Part shown: piece by piece, positions 1 to 64,000 of the stretch
How the letters are laid out: each line of letters begins with the position of its first letter
Numbering within the stretch: position 1 is the stretch's first letter
NCBI GenBank assembly: GCA_050950505.1
Contig: JBMNHS010000001.1
Location: 800,001-864,000, forward strand
DNA: 64,000 bases
Reading direction: 5' to 3'
DNA from: Candidatus Methanomethylophilaceae archaeon
GTDB lineage: Archaea; Thermoplasmatota; Thermoplasmata; Methanomassiliicoccales; Methanomethylophilaceae
Program-made: the position numbers and the translations under genes
The notes under the pieces: generated by a model
The model's database searches: none
What the model was told of the DNA's origin: nothing
Seen by the model: only the letters and a program-made list of their open reading frames with translations

Positions 1-1
1 C

Positions 2-880
2 GTGGTGTTGATCGGCGCAGGAGCAGGAGTATATTTTTTCATGCCTGCCAAGATTGAAATCAAAGACTCTTTTGCAGTCGGAGACAAACACACGATTGTT
101 CGGGAAACGAAAGGAAGTTTCGAGATAACAGAAATAAATGAGGAAGGAGGCAATAAATTATTCGAATTAGAACATTCATACGGAACTTGGAGTGAGTCGG
201 ATTCATACACATATAACGAGTTGGTAATCGAAATCAAAAGCGTTCTAATTTTTAACGAGGATATCACGGATGCAACGTCTGAAGAGTTACGCATAGATAC
301 CGATTTTGGAAAAAGAGATTGCATCATGTATGCGTTAAGCAAAGAATTTGGGGATTTCGAATACTACGTGGGAAAGGATAATGAACTTGTTTACAAAATG
401 ACGTTCAAATCCGAGACTTATGAAGAGACATTCGAACTTAAGAAATCCAATATGTTCATCGAATCTCAGAACGAAGTCACAATCAAGACTGCCAATTCTT
501 TGAAAGTCGGCGATAAGATTCCATTCACAGAATCACGTTCAGATTGGGACGAAATAGAAGAGGTTATACCTGCTGATGGAGATACTCCGGAGTTGTACAG
601 ATTCAAAGGAGATTCTTTTTATTTAACCCGCGAAGAAGTCCTAAGTACACTACTTATCTCAATACCCGAAGAAGTCTTAGAGGGTGCTGAGCTCAAAGGA
701 ACCAAAAACGTAGAAACGTTCCTGGGGAGAGTGACATGTGATGTATACACTTATACGGAGGCACTCGTGAAGACGGAAGTTTATGTCTGTAATGATATTT
801 TTGTGATGATTGAGCATGAATACGGCAGTATGTACTGGTCGAATTCCGATATCATTGTAAAAAGTTGGATTCCGTTCTGA
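2..880 (+). CDS. Membrane-anchored surface protein with two tandem repeat domains (5' truncated); paralogue of 6870-7781
   Basis: N-terminal TM segment (GAGAGVYFF). Acidic composition. Twice-repeated motif VGDK...T-x-(F/L)-G-x3-C-x2-Y...YV. Confidence 0.75.
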   Translation: MVLIGAGAGVYFFMPAKIEIKDSFAVGDKHTIVRETKGSFEITEINEEGGNKLFELEHSYGTWSESDSYTYNELVIEIKSVLIFNEDITDATSEELRIDTDFGKRDCIMYALSKEFGDFEYYVGKDNELVYKMTFKSETYEETFELKKSNMFIESQNEVTIKTANSLKVGDKIPFTESRSDWDEIEEVIPADGDTPELYRFKGDSFYLTREEVLSTLLISIPEEVLEGAELKGTKNVETFLGRVTCDVYTYTEALVKTEVYVCNDIFVMIEHEYGSMYWSNSDIIVKSWIPF

Positions 881-910
881 ACACAATCAAATAAACTTCG
901 TTCTTTCAAT

Positions 911-931
911 CAAAAGGGGGTTTACCCCCTT
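911..931 (+). terminator. GC hairpin after the surface protein gene
   Basis: AAGGGGG-TTTA-CCCCCTT followed by a T-rich tract. Confidence 0.6.
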
Positions 932-1138
932 ACATTTTTCATTATATCAGAAAAAAATTCGATTTGTATTCGGTAATACAGACAATGACATAAAAGACGG
1001 TATCGCGTGTGCGGGTCGAATTGCATAAACTCAGAGTATATGTTCTTCAAATGGCAATTTGCGGTGAAGCATAACACCTTTAATTCTAAATGTTCGAATT
1101 GAGTTAATTTTAATACTATTGAATCATCTGGTTTTAGC

Positions 1139-2068
1139 GTGCGGACAAATTCAATAACGCTTGTGGCACTCGTTGCAATAATTTCGTTGGCGGGCTCTGT
1201 CGTTGTGATAGGGGCCACACAGGACAACGACGATCGTCCGTGCATATATACGACAATGAGTTGGCAACAGGAAATGGTGGAAGAAATCGTCGGTGATTCT
1301 TACATTGTGAAATCTTTCCTGTTGCCGAATTCGGACCCTCACAGCACCGCGTTGACACCTGGCTCTATTGCTTCAAGCAATACCGTGGTTTATTTTGCCA
1401 TAGGCTCCGGTGTCGAATGGGAACTGGAGAACTTATCGGTGATAAAAGAGGAATTGGATATACCCACTTACGAATGTTGTGAAGATTTGATTGGATGGGG
1501 GATAGATTTGCTGCCGGGGGAATGTCATCATCACGGTCATGATCACAGCGATCATGAACACGGTTCTTACGACCCTCACGTCTGGACTTCTCCCGAACGT
1601 CTGAAACTCATTGCCGAATACGTAAGGGATGTGATGATGGAGCTCGACCCCGATAACGCGGAAATTTTTGCAGAAGGCTGCGAGGGATACACCAAGAAAA
1701 CGGATATTCTGGCAAATCTCGCTTCCTCGGTTTTCGAGAACAAAGCCGCAGGCGAAATCGTTGTGTGGCATTCTTCATGGGCGTATTTGCTTCCCGATGA
1801 CATATCGGAAGTGCCGATACTGAAAACCGCCCAGTCGCTTACCACCCCGAGTCAGATGATGAATCTAAAAAAAGGCACCGCGGATGAACCTCTGGTGGTG
1901 TTCCTGTCCAATGAAAGGGAAATCAAAGGCATGACGGAAAAAGAGCTTAACGATTCCGGAGTGTATGTGAGGATAGTCGTAATCAACGTTCTTGCCCAGA
2001 ATTGGTTGGACGAACTTGAGAAAGCAATCAATGTTTTCGGCGATGAATTGTCGGAGACGATACAATGA
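1139..2068 (+). CDS. znuA: Zn/Mn ABC transporter substrate-binding protein
   Basis: Signal/TM segment, PNSDPHS, His-rich loop HHHGHDHSDHEH, DPHVWTSP. Confidence 0.9.
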   Translation: MRTNSITLVALVAIISLAGSVVVIGATQDNDDRPCIYTTMSWQQEMVEEIVGDSYIVKSFLLPNSDPHSTALTPGSIASSNTVVYFAIGSGVEWELENLSVIKEELDIPTYECCEDLIGWGIDLLPGECHHHGHDHSDHEHGSYDPHVWTSPERLKLIAEYVRDVMMELDPDNAEIFAEGCEGYTKKTDILANLASSVFENKAAGEIVVWHSSWAYLLPDDISEVPILKTAQSLTTPSQMMNLKKGTADEPLVVFLSNEREIKGMTEKELNDSGVYVRIVVINVLAQNWLDELEKAINVFGDELSETIQ

Positions 2069-2817
2069 TACCGATAGAAATCAGAAATCTCGATGCGGGT
2101 TACGATGGAAACAGAATCATCGAGAATATAAATTTGGAATTGAAAGAGAACGATTTCCTTGCATTGATAGGTCCGAACGGAGGAGGCAAATCCACTCTGT
2201 TCAAAGCCATTCTGGGACTGATAAAACCCATGGCGGGAACCGTTAAGATATTCGGGGAAGAGCCCGCGGGATTCGTGAGCAACATAGGATATGTCCCTCA
2301 GTACGAGGAACTTGATTCCCAGTACCCCATATGCGCGAGGGAAGTCGTGCAGATGGGCCTCAGGGCAAACAAAGGGTTGCGCCCGTATTACACGGAAGAA
2401 GAAAAAGAAGCCGCGGAAAGAGCCATGGAATATACCGAAGTGATTGATTTCGCCCACAAAAGGATAAGCCAGCTGTCAGGAGGACAAAGACGCCGCGTAT
2501 ATCTGGCAAGAGCTCTGGCCCCGGAACCTGAAATATTGATGTTGGACGAACCCACCGCAAGTTTGGATCCGTCCATGCAGGATTGCACTTATGATATTCT
2601 CAGAAGGCTGAACGCCAAAGGCGTGGCAATCATGCTCATCACTCATGACATAAGCAGCGTCATACGTGACGTGAAACGCGTGGCATGCCTCAACAGAAGG
2701 ATAATCGTCAACGATGCACCTGAGATAACCCCGGAAATGGTTCAACTGGGATATCACTGTCCGCCGGATATCATACATTTGGGCAACTGCACCGGAGGAT
2801 GTGAACACCATGGTTGA
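2065..2817 (+). CDS. znuC: Zn/Mn ABC transporter ATPase
   Basis: GPNGGGKST, GYVPQ, LSGGQ, LDEPT; 4-nt overlap with znuA. Confidence 0.92.
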   Translation: MIPIEIRNLDAGYDGNRIIENINLELKENDFLALIGPNGGGKSTLFKAILGLIKPMAGTVKIFGEEPAGFVSNIGYVPQYEELDSQYPICAREVVQMGLRANKGLRPYYTEEEKEAAERAMEYTEVIDFAHKRISQLSGGQRRRVYLARALAPEPEILMLDEPTASLDPSMQDCTYDILRRLNAKGVAIMLITHDISSVIRDVKRVACLNRRIIVNDAPEITPEMVQLGYHCPPDIIHLGNCTGGCEHHG

Positions 2818-3679
2818 TTGGCATACCGTGTTTTCCATGCCGCTGATACAGAATATGTTCTTTGTCGCGGCCATGAGCTGTCTGCTCTGCGGAGTGGTCG
2901 GCACGTTTATTGTCGTCAAACGGATGGTTTTTGCCACCGGAGGCATAGCCCACACATCCTTCGGAGGTGTGGGTCTGGCATATTATCTCATGTCGGTGTA
3001 TGCGGTATCGTGGTTTACGCCCATGGTCGGTGCTTTGCTGTTCGCCATCGTGTCCGCGGTGATAATGTCCATACCCGCCGTATCCAAAAGAATCCGTGAA
3101 GATTCCGTCATCGGAGTGCTGTGGTCCGTAGGAATGGCTCTGGGTGTGATATTCATGAGTCTCATGGACCGTTCGGTAATAACTCCCAGATCTTTCGAGA
3201 GCATCCTTTTCGGAGATATTCTGCTTGTGGGTTCCGAGGGTATGATAACCGTCACTGTGTTGGCTTTGGTGTCCCTTGTGGTTATTGCTCTGCTGTTCAG
3301 GGATTTGCAGATACTGACTTTTGACGAAGTCCATGCAAAACTGGTCGGAATAAACGTTCCCGTGATGAATCTGATTCTTTACGTTCTGATTGCGTTAACC
3401 TGTGTCGTCGCAATGAATGTCGTAGGCATAGTCATGGTAATCGCGTTGGTGGCAATACCCGCGGCAATGGCAAATATGTTCACCGACGGATTGAAAAATA
3501 TGATGATAACGTCCGTAATCTTGTCGCTTGTAATGACATTTTTCGGATTGATATTATCCATAGCGTTGGATCTTCCCCCCGGTGCCACGGTATCGGTGAC
3601 CATGGGAATTTTGTTCCTGGTCGCAATCGGTTTAAGGTCCCTAATCAAAGTAGACGCCGGGAAAAAAGCAATCAGATAA
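2810..3679 (+). CDS. znuB: Zn/Mn ABC transporter permease
   Basis: Hydrophobic; GIAHTSFGG, ILFGDIL, TFDEVHA; ATG after a GGAGG RBS. Confidence 0.9.
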   Translation: MVDWHTVFSMPLIQNMFFVAAMSCLLCGVVGTFIVVKRMVFATGGIAHTSFGGVGLAYYLMSVYAVSWFTPMVGALLFAIVSAVIMSIPAVSKRIREDSVIGVLWSVGMALGVIFMSLMDRSVITPRSFESILFGDILLVGSEGMITVTVLALVSLVVIALLFRDLQILTFDEVHAKLVGINVPVMNLILYVLIALTCVVAMNVVGIVMVIALVAIPAAMANMFTDGLKNMMITSVILSLVMTFFGLILSIALDLPPGATVSVTMGILFLVAIGLRSLIKVDAGKKAIR

Positions 3680-4349
3680 TGTCCAGAAGGTCGGCTACGC
3701 TGTCCATCACGTCGGTGACTCCGGCGTCTTCCCAATCCTTGGCATCGCATCCGCCGGATAAGACCCCGATGAAGTCGGCACCTGCATCCCTCGCGGCATA
3801 CCAATCGCCCAGATTATCGCCCAGATACAGAATTTCTTCAGGTTTCACTCCGAGCTCTCTCGCAAAATGTCTCATTGACACAGGGGAAGGCTTCGCATCT
3901 TCGAAGTCATAATCGTCTCTGCAGACAACGGCGTGGAATCTATCGTACAAATCCCACAATCCCAGCACAGCTTCCGCATATTCCCTTCCGCCTCTGGTCA
4001 GAATGCCCACTCTGTAATTTTTCTGTTTAAGGGCAACCAATGTTTCGACGGCCAAAGGGAAAGGAGACGAATCTGTGTAATACATTTTTTCAATCTCCGT
4101 GCTGCGGTCGTTGATTTTTCTTATGATTTGTTCTTCATCTTCCCGTCTTCCCGCGTCGCGGATCAAATCATGAATGGGCACGGACACGGGAACAATCTCT
4201 TTGCTCTGAGGGGATTCTTTGAAAGGTATTCCTTCTTCCCCCAACACATCCTTGATGACATTCTTCAAACTGTGATAGTCAACCCGTGTGTTCATGAACG
4301 TCCCGTCCATGTCAAAACCGACGGCTTTGATGTGCGGTCTTATCATCAT
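3672..4349 (-). CDS. HAD-superfamily phosphatase (phosphoglycolate phosphatase-like)
   Basis: FDMDGT, ILTRG, KPSP, YLGDNLGD. Start placed at ATG 4349 after GGAGGA; the longer ORF runs into the RNase P RNA. Confidence 0.85.
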   Translation of the reverse strand: MMIRPHIKAVGFDMDGTFMNTRVDYHSLKNVIKDVLGEEGIPFKESPQSKEIVPVSVPIHDLIRDAGRREDEEQIIRKINDRSTEIEKMYYTDSSPFPLAVETLVALKQKNYRVGILTRGGREYAEAVLGLWDLYDRFHAVVCRDDYDFEDAKPSPVSMRHFARELGVKPEEILYLGDNLGDWYAARDAGADFIGVLSGGCDAKDWEDAGVTDVMDSVADLLDII

Positions 4350-4394
4350 ATCCTCCGATATGCCACGATATTTATAACGATAGTGAAAAGAAGT

Positions 4395-4691
4395 GTCATG
4401 TGGAAGTAGTAGTCCCCCTTCTGTTTCAGGCAGCATTCGACTATGCACTCTACCCGCCGGTCCCGAGCAGTCATCCCGGCTGTATGAGCTTGCTCCGATG
4501 AGGTGTCGCCGTTTCACCAAATCTCCGGGAACGTCACTGTCAAACAGATCATTCTTAGCCGGAGCTGTGTCGTTTCTGCGCCCTTGCCGAGGCTCTCGCC
4601 CCGCAACATTTCGTTGCTCACCTTGCCCGTGGAGGAGGGAACTTCCTCAGCTGGATCAAGTCCTACCGTCAGCTGCCCTCTTCCTCATGAC
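4395..4691 (-). ncRNA. rnpB: RNase P RNA, archaeal type A
   Basis: Minus strand shows P1 GUCAUGAGGAAG/CUUCCACAUGAC, CR-I GAGGAAGUUCC, P8 GCAAC-GAAAU-GUUGC, P9 GGGGC-GAGA-GCCUC, CAGAAAC, GGUGAAACGG and CR-V AAACAGAAGGGGGACUA. Confidence 0.93.
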
Positions 4692-4888
4692 GAAAAACAA
4701 TCATACGGTGTAGAATTTAGTTCTTTCCACAAGGTACGGAGTTTAAACAAACAAAATAAGGTAAAAACAGTTCTGCATCCGTATCCGTGAACGAATTTAT
4801 TGAAATATTCGTAAAAGACGGGAATCTCAGAATTTTATCAAATATGATAAATTAAAGTAAAGGGTTTGATTCGAAAAAGAATCCGAAC

Positions 4889-5989
4889 TCAGTCTTCTTC
4901 CGGTACGGGATCTTTTTTCGATGTATTCATCATCTTCGTGGATTCTTTCAGTTCCTTGTCCATCAAAGCATCGATGCGTTCGGCTTCTGCCTGAATCTCC
5001 TCGGGCTTGGGTATGTTGCCCAACATGTCCTCGGGGTTTTCGAAGATTTTGTTGATGTCCTCCATGTTGGCGATTTCGCGGTCCGGCGAATCGGATGCGG
5101 TGCCCACATAATCGGATATGCCGTTGATGAGCTTGGTGACTTCCATGGGGAAGAATATCTTGGACGATTCTCCCTGGCCGACCTTGACCATGGTGTCCAT
5201 GGACAGAACCGACAAGGCTTTGGAATCCATGGTGGCCGCACCGACGGACAGAATGCGGAGTCTCTGCGATTCTCCCTGCCCTTCCAATATGGTGGCGACT
5301 CTCTTACCTTCGGCTTCCAGAACCATAGCCTGCCTGCGGCCTTCGGCTTCAAGGATACGGGCTTTCTTTTCACCTTCGGCTTTGAGGATTGCGGATCTCT
5401 TAAGACCGTCGGCTTCAAGAATCGCGGCACGCCTGAGCCTTTCCGCGGAAGTCTGTTCTTCCATGGAGTTTTTGACTTTGGCGGCGGGATCCACTTCCCT
5501 GATTTCCACAGCTTCGACCCTGACACCCCATTTGTCGGTGCTTTCGTCGAGAGTGTCTCTCAGGTGAACGTTGATTCTTTCCCTGTTGGAAAGAACATCA
5601 TCCAGTTCCATTTCTCCGATGATGGCTCTGAGCGTGGTCTGAGCGAGATTCACCGTAGCTATTTTGTATTGGGTTACTTCGAAGAACGCTTTCTTCGGAT
5701 CGGTAACCCGGATATAGATAACCGCGTCGACATTGACGGGTGAGTTGTCTTTGGTTATGACTTCCTGTCTGGGAACATCCAAAACTTCAGTTCTCAGATC
5801 GAGTTTCACGACCTCGTTGATCAACGGGAAAACTATGTTCAGACCCTGATTGAGTATTCTCACGAATTTACCGAGTCTCATGTAGATGCCCTGTTCGTAA
5901 GGCTGAACGATTTTTACACCGCTGATCAAAATGAGGATTATGGCCGCAATCACAAGGAAGGCCACAACCGCCAGTGCTGTTCCTAACAT
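4889..5989 (-). CDS. SPFH/band 7 (stomatin-like, QmcA-type) protein
   Basis: N-terminal TM, VITKDN, AQTTLRAIIG, RAAILEADG coiled coil. Confidence 0.93.
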   Translation of the reverse strand: MLGTALAVVAFLVIAAIILILISGVKIVQPYEQGIYMRLGKFVRILNQGLNIVFPLINEVVKLDLRTEVLDVPRQEVITKDNSPVNVDAVIYIRVTDPKKAFFEVTQYKIATVNLAQTTLRAIIGEMELDDVLSNRERINVHLRDTLDESTDKWGVRVEAVEIREVDPAAKVKNSMEEQTSAERLRRAAILEADGLKRSAILKAEGEKKARILEAEGRRQAMVLEAEGKRVATILEGQGESQRLRILSVGAATMDSKALSVLSMDTMVKVGQGESSKIFFPMEVTKLINGISDYVGTASDSPDREIANMEDINKIFENPEDMLGNIPKPEEIQAEAERIDALMDKELKESTKMMNTSKKDPVPEED

Positions 5990-6031
5990 TTTATTTCTCC
6001 TTTATAGTTATATTATGTTCTGTCTCTGCAG

Positions 6032-6487
6032 TCAGAGCTTTTCATGTTCTTCGATGAAGACATGCACCCCTTCGCTGCGCGTTACTTTCACTCTGGTACC
6101 TTCGGGTATGGGTCTTTCGGAATTTGCGCTCCATACGTCAGAACCGATTCTGACCTTTCCCTTAAGGGTTCCGGGGATTGTGCTTACGGTAACCGTTCCG
6201 GTCTGTCCGACCAGAGTGTCCGTAATCGTGGTGGATGGCGGCTCGGGCCTGCCCAGGTACCTGTAAGCGTACAGTGTGGCCACCGTGACGGGTATGGCGA
6301 CGACTATTGCCGTCAGAACAGCCCACCATGAGAACAGAAATTTGGGATCTGCCATGCCCAATGCCCCCAATATTATCGATACGACGGCAGGTATAATCAG
6401 GAAAATACCCGGAGAGAACACTTCGGCAATCAGCAAAACGAGTCCGAGTATGACAAGCAACAATCCTACGGCCACTGCAACTTCCAT
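6032..6487 (-). CDS. Short NfeD-family (YbbJ-like) stomatin operon partner
   Basis: TM helices plus OB-fold GKVRIGSDVWSA; directly upstream of the SPFH gene. Confidence 0.9.
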   Translation of the reverse strand: MEVAVAVGLLLVILGLVLLIAEVFSPGIFLIIPAVVSIILGALGMADPKFLFSWWAVLTAIVVAIPVTVATLYAYRYLGRPEPPSTTITDTLVGQTGTVTVSTIPGTLKGKVRIGSDVWSANSERPIPEGTRVKVTRSEGVHVFIEEHEKL

Positions 6488-6605
6488 AGTGTGACTTATA
6501 CTCCTTATGTTATTTAACTGTCAACTTTTCACCATCGGGCCGCAGTGATATTTCCGAATCTGACGGTAAACCTTATTAACTGCATCTTATTACTCGAATT
6601 CGGAA

Positions 6606-6692
6606 GCAAGGGTAGTCAAGCATGGCCAACGACGCTAGGTTGAGGGCCTAGTCCTTAGTGGTCCGTGGGTTCAAATCCCATCCCTTGCACCA
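6606..6692 (+). tRNA. tRNA-Leu(GAG), CCA encoded
   Basis: Acceptor GCAAGGG/CCCTTGC, anticodon arm CTAGG-TTGAGGG-CCTAG, long variable arm, GGTTCAAATCC, ends ACCA. Confidence 0.95.
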
Positions 6693-6815
6693 CACTTTAC
6701 TTTTATTACAGCACTCCGGCGCGTGTTTTGAGGATTTCCGGTTTTAATTTTTTGTGGTTCGATACGGATTCCAAATTATTCGGCGATTAAGTGCAGAAAG
6801 ATAAAATAACTTCTT

Positions 6816-6845
6816 AATCAAAAGGGGGGCGAACCCCCTTTGATT
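6816..6845. terminator. Bidirectional hairpin terminator
   Basis: AATCAAAAGGGGGG-CGAA-CCCCCTTTGATT between convergent transcripts. Confidence 0.65.
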
Positions 6846-6869
6846 GGAAGAAAAGATTTTATGTCAGAC

Positions 6870-7781
6870 TCAGGCAAGGTTTTTTACCTCAATGAAATCG
6901 GAATATGTCCAATAATTAAGATGTAAATCACTTCCTGATTTTACGTATATGCCGTTTGATACATATACGAAGCTACCGGGGCCCAGATCTTCGTCATTTG
7001 CATAGTTGTCGCATTCTATCTTTCCCAAGGGAGTATCTACACTGACGGTTCCCTTCAGTTCATATTCGTTTCTAAGGTAATTCGGCGCAGAAATTCCAAA
7101 GTTATTCAGAAGTTTTTCACGGGTGATATACTCCGAATCGTCACTTGTACGGTACAGTTCCGGATTGTTTCCTTCCGCAGGTTTGATTTCTGTGATTTTA
7201 AAATCCATTTTTGTTTCTAAGTGTGCAATAAATTTATCGCCCGCTTTTATTTCTTGAGGGTCTTTAAGCTCGAATATGTCGTTCGATTCGTTGTACATGT
7301 CGGCGGCTTCAATAACATGTACTTCTTTCGCCGCTTCGTGTTCTCTTTCGATTCTGTAAGCGGCACCGTTGTTTTCGCCGATATAATATTTCACAGCAAT
7401 CCAATCATAGTTTCTGAAGTATACCGTACAATCCCTTTCACCGAAGGCGGTCACAATCCGTTCATTTCCAGTTTTATATGCATCATCGACAACATCCTCA
7501 CTTTCAATAAGCCATTTTTTGAAACACCCCATATATTCGTATGAAATAACATCCGGTTCACCTCTGTCCAGAACATTGAACTCGTTACTTTCGTTCATAC
7601 CTATCACTTCAACGGTAGATCGGTAATTATCAATCGTTGTGTGCCGGTCTCCGACTTTAAAAGACTCCTTGACAAAAAGTGCCGAATCCCCCTCAGAGGT
7701 GCCATACAGGAAATACACCCCCGCTCCCGCCGCAATCAGCACAGCGACAACCAACAGCGAAACCGCTCCTTTTTTAGACAT
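6870..7781 (-). CDS. Membrane-anchored surface protein with two tandem repeat domains; paralogue of 2-880
   Basis: MSKK + TM (AAGAGVYF); KVGDR...TAFGERDCTVY and KAGDK...TPLGKIECDNY; shared PELYR. Confidence 0.8.
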   Translation of the reverse strand: MSKKGAVSLLVVAVLIAAGAGVYFLYGTSEGDSALFVKESFKVGDRHTTIDNYRSTVEVIGMNESNEFNVLDRGEPDVISYEYMGCFKKWLIESEDVVDDAYKTGNERIVTAFGERDCTVYFRNYDWIAVKYYIGENNGAAYRIEREHEAAKEVHVIEAADMYNESNDIFELKDPQEIKAGDKFIAHLETKMDFKITEIKPAEGNNPELYRTSDDSEYITREKLLNNFGISAPNYLRNEYELKGTVSVDTPLGKIECDNYANDEDLGPGSFVYVSNGIYVKSGSDLHLNYWTYSDFIEVKNLA

Positions 7782-8286
7782 GATATTAAACTTGTCGGGC
7801 GGTGTATATATAGCTCAACCGTTCATATATATAATAATCTTAAATATAAATGATTTTTTGTAAATATCATCGAAATACTCCTCTTCGAGAATATGATATT
7901 TTTTGTTTCCCTTGTTTCGTTATTTATAAGATTACCTATATATTTTTGAAAAACAATACCGCTTGAAACAAATCATCCGTTCGGCGGTCCGTATCGGAAT
8001 ATCAGGACTCAAACGGTCGTGTGACTACAATTTTTTCGGTAACCGGAATCGAAAAATCCAAGAGGGAAAGAAATACAACCCAAAGGAAACAGTGAACATT
8101 TACGATTCGTTATGGACACTAATCATCCATTAGATAAATGAAAAACAAATCTACATATATTCCAATGGAAACGAAGGGGTGTTTAAGAACGGATTCCACA
8201 TAAAATTCCGGTGGAAATCAGGTACTGATTTTATTGTTTAAAAATTGTATCTGACGATTGAAACCGAGTCAAAAATCTGAAAAAAC

Positions 8287-8709
8287 TTATGATATCGCAA
8301 TCACGCCGTCTTTGAAGTTATCCCTCAGCTCATAAATTTTCTTGCGGATCTCTTCAATCATCGCGCGATACGCATCGTCTCCTTTCCCTTTGGGATTTTT
8401 AAGTTCCCAGGTTTCGGAATAAGAACAGGACATATGGGAGAATTCGTCTTCGGAGCCGAGGTTGATCACAATATCGACTTCCGGCAATTCGGACACGTGG
8501 GTGGGATGTCCTTCGGTTATGTCGTAACTGCAGTATTCAAGGAGCATCCAAGCAGTTTTATCGTCCACGGTGTAAGACGGTTCGTATCCCGCGGAATAGA
8601 TTTCGAACGTATCTGATGCAATTTCCTTGGCCAATGCTTCGGCCACCTGACTTCTGCATGAATTGTGCCTGCACAGGAAGGCAACTTTCGGTTTATTCTT
8701 CATGTCCAT
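8287..8709 (-). CDS. LMW-PTP/ArsC-fold protein lacking the resolving cysteines
   Basis: P-loop CRHNSCRSQVAEA and YSAG present; C-terminal redox Cys pair and DP motif altered. Confidence 0.85.
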   Translation of the reverse strand: MDMKNKPKVAFLCRHNSCRSQVAEALAKEIASDTFEIYSAGYEPSYTVDDKTAWMLLEYCSYDITEGHPTHVSELPEVDIVINLGSEDEFSHMSCSYSETWELKNPKGKGDDAYRAMIEEIRKKIYELRDNFKDGVIAIS

Positions 8710-8710
8710 C

Positions 8711-9070
8711 TCAAAGCTCGCAGACAATGCAGTCGCGGGATTCGCATACAGGGTTATTAACCTTCCAGTCCAACGCCCATCTTTTTACTTCCTTGGCAAC
8801 GGAAACAAGGTCCACCCCCATTTCCGTCAGATGGTACTCGCTCCGCATGGGCATGGAGGAAGAATCTATTCTGTTTTCTACGACGCCTTCTTCCAGCATC
8901 TCTTTCAGTCTGTCGGAAAGCACCTTAGGGGTTATGCCTTTCACGGATTTTTTTATTTCCGAGAATCTTTTCCACTGACATCCGCCCCTGTACAGTTCGA
9001 GTATGATGACGAGTGTCCATTTTTTGGAAAGGAAGCCCATGGTTTTGTAGACGGTGCAGTTGTTGTCCAT
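8711..9070 (-). CDS. HxlR/DUF24 winged-helix regulator with Cys-rich tail
   Basis: KKWTLVII, RFSEI, GITPKVLSDRLKEM, EYHLTEMG; C-terminal CESRDCIVC. Confidence 0.9.
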   Translation of the reverse strand: MDNNCTVYKTMGFLSKKWTLVIILELYRGGCQWKRFSEIKKSVKGITPKVLSDRLKEMLEEGVVENRIDSSSMPMRSEYHLTEMGVDLVSVAKEVKRWALDWKVNNPVCESRDCIVCEL

Positions 9071-9080
9071 ACTTTCCGAT

Positions 9081-9122
9081 AAGATACCTGCCATATATAA
9101 ACAAGTATCTTTATAATACTTG
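9081..9122. promoter_or_regulatory. Divergent hxlR/hcp promoters with overlapping palindromic operators
   Basis: CAAGTAT-N7-ATACTTG (9102-9122) brackets CTTTATA; AAGATACCTG-N11-CAAGTATCTT (9081-9111) brackets the opposite TATA. Confidence 0.7.
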
Positions 9123-9151
9123 ATATCAAATTGATGCAGGAGTAAAAAACA

Positions 9152-10726
9152 ATGACAGAATTGAAAGTTATGCCTGAAATGTTCTGCTTCCAGTGTGAGC
9201 AGACGGCCAAAGGCACCGGGTGCACCGGAAAGGCGGGAGTATGTGCGAAATCTTCTGAAGTAGCCAATTTACAGGACGAACTGATTTCGGCATTGGTGGA
9301 TTTGGCCTTTGCGGCCAAAGGAAAATCCGACGGAAAAACGGACGACATAGTCTCCGATGCTCTGTTCAGGACAATCACCAACGTGGACTTCAGTGCGGAA
9401 TCCGTCAAATCCCATATCGACATTGCCGCAAAGGAAGCCGAGAGATACGGATTCGATGGAGCCAGATTCAAACTCTCCGACGTGTGGACCGGGGACGAAG
9501 ACATCAGATCTCTGAAGTCTTTGATACTTTTCGGCCTCAAAGGAATTGCCGCTTACGCATATCACGCAAAGGCTCTGGGTTACGAAGACCCCGAAGTTTA
9601 CGGATTCATGTATGAAGCCCTGAGAGCCATAGGATCCGATATGGGAATGGACGGACTTCTTCCTGTGGTCATGGCCACCGGCGAAGCCAATCTCAAATGC
9701 ATGAAGATTTTGGATCAGGCCAACACGGAAACCTACGGAGTGCCCGAACCCAACACCGTATCCATGAAAATTGAAAAGGGACCCTTCATTGTGGTCACCG
9801 GTCACGACCTGCTGGATCTGAAAATCCTTTTGGAACAGACTCAGGGAAAAGGCGTTGCGGTTTACACCCACGGTGAAATGCTCCCCGCTCACGGATATCC
9901 CGAACTCAGAAAGTACGACAATTTCAAAGGACATTTCGGCACCGCCTGGCAAAACCAGCAGAAAGAGTTCGACAACGTTCCCGCACCCATACTGTACACC
10001 ACAAACTGTCTCATGAAACCCAGGGACAGTTATTCCGACAGGATATTCACCACGGGACCCGTTGCGTATCCCGACACTTTGCACATCGGGGAGGACAAGG
10101 ACTTCACTCCCGTCATCGAAAAGGCGTTGGAACTCGGAGGATACCCCGAAGCCGTCCAGATGACCGGTGTGAACGGCGGAAAAACCGTTACCACCGGATA
10201 CTCTTCGGGCACGATTCTTTCCGTCGCCGACAAAGTGATCGAGGGCGTGAACGCCGGAGCCATCAAACACATCTTCCTGGTCGGGGGATGCGACGGCGCA
10301 AAGGCCGGAAGGAATTACTTCACGGACTTTGTCAAAAAGGCTCCCAAAGACACCCTCATACTGACGCTTGCCTGCGGAAAGTACAGATTCAACGATCTTG
10401 ACATCGGGGACATCGGCGGAATACCCAGAATCCTCGATGTGGGTCAGTGCAACGATGCCTACGGCGCCGTTGTTGTGGCTTTGGCCCTTGCGGAAGCGTT
10501 CGGTTGCACGGTCAACGAGCTTCCCCTGTCCATCGTGCTTTCCTGGTACGAGCAGAAGGCCGTTGCGGTGTTGCTCACGTTGCTCCACCTCGGCATACAG
10601 AACATCTATCTCGGGCCCACGCTTCCCGCCTTCGTTTCGCCCAACGTTCTCAATTACCTTGTTGAGAACTTCAACATCTCCCCCGTCGGAGACGTGGATG
10701 AAGACATGAAGAAGATGCTCGGCTGA
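9152..10726 (+). CDS. hcp: Hybrid cluster protein (hydroxylamine/NO reductase)
   Basis: MFCFQCEQT...C...C, TGHDL, HGEMLPAHGYP, GGCDG, GQCND, SWYEQKA. Confidence 0.97.
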   Translation: MTELKVMPEMFCFQCEQTAKGTGCTGKAGVCAKSSEVANLQDELISALVDLAFAAKGKSDGKTDDIVSDALFRTITNVDFSAESVKSHIDIAAKEAERYGFDGARFKLSDVWTGDEDIRSLKSLILFGLKGIAAYAYHAKALGYEDPEVYGFMYEALRAIGSDMGMDGLLPVVMATGEANLKCMKILDQANTETYGVPEPNTVSMKIEKGPFIVVTGHDLLDLKILLEQTQGKGVAVYTHGEMLPAHGYPELRKYDNFKGHFGTAWQNQQKEFDNVPAPILYTTNCLMKPRDSYSDRIFTTGPVAYPDTLHIGEDKDFTPVIEKALELGGYPEAVQMTGVNGGKTVTTGYSSGTILSVADKVIEGVNAGAIKHIFLVGGCDGAKAGRNYFTDFVKKAPKDTLILTLACGKYRFNDLDIGDIGGIPRILDVGQCNDAYGAVVVALALAEAFGCTVNELPLSIVLSWYEQKAVAVLLTLLHLGIQNIYLGPTLPAFVSPNVLNYLVENFNISPVGDVDEDMKKMLG

Positions 10727-10751
10727 AATTGGTCAAATCAAACCGTTTCTT

Positions 10752-10815
10752 TGCGGCGAAGCATATTCCGTTGCTTCGCCGCCGCCTCCGGACTTCAGAC
10801 TGTCCGGAGGTTTTT
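10752..10815. terminator. Two tandem hairpins between convergent hcp and mtaA
   Basis: GCGGCGAAGC/GCTTCGCCGC and CCTCCGGAC/GTCCGGAGG followed by a T-tract. Confidence 0.65.
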
Positions 10816-10831
10816 GTTTTTTAAAAATCGA

Positions 10832-11872
10832 TTATTGCCAATACGTACGCCCCGCCTCGCCCATCATTATCGCGTTGGCGTCGGGGGTGGTCAAAGGCAT
10901 TTCGCATCCCGGCGCAAGTATCAGGCCGCCGTCGATGCCCGCGGCTTCGATGACTCCGTAGGATTCCCGCTTAACGTCTTCCGGGGTGGCCATCATCATG
11001 GTTTTTACCGGATCGACGTTGCCCATGATTGCCATGTTTCCGGCGCTCTTTCTGGCGGCGGCGGGGTCCACGGCATGATCGAAACTGAAACAATCGGTTC
11101 CGATGGCTTTGAGGGTGGACATGGTGTTCAGAGTGTCGCCGCAGATATGAACGAACGCGGGAACGTCTCTGTACGCCTTCACGTCTTTTATGATGCCTTT
11201 GATGGCATCTGCGGAATATTCCATGAACATGTCTTTGGAAATCAGATCCTCCGACGAAGTGGGGTCGGCCATCCACAGCACCGTCGCGCCGGCTTCGATC
11301 ATTCTCTGTTCCATTCTTGTGATGAGTTCGGTGACTTTATTCACGGCATCCCTGACGTAATCGGGATCCGTCAGAACATTGAACATCATGTTTTCCGCCC
11401 CCATCAGATATCCCGCCATGGTCAATGGGCCCCAGGAAAGACCGCAGATGTGCAGGTCTTCAGGGATGATTCTTGCCGTCTCTTCAAGACTTTCTATGAA
11501 AACCTTTGTGAAACGGGGGCATTCCGACGCTTTGAACGGATCGAATATCGCCAATTCATCCAATTCTTCGTGGTTGTTTACAATGGGTTCCGGAACCATT
11601 CCGTAATTGTCTTCGGGATAACGTACGTTACCGCCCATGTCCGTGAAAGGAATCTGCGAATCCAGAACGGGTTTCACGAAGTCCGATTTGGTTTTCATGG
11701 CATAATCGACGGACACTCTTGCGGAAAGCAAAGGGTCTTCCCTTGCCTGTGTTACGGTGTACCCCGCGCTGTGCGCTGCCGTAACTACGGCAAAATTGTT
11801 CACGGGGGTTCTGTCTATTGTTTCGAAATTCAATGCGGCTTCCACGGCCGCTCTGTGCCCGGCGTCTTTCAT
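10832..11872 (-). CDS. MtaA/MtbA-family methylcobamide:CoM methyltransferase (URO-D fold)
   Basis: DRTPV, GPLTMA, MADPTSS, Zn ligands VHICG and PGCE, GNVDP. Confidence 0.85.
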   Translation of the reverse strand: MKDAGHRAAVEAALNFETIDRTPVNNFAVVTAAHSAGYTVTQAREDPLLSARVSVDYAMKTKSDFVKPVLDSQIPFTDMGGNVRYPEDNYGMVPEPIVNNHEELDELAIFDPFKASECPRFTKVFIESLEETARIIPEDLHICGLSWGPLTMAGYLMGAENMMFNVLTDPDYVRDAVNKVTELITRMEQRMIEAGATVLWMADPTSSEDLISKDMFMEYSADAIKGIIKDVKAYRDVPAFVHICGDTLNTMSTLKAIGTDCFSFDHAVDPAAARKSAGNMAIMGNVDPVKTMMMATPEDVKRESYGVIEAAGIDGGLILAPGCEMPLTTPDANAIMMGEAGRTYWQ

Positions 11873-12014
11873 ATGTGATACCCGTTGGGAACAAACGAAT
11901 CGTAAGATAATAACCGTTCCCCAGGAAACCGGATGCCGCATCCGAAACGAAAAGAAAAAAATGGGGAAACGGGATACTTCGAAGTACCCCGTGTTTGCGC
12001 ATTTTGAAAAAAAC

Positions 12015-12956
12015 TCAGAGCAGTCTGTCCGCGAGTCCGGCGTATATCAGCGGCAACGTAATCGTAGCGTCGCCTTCCACGGTCATTTTGCTCGCGTCGC
12101 TTTTCACTTTGCCCCAGGACACCGCCTCCCGAATGGGGGCTCCGGACAGAGAACCGTCGAATTCCTGTGCGGTGGTGAGATAAACGCAGTAGTCCAAGCC
12201 CTCACGGAACTGACTCCACCAGATGACGTGGTGTTTCGAAATCCCTCCGCCGATGATGATTGCGCCCATTTTTTCCGCTTCCATGGTCATTTCGGCCAAC
12301 ATCTGTTCGTCTCCGAAAAGGTCTATTCTCAATTCCCTGTGCATTTGGTAGTAAGTCCAGAGCTGGGATCCGAAAGAACCGTCGGTTATTCCGGGAACGA
12401 CGATGGGAACGTTCTTAAGATGGCATTGGTGAAGCAGACTGTCTTCGTGAACCATTCTTTTTCCCACCTCGTCTATGATTTTATGAGTGGTCATGTCTTT
12501 GCTTTCGGCAAAGATTTCATCGAACATGGGAAGAAGATTGTCTTCGAGAACGATGCCGTAACAGGAATCCGGAACCAGAATGTTTCCCAATCTGCTCACT
12601 TCATGGGCTCTGAGGTCGGCATCGTCCATCATGAAGTCCCCTTTGTAATACGAAGCGTAAGTCCTGGATATGTCGTGATCGAGAGTTCCGCAGGTGGTTA
12701 TGATCAAATCCACCATTCCGTTTCTCACCATGTCTACGATGACCCCCCTGGTCCCCGTCGCCATGATGCAGGCGGGGAAAGAAAGAACTCTGAGGCAGCC
12801 TTTTTCGGAAATCATGGTTTCCGCGATATCCGTGGCTTCGGCAAGTTTGCGGGCGGTAAAGCCTCCCGCATCTTTCATTGTAATCAACAAATCGTTTACG
12901 GTCATTCCTTTTTTGACCTTGATATCTTCTACGGGGATGAATTCCAATTCCGTCAT
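12015..12956 (-). CDS. dys: Deoxyhypusine synthase
   Basis: RLGNILVP, PGITDGSFG, GGGISKHH, DGSLSGA...EAVSWGK. Confidence 0.96.
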   Translation of the reverse strand: MTELEFIPVEDIKVKKGMTVNDLLITMKDAGGFTARKLAEATDIAETMISEKGCLRVLSFPACIMATGTRGVIVDMVRNGMVDLIITTCGTLDHDISRTYASYYKGDFMMDDADLRAHEVSRLGNILVPDSCYGIVLEDNLLPMFDEIFAESKDMTTHKIIDEVGKRMVHEDSLLHQCHLKNVPIVVPGITDGSFGSQLWTYYQMHRELRIDLFGDEQMLAEMTMEAEKMGAIIIGGGISKHHVIWWSQFREGLDYCVYLTTAQEFDGSLSGAPIREAVSWGKVKSDASKMTVEGDATITLPLIYAGLADRLL

Positions 12957-13060
12957 TAAAAACACCTTGAGTGTCCCTCTTAAATTCCGACGTTCATAAA
13001 AGGATTTTGGAAAGTCTCCAATCGCAACGATGATAAATTGCTACAGCATGAACGGGATTC

Positions 13061-13528
13061 GTGATCATAGCCGGCAGAAACAGGGATTACAAGGAAGTGG
13101 CCGAGTCGCTCAGGGCCAAGAAGGTTTTGATAATCACATGCAACACCTGCGTGAGACTGTGCGGAAACATCGGAGGCCGGAAAGCGGCGGAAGATCTCTC
13201 GGAGAAATTAATCGGTGACGGGATCGAGGTGACGGAAGTCATCGATGTTTCCGCCGCATGCATAGCGGAAAAGATCCGCAACAAACTGACGCAGTCGAAG
13301 ATTGACGCTTCCGACGTGATTTTGGCTTTAACCTGTCCATTGGGCGCTTCATCAATAGCGTCGGTGTCCGGAATCGATATTTTCAATCCTTTGGAAACCA
13401 TCGGAGTCGGATATCTCGATGAGGACGGAGTTCCGATTGTGGTGTCGGATTCCTGTGATTTCTCCGAAGAGACGCCCGCCGACGAAGCCGCGGAAGACGA
13501 AGGTCTGAAGATTTCACCCTTTGTGTGA
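13061..13528 (+). CDS. MetV N-terminal-half-like Cys-containing protein
   Basis: ITCNTCVRLCGNIGG...ACI...DVILALTCPLG pattern; no C-terminal Fe-S segment. Confidence 0.55.
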   Translation: MIIAGRNRDYKEVAESLRAKKVLIITCNTCVRLCGNIGGRKAAEDLSEKLIGDGIEVTEVIDVSAACIAEKIRNKLTQSKIDASDVILALTCPLGASSIASVSGIDIFNPLETIGVGYLDEDGVPIVVSDSCDFSEETPADEAAEDEGLKISPFV

Positions 13529-13651
13529 CATTTATGCGTTAATTGAAAACGACCCAAACCGGGTTTGAAACTCAATATCGAAAACGACGGAAATCCGTAA
13601 TTTAAAAAAGATAATGAACGGGGGAAAATCCCCCGTAATTGGTTTTTACGT

Positions 13652-15838
13652 TCAGATTACGTAGAGAACCGCCGTCACCATACAGATTGTGGGCAACAGC
13701 TTGATCAATACGTGAATCGAAGGTCCTGCGGTGTCCTTGAACGGATCGCCGACGGTGTCACCGACGACAGCCGCGTCGTGAGCGGGTGAACCCTTTCCTC
13801 CGTTCGAACCGGATTCGATGAACTTCTTGGCGTTATCCCAGGCACCTCCTCCGTTGTTGAGGAAGTTTGCCATAAGAAGACCGACAATGGTCGCGACCAC
13901 CATGAGAGCTCCCATTGCACCGGGTGCTTCCATGGCGAATTCGAGGGGCAAGACGTATCTGAACAGGAGACCGAAGACTATCGGCACGATGATGGGCAAC
14001 AATGCGGGGAGCACCATCTGTCTGAGTGCACCGCGGGTTGCGATATCAACACACTTGGCGTAGTCCGGATCGGAAGTTCCTTCCATGATGCCGGGGTCTT
14101 CCCTGAACTGTCTGCGGACTTCTTCGATCATTTCTCCGGCAGCCTTTCCGACTGCGCTGATGGCGAGAGACGTGAAGTAGAACACCAACACGCCTCCGAC
14201 CAGTCCGCCGACGAAAATCAGCGGGTTGCCGAAGTTGATGACCATGTTGTCCACAAGGCTTCCGCCCCTGATGTCCGCGACGATTTCGAAGAATGCGGCG
14301 AACAGCAGGAAGGACGCCAATGCGGCAGATGCCATGGCGTATCCCTTGGTAAGCGCTTTGGTGGTGTTTCCGGAAGCGTCCAAAAGATCGGTCCTGTCCC
14401 TGACTTCGTCGGGTTCGTTGCTCATTTCAACGATACCGCCCGCGTTGTCGGTAATCGGTCCGTAGGTATCTTCTGCGAGAATGAACGCGGAAGATGCCAA
14501 CATGGCGACGGTACCGATTGCGGTACCGTAGATTCCGAAGACGGTGGCGTTGACGCCTTCAGGCGCTCCGTAGTATCCGAGAACGAATGTGGATATGATT
14601 GCGATTACGATGCATATCACAGGCATCAAAGTGGATTCCATACCTACGGAAAGTCCCTTGATGATGTTGGTCGCGGGTCCGGTCTCAGAGGCTTCCGCGA
14701 TGCTTCTGACGGGTTTGTGGTCTCCCGTGTAATACTGTGTGATATACACAATCGTAAGAGCAAGCACAATTCCGACAACCGCGCATCCTGCGTAGTAAGT
14801 CCAGCTGGCGCCGGTCTCGTCTTTGAGCATCCAATACACGGCGAACACCGACGTAATCAGAATAAGAATCATGGTCACGTAGTAACCGCGGTTAAGAGCG
14901 GAGAACACTTCTTTGTCGGTGTCTTTGAGCCTTACGGTCATTATTCCGAGAACCGAAGCGATCAGTCCGAAAGCCATCACGACGATGGGCAGAAGAATCC
15001 AGTTCACGGACAGGTCTGTGCTTGTGGAAACCTTGAGCACGGCAAGACCGATGACCATGGATCCGATGATTTCGGCGGCGGTCGATTCGAATATGTCGGC
15101 TCCTCTTCCGGCGCAGTCGCCCACGTTGTCACCGACAAGGTCGGCGATGACGGCGGGGTTTCTGGGGTCGTCTTCGGGGATGCCTTCTTCGACTTTACCG
15201 ACAAGGTCGGCACCCACATCCGCGGCTTTGGTGTAAATACCGCCGCCGAGCTGGGCGAAAAGAGCAGCGAAGGACGCACCGAATGCGTAACCGATCACAT
15301 AGTGGAGTGTCTGAGTCATTCCTTCGGTATCTCCGGTTCCGTAAACCGCATTGTAAGCAAGGAATACGGCAAAGAGTCCGAGAATGCTGAGGGTGGATAC
15401 GATGATGCCTGAAACGGCACCTCCGCGGAATGCGGTTTTGAACGCATCGTTGAGCGATCCGCGGGCGGCGCTTGCGGTTTTGATGTTGGTGCTGACGGAG
15501 ACCTTCATTCCGATGAATCCGGAAAGAATGGAGAATCCCGCACCGATGAGGAACGCAATGGCCACCGGGTATCCTAGATATTTGCTCGTGGCTTCGGGGA
15601 TGCCTGCCAAGGCAATCAGCACAGCCACGATCACACTTATGATTCCGATTGTTTTGTATTGGCGTTGCAAGTACGCCATGGCACCGGTCTCAATCGCGTC
15701 TGAAATCTTCTGCATTTCGGGGGTTCCCGAATCTTTTTTCCGTATATCAAGCAGGAAATACACTGCGAAGATCAGGGCGATGACAACGGCAACAGGAATC
15801 ATGAAAAGCAGATTGTCTGTTGTTAGTAAGTCTATCAT
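13652..15838 (-). CDS. hppA: Membrane-integral pyrophosphatase, K+-independent H+-pumping type
   Basis: GGGIYTKAADVGADLVGKVE, DNVGDC, GNTTKALTKG, GGAWDNAKK, GDPFKDT. Confidence 0.95.
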   Translation of the reverse strand: MIDLLTTDNLLFMIPVAVVIALIFAVYFLLDIRKKDSGTPEMQKISDAIETGAMAYLQRQYKTIGIISVIVAVLIALAGIPEATSKYLGYPVAIAFLIGAGFSILSGFIGMKVSVSTNIKTASAARGSLNDAFKTAFRGGAVSGIIVSTLSILGLFAVFLAYNAVYGTGDTEGMTQTLHYVIGYAFGASFAALFAQLGGGIYTKAADVGADLVGKVEEGIPEDDPRNPAVIADLVGDNVGDCAGRGADIFESTAAEIIGSMVIGLAVLKVSTSTDLSVNWILLPIVVMAFGLIASVLGIMTVRLKDTDKEVFSALNRGYYVTMILILITSVFAVYWMLKDETGASWTYYAGCAVVGIVLALTIVYITQYYTGDHKPVRSIAEASETGPATNIIKGLSVGMESTLMPVICIVIAIISTFVLGYYGAPEGVNATVFGIYGTAIGTVAMLASSAFILAEDTYGPITDNAGGIVEMSNEPDEVRDRTDLLDASGNTTKALTKGYAMASAALASFLLFAAFFEIVADIRGGSLVDNMVINFGNPLIFVGGLVGGVLVFYFTSLAISAVGKAAGEMIEEVRRQFREDPGIMEGTSDPDYAKCVDIATRGALRQMVLPALLPIIVPIVFGLLFRYVLPLEFAMEAPGAMGALMVVATIVGLLMANFLNNGGGAWDNAKKFIESGSNGGKGSPAHDAAVVGDTVGDPFKDTAGPSIHVLIKLLPTICMVTAVLYVI

Positions 15839-16126
15839 GAGTTAACCTCTGAGCTTTGCTTTCGTTAGTAACTCCTTATATTTATAGTACTCCTGGTAAA
15901 GAATTACGCAAAATAGGTAAAATATATAGATTCTGACAGTTTTCTTTCTGTGTCAAAATCATATCTGGCACATAAAAGGGGTTCAATCGACGATATCGGA
16001 GATATATATTTTCAAAAACCCTGTTTCGGATAACCCCGCTCTTTATCGCAGCGGGGCCGTATCACCGCGCGTACGAATCAGTTTTATATAAGAGGTGTCT
16101 AATCCAACATCCAGGAGTTCTATCGT

Positions 16127-16687
16127 ATGTATATAATGGCAGAAGCCGAGAGGAAGGTCCGCATCCCCCCGAAAGATCTGGGGGAAGACATCAGTGAGGC
16201 AATCGACAATCTCACTTGGGACACTTACGAAGGCAGATTCAACGAGGATAAGTCATTGACCGTTCTCATCAAAGACGTGGAGCCGGTAGGTCCGGGACGC
16301 ATTGTCCACGGCGACGGCGCAGTATATCAGACCGTCAGGTTCAACCAGCTCGTTTTCAAACTCAAAGACAACGAAGTGGTGGAAGGCGTAGTGGTTGAGA
16401 TTCTCAAGTTCGGCGCTTTCGTAAGATTCGGACCTTTGGACGGATTGTTGCACATAAGTCAGGTACTTGACGACCGTGTGGACATAGACGAGAACAACCA
16501 GAGACTCGTCGGCAAGGAATCCGGAAGATCCCTTTCAGTCGGCGACAGGGTAAGGGCAAGAATCGTCAGCATCGATCTGAACGACAAAAACCCTCAGGAC
16601 AGCAAGATAGGACTCACGATGCGTCAACCCGGTCTCGGCAAACTCCAGTGGATCGAAGAAGACAACGCCAAGAAGGAGGAAGCCTGA
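16127..16687 (+). CDS. rpoE1: RNA polymerase subunit E' (Rpo7)
   Basis: VRIPP, GDGAVY, S1 domain DGLLHISQ, KIGLTMRQPGLGK. Confidence 0.96.
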   Translation: MYIMAEAERKVRIPPKDLGEDISEAIDNLTWDTYEGRFNEDKSLTVLIKDVEPVGPGRIVHGDGAVYQTVRFNQLVFKLKDNEVVEGVVVEILKFGAFVRFGPLDGLLHISQVLDDRVDIDENNQRLVGKESGRSLSVGDRVRARIVSIDLNDKNPQDSKIGLTMRQPGLGKLQWIEEDNAKKEEA

Positions 16688-16878
16688 TGGCATCAGTACT
16701 AAAAGCCTGCAAAGAATGCAGCTTCATATCCGAAGAGGATTCCTGTCCCCGTTGCGGCACCGCAACCACCAGGGAATGGCAGGGATACCTCGCGATAACG
16801 GACTACACCAAATCGGAAATCGCGGAACGCATGGGCATCAAGGCCAACGGCCGGTACGCCCTTAAGGTCAGGGTCTGA
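16687..16878 (+). CDS. spt4: Transcription elongation factor Spt4 (RpoE'')
   Basis: KACKEC...CPRCG, WQG, GRYALKV; TGATG overlap with rpoE1. Confidence 0.95.
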   Translation: MASVLKACKECSFISEEDSCPRCGTATTREWQGYLAITDYTKSEIAERMGIKANGRYALKVRV

Positions 16879-17387
16879 TGGAATTCCGGGACAGAACACT
16901 TCCCGACGATAAACGGGATCTGTTCAAAAAACCGATCGGACGCGATTTCAAAGAAGAAGAAATAATCAAACTCGACAAAGGTTCAAAACTTGTTACGGTC
17001 GGCGACGTGGTATCGCTGGTCGTCAGAAAGCACGGCGTCGTGCCCTTCCTCTCCATCTACGACGGAATGACGGAAAGGCACGAAATGACCGAATTCTCGT
17101 CCATGGTTGAAGAAAACCGGTGGGACGTGACCGAGGTCAGGAACCCTCCGGCGATGATAACCGCGGAGTTGCTCGAGGCCGTGAAAAACGCATTCGAGGG
17201 CAAAACCGACATAATAAAGGTGGAAGGAGAAGAGGATTTGGCAACCCTTGCCTGTATCCTGCTGGCTCCTTTCGGCACCCATATCGTGTACGGTTGGCCC
17301 GGGAAAGGAATGAAGCTTGTCACCACGGATGAGCTTGTCCGAAAAGAAGCAAAAACACTCATCGAAATGATGGAGGAGCTAGAATGA
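16878..17387 (+). CDS. GTP-dependent dephospho-CoA kinase (DUF359)
   Basis: VTVGDVV, YDGMTER, NPPAMIT, VEGEEDL, YGWPGKG; conserved operon position. Confidence 0.9.
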   Translation: MEFRDRTLPDDKRDLFKKPIGRDFKEEEIIKLDKGSKLVTVGDVVSLVVRKHGVVPFLSIYDGMTERHEMTEFSSMVEENRWDVTEVRNPPAMITAELLEAVKNAFEGKTDIIKVEGEEDLATLACILLAPFGTHIVYGWPGKGMKLVTTDELVRKEAKTLIEMMEELE

Positions 17388-17707
17388 AGATAGAGATAAG
17401 AGAGCAGAAAAAGAACCCTCTTTTCAAAAGGGAAGAGGTTCGCTTCGAGATTAATCACGCCGGCGAGGAAACCCCTACGAGGAACGCTGTCGCGGAAGAA
17501 ATCGCGAAGATATTCAAAGCGAAAAGAAGCAGCGTCGTCATCGACGAAATGAAAGGAAGATACGGCATCGGAGTTTCTGACGGATATGCGAAGGTATACG
17601 ACAGCAAGGAAGCCGCATTGGAGTTCGAGAATGAACACTTGCTTGCCAGAAACGGAATAGCCAAGGAAGAGTACGCTCCCGAAGCGGCCGAAGGATCTGA
17701 GGAATAA
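17384..17707 (+). CDS. rps24e: 30S ribosomal protein S24e
   Basis: [20 protein letters not shown]. Confidence 0.96.
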
Positions 17708-17709
17708 AC

Positions 17710-17898
17710 ATGGCAGCTAAAAAACCGACCGAGAAAAAATCAGTCAAGAAAAGCAACGCATACAAAGTCGACGGCGACAAGGTCGAAAGAACCAAACCCG
17801 TCTGCCCCAAATGCGGTCCCGGTGTATTCATGGCAGTCCACAAGGACAGAACCGCCTGCGGTAAATGCGGTTACACCGAATTCAACAAGAAAGAGTAA
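17710..17898 (+). CDS. rps27ae: 30S ribosomal protein S27ae
   Basis: [25 protein letters not shown]. Confidence 0.97.
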
Positions 17899-17998
17899 AG
17901 GCACTTCTTCATTCGGCTCCCACCCTCTCAACGGGAGCCTCAGGATCATTCCTGAATTGCCTGCTCTTCTTTCAATTACTTTTTACAATCCACATATT

Positions 17999-18074
17999 GG
18001 ACCTGTAGTATAGTCTGGATAGAATCGTGGCTTCCGGAGCCTCTGACCCGGGTTCGAATCCCGGCGCAGGTCCG
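17999..18074 (+). tRNA. tRNA-Arg(CCG), structurally irregular (possible pseudogene)
   Basis: GGACCTG/CAGGTCC acceptor, loop TTCCGGA, CCGGG-TTCGAAT-CCCGG; extra CG between T-stem and acceptor, plus mismatches. Confidence 0.8.
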
Positions 18075-18134
18075 CTCATTCTCCCGACATCTGTATCGAG
18101 TTTCATCCAATTTTCAATAATTGATACTGTTTCA

Positions 18135-18217
18135 TTGTGGCGTTTGTGGATTATTTGTTGTGGCGTTTGTGGATTATTTGTTGTGGCGTTTGTGGATTAT
18201 TTGTTGTGGCGTTTGTG
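18135..18217. repeat. 23-bp tandem repeat, 3.6 copies
   Basis: TTGTGGCGTTTGTGGATTATTTG at 18135, 18158 and 18181, plus 14 nt at 18204. Confidence 0.97.
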
Positions 18218-18937
18218 AAAATTTCGAGTAAGAGTTCAATATGGTTATTTCGAGAAACCCATGATACGTTTGATGTTTTGAGCATCCCATCAAGTTCGAA
18301 TACCGGCAGATTGTCCTATTCAAATTTAAATTTTTTAAACAACGGTCAGAGCTTTTTTCAAGGTATATTTAAATTTCTGGCACATTGAAAAACTATAATT
18401 TTTGTAAAAAGTACGAGATACGCAAGCAGCTCTCCAAGAATAAAATATAATCATCGGCCTGAGTTCAGAATTTTAAATTCAGTTCGATTGCAATTCCTTT
18501 CTACGTCATCCTACTTTCGCGACATTTCTGCTTTAGATATTAGTGTAATGGCGTTGCACTACTTTCATGTTAGAATCTTTAAGCTGCCAGAACATCGGTT
18601 CAGTTCATCATGTCGTTGAATACGGATTATTCGAAACAACCATTTACGAGAAGTAGTGATCTTTTCGAATGCTTGAGCGCGCGACCAGACCTAAATAACC
18701 AACATTCCAAAATTATTCTAAAACTATTCCAATGTTTAACTCCTTTTCAGACAAAGAATAAAACAATTTCTTCCTGATTTTCTGTAACTTTGTCCACAGG
18801 AACAGTTGAGATTCTTTCGCATTCCTCGTAAACGTAAGCATTCTAAGTATGAGGAAAATATCTGTTTCGATTAAATTCCGAAGTCAGCATTATAAACGAA
18901 CTTTCCGATATGAGGTACCAATTGTCGGTGGTATTGG

Positions 18938-21900
18938 ATGGAATTTGACAATATTTTAAGAATATATCGCGAGGCCGCATACAGTAAAGCAGATTTGGGA
19001 ACAAAGTTCGAGGAACTTATCGCTCGATATCTGAAGACGGATCCGTTGTACTCAAACCAATTGGAAGAGGTTTGGCTTTGGAACGAATTCCCGTATAATG
19101 CAAGCATAAGCGGTCATGACACCGGAATAGATATTGTTGCCAAAACTAAATCGGGCGAATACTGGGCCATTCAATGCAAATTCTACGGAGAAAATTATAG
19201 CGTTGACAAAGGGGACATGGACACCTTCATGTCCGCATCCGGCAGAACCTTCAAAGATTATTCGGGTCAAAATATTCCTTTTTCCCAAAGAATGGTATTT
19301 TCCACAACCGACAACTGGACTGAAACGGCGATACAATCCCTTGAGAATCAAACCATTCCCGTAATGAGAGTCGGCCTTCACATGTTACGTGAAGCTGGTG
19401 TTGATTGGAATTCGATATACGACGGATTGCACGGTAAAGATGCTAGATCCAAGAAATACGAATTGAGATCCCATCAGCAGGAAGCTTTCGATAAAGCGAT
19501 TGAACATTACAAAAAGAACGACAGGGGCCAGATGATTATGGCCTGCGGTACCGGAAAGACGTTCACGTCCCTGAGAATTGCAGAGGCTTTGTCCGGAGAC
19601 AAAGGCTGCATATTGTTCCTTGCGCCGTCTATTGCTTTGGTAGGCCAGACTTTGAGGGAATGGTCTTCGCAGGCCGTAAACGATCTCAACGTAATCGCGG
19701 TATGTTCCGATTCACAGGTAACCAAAAAAAGAAGCAATGACGATTTAATCGAAAGAATCGAAGATCTGGGCGCTCCCGCCACTACGGACTCTAACGAAAT
19801 AGTCAGAAGATATCGTACCGGGGACGGACCGACCGTAATATTCTCAACATACCACTCAATAGATTCCGTCATTGAAGCACAGAAGATAGGCCTTCCGGAA
19901 TTCGATTTGATTATATGTGACGAAGCTCACAGAACAACCGGCGTCATTGAAAATAAAGAAGATGAGAAGTTCTTCACCAAAGTTCACGATAACAAAATTA
20001 TTGCGGGAAAGAAACGTCTCTACATGACTGCAACACCCAGAATTTACGGTGTCAAAGGTAAAGAAACCGCAGAAAACGAATCAGTTACGCTTTGTTCCAT
20101 GGACGATCCGGAAACTTACGGATCCGAGTTCTACAAAATCACGTTCGGTGAAGCAGTTGAAAGGGATTTGTTGACGGATTACAAAGTGCTTATTCTGACC
20201 GTCGCCAAAGAAGATATTCCGGATTTCCTGAAGCGTGAATGGGAAAAGAAGCAGAATTACGGTAAAGAAGTGGATACGGAAACCGAAAGCAAAATATGGG
20301 GTTGCATGAACGCATTGGCGAAGAACATCGCTTATGACGAAACCGTAAACCAGACAGACCCCGGCAGTATGAAATCCGCAGTTTCCTTCGCGAGAACCAT
20401 AGCCGATTCCAAAGATATCACGGACATATTCAACACTCTTGCCGAATCACCCATGGCCCCCGTGGACTTGGAAATGAAACATGTCGACGGCAGTATGAAC
20501 GCTTTCAAGCGTGAAGGTTTGTTGAACTGGCTCAAAGGCGGAACTCCGGAATGCAGAGTGCTTTCCAATGTCAGGTGTTTGAGCGAGGGCGTGGACGTTC
20601 CCGCGTTGGACGCTATCATGTTCCTGAGCAACAAGAACTCCCTGATTGATATTGTTCAGTCCGTCGGCAGAGTCATGAGACGGGCTCCGGGCAAAAAATA
20701 CGGTTACATAATAATCCCGGTCATTGCACCGGAAGGCGTTGACGCTAACCAAGCTCTTGACGATGACGATCAATACAAAGTCGTTTGGCAGGTTCTACGC
20801 GCGTTAAGATCTCACGATGAAAGACTTGAGGCGGAAGTTAATACGTTGCAGTATTCCAAATCTCCCGGTAAAATTCTCAATGCCCGTTTGAAGTCGGCCA
20901 GAAGAGATTCTACGGATGATTATTACACCGAAGGCCGGGTCCCTCGGCAATATCTGTTGGACGAGTTTGAATCCGCTTTAATGGCAAGACTTGTTCTTAA
21001 AGTCGGTAATAAAGATTACATCGAAAACTGGGCAAAGGATATTGCGGAAATAATGCCCGCGCTGACGGAACGTCTGACGAAAATATGCAATCATGACGAA
21101 CACGGATACAAACAGTTCAAACCCGCATTTAACAGATATCTGAAAGGATTGAGAGCAAACATTAACGGCGGAGTTTCCGAAGACGATGCGATAAACATGC
21201 TGGCGCAGCAGATTGTCACTAAACCGATATTTTTAGAACTTTTCGGAGACGATACTTTCGTTCAAAAGAATCCAGTATCTCACGCAATAAACGGAATGCT
21301 GGACGAAATCGGGGAGAAGAATGCTCTTGAAGGTATTGACTTGGAGAAATTCTACACAAGCGTGAAAACCACTCTTTCCAAAATCGATACCGAAGAAGGC
21401 AAACAGAAGACAATCACCGCTCTGTATGAAAAATTCTTTAAGAACGCATTCCCGAAAGATCAGGCGATAAACGGTGTGGTATATACACCGATTGAAATTG
21501 TGGATTTTATTCTAAGATCGGCTTCAGATTTATTGATGGAAGAGTTTGGTATTGACATCAACGATGAGGGCGTTAACATTCTGGATCCGTTTACCGGAAC
21601 AGGAATGTTCATTGCAAGGCTCATGGAACTCGGCTTAATAACCAAAGACAACCTTGAACGCAAATACAGAGAAGAATTGTTTGCCAATGAAATCACTTTA
21701 CTGGCATATTATATCGCGGCGGTGAACATTGAAAACGCATACAACAGAGTGATGCACCCCGAGGAATACACCCCGTTTGAAAATATCGTTCTGACGGACA
21801 CATTTAATATCGAGGAAATCTGCCGGCCGGGCGGAATATACAGTCAAACTACACTGACGGGAGAAGAGTTCTTTGCAGGTAACAAAGACAGAATCTGCAG

Positions 21901-23740
21901 AGAACATAAAACTCCGATAACTTTGATTATCGGCAATCCGCCGTACGGCGCAACACAAAAATCAGCAAATGACGATGCCAGAAAAAGAACCTACGACAAA
22001 GGCATAGATGCCAAAATTTCCGAAACGTATCTTAGGGATGATTTATTCCATGAACGCAAAGGCAATGTGAATTCTGTTTACGATAACTATGTTCGTGCAT
22101 TCAGATGGGCAACAGATCGTATCGGCGATAATGACGGAATAATATCATTTGTAACACCCAACGGATGGTCTGTCGGAAATGCCTTTGAAGGATTCAGAAA
22201 GACAATTGAAAACGAATTTTCCAAAATAATGATTTTTGATCTTAGAGGCGATCAGAATAGCGGAGATTGGAGAAATGAAGGAGAAAAGGTTTTCGGAGAA
22301 GGTTCCAAAGTCGGAATATCAATAATGTTATTAGTTAAACGCAAAGAGCATACCGGTAAAGCAAAAATACAATATTTCAAAACTCCAGATCAAGCCAGAC
22401 GTGCTGAAAAATTGAATCTTTTGACCGTTTCCAATTCATTCAAAAAAATGAATGATGAAAAGAAATTGGAAGTGCTTAAACCCGATTCAAACGGAGACTG
22501 GCTAATAGAACGGAACGAGATCTTCCAAATCCTCATGCCTCTTGCCGGAGATACCCGTAAAAAATTTGACAAGCATGGCGAAGATACAATATTTGTGGGA
22601 TATAGTGGCGGATACAAAACCAACCGTGATGCATGGGCGTATAATTATTCAGTTGAAAAATTAAAGTCTGTTAAGGCAAATCTTATTGAGGGATTCAATG
22701 AGCAATTGAAGAAAGGGAACATAGATTATGAAGACAAAAGGGTAAAATGGACTACGCCCCTTAAAAGTCGCTTTGATAAAGGAAGACGAGTAGACTTAGA
22801 TACATCGACAATAGTTCCTGCCATATATCGTCCATACAGTAAAAGATATTTTGATGCGGATCCTGATTACAATGAAGCACCATATCAGAATCCGAAGTTA
22901 TTCCCTACACCTGATACAAAGAATCTTCTAATATGTGTGGCGGGAGTAGGTGTAAAAAAAGAATTTTCATGTTTGATTACCAATTGTATGACTGATTTAG
23001 AGATAGTTGGAAAGTCACAATGTTTCCCCTTATATTGGTATGAAGATCATTCCGAAACTAGACGTGACAGGAAGCAAGAATCTTTGTTCGGCGACAACGG
23101 CAACAACAGTCTCATAAGACATGACGGTGTGAGCGACTACGCTCTTAATTCTGCCATCAAGAAGTATAATCAAAATATAACAAAAGAAGACATATTTTAC
23201 TACGTCTACGGATATCTCCATTCCCCGGAATATAGAGAAACCTTTTCTGACGATTTGAAATACTCTTTGCCCAGAATAGACTTCGTTGACGATTATGACG
23301 AATTCCAAATATTTTCTATCGCCGGAAGAGATTTGGCTGAATTACATCTGAATTATGAGAATGTCGAGGCTCCGGCTTCCGTCAGAATCTCCGGTGTTGT
23401 AAATATTGAAGATATTCTTCATGACGATAAATTCTGCCACGTAAAGAAAATGAGGGCATTCCCCGACAAAGGAAAAGTTACTTACAACAAGAACATCACA
23501 ATAGAAAACATTCCCGCTGAAGCCTTTGAGTATGTTGTAAACGGACGTTCCGCGATAGAATGGATAGTAGACCAGTATCAGTACACTATCGATAAGAAAT
23601 CAGGAATAGTCAACGATCCCAACGAATATGCCGGCGGAAGTTACGTATTGAGGCTTTTGTTATCAGTAATAAATGTGAGCATCCTGACAATGAAAATTGT
23701 CAAAGGATTACCAAAACTGAATTTTGAAGAAGAAAAATGA
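18938..23740 (+). CDS. Type ISP restriction-modification enzyme (LlaGI/LlaBIII family)
   Basis: Mrr-type nuclease DTGIDIV...AIQCK; SF2 ATPase MACGTGKT/DEAH/MTATP/QSVGRVMR; MTase LDPFTGTG and NPPY; C-terminal TRD (YRPY, QCFP, NGRSAIEW). Confidence 0.95.
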   Translation: MEFDNILRIYREAAYSKADLGTKFEELIARYLKTDPLYSNQLEEVWLWNEFPYNASISGHDTGIDIVAKTKSGEYWAIQCKFYGENYSVDKGDMDTFMSASGRTFKDYSGQNIPFSQRMVFSTTDNWTETAIQSLENQTIPVMRVGLHMLREAGVDWNSIYDGLHGKDARSKKYELRSHQQEAFDKAIEHYKKNDRGQMIMACGTGKTFTSLRIAEALSGDKGCILFLAPSIALVGQTLREWSSQAVNDLNVIAVCSDSQVTKKRSNDDLIERIEDLGAPATTDSNEIVRRYRTGDGPTVIFSTYHSIDSVIEAQKIGLPEFDLIICDEAHRTTGVIENKEDEKFFTKVHDNKIIAGKKRLYMTATPRIYGVKGKETAENESVTLCSMDDPETYGSEFYKITFGEAVERDLLTDYKVLILTVAKEDIPDFLKREWEKKQNYGKEVDTETESKIWGCMNALAKNIAYDETVNQTDPGSMKSAVSFARTIADSKDITDIFNTLAESPMAPVDLEMKHVDGSMNAFKREGLLNWLKGGTPECRVLSNVRCLSEGVDVPALDAIMFLSNKNSLIDIVQSVGRVMRRAPGKKYGYIIIPVIAPEGVDANQALDDDDQYKVVWQVLRALRSHDERLEAEVNTLQYSKSPGKILNARLKSARRDSTDDYYTEGRVPRQYLLDEFESALMARLVLKVGNKDYIENWAKDIAEIMPALTERLTKICNHDEHGYKQFKPAFNRYLKGLRANINGGVSEDDAINMLAQQIVTKPIFLELFGDDTFVQKNPVSHAINGMLDEIGEKNALEGIDLEKFYTSVKTTLSKIDTEEGKQKTITALYEKFFKNAFPKDQAINGVVYTPIEIVDFILRSASDLLMEEFGIDINDEGVNILDPFTGTGMFIARLMELGLITKDNLERKYREELFANEITLLAYYIAAVNIENAYNRVMHPEEYTPFENIVLTDTFNIEEICRPGGIYSQTTLTGEEFFAGNKDRICREHKTPITLIIGNPPYGATQKSANDDARKRTYDKGIDAKISETYLRDDLFHERKGNVNSVYDNYVRAFRWATDRIGDNDGIISFVTPNGWSVGNAFEGFRKTIENEFSKIMIFDLRGDQNSGDWRNEGEKVFGEGSKVGISIMLLVKRKEHTGKAKIQYFKTPDQARRAEKLNLLTVSNSFKKMNDEKKLEVLKPDSNGDWLIERNEIFQILMPLAGDTRKKFDKHGEDTIFVGYSGGYKTNRDAWAYNYSVEKLKSVKANLIEGFNEQLKKGNIDYEDKRVKWTTPLKSRFDKGRRVDLDTSTIVPAIYRPYSKRYFDADPDYNEAPYQNPKLFPTPDTKNLLICVAGVGVKKEFSCLITNCMTDLEIVGKSQCFPLYWYEDHSETRRDRKQESLFGDNGNNSLIRHDGVSDYALNSAIKKYNQNITKEDIFYYVYGYLHSPEYRETFSDDLKYSLPRIDFVDDYDEFQIFSIAGRDLAELHLNYENVEAPASVRISGVVNIEDILHDDKFCHVKKMRAFPDKGKVTYNKNITIENIPAEAFEYVVNGRSAIEWIVDQYQYTIDKKSGIVNDPNEYAGGSYVLRLLLSVINVSILTMKIVKGLPKLNFEEEK

Positions 23741-24093
23741 TATGGATTTTGTCTCTGTAACTCACCCTCGTAAAGCTGGAATTCACCGTAAGTTGACATG
23801 TAAGCTTCCGTCATGGACTTTGGGCAAATCCCGTCCTATTATTTCAGATATTAATGTAGAGAAGAGCGTATCAATTTTTGGAGGGAATTCCACCTTTTTA
23901 TCATCAAAAAGAGGCAATTACCCCTTTTCGTATAAATTTAACCATCTAACATCCCCAAAAAATGGAAAATAATTCAATCTGGGTCATGTGACTATTTTTC
24001 CATTCTCGTCATTACATACTACGGATTCTGTCACACATATTTGGAACGCTACTGTATGGACGAATCCGAATACTTACGTGGACGATTAATCAT

Positions 24094-25029
24094 TCATCTT
24101 TCTGTCATTTTCGCCAATTTTTCAGACAATTCTTCTTCGGAAAGAACCCGATCGTATTCTGTTTCATATACGTCTCTTGCTCTGATGTTCTTGTTTATAC
24201 GGGTAATGAAGGATAAGAAATCCCGATTATCTGAAAGTATGTCGACCATATCATCGTCCAGACTAGTGTTGTAACGTGACGGAAAGAGAATTTCAGAGTC
24301 GGATACATTTTCTAAATCCAACTGAATTACGCCGATTCCGAAAGATCTGTTGAGGCGCCGTAATTCTTCTTTGGCTTCACTCTCGATTTTTGCCGCAACC
24401 AGATATCCTTCGTTGGCCCATGAAGAATTTGAAATTGCCTGGAAATAATACATTCTTACGTTGGACGTGGTAATTTCTTTTTTAATTTCGAAAGAATAAA
24501 TTTTCACAGTCGGCTGTTTGATATTTTCGAAAAAGATGTAAGTTTCTTCGTTTGAATATTCGTCAAAGGGGTAATACACGCTCACGATGTCGGGATATCT
24601 CCATTCATTTTGTTTACTCCCCCCTTTTTTTGCGGCATTGGCATTTATGGTTTTTGAATGTGAATGAAAGTGAGGATTTGTTATGAGATAGTACACAAGC
24701 AGGGGGTGGAGATCCAATTCTTTATATTTCGATTCAGAACGACGCAAAGGCACCTCATCATAAGTCATGTTTACGGGAGTTGATTCATTGTTTCCGGTTA
24801 GGAAAAAACGTGTGGGCCCCTTGGAGGCTATATAGAATCGTGATTGTTCACCGAAGTCCTTTATATTGACATAGATTCTTGCGCCAATGGTATTCCAGGG
24901 AGTTTTGCCTTTGAGACCACATTCTTCATTTAATCCAAATTCAACAGCATAATCCCAAATTTCCTCGGTAGTGAGCGGTCGACCGACTTTATTGAGGACA
25001 TCTGCACTCAACTCCAATGCTGTGTACAT
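24094..25029 (-). CDS. HARE-HTH + HrgA/COG2958 restriction-endonuclease-fold protein
   Basis: GKTPWNTIGARIY (HARE-HTH); ELDLHPLL, WRYPDIV, SFEIK, YFQAISNSSWANEGYLV. Confidence 0.85.
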   Translation of the reverse strand: MYTALELSADVLNKVGRPLTTEEIWDYAVEFGLNEECGLKGKTPWNTIGARIYVNIKDFGEQSRFYIASKGPTRFFLTGNNESTPVNMTYDEVPLRRSESKYKELDLHPLLVYYLITNPHFHSHSKTINANAAKKGGSKQNEWRYPDIVSVYYPFDEYSNEETYIFFENIKQPTVKIYSFEIKKEITTSNVRMYYFQAISNSSWANEGYLVAAKIESEAKEELRRLNRSFGIGVIQLDLENVSDSEILFPSRYNTSLDDDMVDILSDNRDFLSFITRINKNIRARDVYETEYDRVLSEEELSEKLAKMTER

Positions 25030-25221
25030 GCGTATTGAAAGACACTCGATTGGTATATATTATACCTGTATTTTTTATGGAAAACTATCAGCCCAAGTTT
25101 GAATAATTCTTGAAGTTGTAGGTTACATTTCCGCCGGAGCCATCTTCGCATAGACGCCTCCAATCACTCGTAAACGTATGTCCATGTTCAATTCTTTTTG
25201 TTTATATCCACTGCCGTAAAC

Positions 25222-25692
25222 TTAATCGTTTTCTGAAACAGGCAAAAAATCGGACAATATTCTGTAATTGAATTTCAGATTCATATCTGTTTGAGGGTCA
25301 TACATTACTAACGAAAGAGACGAATCATCAGTACCGTTCTCAATAACTTTCATATAACCGATTTCAACCAAGAATTCTCTAACCGAAGGAATCAAAAAAG
25401 GATTATGTGACGTTTCAAGTGCATTCAATACAAGTTCTGTTTTATCAACAACATCATTTCTGTGGAAAAATCCGATAACCTGTTTGTTTTCGTAAATATC
25501 TATTTTATCAGTTTCGTGATTGATGCGATATTCAATCAAATTATCATCATTTTGAAAGAATACTTTCCTGAGTATAAACCAAGAATCTTTTCCCGTCCAA
25601 TCGCTACCGCCCCGGCGTATCTTTCCATCGCCAAGAATTTTTAGAAAAGTGAAAATCTTAACATGATGCTTTACGTTATCGGAAACAACCAT
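25222..25692 (-). CDS. HpaII-family endonuclease N-terminal fragment, catalytically degenerate
   Basis: FTFLKILGDGKI, FLIPSVREFL and LVMYDPQT resemble HpaII-family blocks; only 156 aa. Confidence 0.55.
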   Translation of the reverse strand: MVVSDNVKHHVKIFTFLKILGDGKIRRGGSDWTGKDSWFILRKVFFQNDDNLIEYRINHETDKIDIYENKQVIGFFHRNDVVDKTELVLNALETSHNPFLIPSVREFLVEIGYMKVIENGTDDSSLSLVMYDPQTDMNLKFNYRILSDFLPVSEND

Positions 25693-25740
25693 TTTAATCG
25701 TTATATATCACTCGTTAATCTAATATCAAAGTTGTTAACT

Positions 25741-25767
25741 TACCGGTACTGGCACTTCGTACCGGTA
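25741..25767. terminator. Hairpin 3' of ycaO
   Basis: TACCGGTAC-N9-GTACCGGTA perfect inverted repeat. Confidence 0.5.
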
Positions 25768-25774
25768 AACCGGT

Positions 25775-27007
25775 TCACTGTACATTTCTGACCGGCGGCC
25801 ACATCCCGTTAATCCTGTAACCGGCACGGTTGGGATCCATTGTGTAACACTCCATTCCGGGAATAATCATCCTCACTACGGGAATCTCTATTTCCGGTCT
25901 TGTAAGGTTCACGGTAATAACTTTGTCAAATTCCGCGTCAACCAATTTTCCCAGAACGACTTCTATATCGTCCAAAACATAATCGGTGGATTCGTCTTCC
26001 AAATCATTCAATTTGACTTTGCGATCCAAGTCGGAATACCAAAGACGGTTAATCCGTTTAATTTTCTCATATCCCATTTCTCTGGTGGTTTTGACAAGTT
26101 CCGCATTGACTTTGGCACCTTCTTTGTGAGTTGCCCGGCTCTGAGCCACTTCGGTTATGGCTCGGATTGCGGCTATCTCCGGATCCAAATGGGTTCCGAC
26201 GCCTATCGTCAGCATTTCCGGATCCTTCGTTACAACGTCATCGGCGGCGGCGCCTATGGTGGTCACTCCAACATCCGACGTAATATCCTTGAGATGAATT
26301 TCAACACCCTTCTCTCCGAATGATTCAATCATTCTTCCGGAAATCGAGTCGGAATCCACGATAACATCGGCTTTGGCATACTGTCGGTCTTCGGCCAAAG
26401 ACCACGCATCTCTTTCGATAACTTCGAAGGTCGCGTGAAGAATGGCCTCCTCCAACGTATTCCCTGAAGCCAATCCGTTGGTGTTATATCTGAACAACTG
26501 TAAATCCCCGTCCGGGATGTACGGGTGGAACACGGCGCAGGCCGGGACCCAAATCGGTTCGCCTCTGAACATTTCCCATCCTCTGCACCAGGCAATTTCC
26601 GCACTCCGGTAGTAATGAACTTTGTCGAAAGGCAAAATCAAATCCGCCGGATCCACGGTAAGACCTGTTTTCATTGCCTGCTCGTAAGTACCGTGCACGA
26701 CTTCGTCGTATTCTCTTCGTTCGGCACTGTATCTTTCCATGGCCTCCATCACGGCGGAAGCCTTGGCCTGTTCGGGAGTGACGCCTTTGCCGTTGTGACT
26801 GGAAACCGTTCCTTCGGCGGCACCCGGTCTCGAAATCGAATAAACGGGAATGCCGATATTGTCCTTGACGGAGATATCCTCCGGATCTTCCAAACCGGCC
26901 GTTTTGAGCAACGGCATTGCACGTTTCAACGTGTCTTCGGGAGAAACCACCCTAATGCCGCCTTCCCGGTCATATTTCGGAGTTCTAGTCAGTATCAACG
27001 GTTCCAT
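25775..27007 (-). CDS. ycaO: YcaO-family McrA glycine thioamidation protein
   Basis: IGIPV, GKG...AKASAVMEAMER, TNGLASGN, EVIERD, RAITEVAQSR, PVVRMIIPGME. Confidence 0.9.
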   Translation of the reverse strand: MEPLILTRTPKYDREGGIRVVSPEDTLKRAMPLLKTAGLEDPEDISVKDNIGIPVYSISRPGAAEGTVSSHNGKGVTPEQAKASAVMEAMERYSAERREYDEVVHGTYEQAMKTGLTVDPADLILPFDKVHYYRSAEIAWCRGWEMFRGEPIWVPACAVFHPYIPDGDLQLFRYNTNGLASGNTLEEAILHATFEVIERDAWSLAEDRQYAKADVIVDSDSISGRMIESFGEKGVEIHLKDITSDVGVTTIGAAADDVVTKDPEMLTIGVGTHLDPEIAAIRAITEVAQSRATHKEGAKVNAELVKTTREMGYEKIKRINRLWYSDLDRKVKLNDLEDESTDYVLDDIEVVLGKLVDAEFDKVITVNLTRPEIEIPVVRMIIPGMECYTMDPNRAGYRINGMWPPVRNVQ

Positions 27008-27114
27008 CTGTCAATGTTGATGTCATGATTCGTTAAATAAGTTCTACAGCGAAAAAGAAAAAGAATCCCTGCAGACATGGGACAAATCCTTAATCTACGG
27101 GTATATACTGACTT

Positions 27115-28296
27115 ATGGAACTCACAATCGAAGAAGAACGCATTCTCCGCGGCGAAGAAGGTGAAAGCCGCAGAAAAGCGATGGAACTTCTTGTGGCTCT
27201 CGGTAAAGTCTACGGAGCCGAGAACCTTATCGGCATAACCTCCGCACATCTGTCCGGCGCATCTTACAAGACAATCGGGGAAGGAGGACTTAAATATCTC
27301 ACCGACCAGGTCGAAGGCGGGGCCAAAGTGACCGTACCCTCGACTCTTAATCCGGTGGGAATGGATCTCGGAAGATGGAAAGAGATGCACATCACAGACC
27401 ACTTCGCGGAGAAGCAGAGACGGATTGTCGAACTGTACGGGAAAATGGATGTCATGACCACCTGTACCTGCACACCGTACGTCGGTCCGAATATTCCGAA
27501 ATTCGGAGATCATGTCGCCTGGTCCGAATCTTCCGCTCTGTCATTCGTCAATTCATTCATCGGTGCCAGAACAAACAGGGAAGGCGGCCCGGGGGCTCTC
27601 GCCGCCGCGATTGTGGGTAAAACAGCCAATTACGGACTGCACCTCGACGAGAACAGAGTTCCTTCCGTAATGATAGATGCCGACATTGACGGTTCCGTGT
27701 TCAGCTATTCGTTGCTGGGTCAGGCCGTAGGCAAAAGAATCGGAAAAAGAGTCCCTTACTTCAGAGGGCTGCCGAAAGATACCGGTACCGAAGAAGCGAA
27801 GGCGTTGTCTGCGGCCATGGCCGCCTCCGGCGCCGTTGCTCTCTGGCATGCCGAAAATGTGACTCCGGAAGCCAAGAATTATGACATATCCCGTCTGGAA
27901 GTCATAACCGTCGGCAAAGAGGAACTGAAAGACGCTTACGAAGAACTGAACACCGTGGACGATGTTCAGTTGATCGCGTTGGGATGCCCTCATCTCACGG
28001 AGAAGGAAATACATGAACTGGCTATAATGCTGAAAGGCAAAAAGAAAAGGCCCGGTTCCGCCGAAATATGGTTCTGCACTTCCGCCGCAATCCGAGAAAA
28101 GTGTGTCGAAGACGTCAAAATCCTCGAAGAGTTCGGACCCGTTCTCGCGGACACATGTATGGTCGTGGCACCCATCGAAGGCACATTTTCGAGAACCGGA
28201 ACCAACTCTGCGAAAGCCGGCAATTATCTTCCCACTTTATGTTCTCAGAGGGTAATGTGCAGAGACATCGCCCGGCTGATGGAGGTGGTATATTGA
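27115..28296 (+). CDS. Aconitase X large subunit (phosphomevalonate dehydratase large subunit)
   Basis: AHLSGASYKTIG, TLNP, CTCTPY, AWSESSA, GARTNREGG, LGCPH, DTCMVVAP, TNSAKA. Confidence 0.9.
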   Translation: MELTIEEERILRGEEGESRRKAMELLVALGKVYGAENLIGITSAHLSGASYKTIGEGGLKYLTDQVEGGAKVTVPSTLNPVGMDLGRWKEMHITDHFAEKQRRIVELYGKMDVMTTCTCTPYVGPNIPKFGDHVAWSESSALSFVNSFIGARTNREGGPGALAAAIVGKTANYGLHLDENRVPSVMIDADIDGSVFSYSLLGQAVGKRIGKRVPYFRGLPKDTGTEEAKALSAAMAASGAVALWHAENVTPEAKNYDISRLEVITVGKEELKDAYEELNTVDDVQLIALGCPHLTEKEIHELAIMLKGKKKRPGSAEIWFCTSAAIREKCVEDVKILEEFGPVLADTCMVVAPIEGTFSRTGTNSAKAGNYLPTLCSQRVMCRDIARLMEVVY

Positions 28297-29060
28297 TCAT
28301 CGAAGGACGTTCGATTTCATCCGGAAAGGCTTCCGGAAAAGTTCTGAAGCTTGAGGATTCCTTCGGTTTCCTGGGAGGCGTCGACGGTTCCACCGGAGAA
28401 CTGGACGCAGGCCAGGGAAACATTGCAGGGAAAGTATTCGTGTTCCCCGCCGGGAAGGGAAGCACCGTGGGTTCTTACGTCATGTACGATTTGTCTCTTC
28501 ACGGAAAGGCTCCCGCCGCCGTAATAAACACCGAAGCGGAAACCATTGTGACCACGGGAGCGGTGATATCTTCGATCCCCATGGTGGATAAGATAGACAT
28601 ATCCCTTATCCGTGACGGCGATAAAGTCATCGTCGACGGTGATGCCGGCACCATTGAAATCCTCGGAGTCACCGTAATCGAATCCGTTTCCTCCGCGATA
28701 GTGGTGAACGGAAAGGTTCTGATGCTCAAACGTCCCGACGACGCACTCGATTTTCCCGGAATATGGTCTCTTGTCGTCGGTAAGGTGGAAGAAGGCGAAA
28801 GTCCGATTGCCGCAGCCAGACGGGAAGTGATGGAAGAAACGGGAATCTCCGTGTTCACTCCCGACCGGACCGGAATGCCTATGTTTGTGCGTGACGGCAA
28901 AATCATATGGAAAATATATCCCATGATGTACCGTCTGACTTCCGCCGAACCCAGGTTGAATTACGAGAACGAGAAATTCAAATGGGTGAACCCTGAGGAC
29001 ATATCTTCGATGAAGACCGCTCCGCACGTTCAGAGCGCCGTTCTTGAAATGATGGAGTGA
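28293..29060 (+). CDS. Aconitase X small (swivelling, DUF126) subunit fused to a Nudix hydrolase
   Basis: TTG start after GGAGGTGG; FGFLGGVD, GKGSTVGSY; Nudix box GKVEEGESPIAAARREVMEETGI. Confidence 0.9.
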   Translation: MIIEGRSISSGKASGKVLKLEDSFGFLGGVDGSTGELDAGQGNIAGKVFVFPAGKGSTVGSYVMYDLSLHGKAPAAVINTEAETIVTTGAVISSIPMVDKIDISLIRDGDKVIVDGDAGTIEILGVTVIESVSSAIVVNGKVLMLKRPDDALDFPGIWSLVVGKVEEGESPIAAARREVMEETGISVFTPDRTGMPMFVRDGKIIWKIYPMMYRLTSAEPRLNYENEKFKWVNPEDISSMKTAPHVQSAVLEMME

Positions 29061-29061
29061 A

Positions 29062-32013
29062 TCACTCGGCGGAGGATATCCCTATTACGATTTCCTCGCC
29101 GGTGACGTCCCAGGTCTTGACCTCATCCCCTCCGGGGCTGTCGGTGAACGTGAGAACGTTGGCTCTGACTTCTCCGGAGATGTATTCTTTCCAGGATTCC
29201 AGCAGATCCACCAAACGTCCTTCGGCTTTTACGTCACAGTTTATGAACTGTTCCACGTTGAGCTTCATGTCCTTTCTCATCTGTTGGATTCTGCGTATGA
29301 GTTCCCTGGCATAACCTTCGGATTCGATTTCGGGCGTCATCGAGAAGTCTATGAACAGTTCCCCGCCGTCGAATTCCGACGGCGTCACATCGCCTTCCGG
29401 CTCTTCATTCCCTTTGAGGTATGCTATGTTCTTCACGTTGGCCTGCTGTGCCAGAACTTCGTCGAATATTCTTACCGAACCGTTGACGTCCTCTTCGTTT
29501 CCGCGGACGGAGATACCGAGCAGCGGCCATCTGAGCTTGCTGTTCACCTTCGATCTTTCGGAAGCAATCACGTCAACGATGTTCCTGACCATGGACATGC
29601 TGCGTTCCAAATCCCTGTCGATGAGACTTTCATCGTATACCGGCCAATCCTCCATGTGCACCGACATCAAAGTGCCGCCCATGTGCTGATAGACCTCTTC
29701 TGAAATATGAGGCGCAACCGGAGCCAAAGCCAGTGCGGTTTTCATAACCGCGTAGTGCAGCGTGAAGTAGGAAGCGTTCTTGTCCTTGACGGACTCGTCG
29801 TCTTCCGTCCAGGTCCTGTCTCTGACGAGACGGACATACCATCTGGAAAGATCTTCCATGATGTAATCTTCCAAAGTCCTTGCCACTCTGTGCAGTTCTC
29901 TGGATTCCAGATATTCGGTGACTTCCTTGATCATGGTTTCCGTGCGGGAAATCATCCACAAATCTTCTTCCCTGAGACTGTCCTTTATGGTTTTCAATCC
30001 GTGTTCGTTGGGATCGTATCCGTCAAGACTCATGTAAGTGGAAGCGAAATTAATCACGTTCCAATAAGTGTTCAGGACCTTTCTCGCGTTCCGAGGTCCG
30101 TCATTCTGGAACGAAGTGTCTTCCCAGGGAGCGTTTGATTTTATCAGATACAGTCTGAGGGAATCGGCCCCTACCTGGTTTATTATCTCCAAAGGTTCCA
30201 CGACGTTTCCCTTGGATTTGGACATCTTCTGTCCTTTGGAGTCCAAGACCCAGCCGTGCATCATTACTTCCCGGTAAGGCGTCTCGTCAAAAGATATGAC
30301 TCCCGCCCCAAGTTGGGAATAGAACCATCCCCGGGTCTGATCGTGGGCCTCGACGATGAAATCGGCGGGCCACCATCTGTCGAACTCTCTGTTGCCCGAA
30401 GGATAACCCAGCTGAGCCCAGCTGGCCACACCCGAATCGAACCAAACGTCAAGAACGTCTTCCACGCGGTGCATGTCTTTGCCGCATTCGGGACATTCAA
30501 AAGTCACGCCGTCGATCCAGGGGCGGTGAGTGTCCATTCCTTCGACGTATCCCTTTCCTTCTTTCAGTTCTTTGTAGGTTCCTATCACTTTCTTTTCGCC
30601 GCAGGCACATTCCCAGACGGGAAGGGGTATTCCCCAATATCTCTGTCTGGATATGCACCATTGCCTGGCACCTTCAACCCAGTTTCTCTGTCTTGAGTTT
30701 CCGGCCCATTCGGGAATCCAGGTGGATTTGCCTATTTCATCGAGCATTTTGTCCTTCAGGGCGGGAACGTCGAGGAACCATTGCCTGGTGTCCCTGTATA
30801 TGATGGGGGATTTGCATCTCCAGCAGTGACCGTAGCGGTGCATCAGTCTGTCGAATTTGAACAGTCTGCCGTTCTGTTCCAGATGTTTGATCACATCGTC
30901 GTTCACGCCGCGGACCCTCCGTCCGGACATCATGGGGAAGTCTTCGGTAAAACGGCCGTCCTCCCCAACGGGACAGAAAGCCTTCATGCCGTATCTTTTG
31001 CCGGTTTCGTAGTCGTCCGGACCGAATCCGGGTGCGGTGTGAACAAGTCCGGTGTTGTCGGCTTCAACATAATCGGCGGTCACGACTTTGTATACCCAGT
31101 CGCTTTTTTCCATGCCGTCTCCGATTTCGAAAGGAGGTATGTACGCCAGTCCTTCGAGTTCGGTCCCTTTCATTCTGCCGAGAATTTTATGTTCGGTGTA
31201 TCCGCCCTGTTCTTTTATGTATTCAATCTGCGACTCGGCAATGATGACGGTTTCCCCGCTTTCACCGTTGCCGAGTTCGACTTTCACGTAATCGTAATTC
31301 GGGTGCACGGCGACAGCCATGTTGGAAGGCAAAGTCCAAGGGGTGGTGGTCCAAATCAAAAGGGAACAGTCCCGATCCGCAACCGGCATTCTGACGATTA
31401 TGGAAGGATCGTTCTCGTCCCAGTATTCTATTTCAGCTTCGGCAAGGGCGGTTTCGCATCTGGGACACCATGTGACCACACGGGCGGCGTCTATCAGCAA
31501 TCCTCTTTCCGCCGCCCGGGAAATGGTCCACCATGCGGCTTCTATGAAATTCGGATGCACGGTTTCGTAAGGGTTGTCCCAATCCATCCATACCCCGAGT
31601 TGTTTGAATTCTTCGGTCATGTCGACCCGAAGATCGGAAGCGAATTTCAGACAGGTTTCGACGAATTTGTCGATACCCACGTCCTCTTCGATTTGTTTTT
31701 TGGAGTGAACGCCGATTTTCTTTTCGACCTGGACTTCGATAGGAAGTCCGTGCATGTCGAAACCGGGCTGATCGCGGACGTTGAGTCCGTTCATTCTCCA
31801 GTATCTTATCATAATGTCCTTGACGGCCTTGTTCATGGCCGTACCCAGGTGAATTTTTCCGGTGGTGTAAGGCGGTCCGTCACAGAAGTAGAAGTCTTTT
31901 CCTTCGGCCCTCTGTTCTTTGGCCTTTACGTAAACATCGTTCTCTTTCCAGAATGTCCGGATTTCTTTTTCAATTTCTGGTGCGTTATAATCACTACGGA
32001 CCTGCTTTATCAT
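29062..32013 (-). CDS. ileS: Isoleucyl-tRNA synthetase
   Basis: DGPPY...HLGT, WTTTPWTLP, WCISRQRYWG, DQTRGWF, KMSKS. Confidence 0.98.
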   Translation of the reverse strand: MIKQVRSDYNAPEIEKEIRTFWKENDVYVKAKEQRAEGKDFYFCDGPPYTTGKIHLGTAMNKAVKDIMIRYWRMNGLNVRDQPGFDMHGLPIEVQVEKKIGVHSKKQIEEDVGIDKFVETCLKFASDLRVDMTEEFKQLGVWMDWDNPYETVHPNFIEAAWWTISRAAERGLLIDAARVVTWCPRCETALAEAEIEYWDENDPSIIVRMPVADRDCSLLIWTTTPWTLPSNMAVAVHPNYDYVKVELGNGESGETVIIAESQIEYIKEQGGYTEHKILGRMKGTELEGLAYIPPFEIGDGMEKSDWVYKVVTADYVEADNTGLVHTAPGFGPDDYETGKRYGMKAFCPVGEDGRFTEDFPMMSGRRVRGVNDDVIKHLEQNGRLFKFDRLMHRYGHCWRCKSPIIYRDTRQWFLDVPALKDKMLDEIGKSTWIPEWAGNSRQRNWVEGARQWCISRQRYWGIPLPVWECACGEKKVIGTYKELKEGKGYVEGMDTHRPWIDGVTFECPECGKDMHRVEDVLDVWFDSGVASWAQLGYPSGNREFDRWWPADFIVEAHDQTRGWFYSQLGAGVISFDETPYREVMMHGWVLDSKGQKMSKSKGNVVEPLEIINQVGADSLRLYLIKSNAPWEDTSFQNDGPRNARKVLNTYWNVINFASTYMSLDGYDPNEHGLKTIKDSLREEDLWMISRTETMIKEVTEYLESRELHRVARTLEDYIMEDLSRWYVRLVRDRTWTEDDESVKDKNASYFTLHYAVMKTALALAPVAPHISEEVYQHMGGTLMSVHMEDWPVYDESLIDRDLERSMSMVRNIVDVIASERSKVNSKLRWPLLGISVRGNEEDVNGSVRIFDEVLAQQANVKNIAYLKGNEEPEGDVTPSEFDGGELFIDFSMTPEIESEGYARELIRRIQQMRKDMKLNVEQFINCDVKAEGRLVDLLESWKEYISGEVRANVLTFTDSPGGDEVKTWDVTGEEIVIGISSAE

Positions 32014-32133
32014 CGCTTATCCTTCCCTGCCAAGTTTATCTTCCCGGCGGTACGCGTTGATACAAGCCCGCATATTTAAGAATCAGCCCCGAAAAAGGGT
32101 TTCTGAATCAGTCACGTTCCCAAAAACAAATTC

Positions 32134-33162
32134 TCAGAACCAGGTGTCCAGAGTCTTCTGGTCTTTCTTGGCCTTGTTTTTGACTCTGTTTTTCTCCATG
32201 CGGTCCAAGGCGGATTCCACCCTTCCGGCGGAGAATTCATAAGATTCCAGCAGGTCTATGACCCCCTCCCTGTCGATTTCGTTCACGGTTACGTCATAAT
32301 CGTCGGTGCCGATGTCGGTGAGGAATATGTCCCGTATTTCTCCGTATTCAGGTATCTCTTCGCCGATGTGGGTCAGCACGGCTTCGATGGTTTTGTGTTT
32401 TCTTATGAGAGCCAATCCTCTTTTTGGGCCTATGCCCTTTATCCCGGGGTTGAAGTCCGTCCCCATGAGTATGGCCACATCAACCAGCTGTTCCCTGGTG
32501 ACTTCCAAAGCATCCAAAAAGTCCTGAAGACGGATGACTTCGGTTTTCACTTCTCTGTACAGATCCCTTCCCGGAACCTTCCGTCTTCCGGTCATGGTCA
32601 CATTGCGCACGAGAACCGGCGCTCCGAACAGCAAAGAATCGAAATCCTGGGAAGCGGAAGCCCATACATCCCCTTTCGCGCACATGTACGCACACTGTCC
32701 TTCTCCGTCTCCCGGCGCCTGTATTATAGGAAGCCCAAGAAGTCTTATGAGTTCTTTCGAGGACGAAGATATCTCCGGAGTCATTCTGGAGGTCTGCTGA
32801 GCTTTGGAATATGCTTTTTCCATATCCCCCTCTTCAAGAGCCTCTTCCCATTCTTCCATGGCTTTTTCTCTCCGGGCCCTTCTTTCGGCGATGGTATCCG
32901 CTTTGAGTTCGTGATAATCCCCGTCAAAAACAAAAGCGGGTTCTATGCCGGCCTCGATCAGATTGGCGGTCCGGTACAGAATTCCGGACAGATGGGAAGT
33001 GGTCCTTCCGTGGGAATCATGCAAAGGACGCCCGTCAGACTGACGGATGCTGGAAAGGAACTGGTATATCGTGTTGTATGCATCGATGGCGATGTTCTTT
33101 CCGTTGAGATCTGAAAGTTCGATGTATTCCGGATCCGCAAGTCCCGTGAAGTTGACTCCCAT
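32134..33162 (-). CDS. fen: Flap endonuclease 1
   Basis: MGV, IDAYN, VFDG, SQDFD, GTDFNPG, PIP box QKTLDTWF. Confidence 0.97.
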   Translation of the reverse strand: MGVNFTGLADPEYIELSDLNGKNIAIDAYNTIYQFLSSIRQSDGRPLHDSHGRTTSHLSGILYRTANLIEAGIEPAFVFDGDYHELKADTIAERRARREKAMEEWEEALEEGDMEKAYSKAQQTSRMTPEISSSSKELIRLLGLPIIQAPGDGEGQCAYMCAKGDVWASASQDFDSLLFGAPVLVRNVTMTGRRKVPGRDLYREVKTEVIRLQDFLDALEVTREQLVDVAILMGTDFNPGIKGIGPKRGLALIRKHKTIEAVLTHIGEEIPEYGEIRDIFLTDIGTDDYDVTVNEIDREGVIDLLESYEFSAGRVESALDRMEKNRVKNKAKKDQKTLDTWF

Positions 33163-33171
33163 TGAAAACCC

Positions 33172-33831
33172 TCAAGGATCGGGCCCGTAGCCCTGCCATA
33201 TTTTGATTTCCGACGACATGTCGTCAAGACCGAAGAGTGCGCTTCCCGCCGCCAGCACCGTGGCTCCGGCTTCGACGCACTTCTTCCCCGTGTCCCGGTT
33301 TATTCCGCCGTCCACGGATATTTCCAGTTTGGGATTGTGAACATCCGCCCATTCCCGGACATATTTTATTTTATCCAGTCCCGAAGGTATGAATTTCTGT
33401 CCTCCGAATCCCGGATGGACGGTCATAATCAGAACCAAATCAACCTTGTCAAGATACTTGTTCAGAACTCTGACGTCGGTGTCAGGGTTGACAGAGACTC
33501 CGGGATGCACCCCCGCATCCGTTATTTTCTTCAAAGCTTCGAAAGGGTCCCCTTCGGCTTCGGGATGCACCGTAAGATAATCGGCTCCGGCATTGACGAA
33601 ATCGTCAATGTACCTTTCGGGACGCTGTATCATCAAATGTACGTCGAAGGGCAGATCGGTGCAGCCTCTGACGGCTCCGATTACGGAGGGGCCGATGGTG
33701 ATGTTGGGAACAAACATTCCGTCCATGACATCGACGTGGGTCCAATCCGCGCCCGAGGAATCAAGTCTCCTAATCTCATCTCCCAGACGGGAAAAATCCG
33801 CTGAAAGTATGGACGGCGATACCTTTGTCAT
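33172..33831 (-). CDS. rpe: Ribulose-phosphate 3-epimerase
   Basis: SPSILSADF, HVDVMDG, DVHLM, PGFGGQ, VDGG. Confidence 0.97.
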   Translation of the reverse strand: MTKVSPSILSADFSRLGDEIRRLDSSGADWTHVDVMDGMFVPNITIGPSVIGAVRGCTDLPFDVHLMIQRPERYIDDFVNAGADYLTVHPEAEGDPFEALKKITDAGVHPGVSVNPDTDVRVLNKYLDKVDLVLIMTVHPGFGGQKFIPSGLDKIKYVREWADVHNPKLEISVDGGINRDTGKKCVEAGATVLAAGSALFGLDDMSSEIKIWQGYGPDP

Positions 33832-33915
33832 CGGAACGGAATATGTCCAACGTCAATATAATTTATCTTCTGTGGAAAGTGAACAAATATAACGAATAAA
33901 AGCATATTGGGTAGC

Positions 33916-34128
33916 ATGGCATCAGCCGATAACAAAGGTAATGGCAGCATCTGCCAAGTGGAAAGCTGCAACGATGCGACCGAGAGATCCATCAGTCACA
34001 AGAAAGTGGCCGAATCGGATCTGACACTGAAAGCGGGTTCCCACGGACAGGTCGGTCTCTGCAAAAACCATTACCGGGAATTCAAAAAACAAACGAAGAA
34101 ATCCAGAGAACTGGACCGCATATACTGA
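33916..34128 (+). CDS. Small putative C3H zinc-finger protein
   Basis: CQVESC...LCKNHY; basic tail; TGATG coupling to rnz. Confidence 0.7.
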   Translation: MASADNKGNGSICQVESCNDATERSISHKKVAESDLTLKAGSHGQVGLCKNHYREFKKQTKKSRELDRIY

Positions 34129-35033
34129 TGATAGAGGTGCTTTTTCTAGGTACCGGCGCAGGTACGCCTTCCAGACAGAGCGGTCTTCCTTCCGCGGCGG
34201 TCCGCAAGGGAGGGGAGATTTATCTCCTGGACTGCGGAGAGGGAACACAAAGACAGCTGATGGTATCTCCGTTTTCATACATGAAAATCAAAGCTGTGCT
34301 GATATCCCATCTTCACGGAGACCATTTTCTTGGGTTGCCCGGTCTGTTGCTCACTATGGGCATATCCGAAAGAAAGGATCCGATTGCCGTAATCGGTCCT
34401 GCGGGAACCGAACGTCTTCTGATTCCGATACTCGAAGCCTGCGGGGATGAACTGCCTTTCGAACTGAACGTCATCGAAGCCGATGACGGCCATATTTCGG
34501 ATATTGGAAAAATGACGGTATCGGTTTTCAAAACGGATCATACCGTCCCGTCCCTGGGATTCGTACTGTCGGAGAAGGACAGATACAAAGCGGACCCGTC
34601 AAAAATATCCGGGTCCGACGTCAGACCGGGGGATGTGGATCGGATACTGAAGGGAGAAACAATCAAAGGCGTCACCGCGGAAGATCTCTCTGCGGGGATA
34701 GTGAAAGGATTGAAAATTGCTTATTCCGGGGATACGAAACCCTGCGAATCTCTGAAAAAAGCGGTGAAAGACGTCGATCTTCTGATTCATGAAGCCACCT
34801 TCGATTCCGAATTGAAAGGTCCCGCCGAAGAGCACGGGCATACGACCGCCGAACAGGCCGCGGAGATAGCAAGGGAATGCAACGTCAGGCATCTGTGTTT
34901 GACTCACGTAAGCAACCGTTACAGAAACCGTTCGGTGCTGAAAGAAGAGGCTTCCGCGATATTTCCGGACACCTGCGTCGCCGAAGACATGATGCGGCTT
35001 TCGGTGACAAGAAAAGAAATCAAATTAATTTGA
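34128..35033 (+). CDS. rnz: Ribonuclease Z
   Basis: FLGTG, DCGEGTQ, SHLHGDH, YSGDT, HEATF, THVSNRY. Confidence 0.95.
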   Translation: MIEVLFLGTGAGTPSRQSGLPSAAVRKGGEIYLLDCGEGTQRQLMVSPFSYMKIKAVLISHLHGDHFLGLPGLLLTMGISERKDPIAVIGPAGTERLLIPILEACGDELPFELNVIEADDGHISDIGKMTVSVFKTDHTVPSLGFVLSEKDRYKADPSKISGSDVRPGDVDRILKGETIKGVTAEDLSAGIVKGLKIAYSGDTKPCESLKKAVKDVDLLIHEATFDSELKGPAEEHGHTTAEQAAEIARECNVRHLCLTHVSNRYRNRSVLKEEASAIFPDTCVAEDMMRLSVTRKEIKLI

Positions 35034-35583
35034 GCAAATCGGTTCCTGTTATAACGCTGATTATTTTTCCTCTTTTCGAAACGAGAACGGCATCGTTGTC
35101 GTTCATAAGCAAAGCCACCGTTGATAAGGATGTATTTCCGGACACTACCGGAAAAGACTCTCCCATGACGGTTCGGACCGGGGTCTTTCTCAATTCTTCC
35201 ATGCTCATTCCCTGTTCGATCAGATTGAGAATCATTCTTTCCGAAATGCTTCCGACCGGACGGCCTCCATCCATGACGGGCAATTGGGAAATCCCTGCGT
35301 TTCTCATCAGTTCCGACGCCATTTTCACACCGTCTTCCGCATTGACGGTTATCGGGGAATAAGACGCGACGTCCGCCGCGGTTCGGTCGATGGCGGAATA
35401 TTTGCCGATCCTTTCCAGGGTGTTGAACAGCCGCGCAACGGTTTCATAACTGGCCTTCGTTTTTTCCGTTTCTATTTTGGCAATGGTGCTTTGGCTGATT
35501 CCGGATTCTTTTGCAAGTTCGAATTGGGTTATTCCCAATGCGGATCTCATTTTCCTTATGTCGGATTCCGGAGGAAAATTCAT
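35020..35583 (-). CDS. XRE-HTH + tandem CBS regulator (COG3620-like)
   Basis: ITQFELAKESGISQSTIAKIE; ISQLPV CBS motif. Confidence 0.88.
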   Translation of the reverse strand: MNFPPESDIRKMRSALGITQFELAKESGISQSTIAKIETEKTKASYETVARLFNTLERIGKYSAIDRTAADVASYSPITVNAEDGVKMASELMRNAGISQLPVMDGGRPVGSISERMILNLIEQGMSMEELRKTPVRTVMGESFPVVSGNTSLSTVALLMNDNDAVLVSKRGKIISVITGTDLLKLI

Positions 35584-35686
35584 GGATATTGCATCAAATT
35601 ATTCTTATAAGAATATTTCTTACAACTTACTTTATAAACAATGAATTAATATGAGTATCCAAGCGGTCAGCCGGGAGGCTTCAGAT

Positions 35687-36904
35687 TTGGCTAAGAATAT
35701 TTATGTAGAAGGAATAAACGAACTTCCTGTCCCCGACAGGAAAGTTGAAATCGTAGAGAGAAAAGGTATCGGTCACCCCGACAGCGTGGCCGACGGAATC
35801 GCGGAGACCATGAGCAAGGAACTCTGCAAAATGTACATAAAGGAATTCGGACACGTTCTTCACCACAACACTGACGAAACGCAGATAGCTGCGGGAATGT
35901 CCGCGCCCAAGTTCGGCGGAGGTACGATAATAGACCCCGTATACATGCTCCTTGTCGGCCGCGCCACCAACGAAATTGTTGTCGGCGACGATGTCAAGTC
36001 TTTGCCCTGCAAACCCGTGGCCCTCAAAGCCGCAAGGAATTACCTGAAGGAAACCTTCCCCAATCTCGACACCGATTCCGAAATGATTCTCGATGCAAGA
36101 ATCGGTCTCGGTTCCGACGATCTCACCGGTGTGTACAAGGCCTCCGGATTCATGGCCAACGATACCTCTTTCGGTGTCGGATACGCTCCGTATTCAATCA
36201 CCGACAGACTCACTCTCGAAACGGAAGAATTCATCAACGGCGCACTCAAGAAAAAGATGCCCGAAACCGGTCAGGACGTTAAAGTAATGGCATCCAGAGT
36301 GGACAAAGACGTCACCATTACCGTAGCCTGCGCAATGGTGGACCGTTATCTCGACGATGCGGATGCCTACATATCCGCCGTGGCCCGTCTCAAAGACGAA
36401 GTGACCGACAACGCCCTCAAAATCGTGGGCAACGAAGACATCAACGTCAAAGTTGACGTCAACACCGGCGATGATTACAGCCGCGGTGTTTACTACCTGA
36501 CCGTAACCGGAATGTCTCAGGAAATGGGCGACGACGGTTCCGTCGGAAGGGGCAACAGAGCCAACGGACTGATTACGCCTTACCGGCCCATGTCCATGGA
36601 AGCGACCTCCGGCAAGAACCCGATAACTCACATCGGTAAAATCTACAACATACTTTCGAATCTCATCGCCAACGATGTTTCCAAGGAAATCGGACCGGAA
36701 GCGGAGATTCGCGTGAGATTGCTTTCACAGATCGGAAAACCTATCCACGAGCCTCTCAGCGCCTCAGTTCAGGTTCTCGCTCAGGAAGCGGACAAAAACG
36801 TCAGCAAATGGAAATCCGATGCCGAAACCATCACGGAAGAATGGTTGGACAACATTGATAAGGTCACGGAGCTTATAGCAAAAGGTAAAGTCAGAACATT
36901 CTGA
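35687..36904 (+). CDS. mat: Archaeal-type S-adenosylmethionine synthase
   Basis: [32 protein letters not shown]; TTG start after GGAGG. Confidence 0.96.
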
Positions 36905-36933
36905 TATCAGATTCTGAGAAAGGTGATCCAAGC

Positions 36934-37518
36934 GTGAAGATAATCGATGAACCAAGATACGGGCCGATGTTCAGGTTCAGCGATGCCAATGTGTATTGGA
37001 CTCTGCACCTGCTTTCCGAAGGAACGAGAACCGGACGGAAGAGGCTGGCCGATATGGTTGGAATCGGTGAAGGGAGCATGCGGCGGATTATAGACGCACT
37101 CCGGGATATGGAATTGATTTCCATCAAACAGACCGGGGTTTCAATCACTGACAAAGGAATCGAATTCCTTGAGGACATACCCATAAGAGTCATCGATCTC
37201 GACGTGGGCGATTCCGTATCCGGGGATGAGACTCAAAGTCTTCTCGTTCTCGGAGTGTCAGACAGAGTGCACAACGGTATGCAGCAGAGAGACGCCGGGA
37301 TAAAAGTCGGAGCCACGAGCTGTACCACATTCGTAATCCGCAACGGCGTACTGATGGTGCCTCCCGACTGGAACGTGGATCAAGAGAAACCCGAACTTGC
37401 GGAAAAAATCCGCAATGAACTGGGGATGTCCGAAAAAGACGCCATAATCGTCGGCGGAGCCCCCACCAAAGTTCTGGCCGTAGAGGCCACGGTCGCGGCT
37501 GCTCTGGATATCATCTGA
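36934..37518 (+). CDS. Winged-HTH protein, DUF4443/DUF2111-like
   Basis: GRKRLADMVGIGEGS; GMQQRDAGIKVGA. Confidence 0.7.
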   Translation: MKIIDEPRYGPMFRFSDANVYWTLHLLSEGTRTGRKRLADMVGIGEGSMRRIIDALRDMELISIKQTGVSITDKGIEFLEDIPIRVIDLDVGDSVSGDETQSLLVLGVSDRVHNGMQQRDAGIKVGATSCTTFVIRNGVLMVPPDWNVDQEKPELAEKIRNELGMSEKDAIIVGGAPTKVLAVEATVAAALDII

Positions 37519-37563
37519 GATCGCCTTGTCAAACCATTTACAAAACATCCTTTGTCAAATTCC

Positions 37564-38514
37564 ATGAAACATCTTCTGAATTTTTCGGTTTATGAAAACC
37601 CGGACACGCTGTCCTCCGACGTTCCAGTCACCTTCGGGAAGATTGGCTGCGACGGAGTGGAACTTCTCACGGGATATGACGAAGTACCGGACGCTCATGC
37701 CGGTATGACCGCCGCGGTGCATCTGCCTTATGCGGCGGATTGGCGTTCCGTGTGGGAAGGAGAAGACGTTCCGGAATGCGACCCCGACACGGCCAGATTT
37801 CTGATGTACGGAATTTCCAGGGAAGACATCGCGGAGAATCTGAAGCGGGCGATAACCGTGGCATCGTCACTGAATCCCCCCTACGGGGTTCTTCACGCCG
37901 GCAGCGTAAAAATACATGACATTCTGAAAAGAACAAACGGCGATGACCGGAAAGTGTTGGATTCTTTCTGTGAAATGGTAAACACCGTGATATCCGAATT
38001 TCCGGGGAACCGCCCGCCGTTCAAACTGGCTTTCGAAAATCTCTGGTGGCCCGGGCTGAGGTTGATCGACGGTTGGGAAATCGGTTATTTCGAAAAAAAC
38101 ATCGAGTTTGACGATTGGGGGATATGTCTGGACACCGGTCATCTTCTGAACTGTCTGCCCGACATCCATGATGAAGGAGACGCGGTCGAGTCCCTCAGGA
38201 AAGTTTTCAACGGATACGGCGACGGAGTAAAAGACCGGATATGCACCGTCCATCTCCATATGAGCACTTCTTCGGATTACAGAAACAGTTTCGAAGACAG
38301 AGGACCCGGAAACAAATCCTTTGATGATTTCATGATCGAAGCGAACACCCATATCGGCAAGATAGACCAGCACCGTCCTTTCAGCACGGACGGGTGCAAA
38401 GAATTGGTGGATATTCTGAAGCCCGATTACGTCACCCATGAGCTGAACGGTTCCTTTTCCGAGGACCCCTTGGAGGATTTCAGACAGCAAAGGTCCCATT
38501 TCGGCCGGAACTGA
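37564..38514 (+). CDS. Xylose isomerase/AP-endonuclease-like TIM-barrel protein
   Basis: VHLP, VLHA, FENLWWPG, LDTGH, VHLH, DQH, THE metal motifs. Confidence 0.8.
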   Translation: MKHLLNFSVYENPDTLSSDVPVTFGKIGCDGVELLTGYDEVPDAHAGMTAAVHLPYAADWRSVWEGEDVPECDPDTARFLMYGISREDIAENLKRAITVASSLNPPYGVLHAGSVKIHDILKRTNGDDRKVLDSFCEMVNTVISEFPGNRPPFKLAFENLWWPGLRLIDGWEIGYFEKNIEFDDWGICLDTGHLLNCLPDIHDEGDAVESLRKVFNGYGDGVKDRICTVHLHMSTSSDYRNSFEDRGPGNKSFDDFMIEANTHIGKIDQHRPFSTDGCKELVDILKPDYVTHELNGSFSEDPLEDFRQQRSHFGRN

Positions 38515-38562
38515 CGAATGCTTAAATAATAGCTCTATCTTGCACATTCCAGAGGAAAAAAA

Positions 38563-38712
38563 ATGGCACGTTTTGAAGAGGCCGAAAGCAGACTTCTCAA
38601 TAAGTCCGTATGCATGAAATGCTCTGCTACAAACCCGCCTAAGGCGACCAAATGCCGCAAATGCGGTGGCGGAAATCTCAGGCCCAAGGCTAAAGAGAGC
38701 AGGAAGCAGTGA
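38563..38712 (+). CDS. rpl40e: 50S ribosomal protein L40e (below the ORF-track cutoff)
   Basis: [49 protein letters not shown]. Confidence 0.96.
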
Positions 38713-39191
38713 GCTCGTGGTCGGCCGTGCCATATTGCGGCCGGTTTTCGGGCCGCTCTTTTGTTTTTCAGGTCAGCGACGGCTGTGATCGGCCGGATCC
38801 GCAGGGACGGTCCCATGGAAAACGGAAGCAATCCGATTGCGTTCAATGTACCGGATACGGGCACGTAAGAAAATATCGGAACATTTTTGACGGTTTCTTC
38901 AGCAAACAAGGAATCCGCAAAACTCATTTTTCATGATTCTGTTTTACAGGATATCCGTTCCGAATATTTTTACGGTTTTTTTACAACACCGCATTCTTGG
39001 CTTCGGCCGCTGTGCATTCCGGGCCATGGACAAATTCATTATAGACCGCGGACGTTCTGCTTTTGTCAACGGCAGCCTGCGGGTCCGGAACAAAGGCGGC
39101 GCAGGTCCGGAAACACAGTCACGGTGTGCGGAATCGTAAGGATTTTCGTACCCTTCAAAGATACACGACACGATTACAGCGAGGATTTTGA

Positions 39192-40457
39192 ATGAAGATT
39201 GAAAAAGTATGGGCAAGGGAAGTTCTCGATTCAAGAGGAAACCCCACGGTTGAAGCGGAAGTGACCGTGAACGGTCATGAAGTAAGGGCGATTGCGCCTT
39301 CCGGAGCATCCACCGGTACCTGGGAAGCTCATGAACTGAGGGACGGCGGAAACAGATACTCGGGAAAAGGAGTACTGACCGCGGTAAACAACGTACGCAC
39401 CGAAATCGCCGACCGCATCGTGGGCATGGACGCTTCGGATCAGGAAGGAATCGACAATGCGATGATCGAACTGGACGGAACCCCCAACAAAGTAAGACTG
39501 GGGGCCAATGCGACCGTCGCCGTTTCTCTTGCAGTCGCAAAGGCGGGCGCCATGTCCCGCCATATGCCGGTATACGAGCACATCGGAAACAACAACGTGA
39601 CTCTCCCGGTTCCCATGTTCAACATCATCAACGGAGGAATGCATGCGGGAGGAAACCTGAAGGTTCAGGAATTCATGATCGCTCCCGCCGGACTGCCCAC
39701 GTTCAGCGAATGCCTGAGGGCGTCCTCCGAGATTTACATGTCATTGAAATCGCTTCTTACAAAAAAGTACGGAGCCTCTTCGGTCAACGTCGGTGACGAA
39801 GGAGGTTTTGCCCCTCCCATGGATACCGTCGCCGAAGCTCTGGGCACCATCGAGGAAGCCGTGTCCGCCGCGGGCTACGTCTCGGGAAAGGACGTGTTCC
39901 TGACAATTGACGCCGCATCATCCGAGTTTTTCTCCGACGACAGGTACGATATCGACGGAATGAGTCTTACCGCCGGAGAACTGGTGGATCTTTATGTTTC
40001 GCTGACGGAAGAATTCCCGTTGATAAGCATAGAAGATCCATTTTTCGAGGACGATTTCGATTCAACCGCGGAACTTACCGCCAAGATAGGCAAGAACGTG
40101 CAAATCGTGGGTGACGATCTCTTTGTGACAAACACCGAAAGATTGGAAAAAGGAATCAAATCCAAATCGGCAAACGCATTGTTGCTTAAAGTCAACCAAA
40201 TCGGAACCGTGACGGAATCCGGCAACGCCGCCTCCATGAGCTTTGACAACGGATACAGGGTCGTGGTGTCACACCGCTCCGGAGAATCGGAAGACACCAC
40301 CATCGCGGACCTTTCCGTCGGATGGGGGTCCGGCCAAATCAAAACCGGCGCTCCCGCCCGCGGAGAAAGAACCGCGAAATACAACAGACTGCTGAGAATC
40401 GAAGAAGAACTGGGGTCCAAAGCGGTTTTCCCGGGACTCAAAGCGTTCAGGTCCTGA
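39192..40457 (+). CDS. eno: Enolase
   Basis: DSRGNPTVE, PSGASTG, GDEGG, KVNQIG, SHRSGES. Confidence 0.98.
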   Translation: MKIEKVWAREVLDSRGNPTVEAEVTVNGHEVRAIAPSGASTGTWEAHELRDGGNRYSGKGVLTAVNNVRTEIADRIVGMDASDQEGIDNAMIELDGTPNKVRLGANATVAVSLAVAKAGAMSRHMPVYEHIGNNNVTLPVPMFNIINGGMHAGGNLKVQEFMIAPAGLPTFSECLRASSEIYMSLKSLLTKKYGASSVNVGDEGGFAPPMDTVAEALGTIEEAVSAAGYVSGKDVFLTIDAASSEFFSDDRYDIDGMSLTAGELVDLYVSLTEEFPLISIEDPFFEDDFDSTAELTAKIGKNVQIVGDDLFVTNTERLEKGIKSKSANALLLKVNQIGTVTESGNAASMSFDNGYRVVVSHRSGESEDTTIADLSVGWGSGQIKTGAPARGERTAKYNRLLRIEEELGSKAVFPGLKAFRS

Positions 40458-40461
40458 TAAC

Positions 40462-41658
40462 ATGAACAAGCTCTTTGCGGCCGATGAAAAGGATATCCGC
40501 GAAGGATACACAAAGGATGTTTACTTCGAACATACCAAACAGATTCTGGAAGCAAAGGGTCTTGAAGACCTTGAAGTCAGCATGGAGTTCACCAGCGGCT
40601 CCCTTCCCTGCGGATGGGAATGGGGGGTGTTCTGCGGTCTCGAAGAAGTATTGAGGCTGATGGAAGGGATGAAGGTGTCCATATACGCCGTTCCTGAAGG
40701 GACGGTTTTCCGTTCCAGAACTTCTGCCAGTGTAAGGTCTCCGGTTATGAATTTCCAGGGAAAATACATGGACTTCGGTGTGATGGAAACAGCGATTCTC
40801 GGAATGATTTGCCAGCCCACGGGAGTGGCCACCAAGGCCGCCAGAATGAAGCTGGCGGCAAAAGGGAAGCCCGTGATAGCGTTCGGAAACCGCAGAATGC
40901 ATCCCGCGATTTCGGGAGTGCTGGACCGCTCCGCTTACGTGGGAGGCTGCGATGACGTGTCCTCACAGGCCGGAGGGGATCTGATCGGAAAGAAACCCCT
41001 GGGCACCACACCTCACGTTCTCCCGTTGATGATGGGCAGCAACGATGTCGCGTTCAGAGCTTTTGACGAGTACATCGACCCGTCGGTTCCCCGCATTATG
41101 CTGATAGATACGTTCTCCGATGAGAGAACGGCGGCGGTGGAAGCCTGCAAGACTGTAAAAAATCTGGTCGGTGTAAGACTGGACACTCCCGGATCCCGGA
41201 GAGGAAACTTCAAAGAACTCATAGATGAAGTGCGCTGGGAGATGGACATGAACGGTTTTGAACATGTGAAAATCATAGTATCCGGAGGGTTGGACGAAAA
41301 TACCGTCGCGGCCCTTGCGGATACCTGTGTTTCGAGTTTCGGGGTGGGAACTTCGATTTCCAACGCTCCGACTTTGGATTTCTCCATGGATCTGGTCGAA
41401 AAGAACGGAGTTCCCATGGCGAAAAGAGGAAAGTTCGCCGGAAGGAAATATCCTTACAGATGTCCGGACTGTTTCACCATGGGAGTTTCTCTGCAACCCG
41501 ATATGAAAATAATCTGCGAATGCGGACGGGAAATGGAAATGATTGAAAAACAGGTCATGAAAGACGGCAGGAGAACCGCCCCCGAAGTCAAGCCCTCGGA
41601 GATACGGGACTACGTCATCAGACAGTTGGAAACCCTTGAAAAAAACGGGGATTTCTGA
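40462..41658 (+). CDS. pncB: Nicotinate phosphoribosyltransferase
   Basis: DVYF, FGNRR, GTTPH, IDTF, VRLDT, SGGL, FGVGT. Confidence 0.92.
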   Translation: MNKLFAADEKDIREGYTKDVYFEHTKQILEAKGLEDLEVSMEFTSGSLPCGWEWGVFCGLEEVLRLMEGMKVSIYAVPEGTVFRSRTSASVRSPVMNFQGKYMDFGVMETAILGMICQPTGVATKAARMKLAAKGKPVIAFGNRRMHPAISGVLDRSAYVGGCDDVSSQAGGDLIGKKPLGTTPHVLPLMMGSNDVAFRAFDEYIDPSVPRIMLIDTFSDERTAAVEACKTVKNLVGVRLDTPGSRRGNFKELIDEVRWEMDMNGFEHVKIIVSGGLDENTVAALADTCVSSFGVGTSISNAPTLDFSMDLVEKNGVPMAKRGKFAGRKYPYRCPDCFTMGVSLQPDMKIICECGREMEMIEKQVMKDGRRTAPEVKPSEIRDYVIRQLETLEKNGDF

Positions 41659-41782
41659 ATCCGTTCAGCGGGCGGATGTCGATTCGGAAACCGGTTATCA
41701 AAGGTAGATATAATAGCCTTTCGGAGCAGTTTATCTATCGTTAAAACACTGATAACAGAAAGCTTATATGTGCCTCGCAGGT

Positions 41783-41804
41783 TGTAATATCCGAGCATAT
41801 TACA
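41783..41804. promoter_or_regulatory. Operator-like palindrome downstream of a TATA box
   Basis: TGTAATAT-CCGAGC-ATATTACA, about 14 nt after GAAAGCTTATAT. Confidence 0.55.
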
Positions 41805-41938
41805 GGTCTCCGTTGATGGGTTTGGAAGCCTGCGAGCTCTATCATGGGGGAAGTAAGATAGAGGTTACAATCAGTCTAAACGGACGCTGTTTCAAAAACA
41901 CTCTGGATACGACGCTGGGCAGATTATCGAACGATTGC

Positions 41939-42118
41939 ATGATGAACGTGTATTGCGAATGCGGAAGGCTGGTTTGGCTGGATCGCACCGCAATGAATCT
42001 CAAACTCAGCATGGGCAAGCCCCTTGAATGCTCCCGATGCAGAAACAAACGGATCTCGGAAGAGATTGAACTTCTTGACAGACATTTCAACGGTGAAGAC
42101 ATATTCGCCGATGAATGA
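41939..42118 (+). CDS. Small Zn-ribbon protein
   Basis: MMNVYCECG...LECSRCRN; acidic tail. Confidence 0.6.
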   Translation: MMNVYCECGRLVWLDRTAMNLKLSMGKPLECSRCRNKRISEEIELLDRHFNGEDIFADE

Positions 42119-42209
42119 ATTTTACGGCGGCTTCCGCTGTTTTAACAATAATATAAAGAAAAATTGTTTGTGACGGACTTCCGTCATTCCCTTCGGTTTT
42201 TCCGAACTT

Positions 42210-44513
42210 TCATTCTTCCGCTTCAGCCTTTTCTTCGGCCTTTTTCTCCGCGGCGGCTTTCTTTCGGTTCTTCGGTTTGTCCGGACATTCGGGATTGATG
42301 CATTCTTCCGATTTGCCGAAAACGATGACGGGTGCGGAACAATGTTCGCACCTGTTGCCGGTGGGCGTCACGACGCCCCTCGGCCTCAGAGGATAAGTCT
42401 GCGTGCAATCCGGCCATTCCGTGCATCCCGCAAAGCGTCTTCCGGCTTTGGAGTACATGAGGCGGATGGTTCCCTTGGCGCAGGTGGGACAATCCCCCAG
42501 GAACGTGCGCTCGGTGTTGGATTCACATTTGGGATCCACGCACTGCATCAAAGGAAGGTTTCCTTTCCTGATGACTCTGAGCATCGGAAGTCCGCACTTT
42601 TCGCACACTTCTTCGGTGGGCTGATTGAGCGAACCTCTCGGCAGCGGGAACGCATTGGTGCATTCCGGATACCCTTCGCATCCGATGAAGTTTCCGTTTT
42701 TGGATCTTTTGATTGTCAGTTCGTTTCCGCACTTTGTGCATTTTCCTATGAACTGATGGGATCTCATCGCCGTGCGTATTTCATCGCCGATGGCTTTGTC
42801 GTTGGACGCAATCTTCGAAGAAACCTTGAACAGCATGTCCTGGGATTCGGAAACAACCTCTTCCAGTGTCGTTTCTCCGTCACTGATTTTCTGCATGTCT
42901 TCCTCCAGACGGGAAGTCATGTCGGGTTCGGTGATTCCTCCCCCGTATTTTTCCAAAGACTTGGTAAGAGCCACACCTCCCGCGGTGGGAATCATGCGGT
43001 TGCCCTGAATGTAGTTCCTCGAATACAATTTGGAAATGATATCGTGTCTCGTACTCTTGGTTCCCAGCTGAAGGCGGTCCATCTCCTGAATGAGCGAACC
43101 CTGGTTGTATCTGTACGGCGGTTTAGTTTCCGATTCCTCCATGGAAATGGATCTTACGTCCACAACCTCCCCGATTTCCATCCTGGGGACGGTGGAAGCT
43201 TTGGACTTCAGATATTTGCCGTAATATTCTTTCCAACCCTTGAACAGTTGTTTGTACCCCTCGCATTTGAATTCTTCGCCGCCCATATCAATGATGCATT
43301 CGGTGATTTCCGCTTTGGCGACCGGGGCCACAGTGGCAAGGAACCGTCTGACGATCAATTCGTAAAGTTTCCACTTGTCCCCTTTCATTTTGCCTGAGGT
43401 TGCCGCGGCAGTGGGATAAATCGGAGGGTGATCGGTGGTGCGTCTTTTCCCTCTTGAGGGGAGAATCTTTTCCTGTTTCAGAATCTCTTCGACTTCTCCT
43501 TTGAAGTCCGATGCTTTGAGTTTCTCAAGCACGGTGCGCAGATTCACGCTTTTGGGATATTCCGTGTTTTCGGTACGTGGATATGAAATGTATCCGCTGA
43601 TGTACAGCTCTTCCGCCAATTTCATGGCGGCGGTGGGAGGGATGCCTATTTTATTGGCTTCCACCTGCATCTGGGTCGTATCGAAGGGCGGAGGTCTGTA
43701 TTCTTCTTTTTCAGTGACTTCGAAGGAAGTCACCTTGCCCGTCTTCATATCTTTGATTTTGGATTCGACGGCCTCGGCTTCTTCTTTTTCCCAGAAGGGA
43801 TTTTTGACATGATTGCCCTGGAATGCAAGCAATCCGAATCTGGCGTTCACGTTCCAGAATGGAACCGGAACGAAGCTTTCGACTTCTTCGTTCTTGTCAA
43901 CAAGCAGTTTCAGAGTGGGGCTCTGAACCCTTCCGACGGAAAGGAAGTTTTTGCCCACCTGTCCGGAAGCCAGGGATATCTGTCTCGTCAGAACGGCACC
44001 CCAGGACAGATCGATTATCTGTCTCGCCTCGGCGGCGTTGGACAGACGTTTGTCCGGAAGTTCAAGATTGCTGAACGCGTTCTCCACCTCCGCTTTGGTA
44101 AGTGCGCTGAATTTTGCGCGTTTTACTTTGGAAATGTCCACTCCGGCAGCCTCTACGGTTTCCATGCCGATGAGCTCTCCTTCCCGGTCGTAGTCTGTTG
44201 CGATTATGACTTCGTCCGCCCCCAAGGCCAAATCTTTGATGTTGTTCAGAATGGATTTTACCTTGACGTTTTTCACCTGAGGCGCATACACGAGTTCGGT
44301 GGGCGGACTGGCGGACCAATCATTGTATTCTTTGGGATAGTCCAATTCAAGTATGTGGCCGCGGAGACTGATCACATCGTAATTGGATCCGTCCGCCACG
44401 AATGAAATCACCGAGGCCCCGCCTAATTTTCTGGTACTGGATTTCCCGTCGGAAAGTATTGTGGAAATCCTCCGGGCGGCATTGGCCTTTTCTGTGATAA
44501 TCAGTTTATTCAT
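42210..44513 (-). CDS. topA: DNA topoisomerase IA
   Basis: IITEK, ATDYDREGE, SVGRVQSP, ISYPRT, LGTKSTR, C-terminal Zn ribbons. Confidence 0.97.
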   Translation of the reverse strand: MNKLIITEKANAARRISTILSDGKSSTRKLGGASVISFVADGSNYDVISLRGHILELDYPKEYNDWSASPPTELVYAPQVKNVKVKSILNNIKDLALGADEVIIATDYDREGELIGMETVEAAGVDISKVKRAKFSALTKAEVENAFSNLELPDKRLSNAAEARQIIDLSWGAVLTRQISLASGQVGKNFLSVGRVQSPTLKLLVDKNEEVESFVPVPFWNVNARFGLLAFQGNHVKNPFWEKEEAEAVESKIKDMKTGKVTSFEVTEKEEYRPPPFDTTQMQVEANKIGIPPTAAMKLAEELYISGYISYPRTENTEYPKSVNLRTVLEKLKASDFKGEVEEILKQEKILPSRGKRRTTDHPPIYPTAAATSGKMKGDKWKLYELIVRRFLATVAPVAKAEITECIIDMGGEEFKCEGYKQLFKGWKEYYGKYLKSKASTVPRMEIGEVVDVRSISMEESETKPPYRYNQGSLIQEMDRLQLGTKSTRHDIISKLYSRNYIQGNRMIPTAGGVALTKSLEKYGGGITEPDMTSRLEEDMQKISDGETTLEEVVSESQDMLFKVSSKIASNDKAIGDEIRTAMRSHQFIGKCTKCGNELTIKRSKNGNFIGCEGYPECTNAFPLPRGSLNQPTEEVCEKCGLPMLRVIRKGNLPLMQCVDPKCESNTERTFLGDCPTCAKGTIRLMYSKAGRRFAGCTEWPDCTQTYPLRPRGVVTPTGNRCEHCSAPVIVFGKSEECINPECPDKPKNRKKAAAEKKAEEKAEAEE

Positions 44514-44615
44514 CGTGCCACTCACATTCAAGGCATTATTTAACAATTAGTGAAATCCCCATATTGCCGAAAGGGAACATAATTAAGTCTGCAATGGCTC
44601 ATTGGATACCGTACC

Positions 44616-45155
44616 ATGACTCCCGAAGAAGTTGCGGAGATTCTCCGAAGACACAACGGTGTGGTGAGGGTCGAAGTTCCCGATGCTGATTTCCTCCGTA
44701 TATTGAAAGAAGACGACATGTGCGTGGACACTTCCTTCGGAATGCCCATAGAAAACAAAGCCATGGAAGACTGTCTTTCCTGCGATTTCGTGTTATGCGT
44801 TTATGTCAATCTTTCTTTCGAAAAACCCGAAAACACGATAATGATGATGCGGGATTCCAAAGGAAATGTTTTCGGACACAGCATACCCGATTCTCAGATT
44901 GAGAGTTACAACGGAAGAGAAGACATCATCTGGCTGTCTTACGATTTCGTGCTTTATCCCGCCGTGGAAGCCGGCGAGGATATGATTCTCGTAATGTTGC
45001 CTCAGGAATACCGCGGCTTTTCGGAACAGGACGGAATTTCGGAAGCCTTGGTGTTTTACCCCGCGGTGACCACCGATTGTATAATCAAAGAAAAATACGG
45101 GGATCCCGGAGATCCGAGCGTGGCGACCCTGCTCATGGGCATAAAAACAGGATGA
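44616..45155 (+). CDS. Hypothetical protein; paralogue of 63173-63763
   Basis: Shared GMP..N.A...CL, IWL..DFVL, FYP...TD. Confidence 0.75.
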   Translation: MTPEEVAEILRRHNGVVRVEVPDADFLRILKEDDMCVDTSFGMPIENKAMEDCLSCDFVLCVYVNLSFEKPENTIMMMRDSKGNVFGHSIPDSQIESYNGREDIIWLSYDFVLYPAVEAGEDMILVMLPQEYRGFSEQDGISEALVFYPAVTTDCIIKEKYGDPGDPSVATLLMGIKTG

Positions 45156-45156
45156 A

Positions 45157-45597
45157 TCAGTTCCTGGTGCCCACGTGGTGCATGTTCCCGGACTTCGGAG
45201 AAACCATGGTAAGCCTTCCCCTGAGAACCCCTTTTATCGAAGTTATCTCGGAAGCGAGATCTTTGAGGGAACCCAGTTTTCCTTCCACAATCAGAATCTC
45301 CATGCACCTGTCATGATCCAAATGAACATGGATGGTGGTGTTGATGTGGCCGATGTGGTCGTGCTGAAGTTCCGTCAGCCTCTCCCCGACGTTGGAGGTG
45401 CTGTGGTCATAAACCATCACGATGACGCCGGTCATGTATTCGTCATCGTTCTTCCACTCGCTTTCGGCAAGGGAATCACGGACGAGATCTCTTATTGCCT
45501 CGGATCTGCTGACATATCCTTTTTTGGATATGGAAGCGTCAAACTCTTTCAGAAGTTCGGGTTCGAGCGAAACGCCTATGCGTGTGACTCCGTCCAT
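45157..45597 (-). CDS. nikR: Nickel-responsive regulator
   Basis: RIGVSL, SRSEAIRD, YDH, HVHLDHDRC. Confidence 0.95.
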   Translation of the reverse strand: MDGVTRIGVSLEPELLKEFDASISKKGYVSRSEAIRDLVRDSLAESEWKNDDEYMTGVIVMVYDHSTSNVGERLTELQHDHIGHINTTIHVHLDHDRCMEILIVEGKLGSLKDLASEITSIKGVLRGRLTMVSPKSGNMHHVGTRN

Positions 45598-45709
45598 GAT
45601 ATACCGAACAATCATTTCAGTATTAAACCTGTCGGAGTTCTTGTGCACTGAGCGCATATCAAAATCCGTGAAGAGTTTAATTACAACACTCCGTATCCGG
45701 AATGTGGCA

Positions 45710-46513
45710 ATGAGATCGGACACCATTCGTTCGTTGTTATCCTCGGCGGTTGAGAGAGCCGTCGGAGGAAAAGATGCGGCGGTATCCTTTTCCGGCGGAA
45801 TAGACTCGGGAATCCTTGGGGCGATGGCATCGGAACACGGGAGGGAAGTCTGCCTTTACACCGTCGGAACCGAGAATTCCCACGATGTGTCGAAAGCCCG
45901 TGAAGCCTCTCGGTTTTTGAATACGGAACCGGAGTTCATATTTCTCACCGAAGACAACATAGAAAACCTGCTGAAAGATATGATACGTATTTCGGGCACC
46001 ACGGATCCGTTGACTCTTTCTTTTGAAATTCCCACCTTCGCGGTAACCCGCAGTTGCAAAGAATCCCATATTCTGGGAGGGATAGGGGCCGATGAACTTT
46101 TCGGAGGGTACCACAGGTATATCGGAATGTCCCGGGACAGGTTCGGGGAGGTCCGCGGGAAAGATTTGGAAAGACTGCTCAATTTCGTCATACCTCACGA
46201 AGACAGGGTCGGAAACCATTTCGGCAAAACCCTTCACCGCCCGTACGTCGATGAAAATCTTTTGGAATACATGTTATCCGTTCCATATGACGAAATCCTT
46301 CCGTCGGAAAGCCGTCCCAGAAAAGCATTGTTGAGGGAAGTGGCCGAAAAGATGAATCTGGAACCATTGTCAATGACGGAAAAAAAGGCTGCGCAGTACG
46401 GTTCGGGCGCAATGAATCTGATCAGGAAAATCGCCAAAAAAGAACGCCTGACCGCAAACGGATACATATCCTCCCTTTCCGGCAACGGGACTGATAATAT
46501 ATTCATTGAATAA
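45710..46513 (+). CDS. Asparagine synthase C-terminal (PP-loop) domain-only protein
   Basis: FSGGIDS, GADELFGGY, KALLREVA, KKAAQYGSG; no glutaminase domain. Confidence 0.85.
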   Translation: MRSDTIRSLLSSAVERAVGGKDAAVSFSGGIDSGILGAMASEHGREVCLYTVGTENSHDVSKAREASRFLNTEPEFIFLTEDNIENLLKDMIRISGTTDPLTLSFEIPTFAVTRSCKESHILGGIGADELFGGYHRYIGMSRDRFGEVRGKDLERLLNFVIPHEDRVGNHFGKTLHRPYVDENLLEYMLSVPYDEILPSESRPRKALLREVAEKMNLEPLSMTEKKAAQYGSGAMNLIRKIAKKERLTANGYISSLSGNGTDNIFIE

Positions 46514-46522
46514 TACCGCGGT

Positions 46523-47794
46523 GTGAACAAACCGGAAACGAAAGAAGATTTTCTCCGTTGGCTGTACGGACTCACTTCCCGCGGCATCAAATTGGGTTTG
46601 GACAACGTGACCGAACTTTTGGAACGTATGGGCAATCCCCAGAATTCTTTCAAAAGCGTGCATGTGGGAGGAACCGACGGCAAGGGATCCGTATGCGCAA
46701 TCGTATATTCCATACTCAGGGAAAGCGGAGTTTCCGCGGGACTGTTTACCTCCCCCCACATACTGGAGTTCAATGAGCGGATATCCGTGGACGGCGAACC
46801 CATATCCGACGGGGAACTGGCGGATATTGCGGCTCAGACCGTCCCTCACGTGAAAGAAATGTCCGAAGAGGGCAGATACTGTACTTTTTTTGAAGTTACG
46901 ACCGCGATCGCTTTTCAACATTTCAAAAACAAAGGCGTCGAATACGCGGTGGCCGAGGTGGGAATGGGGGGACGGTTGGATTCCACCAACGTTCTGATCC
47001 CGGAAGTCTGCGTCATCGGGAACGTCAGCATCGAACACACGAATTTTCTCGGAGACACCAAGGAAAAAATCGCTTATGAAAAAGCCGGGATAATAAAACC
47101 CGGTGTTCCTTGCGTCACAATCAACGGGGATGACGTTTACGGGATAATCCGCAAAACCGCCGAAGAAAAAGGTTCTCCCCTGATAAGAATAAATCCCCTG
47201 GACATAGATTCGGTGAGCCTCGACGGAGAAGGCACGAATTTCAGGTACAAGGAAGAAGAATACCGCGTCTCGATCCCGGGAAGCTGTCAGGCCAAAAACG
47301 CATCTTTGGCAATCGAAGCCGTATCGATGTTGAGCATATACGGTCAGAAATGCAGATGCAACATCCGCAAAGGATTGAAAAACGTGAATTGGCCCTGCAG
47401 ACTTCAAAGAATTTCGGGCACGCCCTTTATAATGGACGTCACGCACACGGCGGAAGGTTCGGCTCGGACTGCCGAAGACATCAGGAACATTTACGGCAAA
47501 GTAACGGTGGTGTTCGGAGTCCTCCGGGACAAAAACATCCGCGGCATAGCCGAAAACATTTCCGCAATAACGGAACGGATGATAGTCACGGCCCCCGAAA
47601 CCGAAAGAGCCTCTTCCCCGGAAGAAACGGCCGAAAAGATTTCCGAATTTTTCGAAAGCGTGATTGTTGCGGACAATGTGAACGAAGCCATGGAAAAGGC
47701 CGTTGAATTATCCGGCGACGGATTGATATTGGTGACGGGGTCTTTCTATACTGCGGGAGATGCGATGAAATGGGTAAAAAAGACATATCTTTGA
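46523..47794 (+). CDS. folC: Folylpolyglutamate/dihydrofolate synthase
   Basis: HVGGTDGKGS, FTSPH, TFFE, EVGMGGRLDSTN, EKAGIIK, VTGSFY. Confidence 0.93.
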   Translation: MNKPETKEDFLRWLYGLTSRGIKLGLDNVTELLERMGNPQNSFKSVHVGGTDGKGSVCAIVYSILRESGVSAGLFTSPHILEFNERISVDGEPISDGELADIAAQTVPHVKEMSEEGRYCTFFEVTTAIAFQHFKNKGVEYAVAEVGMGGRLDSTNVLIPEVCVIGNVSIEHTNFLGDTKEKIAYEKAGIIKPGVPCVTINGDDVYGIIRKTAEEKGSPLIRINPLDIDSVSLDGEGTNFRYKEEEYRVSIPGSCQAKNASLAIEAVSMLSIYGQKCRCNIRKGLKNVNWPCRLQRISGTPFIMDVTHTAEGSARTAEDIRNIYGKVTVVFGVLRDKNIRGIAENISAITERMIVTAPETERASSPEETAEKISEFFESVIVADNVNEAMEKAVELSGDGLILVTGSFYTAGDAMKWVKKTYL

Positions 47795-48432
47795 TTCTTG
47801 ACGGATTGTCCGAGAGATACCGTGACGATGCCGCATATCCGGGAAGGTCTTCCGAGGGACTGAGTCCCGAGTGGCCCTTCGATCCTTTCCACGTACTGAT
47901 ATCCACGATACTGTCCCAGAGGACCAAAGACGACAACACGCGCAAAGCTTCCGACCGACTGTTTGCGATGTATGACACAATGGAAGAAATCGCGGACGCG
48001 GACGTTGAAACGGTTGCGGAGCTTGTCCGCCCCGCGGGATTCCCGAATCAGAAGGCAAAGGCAATCATCGAAACCTGCAACATACTGTTGAAAGAATATG
48101 ACGGCAAAGTTCCCTGCGAGACCGAAGAACTTCTGAAACTGCCGATGGTCGGAAGAAAAACCGCCGCCTGCGTCAGAGCTTACGCGATGAAGATTCCTTC
48201 CGTATGTGTCGATACCCACGTTCACAGGATAACAAACCTGATGGGTCTGGTGGACACCGACACTCCCGAGAAAACCGAAGAGGCGCTGATGCGCATCACC
48301 CCGAAGGACAGATGGATGGACATAAATCGTTTCTTCGTCAGGCACGGTCAGATAGTCTGCAGGCCCAACCGCCCGGACTGCGGAAACTGCGTGGTCGCCG
48401 ACATGTGCGACTCCCGAAAACCGGTCGGATGA
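47770..48432 (+). CDS. nth: Endonuclease III
   Basis: ILSQRT, HhH LPMVGRKTA, VDTHV, C-x6-C-x2-C-x5-C. Confidence 0.95.
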   Translation: MGKKDISLILDGLSERYRDDAAYPGRSSEGLSPEWPFDPFHVLISTILSQRTKDDNTRKASDRLFAMYDTMEEIADADVETVAELVRPAGFPNQKAKAIIETCNILLKEYDGKVPCETEELLKLPMVGRKTAACVRAYAMKIPSVCVDTHVHRITNLMGLVDTDTPEKTEEALMRITPKDRWMDINRFFVRHGQIVCRPNRPDCGNCVVADMCDSRKPVG

Positions 48433-48463
48433 TTTTTAATGAATAATCTACATACGGCGGAAT

Positions 48464-48844
48464 GTGCACGAAGTTTCTGTGATATCGGGTATCGTCAAAG
48501 CCGTTTTGGAAGAACTTGAAAATTACAACGTCGCAAGCGTTTCTTCTGTAGATATTCTGATAGGCGAAATGACACTGTTGGGCGAGGAACAGCTTACCTT
48601 TGCATATGAAATAGTGACAAGAGACACGCTGCTGGAAGGATCGAAACTGAACATCGAACACGAATCCATAGGCGTTTCATGCGAAGCCTGCGGATACGAA
48701 GGTCCGATAAAAATGCTCGAATCCGGCGATTACACTTCTCACAAAATACCCGTAATGTCCTGTCCCGAATGCGGAGGCCACGTAACCGTGACCAAAGGAC
48801 AGTCCTGTTGCGTCACTTCCGTGGACATCGAAGAGGTGGATTGA
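48464..48844 (+). CDS. hypA: Hydrogenase maturation Ni chaperone
   Basis: MHE (GTG start), CEAC, CPECG. Confidence 0.93.
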   Translation: MHEVSVISGIVKAVLEELENYNVASVSSVDILIGEMTLLGEEQLTFAYEIVTRDTLLEGSKLNIEHESIGVSCEACGYEGPIKMLESGDYTSHKIPVMSCPECGGHVTVTKGQSCCVTSVDIEEVD

Positions 48845-49924
48845 TTGTACAAATACAGAGACGAGGCAACCGCAAAAAGAATACTCAAAGGGATAAAGAA
48901 CCGCGGCGTGGACCTCAAGATAATGCACATCTGCGGAACCCATCAGGATACCATAGTACGTTACGGACTTGAGGAAATGCTTGCGGACGCCGGCATCAGA
49001 ATCCAACAGGGTCCCGGATGTCCCGTGTGCGTCACCACAACCAAAGAATTGGCGGAGGTAATCACTTTGGCCAGGAACGGAGTGACCGTCACGGCTTTCG
49101 GGGACCTGATGAGGGTTCCGACGCCTATCGGTTCCCTTTTTGACGCCAAGACCGACGGTGCGGACGTGCGCATAGTTTATTCCATAGAGGACGCGGTCTC
49201 CATGTCCCGCGACACGGACAAAGACGTGGTGTTCGTCGGCGTGGGTTTCGAAACCACGGCGCCTTCCACCTGCGTCCCCCTCAACCGTGACGACGTTCCC
49301 GAAAACTTTTCGGTTTACAGCTGTCACAGAATCTGCCCGCCGATAATCCAGGCATTGCTGGATATGGGCGAGAACACCATTGACGGGTTCATAATGCCCG
49401 GTCACGTGGCCGTGATCACGGGCACTGAAATTTTCAAGCCCTTTGCGGAGAAGTACAACCTTCCTCAGGTCGTGGCGGGATTCGAACCGCTGGATGTCCT
49501 GATGTCCTGCTATCTGCTTGCCAAACAGATATCCGAAGGACGGGCGGAAGTCGAAAACGAATATACCAGACTCGTGAAGGACAAAGGGAATCTCAAAGCC
49601 CTCGGGCTGATGGACCGTACTTTCAATCCTGTTGACAGTACCTGGAGAGGGTTCCCCGTCATTGAAAAAAGCAGACTGGCTCTTAAACCGGCCTATGCCG
49701 AGCACGACGCGACCAAAGTCCATGAAGACATAATCGCTCTTGCTCCCGAAGTGGAGGAAGAAGCGAAGGGTTGCAGATGCGGCGAAGTGCTGAGGGGACT
49801 GATCAAGTCCCACGAATGTCCGATGTTCGGCAGGTCCTGCAAACCCAGTTCCCCCGGAGGGCCCTGTATGGTCTCCGCCGAGGGCAGTTGCAACATAGCT
49901 TACAGATATTCGGACAAGAGGTGA
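48845..49924 (+). CDS. hypD: Hydrogenase maturation factor HypD
   Basis: CGTH, GPGCPVC, GFETT, PGHV, GPCMVS.EG.C. Confidence 0.96.
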   Translation: MYKYRDEATAKRILKGIKNRGVDLKIMHICGTHQDTIVRYGLEEMLADAGIRIQQGPGCPVCVTTTKELAEVITLARNGVTVTAFGDLMRVPTPIGSLFDAKTDGADVRIVYSIEDAVSMSRDTDKDVVFVGVGFETTAPSTCVPLNRDDVPENFSVYSCHRICPPIIQALLDMGENTIDGFIMPGHVAVITGTEIFKPFAEKYNLPQVVAGFEPLDVLMSCYLLAKQISEGRAEVENEYTRLVKDKGNLKALGLMDRTFNPVDSTWRGFPVIEKSRLALKPAYAEHDATKVHEDIIALAPEVEEEAKGCRCGEVLRGLIKSHECPMFGRSCKPSSPGGPCMVSAEGSCNIAYRYSDKR

Positions 49925-49930
49925 ATCGAA

Positions 49931-50518
49931 GTGAATCAAGCAAAACCTGAAGTAGTACCCATAGCCGCACCCCCGACGGGCAAAAAGAACATACTGATTG
50001 TAACCAACGATTCGGAAGTCACGACTTCCAACAAACTGGAATCCGCCGGCGAACTTTACGGAGGCCGTGTGACGGAGATACGGGAATTCGTGAAGAGTCT
50101 GGAAAGTGAATTCGGCGAAGAGGGTGAAGATACCATGAACGTGTCCTTCGGACTCATAACCACATTCTTCGGATTCGTTCCCAGCAACTATTCCATATCC
50201 AAATACAAGTACGTGATGGGCAACAAGGAAGAGTACCAGATCACTCAGAACGAACGGGATTACGCCGGCAGACTGGAATATGTTTCCAGAGGTTTCGACA
50301 AAGTCATTCTCTGTGTCCCCAAAGAAATGTTCAGGATTCTGGTTGACAACGATGCTTTGCACAAAGGAAAAATCATAGCTGTGACTTCCAAAGAATTCAG
50401 AGGGCTCTGCGAAGAGAACGACTGGATTTTCCTTGAAAGAAAAGGAGCCAGACTCGGAAAGAAGAACGCTGCGAAAATCAAAGACTATCTCAGGGATTTC
50501 GCCGAAGATAAATCTTGA
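49931..50518 (+). CDS. Hypothetical protein, possibly DUF6884/YaaA-like
   Basis: SAGELYGG and LITTFFGFVP...ISKY echo that family's pattern; RBS GAGGTGA. Confidence 0.55.
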   Translation: MNQAKPEVVPIAAPPTGKKNILIVTNDSEVTTSNKLESAGELYGGRVTEIREFVKSLESEFGEEGEDTMNVSFGLITTFFGFVPSNYSISKYKYVMGNKEEYQITQNERDYAGRLEYVSRGFDKVILCVPKEMFRILVDNDALHKGKIIAVTSKEFRGLCEENDWIFLERKGARLGKKNAAKIKDYLRDFAEDKS

Positions 50519-51173
50519 TTCTTTCTTTGTCGTCTTTGCTCACACGGAGCGATTCACGGATTTTCCGGACGGTCATATTCTGAATCTCCGGATTCAATTT
50601 GCCGGATTTCAGAACATTTTCCGTTTTATCGGGATATTCCACATAACAGAAGGACAAGGTCCAAGCCGCTCCCATTTTGTAATAATAGCCGTCATGGCTG
50701 TTTGACGCAATCCGATCGAGAACTTTGTCGATATTTTCGTCGTCTATGAATTTGAAAAGCATCATAACGACGGAAGTGCGCATTTTGAATTCCTCGCCGG
50801 AAGACAGCCACTCGTCGCACAATCCCCATAACGGGACGTTCGCTTCCGGGACATATTTCCAATCGTTGCACAGAAGATCGCAAACCGCCCAGTTTTCGAT
50901 ACAGGGGACGAAATTTCTTGTAAGGCCGATGCGTTCTTCGAAAGAAATGTCCGCATTGGCTACAATCAGGGCTTTCAACAAATATTCTTCATGATATTCG
51001 GAATCGGTTTCAAGAAAACTCCGCCAATTCTCTTTCATCAGTTCAGATGCCGTCTTTCGGAGTACGGGCATCCTCACTCCAAGTATGTTTTCCGTGCCGG
51101 GCAGCAGCCTGCGGTTGAATTCCGCATATTCCGCGTCAACGTTGTGATACAATTCTTTCCGAAGGGAGTTCAA
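50490..51173 (-). CDS. AlkD-like DNA alkylation repair glycosylase
   Basis: LGVRMPVLR, IENWAVCD, YYYKMGAAW. Confidence 0.88.
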   Translation of the reverse strand: MNSLRKELYHNVDAEYAEFNRRLLPGTENILGVRMPVLRKTASELMKENWRSFLETDSEYHEEYLLKALIVANADISFEERIGLTRNFVPCIENWAVCDLLCNDWKYVPEANVPLWGLCDEWLSSGEEFKMRTSVVMMLFKFIDDENIDKVLDRIASNSHDGYYYKMGAAWTLSFCYVEYPDKTENVLKSGKLNPEIQNMTVRKIRESLRVSKDDKERIKIYLRRNP

Positions 51174-51646
51174 AGAAATTCAGCCTCAAGATTCAGCAAC
51201 TTCTTTTTCAGAATGCTTCCTCCGCCGTAGGATCCGATTCCCCCGGAAGACGGCACGACCCGGTGGCAGGGTATGAAAATCGGAATGGGGTTCTTGCCGC
51301 ATGCCGTGCCCACGGCACGGTAGGAACCGGGATTTCCCAAATTTTCCGCAATTTCGCCGTAAGTAACGGTCACTCCGTAAGGAATATCGGCAATTTCAGA
51401 CCAGACGGATTTTTGGAAATCCGTTCCGTTGCATGCAAACGGAAGATTAAACTCCTTTCTCCGGCCGGTAAAATATTCTTCCAATTGGGATGCGGCTTCG
51501 GAAATAATATCGGTTTCCTTATCTTCGACTATCGGCAGGTTATACGTCGGAAGATACAATCCGCAAATATTTCCCTCACCGTCTTCGCTTATGCTTATTT
51601 TTCCGAATATCGTGGCATAAGTGAATGCGTACTTGTCCTTTATCAT
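51170..51646 (-). CDS. ogt: Methylated-DNA--protein-cysteine methyltransferase
   Basis: GTDFQ, IPYG, RAVG, PCHRV. Confidence 0.95.
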   Translation of the reverse strand: MIKDKYAFTYATIFGKISISEDGEGNICGLYLPTYNLPIVEDKETDIISEAASQLEEYFTGRRKEFNLPFACNGTDFQKSVWSEIADIPYGVTVTYGEIAENLGNPGSYRAVGTACGKNPIPIFIPCHRVVPSSGGIGSYGGGSILKKKLLNLEAEFL

Positions 51647-51693
51647 GTTCCTCTTCCTGAACATTTATCTTTTATTTACATATTAAGTGTTTC

Positions 51694-52614
51694 GTGATTA
51701 TATGCGCAAGCAGACGTACGGATGTGCCTGCTTTTCACTCCGAATGGATGATTAACAGATTGAGGGCGGGACATGTCCTGGTCAGAAATCCCGTTGCCGA
51801 AAACGTAGTTTTCAAGGTAGATCTGAGTCCTAAAAGCGTAAGCTGCATTTACTTCATGACGAAGAATCCACGCCCCATGATACCCTTTCTCGATGAAATC
51901 GAAGAAATGGGACACAACGTGATTTTCCAGATAACCGTGAATCCTTACGGCAAGGACCTGGAACCCGGAGTTCCCGACATCGTGACCGTCGCCGACGGTT
52001 TCAAAGAAGTATCGGAAAAGATTGGAAAAGGAAGAACGGTGTGGAGATACGACCCCGTTCTTTTCGACGGGAGGTACAACAGATCCTATCATGAAAGAAA
52101 ATTCAGGCTGCTGTGCGAAGAGTTTTCCGGATACACCGAACGGTTCATATTCGGTTTTCTTGACGTTTATGACAAATTCGACAAATCCGATTATTCGGAA
52201 AGACTGTCGGACGCTTCCGAATCCGACAGAAACTGGTTTATGGACATGGCGGGGAAAACCGCAAAAGAATTCGGAATATCCGGAAGTTTATGCTGTTCCG
52301 ACGAATCTTATCCAGAGTACGGGATAGATAACAGGGGATGCATAGACAGGGGGACCCTGCTGTCTTTGGGGATTCCTTTCGAAGATGTTCCCGGCAACAC
52401 CCGCAAAGGCTGCAGATGCGTCAGGAACATCGACATCGGCGCTTACGACAGCTGTCTGCACAACTGCGTGTACTGTTACGCAAACAGCGGCACGTCCCGG
52501 GGAAGGGATTCGAAAGTCTACGATCCGACTTCCGAAATGCTTCACGGTTCGCTGAAGAGCACCGATGACGTAAGAGTCCTGTCGGAAAGGCGTTCACGCC
52601 TCACCGATTTCTGA
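51694..52614 (+). CDS. DUF1848 family radical-SAM-like protein
   Basis: ASRRTDVPAF, TKNP, WRYDP, DIGAYDSCLHNCVYCYA. Confidence 0.9.
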   Translation: MIICASRRTDVPAFHSEWMINRLRAGHVLVRNPVAENVVFKVDLSPKSVSCIYFMTKNPRPMIPFLDEIEEMGHNVIFQITVNPYGKDLEPGVPDIVTVADGFKEVSEKIGKGRTVWRYDPVLFDGRYNRSYHERKFRLLCEEFSGYTERFIFGFLDVYDKFDKSDYSERLSDASESDRNWFMDMAGKTAKEFGISGSLCCSDESYPEYGIDNRGCIDRGTLLSLGIPFEDVPGNTRKGCRCVRNIDIGAYDSCLHNCVYCYANSGTSRGRDSKVYDPTSEMLHGSLKSTDDVRVLSERRSRLTDF

Positions 52615-53577
52615 GGCTCTGTCCAACCCCGTTTCAGTCTTCATTCTTTTCTTGGAGAACAGAACCGAATCCATGAACACGACCCAGATGATTTCAACAA
52701 CTATCGACGTTGCGATTGCAACCATCGCGACGGAGGCCAAATTGCCGGGCAGCGTGGCGACGCACAAAGCTATGGCAATACCCTTGTTGCGGTATGACAC
52801 CATGAGGACGTCGGTGACCCTCTGAGCCCATCCGATTCCCAATTTCTTTTCGACGACTTCGACACCGGTTCCAACCACGAAAGTTCTGATTGCGGAAATC
52901 ACCGCAAACAGTGCGATGGGCGCGAACACCGGAGGGAATTTGGTTGAACTTACGGAAAGTATAACAAGGAACGAGATGAACAGATTCATCATGATTCCCA
53001 TGGTATCCCTGTCGATTTTTACCTTTGTCAGCAATCTCGACAGTACCAACGGAACCCCGATGATTTCTATGACGGTGATGAACACCCCCCTCATTTCCAC
53101 GACTTCGCCCAAAAGAATCCAGATTACGAAGGGAATCCAGACAAGAGAGAATATGTAAGTCAGAATTGTGCCTCTTCCGGCATGTTCCATATCTCCTCTC
53201 AAGGTATAGGAAAGAGGAACGACGGAAGCCGCGAAGGGCGCGGCGGCGATGAACACAAGACCCATCGCTTCGTTTTTCCAGCCTGTGTTCTTCATAAGCA
53301 GGAATCCTATGATGGGGATTATTGCGGCGACCACAAGGCCCAACAGCACCGCCCGGGTGACCGAACGGCTGTATCTCACGGGATTGAGGTTCCTGTAGGG
53401 AATGCGGGACAGGGATATCGTCATCATTATGGCGAGTACCAGCACCGTTATGTCTGCCCGTATGCCCGCAGTAAGAACACGATCCGGAAACCATCCCAAA
53501 AAATTTATGATAAGGGATATGGCCAAGCCGAGGGATAACATAATCGCGCTGCTTGCCAATATTTTTTTGATACGCAT
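52594..53577 (-). CDS. BASS/Acr3-superfamily Na+ symporter
   Basis: About 10 TM segments; AAAPFAASV and YRNKGIAIA crossover motifs. Confidence 0.7.
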   Translation of the reverse strand: MRIKKILASSAIMLSLGLAISLIINFLGWFPDRVLTAGIRADITVLVLAIMMTISLSRIPYRNLNPVRYSRSVTRAVLLGLVVAAIIPIIGFLLMKNTGWKNEAMGLVFIAAAPFAASVVPLSYTLRGDMEHAGRGTILTYIFSLVWIPFVIWILLGEVVEMRGVFITVIEIIGVPLVLSRLLTKVKIDRDTMGIMMNLFISFLVILSVSSTKFPPVFAPIALFAVISAIRTFVVGTGVEVVEKKLGIGWAQRVTDVLMVSYRNKGIAIALCVATLPGNLASVAMVAIATSIVVEIIWVVFMDSVLFSKKRMKTETGLDRASEIGEA

Positions 53578-53661
53578 GACACAATCGGAAGTATGCCAGA
53601 CGTATAACCGTTTTGTACCGTCAGAACGGCAAATTTTTCGGAAAGTCTTATTTAACCCGTA

Positions 53662-54609
53662 ATGCTCACATTCAACCAGATGTCAGGTATTGTTCCGGTC
53701 AAAGCAGGATGGTACAACGCGTTCAGACCCTGGACTCTTCACGGTGCGATAGTGCCGATAGTGCTGGCCGGATTCGTCGCGTTGCACGACGCCGGTTTCA
53801 ACTGGAAAATTCTCGACTGGTTCATGTTCATCCTAGTGCTGATCGGAGGCATACTTCTGCAGTCCGCGGCCAATCTTCTGAACACTTACGGGGATTTTGA
53901 GAAAGGAACCGACACCGTCGAAAACCATATTCGGTCTCCTGAACTTGTTACGGGAGAGTTAAGGTCAAAAGACGTCAGGAACGCAGGATTCCTTTGTGTC
54001 GGCATAACCGCACTGATAGGTCTCGTGCTTCTGTGGTACAGCGGATGGTGGCTTCTTCTGATAGGCCTCGCGGGAATCTTCGGAGTGGTCATGTACACTC
54101 TGGGCGTCTCTTACAAATATTTGGGCCTGGGTCAGATAAGTACGTTCTTTCTGATGGGAATCCTGATGCCCGTGGGAACATACTACACCATGTCCGGAAC
54201 AATGACCTGGGTTCCGATTCTCCTCGGACTGCCCAACGCATTCTTCCTGACCGGGGTTCTTTCCGGAAACGAAACCCGGGATTACTATTCGGACAAGGAA
54301 GCCGGAGCCAATACCATGTCCGGCCATATGAGCTACGAAGGGGCGCTGACTTACTACAGGACGATAAATTTCATCGGTTATCCGATTCTTCTGATTATCG
54401 TTGCGGTCGGGGTTGTTCCCGTAACGTGCCTGCTGGCCGTATTTGCGCTGTACGATTACAGGAAACTGTATCTGAACTCAAAAACCGAACCCATGGACAA
54501 AACCTCGGGATTTTTGTTGGTTCCGAGAGCCTTCACCCACAATTGGCATTTCGGTGCATTGCTCGCAATAGGTTATTTAATCGGAGTCGGTCTTCCGTTG
54601 TTGATTTGA
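53662..54609 (+). CDS. menA: MenA/UBIAD1-type 1,4-dihydroxy-2-naphthoate prenyltransferase
   Basis: RPWTL, QSAANLLNTYGDFEKGTD, YT...YKYLGLG, NETRDYYSDKEAG. Confidence 0.82.
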   Translation: MLTFNQMSGIVPVKAGWYNAFRPWTLHGAIVPIVLAGFVALHDAGFNWKILDWFMFILVLIGGILLQSAANLLNTYGDFEKGTDTVENHIRSPELVTGELRSKDVRNAGFLCVGITALIGLVLLWYSGWWLLLIGLAGIFGVVMYTLGVSYKYLGLGQISTFFLMGILMPVGTYYTMSGTMTWVPILLGLPNAFFLTGVLSGNETRDYYSDKEAGANTMSGHMSYEGALTYYRTINFIGYPILLIIVAVGVVPVTCLLAVFALYDYRKLYLNSKTEPMDKTSGFLLVPRAFTHNWHFGALLAIGYLIGVGLPLLI

Positions 54610-55349
54610 TGAAAGACAACGAGCAACTCGGGATTCAGTTCGAAGGCAAAGACGTCTACGTGAAAGACGTTTTCACCGAGATTTCTTCGTATTATGACGA
54701 AATGAATGACATTATGTCCATGGGTATGATCAAACGCTGGCATAAGTTCATGATGAAGAAACTCGGAGATCTTGAAGGCAAAAAATGCCTTGACGTCGGA
54801 ACCGGCACCGGCGAGATAGCCTTCCTCATGGCTTCACGGGGCGGGAACGTTACGGGAATAGATCTGACTCCCGCAATGATTGAACTCGCGGAGAAGAAGA
54901 TGACCGAGAAGAATCTGCCGAAAGCTGACCTGATGGTAGGCGATGCCCTCGATCTTCCTTTTGAGGAGGGTACTTTCGACTGCGTTACGTCGGGATACAT
55001 GCTGAGGAACGTCACCGACATACCGAAAGCCGTCAGCGAGATGTGCCGCGTCCTCAAATCCGGCGGTATATGCGTGGTTGCCGAATTGGCAAGACCCACG
55101 AACCGTTTAATTCGTCCCTTTTACAATTTTTACATGAACCGGATTATTCCCCGTTACGGACGGAAATACGACAAGGGCCAATCCATAGACGGACGGGAAC
55201 CCGCTTACGATTGGCTGACGGCGTCCATAGAAGGATTCCCTTACGGAAAAGAAATGACTGATATTTTCCTGGACGCCGGTTTCGACGAAGCAAGATTTTT
55301 CGTGAAAAGTTTCGGTGCCGTAAACATATACGAAGGAATCAAAAAGTGA
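54609..55349 (+). CDS. menG: UbiE/MenG quinone C-methyltransferase
   Basis: VFTEISSYYDEMNDIMSMG, LDVGTGTG, LRNVTD, AYDWLTASIEGFP; TGATG coupling to menA. Confidence 0.85.
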   Translation: MKDNEQLGIQFEGKDVYVKDVFTEISSYYDEMNDIMSMGMIKRWHKFMMKKLGDLEGKKCLDVGTGTGEIAFLMASRGGNVTGIDLTPAMIELAEKKMTEKNLPKADLMVGDALDLPFEEGTFDCVTSGYMLRNVTDIPKAVSEMCRVLKSGGICVVAELARPTNRLIRPFYNFYMNRIIPRYGRKYDKGQSIDGREPAYDWLTASIEGFPYGKEMTDIFLDAGFDEARFFVKSFGAVNIYEGIKK

Positions 55350-55381
55350 ATAGGCCGGCCCGAAGGCCGGCAATGGTTTCT

Positions 55382-56794
55382 TTAAGGTTTTTCCTTCGGG
55401 CTTTCGTAGAACGCCTTGAGAGCCAGGTACAGAGTGTACACATCGGCTTTTGAGGTGACTTCCACGGGTGCGTGCATGGAAAGCACGGGAACCCCCATGT
55501 CAACGGTGTCGAGATTGTGCAAGGAAATCTCCGAAGCCACGGTGCCGCCTCCGCCGGCATCCACCTTACCCAGTTCCCCGACCTGCCACTGAATTCCCGC
55601 ATCGTCAAGAATGCTTCTGAGGAATCCCATGGTTTCGGCCGAAGCGTCGTTTGTGGAATATTTTCCGCCGGATCCGGTGTATTTTGAAACCACGGGGCCG
55701 CGTCCCAGATATGAACAGTTGGTGGGTTCGTAGACATCCATGTAAGCGGGATCTATCGCGGCGTTCACGTCGCAGGACAGACACATCGACTTCTGTAGGA
55801 TGTGGCGGACTTTGAGATTGTAAGTGTCGGCAATGTCTTCCATGAAGTCCCTGAAGAAGAAAGATCTCATTCCCGACGGACCGTCGGAACCCGTTTCTTC
55901 CTTGTCGGCGAACACGGTCATCGTGGTGTATTCCGGGTCGGTGACGTCAAGTTCGGCCATAAGGTTCGTGTACGCGCAGACGCTGTCGTCCTGTCCGTAA
56001 GCCCCGATCATGGATCTGTCGAATCCGAAGTCCATGGGTTTCGCGGCGGGAACGGCGCACAGCTCGGCAGTGAGGAAATCTTTCTCCGTGATTCCGTACT
56101 TCTCGTTCAGAATCTTCATGATGTTGAGTTTTACCTTTTCGGAGACTTTATCGTCATCATAAGGCCAGGAGCCGATGAGTATGTTCATGTCTTCGGCATC
56201 GAAAGCTTCTGCCACGGGTTTCTTCATCTGGTTTCTGGCAAGATGAGGCAGAAGATCCGTGACGCAGAAATGGGGTTCGCCCTCTTCTTCGCCGATTGAT
56301 ATCTTTACCGTCTTTCCGTCTCCGGTGCAGACGATTCCGTGTATCGAAAGAGGAATCGTGAACCATTGGTATTTCTTGATTCCTCCGTAATAATGGGTTT
56401 TGAAATAAGCCATTCCGGTGCTTTCGAACAACGGGTTCGGTTTGAGATCCAAACGCGGGCTGTCGATGTGGCTTATGCCTATTCTCATTCCTTCGGACAC
56501 CGGTTTCTTTCCCATGGTGACCATAAGCAGGCTCTTGTCCCTGTTGTTAAGATAGAACTTATCGCCCGGGGCATATTTTTTGCCACGGACATATTCCGTG
56601 TATCCTTTGGATTCAAGGATGGGCACGGTGTAATCAACGACTTCCCTCTCGGTTTTGCAGTTGAGGAATTCTTTGTATCCTTCACAGAATTCCAAAGATC
56701 TTTCCAAAAGGGAATGATCCCGCTCTCCGAGGTTTTTTGGAGTAACCAGCAACTCGTCTGCGAGTTGCTGACCTTCGGTTTTGTCTTTGTCCAT
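55382..56794 (-). CDS. M18-family aminopeptidase
   Basis: KTERE, SHIDSPRL, HYYGGI, GQDD, DKEETGS, GGGGT, SMHAP. Confidence 0.93.
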   Translation of the reverse strand: MDKDKTEGQQLADELLVTPKNLGERDHSLLERSLEFCEGYKEFLNCKTEREVVDYTVPILESKGYTEYVRGKKYAPGDKFYLNNRDKSLLMVTMGKKPVSEGMRIGISHIDSPRLDLKPNPLFESTGMAYFKTHYYGGIKKYQWFTIPLSIHGIVCTGDGKTVKISIGEEEGEPHFCVTDLLPHLARNQMKKPVAEAFDAEDMNILIGSWPYDDDKVSEKVKLNIMKILNEKYGITEKDFLTAELCAVPAAKPMDFGFDRSMIGAYGQDDSVCAYTNLMAELDVTDPEYTTMTVFADKEETGSDGPSGMRSFFFRDFMEDIADTYNLKVRHILQKSMCLSCDVNAAIDPAYMDVYEPTNCSYLGRGPVVSKYTGSGGKYSTNDASAETMGFLRSILDDAGIQWQVGELGKVDAGGGGTVASEISLHNLDTVDMGVPVLSMHAPVEVTSKADVYTLYLALKAFYESPKEKP

Positions 56795-57020
56795 GATGGG
56801 TCAACGAATCGGATATACTTGATTGTTTTCTACAACGTTCCGATATTGATGATGCTTAATATTCATGACATTATTATTTGTTATCATATCGTATAAATCT
56901 TTAATAAGTCATATAAAAGACGTATTAATATGATTAATAATTGATATAATAATTAAATTAAGACGTTATAAGCGATACAATTATAAAGTATAATCATAAT
57001 TAACGTCATGGGATGCCGTC

Positions 57021-58307
57021 ATGCATAATGCGGATGAAGTGGTCAGCCGGCCGGAAGGGACGGGCATCGTAAACCTGACTCTGCAAGACTGCCGGTCCTC
57101 TAAAATTTTGGAATACTATTCAGCGTTCGCCAACTCCGGCGGCGGAGAAATAACCGTTACATGTCCGAGCAGATTCGAATCCGACAAAGACGAGGAGATA
57201 TCCCTTCTCAGAAAAAGGTTGCAGGATGTTTCCAACATCAGTCCGAATCCCGTTATGAGTTCCCATTTCAGGAAATCCTCCGAAGGTTTCATTTTGGACG
57301 TTCCTTACGCGGACAGGTTGTTCCGTCCGGTTTATCTCGACGGTTCACCTGAAACGGGAACTTTCGTTTGGAAAGACTGCGACATATGCATTTGCGGAGC
57401 GGAACAGGTCAGATCTATGATTAGGGACAGATCCGACGGGAACGACGGCAAAACCATGGAAGATTTCGACGCGTCGGTGCTTAATACCGTATCCCTCGGG
57501 GATTTCAGATCCCGGCTGAAGAAAGACCATATATGGAGTTCTCTGGACGTCGAAAAACTGATGACTTCCTCTCTCGCGACCGTCAACCGTGAAAATCGGC
57601 TCGTACCCGCTGTTGCGGGCATTCTTCTGTTTTCGGATCATCACACTATAACGTCCCGGTTCAAAGGATACAGATTAAGGTATTCCGACGGCAGATGGGC
57701 AATCGATTCGGAGGACGGAAGATGGTCCGGCAACATACAGGATTTCCGTTCCGAAGTATCGGCCTGCATATCTTCGATATATGGCGATATGTCCGAATCC
57801 GTGATGGAACTTGTGACCAACGCGCTCATACATTCCGATTATCACTTGGGCGACGGAGTTTCCGTTATCTACGGCAACAGCGTTTTGAAAATAATCAATT
57901 ACGGAATGTTCAGATCCTCCGTCGAAGAATCAATCAAAGGAAAAAGAGACCGCAGAAATCCGATTATTGCCAATATCCTGAGTTCCGTTTCCACATTCAG
58001 GGGACTGGGCAACGCAATCGTGCGGTTGAATGAAAACGGTTACCGCACCGATGTGTCCCAGAACTTGATTGAAGGTAAAGTCACCGTTACCGTGAAACCC
58101 TCCAAAATCAAAGATATTGAGCTCAGCATTTATGCAAAGAGAGTTTTGGAATTGTTGATTGCGAACAAAGATATGGTCATCGACGAGATATCCGAAAAGA
58201 TCGGTCTCGGCAGGCGTCAGACGGAACGGTATCTTTCCGAATTGAAGGAAAAAGGAATTCTGAAGAGGGAAGGCAGCAGGCGTTCCGGAAGATGGAAAAT
58301 ATTATAA
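57021..58307 (+). CDS. Divergent AlbA_2 (Schlafen-like) + HATPase_c_4 + HTH protein
   Basis: YSAFANSGGG, AGILLF, ELVTNALIHSDY, RNPIIA, C-terminal HTH LKREGSRRSGRW. Confidence 0.75.
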   Translation: MHNADEVVSRPEGTGIVNLTLQDCRSSKILEYYSAFANSGGGEITVTCPSRFESDKDEEISLLRKRLQDVSNISPNPVMSSHFRKSSEGFILDVPYADRLFRPVYLDGSPETGTFVWKDCDICICGAEQVRSMIRDRSDGNDGKTMEDFDASVLNTVSLGDFRSRLKKDHIWSSLDVEKLMTSSLATVNRENRLVPAVAGILLFSDHHTITSRFKGYRLRYSDGRWAIDSEDGRWSGNIQDFRSEVSACISSIYGDMSESVMELVTNALIHSDYHLGDGVSVIYGNSVLKIINYGMFRSSVEESIKGKRDRRNPIIANILSSVSTFRGLGNAIVRLNENGYRTDVSQNLIEGKVTVTVKPSKIKDIELSIYAKRVLELLIANKDMVIDEISEKIGLGRRQTERYLSELKEKGILKREGSRRSGRWKIL

Positions 58308-58338
58308 CGCATTCGGTGAAAACCTAAGCGGATGTATC

Positions 58339-59193
58339 TCAGGTTATGGCATCGCGGTTGGATTTTCCCACAAAAAATACTTCAAGACCGTCTATCTCTT
58401 CATTATAAGATATCCGGGCATTCATTTGAAACACCTTTTCAAGATTGTCGGAAGTTATCACGTCCTTTGTGTTCCCGAGGGCTACAATCTCTCCGTTTTC
58501 CATGATGATGGTTCTGTCACAGTATCTTGCGGCCAAAGATATGTCGTGCGTAACCATTATCACGAGAATGTTGCGTTGTTTGATTGTTCTTTTCAGGATG
58601 TCCATAAGTTCGAATTGATGGTTTATGTCCAGATGCAATGTGGGCTCGTCCAACAAAAGAATCTCGGGATTTTGGGCCAAGGATTGTGTTATCATGACTC
58701 TTCGCCACTCGCCCCCGCTCAGTTCGTTAACGGGTCCTTCAGCAAATCCCAAAATTTCTGTTTCCTTCATTAAAGAATATATTTCTCTCAATTCTTCAAC
58801 AGAATTTTCTTCGACTTCCCCTTTGTTCGAATAGCGTCCCATCCGCACGGTTTCCAACACGGTAAAAGGGAAAGAAGCAACGGAATTCTGTTCCACCGTC
58901 GCAAGAATCCTGGATCTTTCCAAATATGAAAAATCCAATATGTCGAAAGGACCGTCCTTTTTCGCAACGTTATCGAGGATATCTTTTGAAAAGTGATCGA
59001 CGGTCACCGATCCTTTTTTGGATCTGTATTCCGAATTGATGCAATTCAGCAATGTGGTTTTACCGGAACCGTTCTGTCCCAGTATAGCGATAATTTCTCC
59101 GCTGTCGACAGAGAATTCCACATCTTTCAGTATGTCGGCAGATCCGATGCTGAAAGAAACCCCGTTCACTTTCAGATTTACCAAATCAAACAC
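58339..59193 (-). CDS. Fe-chelate/cobalamin ABC transporter ATPase (FecE/BtuD-like)
   Basis: GQNGSGKTT, LSGGE, LDEPT.HLD. Confidence 0.92.
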   Translation of the reverse strand: MFDLVNLKVNGVSFSIGSADILKDVEFSVDSGEIIAILGQNGSGKTTLLNCINSEYRSKKGSVTVDHFSKDILDNVAKKDGPFDILDFSYLERSRILATVEQNSVASFPFTVLETVRMGRYSNKGEVEENSVEELREIYSLMKETEILGFAEGPVNELSGGEWRRVMITQSLAQNPEILLLDEPTLHLDINHQFELMDILKRTIKQRNILVIMVTHDISLAARYCDRTIIMENGEIVALGNTKDVITSDNLEKVFQMNARISYNEEIDGLEVFFVGKSNRDAIT

Positions 59194-60241
59194 TCCATAT
59201 GTCTTTCTCCCTCTTTCTCATTATATACATAAAAAACGGAGCACCGATTATTGAAGTGATTATGCCCACCGGCAGTTCGTACGGAGGCATCAGAGAGCGT
59301 GCTATTGTGTCAAACAACATCATGAACAAAGCCCCGCCGAGAATACACATCGGTCCCAGATACTTATGGTCGGGTCCGCATATCGTTCTGAAAATATGGG
59401 GTATAATCAATCCGACAAACCCTATTATTCCGCATACGGATACTGAACTTGCCACAAGAAGGCAGGTTCCGACTATAAGCATAATTCTTACATTTTTGAC
59501 ATTCACTCCCAGTGCCTTTGCCTTCCTTTCCCCTCCGGCTATAAGATTCAATTCCCTTGAATTGTACAGGACGAGTATTGAACCGACAATAGCAGATACG
59601 GCAATTATTTTCACCGAAGCCCAATTGCATTTTTCGAAACTCCCCAAAATCCAGAATACAATGCTGGACACGGTATCGGCATCAGAGAAAAATTCAATTG
59701 TCGAGGTCAATCCGCTGAACAATGCGTTTATGGCCATACCGGAAAGAAGCAACATGATGGTGTGCGTTCCTCTCTTCTGATATGCCAGTCCGTATACCAA
59801 CAACATGGTAATCCCGGACATAATGAATGCAAAAATCGTTGTTCCGTATGTTATCTGGAATACGCCGTATCCTACCGCAATATACAATGCGGCTCCGAAT
59901 GCGGCGCCGGAAGATATGCCCAATATGGAAGGCGATGCCATCGGATTCTTGAAAAGAGCCTGCATACACATACCGCTAAGCGAAAGAGAAGCTCCCACTA
60001 TTGCGGCACATATCAGTCGGGGTATTCTTATTTCTTTGACGATGTAATTCTGACTCCAACTGGCACGTCCCATCATGGCATCGATGACAATTTCGAAATC
60101 CAGATCAACGGAACCTACGAATATACACGTAAAGAATACGGTAACCATCAGCGCAAACGTTACGATGAGCCCCACGACGGCTCTGCGTTTTATTTTCCTG
60201 TCTACACTGATCAGATGGTTCAAGTCATGCTCTTCCGTCAT
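59186..60241 (-). CDS. FecCD/BtuC-family permease
   Basis: IRIPR, QALFKNPMASP, GIIGFVGLIIPH, ELPVG. Confidence 0.93.
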   Translation of the reverse strand: MTEEHDLNHLISVDRKIKRRAVVGLIVTFALMVTVFFTCIFVGSVDLDFEIVIDAMMGRASWSQNYIVKEIRIPRLICAAIVGASLSLSGMCMQALFKNPMASPSILGISSGAAFGAALYIAVGYGVFQITYGTTIFAFIMSGITMLLVYGLAYQKRGTHTIMLLLSGMAINALFSGLTSTIEFFSDADTVSSIVFWILGSFEKCNWASVKIIAVSAIVGSILVLYNSRELNLIAGGERKAKALGVNVKNVRIMLIVGTCLLVASSVSVCGIIGFVGLIIPHIFRTICGPDHKYLGPMCILGGALFMMLFDTIARSLMPPYELPVGIITSIIGAPFFMYIMRKREKDIWSV

Positions 60242-60259
60242 GAAGATGCACCAAAGAGG

Positions 60260-60286
60260 GCCTGAAGGGGGATGTGCCCCTTCAGG
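60260..60286 (-). other. Intercistronic hairpin between binding-protein and permease genes
   Basis: CCTGAAGGGG...CCCCTTCAGG. Confidence 0.5.
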
Positions 60287-61436
60287 TTGAGGGTACTCTC
60301 ATTTTTTCATCCATGGTTCTGGAGTCCGAAAGATAGAAGATTATTATATCGGGCTTTTCGCTGACTATTTGTTCATCAGAAAGCTTCGAATCCATCAATT
60401 CAAGATAATCCGCTATGTTTTTCAAATCCAGTATGTCGGTAAGCAGATTCGTAATGAGGTTTTCGGATCCGGCGGCCTTTCCTGCCGCTGTTTCGACATA
60501 GACCTTTTTCTTACTTTCAAGTTGCATTTTTGATATGGCATCCTTCATGACGTGAATTTTTATCTGGATGTTTTCTATGAAATCCTGTGTGTTATCTATA
60601 CCCAAAAGAGTGCCTATCATTTCCGTGTTGCTCATAACCATGCTTAGTGAGTTGGAAAGAACAAATACGAATTTTACTTTCCCGCCTGTGTTACTTTCGA
60701 TTGTCTGAACGGTGCTTTCTGTAATTTTGGCATTTGTGGATCTTATGTTGTACTCGGTCATGAGTATGACGATATTTTCATCTTCGCCGCATTCATCCGC
60801 AAGTTGTTGGGAGTAAGTCATAAGATTCTCTCCAAGATCGAAAATCAAAATACCCTCGGGAACGTCGATTGAGAAATCTCTTTCCAAGGCTGTCTTACAG
60901 TCTGCCGGCATGCCGACTACGATTTCCCATAGTTTTGCAGTTGCCAAAGGACTGTTGTTTTTGGTCTCATCGAACTTTGCACAAAGTATGTTGTAAATGG
61001 TATCGACGTACGCAGCGGTGTAGCAAACGCATTTTTCGGGTATGCTGTCAATCGTTGTTGTGGCATTGGGTCCTGTTTTTCCCGTGCTGGATGAATTAAA
61101 AGTACCGACTTCCAAAGAACCGTCGGGATTAACGGTAACGCAACTGTCAAAATTCAAGGCCGATCCGGCAGTTATATCATCCATTGTCACGCCCTCCGTC
61201 GAAGGCAGATTGCCATACGCACCTTTATACAGGTCGTCAAGGAGAGATATCAGACTGGGTGTCGAATTGGAGTAGGCTCCGTTAATTTCCAGTACGGTCG
61301 GATTCCAGGAATAAAATCCCCCTCGGTTTTCCGGTTCATCTGTATTGTTTTCTTTATTGCCGAACGAGACATATGTTGCGGTGCCTGCAATAACAAGTAT
61401 AATTATCGTTGCAATTGCTATGGTTTTGCGGTTCGC
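60282..61436 (-). CDS. ABC substrate-binding protein (BtuF/FecB-like); true 5' end lacks a canonical start
   Basis: Frame is open from 61460 and encodes (A)NRKTIAIATIIILVIAGTATYV anchor; C-terminal KVYVE...LKNIA...EQIVSEKPDIII. Confidence 0.75.
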   Translation of the reverse strand, partial: ANRKTIAIATIIILVIAGTATYVSFGNKENNTDEPENRGGFYSWNPTVLEINGAYSNSTPSLISLLDDLYKGAYGNLPSTEGVTMDDITAGSALNFDSCVTVNPDGSLEVGTFNSSSTGKTGPNATTTIDSIPEKCVCYTAAYVDTIYNILCAKFDETKNNSPLATAKLWEIVVGMPADCKTALERDFSIDVPEGILIFDLGENLMTYSQQLADECGEDENIVILMTEYNIRSTNAKITESTVQTIESNTGGKVKFVFVLSNSLSMVMSNTEMIGTLLGIDNTQDFIENIQIKIHVMKDAISKMQLESKKKVYVETAAGKAAGSENLITNLLTDILDLKNIADYLELMDSKLSDEQIVSEKPDIIIFYLSDSRTMDEKMRVPST

Positions 61437-61464
61437 CCCAACACATACAGCAAGAATTATTTAA

Positions 61465-61489
61465 AGAGTTGGACTACTAATCCAACTCT
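61465..61489. promoter_or_regulatory. Palindromic operator abutting the TATA box of the ABC operon
   Basis: AGAGTTGGA-N7-TCCAACTCT next to minus-strand CTTTAAAT. Confidence 0.65.
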
Positions 61490-61642
61490 GTTTTTCATAC
61501 AGTCTCATTATTTCATGCTTAAAAGAAACAATACTCTGTATCATTCAGAATTTTTTAAGGGAATCATTTAAAAACTGATGAATTAAAAATTGGAAAGAGG
61601 TTTTTGATATCCCTGTGGGATATCACAACTGGGCTCTCAGTT

Positions 61643-62020
61643 TCACTTGGGAACGTCGGTCTGCGAGCAGTCCAACGGAGGTCCCGTTTCGTAAAGAGGC
61701 GGAGGCTTGCTGCGAACCGCATCGATAACGCCGTCAGGAACCTCGAGAAAGTCCACAAGATCCTGGTTGGAAACGTATTCACCGCTGGTGATTATCGCTC
61801 CCATGAATTCCGCGATGGGCAAAACATCGAAGCCTTCTTCCTCTACGAGTTCTTGGGCCTCGCCGTCACCTTTAACATCGGCGGCAGACTTGCAGTCAAC
61901 ATATTCCACTTTGAAGCCCTTCTTCAGAAGGGCATCCATAGAATCTTTGAACCTGTTGTAGTCGGAAGCGTACTTTTTACGGGCTGCTTCCGAATCATAG
62001 ACTATGATGACATTGTCCAT
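61643..62020 (-). CDS. ArsD-fold protein lacking the As-binding cysteines
   Basis: IIVYD...RF...LLKKGFKVE...EGFDVLPI...SGEYVSNQDL aligns by eye with ArsD, but CCxxxxC is absent. Confidence 0.65.
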   Translation of the reverse strand: MDNVIIVYDSEAARKKYASDYNRFKDSMDALLKKGFKVEYVDCKSAADVKGDGEAQELVEEEGFDVLPIAEFMGAIITSGEYVSNQDLVDFLEVPDGVIDAVRSKPPPLYETGPPLDCSQTDVPK

Positions 62021-62211
62021 AAAATTGTGATGTCTCTGAATCTTATATTTTACTTTTGTATTCTTATGCCGTCTCTGTTGTACATTAAAGTACATATCAT
62101 TCTCAATATGTTCATTATCAATTTTAACGGAATCCCGATATTTTTTGAGATTGCGTTTTTATTTTTATAAAAAAAGCGAAGTTTATTCCCTTGCGGCGGG
62201 ATACGGATACA

Positions 62212-62904
62212 ATGTCAGTTTTCAAAAACATAAAAAGTTCCGAAGTATTTCGGCTGAAGAATCTGATTGCGGAAGGAAAAGGCCAGACAATCAGTTACGG
62301 CATGCTGGACAACTCCGATGTCACGATTTACATGTATTTCTTTGACGAAGGAGAGGGAATAAGCGAGATGAAGTCCCCGTTCCAGAACCTGATCAAAGTT
62401 TTGGACGGAAGGTTGAGAATCGAAGGTGAATCAACCGCGAAGCTGGATGCCGGTGATATATATGTCGTGCCCCACAACACCGATGTGGTGATCACCGCCG
62501 CAAAATCTGTTAAGTACCTGAGCATATTACTTCCCATGGAAGGCCAACTTATCAAAAACATAGATCTGTCGACCAAACTGATGGCGAAGGAACTGATTGA
62601 TTACCGCCCCGGACAGGTTGCCAATCTGACTCTGGTGAACAAGCCCGGTCTCAACTTATCGGTCATAGCCATTGACGAGGGGGAAAGTCTCAAAACCCAC
62701 ACGGCCCCCGGCGATGCCATGGTCATTGCTCTTGACGGTGAAGCAAACATCACCATCGCCGATGAGGAATTCACCGTGAGGGAAGGCGAAACGATTGTCA
62801 TGCCCAAAGATATCCCTCATGCGGTGTTAGGAGTCACTCCGTTCAAGTTCCTGTTGGTTTTGGTGAAGGACGCCGAAGCGAAGAAACCGATAACCCCGAA
62901 CTGA
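62212..62904 (+). CDS. Tandem (double) cupin protein
   Basis: FDEGEGISE and IDEGESLKTHTAPGDA...MPKDIPHAV. Confidence 0.88.
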   Translation: MSVFKNIKSSEVFRLKNLIAEGKGQTISYGMLDNSDVTIYMYFFDEGEGISEMKSPFQNLIKVLDGRLRIEGESTAKLDAGDIYVVPHNTDVVITAAKSVKYLSILLPMEGQLIKNIDLSTKLMAKELIDYRPGQVANLTLVNKPGLNLSVIAIDEGESLKTHTAPGDAMVIALDGEANITIADEEFTVREGETIVMPKDIPHAVLGVTPFKFLLVLVKDAEAKKPITPN

Positions 62905-63017
62905 TCGGAAACAGATTGTCAATCAAACATTTTAGTCAATTTATTATATTTATAAGTCTGAATATAAATATAATCTGCAAAGACGGTTTTCAGTGTCAAA
63001 TCTGTTAAAAAGAAGAG

Positions 63018-63090
63018 TGCGGATGCCGGGATTTGAACCCAAGTTCTAACCTTGGCAAGGTCAAGTGATAACCAGCTACACCACATCCGC
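63018..63090 (-). tRNA. tRNA-Gly(GCC), CCA not encoded
   Basis: GCGGATG/CATCCGC acceptor, TGACC-TTGCCAA-GGTTA, GGTTCAAATCC. Confidence 0.95.
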
Positions 63091-63172
63091 GGATAAATTC
63101 TTGATTGGGTTTTTCAATATATACTTTTTCATCAATTTTGTAATCTCTTGGATTACAAAAGCGGAATAGCCA

Positions 63173-63763
63173 TCAATAGTAACCCAAAATGGCGGCTCTG
63201 GCAGTTACATGTTTCATCTCGGGGGCCTTTCTGTTTATCCCGATGATGGCACTGGAACAGCCCGCACCCGATTCTACATCGAAATGTTCCCTCAGCATAA
63301 TGTCCGTATATCTGCCGGGATAGAACAGCGAAGCGGATTCCACATCTGGATCGTCCTTAAGGAAATCAGTCTTTATCGGTTTCATGACAACGGCAACGGG
63401 ACATTCTGTGACTCTGTTGGAAAACAGCACAAAGTCTTCCGCAAGCCATATGTTATGGACACAGGCGGAATAGGTATCTTTCATGGAATGATCAATCATC
63501 TTACCTATTTCGATTCCCAGATTATCATAAATCACGATGGAGCCGTCCATGTGCTGTTCAAATAAACCGTTACTGAAAACACATACCACATAAGAACTTT
63601 CAAGACACACTTTTGCGGCCTGATTGTAAAATGGCATTCCCAACCATTCTCTGGCGAGGGATTCTTCTCTTATGACTCCGTAAAGAGTCTTTGCATCCAA
63701 TATGTGTGCCTCGGTGACATTCGGATGACTCTTGATTGTCTTCAAAGTGTTTGAGATTTCCAT
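63173..63763 (-). CDS. Hypothetical protein; paralogue of 44616-45155
   Basis: GMPFYNQAAKVCL, IWLAEDFVL, FYPGRYTD. Confidence 0.75.
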   Translation of the reverse strand: MEISNTLKTIKSHPNVTEAHILDAKTLYGVIREESLAREWLGMPFYNQAAKVCLESSYVVCVFSNGLFEQHMDGSIVIYDNLGIEIGKMIDHSMKDTYSACVHNIWLAEDFVLFSNRVTECPVAVVMKPIKTDFLKDDPDVESASLFYPGRYTDIMLREHFDVESGAGCSSAIIGINRKAPEMKHVTARAAILGYY

Positions 63764-64000
63764 TGGGGGTGTATTGTTGGATGGATATATAATCCATCTG
63801 TTTTAATCACCATGAATTTCATTCAATTCCGGGATGTCTGTTCAGATAAGTCCGATCCTTAAATTCAAACCTTTTTGGTTTTTACCAGATAGTAATTGAT
63901 TGCATAAAACAGTAAACAGAACATAATCATAACGATAAACGAGAGAAGGGGGAAGTTCCACCCTAAAGCCCCGGCTCTTATACACTCGCTGGCGTGGGTG

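Follow-up and report, generated by a model that had tools for sequence, protein, structure and literature searches.

A MenA-UbiE gene pair with a divergent BASS-family transporter as a candidate module for quinone precursor salvage in Methanomethylophilaceae

Why should methanogens that are thought to conserve energy without quinones keep genes for the last steps of quinone synthesis? In the accepted energy model of the Methanomassiliicoccales, a complex-I-like enzyme delivers electrons to HdrD without a membrane-soluble carrier, and the quinone-tail-end genes of most members have remained unexplained since 2014. In the text of Borrel et al. 2014 considered here (PMC4153887), ubiA (DHNA octaprenyltransferase) and ubiE of three Methanomassiliicoccales were listed under 'liposoluble electron transporter synthesis', and Fpo was proposed to have a liposoluble acceptor. 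This idea did not survive in the later consensus (PMC7374477; PMC10673518), and the complex is described as working without use of a membrane-soluble carrier (PMC10673518). The gene pair itself is not new, as is evident from that 2014 text and from the databases, which call the MenA-type gene a DHNA octaprenyltransferase. To call the electron carrier unrecognised, as in a preliminary description of the locus studied here, is therefore not warranted.

The locus lies in a 64,000-nucleotide stretch (the window) of a Methanomethylophilaceae genome of 1.327 Mb that is 99.63 % complete. We considered where the aromatic ring could come from, how the pair reached these archaea and what its product might serve for.

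Layout and conservation of the locus

The open reading frames, their TGATG coupling and the head-to-head arrangement of the transporter and MenA genes (Table 1) had been recognised in the preliminary description and were all confirmed by the ORF coordinates, the gap of about 85 bp measuring 84 bp. In TGATG (54607-54611) the MenA stop codon TGA (54607-54609) overlaps the UbiE start codon ATG (54609-54611). According to the alignment, related MenA proteins begin at the residue aligned to M7, which suggests that the true MenA start may be at 53680; the gap would then be 102 bp. Six related loci, when aligned, partly conserve a CTTATTTAA-like box located some 10-30 nt ahead of the MenA start. When the divergent promoter region was searched for a regulator site or a shared operator, only AT-rich boxes were found.

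Table 1. Features of the transporter-menA-ubiE locus (positions within the window)
Feature	Position	Strand	Remarks
BASS/SBF-family transporter gene	52594-53577	-	327 aa; ORF and Pfam SBF
Divergent intergenic region between transporter and menA-ubiE pair	53578-53661		84 bp; AT-rich TATA-like boxes
MenA-type UbiA-superfamily prenyltransferase gene	53662-54609	+	315 aa; start possibly ATG at 53680
UbiE/MenG-type C-methyltransferase gene	54609-55349	+	246 aa; start overlaps MenA stop

The order of a transporter gene diverging from MenA and UbiE was retained in all 12 related loci fetched, and a MenA-type gene was present in 147 of the 173 other genomes of the family. This implies that the layout has not arisen by chance.

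Two short contigs overlapped the locus: one of 230 nt, from a library labelled metatranscriptomic, falls inside the transporter gene (53109-53338), and another, of 274 nt, falls within ubiE and comes from a run flagged 'RNA? probably DNA'. Neither shows transcription, as both are available as contigs only and may stem from carried-over DNA.

The prenyltransferase, the methyltransferase and the source of the ring

The MenA-type protein scored 96.8 bits with Pfam UbiA (PF01040; cut-off 34.2). Ten of its 12 NCBIfam matches, the top five among them, were to MenA-type models, yet all stayed below the cut-off; every curated MenA equivalog threshold was missed (TIGR00751, 93 vs 102.15; NF004751, 137 vs 264; the rest lower), and the MqnP and UbiA models gave only about 20 bits. 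With E. coli MenA as the tblastn query, this gene was the only match in the genome (29.5 % identity over 227 residues, E 1e-17; 26 % over the full alignment). Both Asp-rich motifs were in register with E. coli MenA, and residues N71, D78, G82, D84, N203, R206, D207, D211 and T218 were invariant in a seven-sequence alignment that included it. The closest solved relative was UBIAD1 (8djk, E 6e-20), an enzyme known to act on menadiol rather than DHNA. MenA relatives are able to accept other head groups. A tree was rooted on E. coli UbiA; 111 of its 122 rows were picked as the best query matches, and it does not cover the full superfamily. In it, the family clade (SH-aLRT 100) was sister to a Peptococcaceae-like protein (97) inside the radiation holding E. 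coli MenA, and the tree sisters P0126, P0130 and P0139 exceeded the TIGR00751 cut-off.

Membership of the UbiA superfamily is common to this protein and to DGGGP synthase, and the finding could in principle be an annotation artefact, with the protein being DGGGP synthase or a similar membrane-lipid enzyme. However, the genome has its own DGGGP synthase (matches to NF009521 and NF009523) elsewhere, at C1:626585-627343, beside a PcrB-like ORF that we read, from its sequence and without a family scan, as GGGP synthase; the DGGGPS models did not match the MenA-type protein at E<=0.01, and the tree placed it among the MenA proteins. We rejected the lipid-enzyme reading, to which we attach hardly any probability. 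The earlier assignment to MenA rather than to the DGGGP synthase or UbiA clades is thus supported at the level of sequence.

The methyltransferase scored 194.1 bits with Pfam Ubie_methyltran (cut-off 20.1) and passed the subfamily model TIGR01934 (207.2 vs 158.35 bits), whereas the demethylmenaquinone-methyltransferase equivalogs NF001244 (197.9 vs 216) and NF001243 (168.1 vs 235) were not reached. It directly follows MenA in the 12 related loci and in two Peptococcaceae loci, with 47-49 % identity to the latter. Such tight coupling is, as far as gene order and sequence can tell, the signature of the steps from DHNA to demethylmenaquinone and menaquinone; it argues that the head group arrives unmethylated, as DHNA and not as menadione.

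The preliminary description had noted that naphthoquinone ring-synthesis genes are missing from the window, and this extends to the whole genome. The MenB model had no match, the only MenD match was a ThDP enzyme far below the cut-off (67 vs 244 bits), and the MqnA/MqnD family PF02621, which made up the futalosine-pathway search, was not found either. In tblastn, E. coli MenF, MenH, MenB, MenC and MenE gave nothing at E<=0.01, and MenD only the same weak ThDP-enzyme match. Thus, the terminal enzymes are present and the searched ring-synthesis enzymes absent in a nearly complete genome, the pattern of menA- and menG-only organisms, and this is most simply explained by the import of a precursor such as DHNA.

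Accordingly worded as a pathway, a soluble ring precursor from neighbouring bacteria, most likely 1,4-dihydroxy-2-naphthoate (DHNA), would be taken into the cell, with the divergently transcribed BASS-family transporter as the candidate importer. The MenA-type enzyme would add a polyprenyl tail with loss of CO2 to give demethylmenaquinone, which the translationally coupled UbiE/MenG would methylate to menaquinone. That the three genes form such a precursor-salvage module for a membrane naphthoquinone is, in our judgement, an evenly balanced proposition.

The pair might instead prenylate and methylate some other aromatic head group, either taken up or synthesised by an unrecognised route, to give a product other than menaquinone, e.g., a lineage-specific redox lipid with a role like that of methanophenazine. 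The missed MenA cut-offs and the menadiol-using UBIAD1 as best solved relative would fit this. Moreover, most of the order carries another, only weakly MenA-like 'type b' prenyltransferase, and MenB exceeded its cut-off in just 1 of 261 genomes of the order and was absent from the other 260, a hint of a non-classical head group. On the other side, bacterial proteins above the MenA equivalog cut-off surround the protein in the tree, neither MenA motif is disrupted, the coupling to UbiE/MenG is kept at the bacterial sister loci as well, and no candidate head-group genes were seen adjoining the pair. We therefore consider another head group rather unlikely.

Bacterial origin of the pair and its association with the transporter

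Outside the archaeal family, the nearest relatives of the pair were found in Peptococcaceae MAGs (40 % identity, same menA-ubiE order). Together with the tree, this shows at the sequence level that the MenA-MenG pair is of bacterial origin. At the Peptococcaceae locus with flanks (L032), an NMT1-type ABC transporter precedes the pair and a MatE gene follows it. MenB did not exceed its cut-off in the Peptococcaceae genomes, and our transporter query found no ortholog in the two genomes, both of unknown completeness. No loci were found for P0126, the second-closest outside relative.

The MenA-like prenyltransferases of the order fall into three types, and nearly every reasonably complete genome has one besides the lipid enzyme. 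In most Methanomethylophilaceae the bacterial pair has apparently displaced the older 'type b' gene, and another genus (g31) has, judging from its phylogenetic position, a second, independent MenA-MenG pair.

The transporter exceeded the Pfam SBF cut-off (PF01758; 43.4 vs 24.3 bits). As a single sequence it reached no better than E 0.59 against solved chains, and only a profile of 11 orthologs gave a match, to ASBT_NM chain 3zuy_A at E 3.8e-8. The Atlas model of the protein had TM scores of 0.77-0.95 to BASS clusters. These matches and the predicted structure assign it, as a divergent protein with an ASBT-like fold, to the BASS/SBF (bile acid:sodium symporter) family.

The preliminary description had tied the transporter to the pair by position only and would have counted a lack of synteny of the symporter in relatives against its proposal. 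It is syntenic in most of them, and co-occurrence now adds to position: a transporter match was present in 144 of the 147 MenA-bearing family genomes, and a strong ortholog in none of the 26 lacking MenA. As for genomes beyond the family, only the four of genus g31 had strong orthologs (E 1e-73 to 1e-75); they are also the only ones with the phylogenetically separate second pair. The physical linkage is nevertheless broken in one clade. By a manual tally of the first 63 genomes listed, 42 have the transporter no more than about 1 kb from MenA. The two genes are unlinked in g31 and also in part of genus g15, where 4 to 100 kb separate them or they are found on different contigs. The neighbours of the unlinked copies (in genome G124 and in g31), namely defence genes, riboflavin genes and an aminotransferase, were uninformative. 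Habitat may confound the co-occurrence.

These observations bear on whether the transporter imports a quinone head-group precursor, as we infer, or is a functionally unrelated bile-acid or organic-anion carrier that neighbours a quinone-making MenA-UbiE pair through conserved gene order. The latter would agree with a published reading, in the text considered here, of a BASS cluster enriched in a host-associated clade as bile-acid tolerance (PMC7883539). It would also agree with the generally conserved local order, the flanking DUF1848, Ogt and M18 peptidase genes being likewise syntenic in most loci, with the unlinked copies, with the different transporters at the bacterial sister loci, and with the fact that adjacent genes can be lost together in a single deletion. 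Against it, a strong ortholog is missing from every MenA-lacking family genome, and such orthologs occur outside the family only in the genus that acquired a separate MenA-MenG pair. In addition, the transporter and the pair have a short divergent promoter region in common, and the labels of the runs holding the locus DNA name bioreactor, digester, landfill, wastewater or sludge and not the gut; in such habitats bile acids would not be expected. An unrelated transporter is thus a serious contender, albeit one that we would on the whole bet against.

Possible redox role and comparison with known systems

The genome encodes fpoABCDHIJ..LMN; 128 bp behind it lies a prenyl synthase gene, with a GGR-family reductase gene next in line. 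At -5/-4 before DDxxD the synthase has A-T, which is also the case for E. coli IspB; it is read from this as a long-chain type and would probably supply the tail in the proposed salvage. FpoD keeps a His and a Tyr aligning with HPxxHG and DRxxY of E. coli NuoCD, and the Fpo-like complex was the only quinone-type site found in the genome among the enzymes searched. We therefore prefer a use of the product as a lipophilic acceptor at this site. Cytochrome bd, NrfD, a b-type cytochrome (PF01292), NarI/HdrE and VKOR were looked for in the genome and not found. With no quinol-oxidising partner among these, the quinol would be left without a recognisable oxidase.

Five MenA-lacking relatives, two of them 99 % complete, retain FpoN and the Fpo-linked prenyl synthase, which implies that neither Fpo nor this synthase depends on MenA. 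An acceptor role at Fpo would accordingly be accessory or replaceable, not indispensable. Moreover, the midpoint potential of menaquinone, at about -74 mV, is more positive than that of CoM-S-S-CoB, at about -140 mV, and menaquinone would be unfavourable as a carrier from Fpo to HdrD; its poor suitability for reaching the heterodisulfide also favours a different head group. Thus, of the preliminary proposal of DHNA import and quinone formation, the biosynthetic part gained from the MenA-type identity, the UbiE coupling and the absence of the ring pathway, but a core respiratory role is weakened by the relatives that keep Fpo without MenA and by the lack of a quinol-oxidising partner.

If menaquinone were made from a scavenged precursor, the energy model would have to accommodate a carrier, or an additional redox route at the least, and these methanogens would rely on bacteria that produce quinones. 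They are of importance for methane from ruminants and digesters and for the removal of trimethylamine in the human gut. The family's only isolate requires Eggerthella lenta filtrate or rumen fluid for growth (PMC10673518). In the most far-reaching form of the proposal, Methanomassiliicoccales use a prenylated membrane quinone, the Fpo-like complex reducing menaquinone made from scavenged DHNA; the BASS protein takes up DHNA, as the first importer of this compound, and DHNA is the heat-stable factor of the filtrate and rumen fluid for Methanomethylophilus alvi. We consider this combination unlikely. Should DHNA replace the filtrate, other family members could become culturable, and the BASS-family candidate would, if confirmed, be the first DHNA transporter.

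Our searches of the literature on Methanomassiliicoccales, Methanomassiliicoccus or Methanomethylophilus and quinones yielded only Borrel et al. 2014 as relevant; PMC6147122, PMC10804542, PMC11362671 and PMC13108260 matched through author names, PQQ, medium recipes or general statements. The genes of that work (ispA, ubiA, ubiE; PMC4153887) include the same kind of pair in the same order, with adjacent ubiA and ubiE accessions in two of the three genomes, and the pair was likewise proposed as the source of the acceptor of the Fpo-like complex. Unlike here, the text considered did not ask for the source of the ring, separate the three MenA-like types or mention the transporter. The present analysis contributes the interpretation of the pair as a salvage system and its derivation from bacteria, the second independent pair, a transporter ortholog that accompanies both pairs throughout the order and is missing wherever there is no MenA, the apparent displacement of an older MenA-like gene, the long-chain-type synthase behind fpo and the link to the Eggerthella-derived growth factor required by M. 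alvi.

Among the known systems, Group B Streptococcus is a studied case of DHNA salvage. From human gut genomes, DHNA use with unknown transporters was predicted for microbes that have menA and menG alone (Ravcheev & Thiele 2016, PMC4746308). Salvage is also implied by the DHNA-dependent growth of gut bacteria, for which the compound serves as a growth factor (Fenn et al. 2017, PMC5738691); the consulted text of both papers states that no DHNA transporter is known, and a phrase search of the literature found none. The locus shares with these bacteria a terminal two-enzyme module without ring synthesis, a MenA-type protein within the bacterial radiation and life in dense anaerobic communities containing quinone producers. 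It differs in that the host is a cytochrome-free methanogenic archaeon without a recognisable quinol-using reductase or oxidase, that a BASS-family gene is attached, and that the module came from bacteria and apparently took the place of an older MenA-like gene. With E. coli MenA or human UBIAD1 and UbiE/MenG it has in common the Asp-rich motifs, the best solved match and a UbiE protein above the subfamily cut-off, whereas the MenA-type protein, a putative enzyme of this kind, is divergent and below all MenA equivalog cut-offs. The transporter resembles ASBT-type symporters (ASBT_NM, PDB 3zuy) in its SBF score, profile match and predicted fold, but it is very remote from them, its neighbours are quinone genes and not bile-acid genes, and its habitat labels are not those of the gut.

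The three-gene module and the identity of its enzymes

The transporter, prenyltransferase and methyltransferase genes of the preliminary description were confirmed by ORF coordinates and Pfam matches in a genome (G000) of 1,326,829 bases in two contigs that is 99.63% complete, the window being C1:800001-864000. The TGATG coupling, in which the stop codon of the MenA-type gene overlaps the UbiE start, and the head-to-head arrangement of the transporter and MenA-type genes, with 84 bp between them, were confirmed as well. This layout, whose conservation the same description had proposed to check, was kept in 12/12 fetched related loci, with transporter identity going down to 46%. The flanking genes appear unrelated to the three genes of the module. 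Upstream of the module lies a DNA-repair-like cluster (50490-52614), of which the DUF1848 gene is syntenic in 10 of the 12 related loci.

Features of the module, its surroundings and the other loci discussed (unprefixed positions refer to the window; C, contig; L, fetched locus)
Feature	Position	Strand	Remarks
DNA alkylation repair protein	50490-51173	-	upstream of module
O6-methylguanine methyltransferase	51170-51664	-	upstream of module
DUF1848 protein	51694-52614	+	upstream; 3' end overlaps transporter 3' end by 21 nt
BASS/SBF transporter	52594-53577	-	327 aa; Pfam SBF 43.4 bits, above cut-off
MenA-type prenyltransferase	53662-54609	+	315 aa; Pfam UbiA 96.8 bits, above cut-off
TGATG overlap	54607-54611		MenA-type stop and UbiE start
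UbiE/MenG methyltransferase	54609-55349	+	246 aa; Pfam Ubie_methyltran 194.1 bits, above cut-off
M18 aminopeptidase			downstream of module
428-aa protein	57021-58307		sole family match a C-terminal winged-helix HTH_24; remainder without family
fpo operon	L020:2929-15603 (G000:C1 about 581929-594603)		outside window; fpoA, B, C, D, H, I, J .. L, M, N
DGGGP synthase gene	L022:3552-4343 (G000:C1 about 626552-627343)	-	outside window; in-frame TAG at about residue 96
Second NuoH-like gene	L019 (G000:C1:1113620-1117525)		outside window; PF00146, 135 bits; away from fpo operon
MenB gene of G070	G070:C9:10737-11528		411.8 bits
Peptococcaceae menA-ubiE locus	L032:1459-7075		sole Peptococcaceae locus with flanks
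Second MenA-MenG pair, G026 (genus g31)	L033:1453-3068		MenA-type gene overlaps MenG
Type b gene, G100	L035:1435-2436		directly after DUF1848 gene, before radical SAM gene

Ten of the 12 NCBIfam matches of the prenyltransferase, including the top five, were to MenA-type models, all of whose cut-offs were missed (TIGR00751, 93 vs 102.15 bits; NF004751, 137 vs 264), while the MqnP and UbiA models gave only ~20 bits. The E. coli MenA sequence (annotated K-12 record) matched no gene in the genome other than this one (29.5% identity, E 1e-17), and its two Asp-rich motifs line up with N71, D78, D84 and N203, R206, D207, D211 of the window protein. The best solved relative was UBIAD1 (8djk, E 6e-20). 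The methyltransferase scored above the MenG/UbiE subfamily cut-off (207.2 vs 158.35) and did not pass the equivalog models.

The alternative that the window gene is the archaeal lipid enzyme, DGGGP synthase, was excluded by a separate DGGGP-synthase-like gene. Exactly two UbiA-family genes are encoded in the genome; the one outside the window has matches to DGGGP-synthase models and adjoins a PcrB-like ORF that, judged from its sequence rather than from a family scan, we read as a GGGP synthase. Together with the MenA-type NCBIfam matches, this separate gene upholds the MenA-type assignment of the preliminary description. The in-frame TAG of the DGGGP synthase gene falls between the two Asp-rich motifs; it could be read through in this pyrrolysine-using lineage, the alternatives being an error in the sequence or a gene split in two.

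Probable bacterial origin and distribution in the order

A search of 1.84 billion representatives returned one cluster for the archaeon's own family (f1; 54% identity) and then proteins at no more than 40%. The closest protein outside the family, P0125, maps to two Peptococcaceae MAGs, in which menA is again followed by ubiE (47-49% identity to the window UbiE). In a 122-protein tree with E. coli UbiA as root, 111 of whose members were picked as best matches to the query, the f1 MenA-type clade (SH-aLRT 100) was sister to P0125 (97); this was a quick search under one model without bootstrap support. The radiation that holds this clade also includes E. coli MenA, which agrees with the MenA rather than the lipid placement. 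Three tree neighbours of the family clade pass TIGR00751, and the named members near it are bacterial (Kiritimatiellia, Verrucomicrobiota, Calditrichota). Because of this placement beside P0125 among bacterial proteins, we read the MenA-UbiE pair as acquired from bacteria. In the Peptococcaceae locus an NMT1-type ABC transporter (binding protein, ATPase, permease) lies 52 bp before menA-ubiE and a MatE efflux gene follows; MenB was not found above cut-off in the two Peptococcaceae genomes, and the locus is possibly a bacterial operon for import, prenylation and methylation.

Among the 261 genomes of the order Methanomassiliicoccales, the MenA-type gene was detected at E<=1e-20 in 147 of the 173 other f1 genomes and in none of f3 (0/4), f4 (0/10), f5 (0/1) and f7 (0/47), with weak matches only in f2 (1/1) and f6 (3/24). 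All four genomes of g31, a genus of another family, carry a second MenA-type gene, phylogenetically separate from that of f1 and distant from it in the tree; this gene was found in 0/257 genomes elsewhere in the order, and in G026 it overlaps a MenG above the demethylmenaquinone-methyltransferase cut-off (268 vs 235).

A further UbiA-family gene, here type b, was present in every genome of f2 (1), f3 (4), f4 (10) and f5 (1), in 19/24 of f6 and in 37/47 of f7. It is weakly MenA-like (67.7 bits on NF004751), and its nearest named Atlas clusters bear the name DHNA octaprenyltransferase (score 0.93), which is a lead only. Within f1 it is rare (38/173) and commoner where the MenA-UbiE pair is missing: when the two genes were cross-read by hand, type b was present in 20 and absent from 127 genomes with MenA, and present in 18 and absent from 8 genomes lacking it. 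Of the eight genomes that lack both genes, G075 is 99% complete and the other seven reach 84% at most. Genus g13 has MenA in 0/8 and type b in 7/8 genomes, and g16 in 1/6 and 6/6, respectively. In G100 type b adjoins a DUF1848 gene, and in the window it is the DUF1848 gene that neighbours the transporter. Judging only from which genomes carry which gene, we take the bacterial MenA-MenG pair to have displaced an older gene of MenA-like type. This implies that some prenylated aromatic compound would be close to universal in the order.

Proposed supply of the ring precursor, and the transporter

The absence of naphthoquinone ring-synthesis genes, first noticed in the window, extends to the whole genome for MenF/D/H/B/C/E and the MqnA/MqnD family, the latter being the part of the futalosine route covered. 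The MenB model and the MqnA/MqnD family had no match, the MenD model found only a ThDP enzyme (67 bits vs a cut-off of 244), and tblastn with E. coli MenF, MenH, MenB, MenC and MenE gave nothing at E<=0.01. MenB was above cut-off in one of the 261 genomes of the order, G070, whose estimated contamination is 3%; the gene may lie on a foreign contig or be a true exception. We consider salvage, in which an imported precursor, most likely DHNA, is converted to demethylmenaquinone by the MenA-type enzyme and to menaquinone by UbiE/MenG, the best-supported reading of the module, with even chances of being correct.

The transporter is a genuine, though remote, member of the BASS family. The single sequence matched no solved chain better than E 0.59; a profile built from 11 orthologs matched ASBT_NM (chain 3zuy_A, E 3.8e-8), and its Atlas model, a predicted structure, aligned to BASS clusters with TM 0.77-0.95. 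In the first 63 genomes listed after G000, tallied by hand, the transporter gene was within about 1 kb of MenA on the same contig in 42, 4 to 100 kb away in four (G141, G178, G120, G124) and on a different contig in 17. A transporter match was present in 144/147 MenA-bearing f1 genomes (the three others are at most 79% complete) and a strong ortholog in 0/26 MenA-lacking ones, five of which gave paralog-level matches only (E 1e-16 to 1e-20); in these counts co-loss of neighbours may represent one deletion, related genomes are not independent and habitat may drive both traits. Outside f1 the matches were weak (E>=1e-34), save those in the four g31 genomes (E 1e-73 to 1e-75), where the gene is not adjacent to the second pair. 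Since strong orthologs outside f1 occur only in g31, the sole holder of the second MenA-MenG, the transporter ortholog accompanies each of the two pairs, which were acquired separately.

The symporter link, originally proposed from position, is favoured by the conserved layout and by co-occurrence, but the genes lie apart in part of the tallied genomes and in g31, and we regard the transporter-MenA link as suggestive. A different role is offered by a published study, which found enrichment of a BASS cluster in the host-associated clade and interpreted it as bile tolerance (PMC7883539). No run containing window DNA carried a gut label; the labels were bioreactor, digester, landfill, wastewater, sludge or plain metagenome. 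Of these runs, 18 contained 0.76 or more of the sampled words and 11 were flagged as possible sources, and all of them together came from 15 studies. The BASS protein is a candidate importer of the ring precursor, a tentative assignment that we hold to be somewhat improbable.

Possible quinone partners, the growth factor and earlier work

Behind the fpo operon, across a gap of 128 bp, lie a polyprenyl synthase gene (P0002) and a geranylgeranyl-reductase-family gene. The synthase gene also adjoins fpoN in relatives, some of which lack MenA. The positions before the first DDxxD set prenyl chain length; P0002 has A-T at -5/-4, the same as the octaprenyl synthase IspB of E. coli, and appears to be of the long-chain type, while in the other synthase of the genome (P0003) position -5 is Phe and the scores with GGPP-synthase models are higher. 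In an alignment with E. coli NuoCD, the HPxxHG His and the DRxxY Tyr, residues that contact quinone, are conserved in FpoD. Besides Fpo, the quinone-type partners looked for in the genome (cytochrome bd, NrfD, PF01292 cytochrome b, NarI/HdrE and VKOR) were not found, and CCG-domain (Hdr-type) proteins number four. The second NuoH-like gene may be part of another membrane-bound complex, e.g., an energy-converting hydrogenase.

The module may have a respiratory role, against which one thermodynamic argument counts: the midpoint potential of menaquinone (about -74 mV) is more positive than that of heterodisulfide (about -140 mV). FpoN and the P0002 ortholog were kept in 5/5 of the MenA-lacking f1 genomes G075 and G100 (both 99% complete), G092, G093 and G099, adjacent in three of them, which is evidence against a core role; four of the five have type b.

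Methanomethylophilus alvi Mx-05, the only isolate of the family, requires a growth factor that passes a 0.2-µm filter, survives autoclaving and is supplied by Eggerthella lenta culture filtrate or rumen fluid, and M. luminyensis does not need it (PMC10673518). In another study E. lenta served as helper strain to Gordonibacter pamelaeae, an organism that DHNA and MK-4 induce (PMC5738691), and this makes DHNA a candidate for the M. alvi factor.

The gene pair itself is already known and annotated. Public records of relatives are titled 'DHNA octaprenyltransferase', and Borrel et al. 2014 place ispA, ubiA (under that same name) and ubiE under 'Liposoluble electron transporter synthesis', give neighbouring accessions for the ubiA and ubiE of 'Ca. 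M. alvus' and propose a carrier accepting electrons from Fpo (PMC4153887); according to later texts, Fpo interacts directly with HdrD (PMC7374477) and the complex uses no membrane-soluble carrier (PMC10673518). Our literature search on DHNA transporter, uptake or import found no paper. Fenn et al. 2017 showed DHNA to be a growth factor and stated that a transporter had yet to be described (PMC5738691), and Ravcheev and Thiele 2016 predicted that menAG-only microbes use DHNA, with transporters still to be found (PMC4746308). To this work the present analysis adds the logic of salvage in a methanogen, the origin of the pair in bacteria and its double acquisition, the transporter co-occurrence, the displacement pattern and the growth-factor hypothesis.
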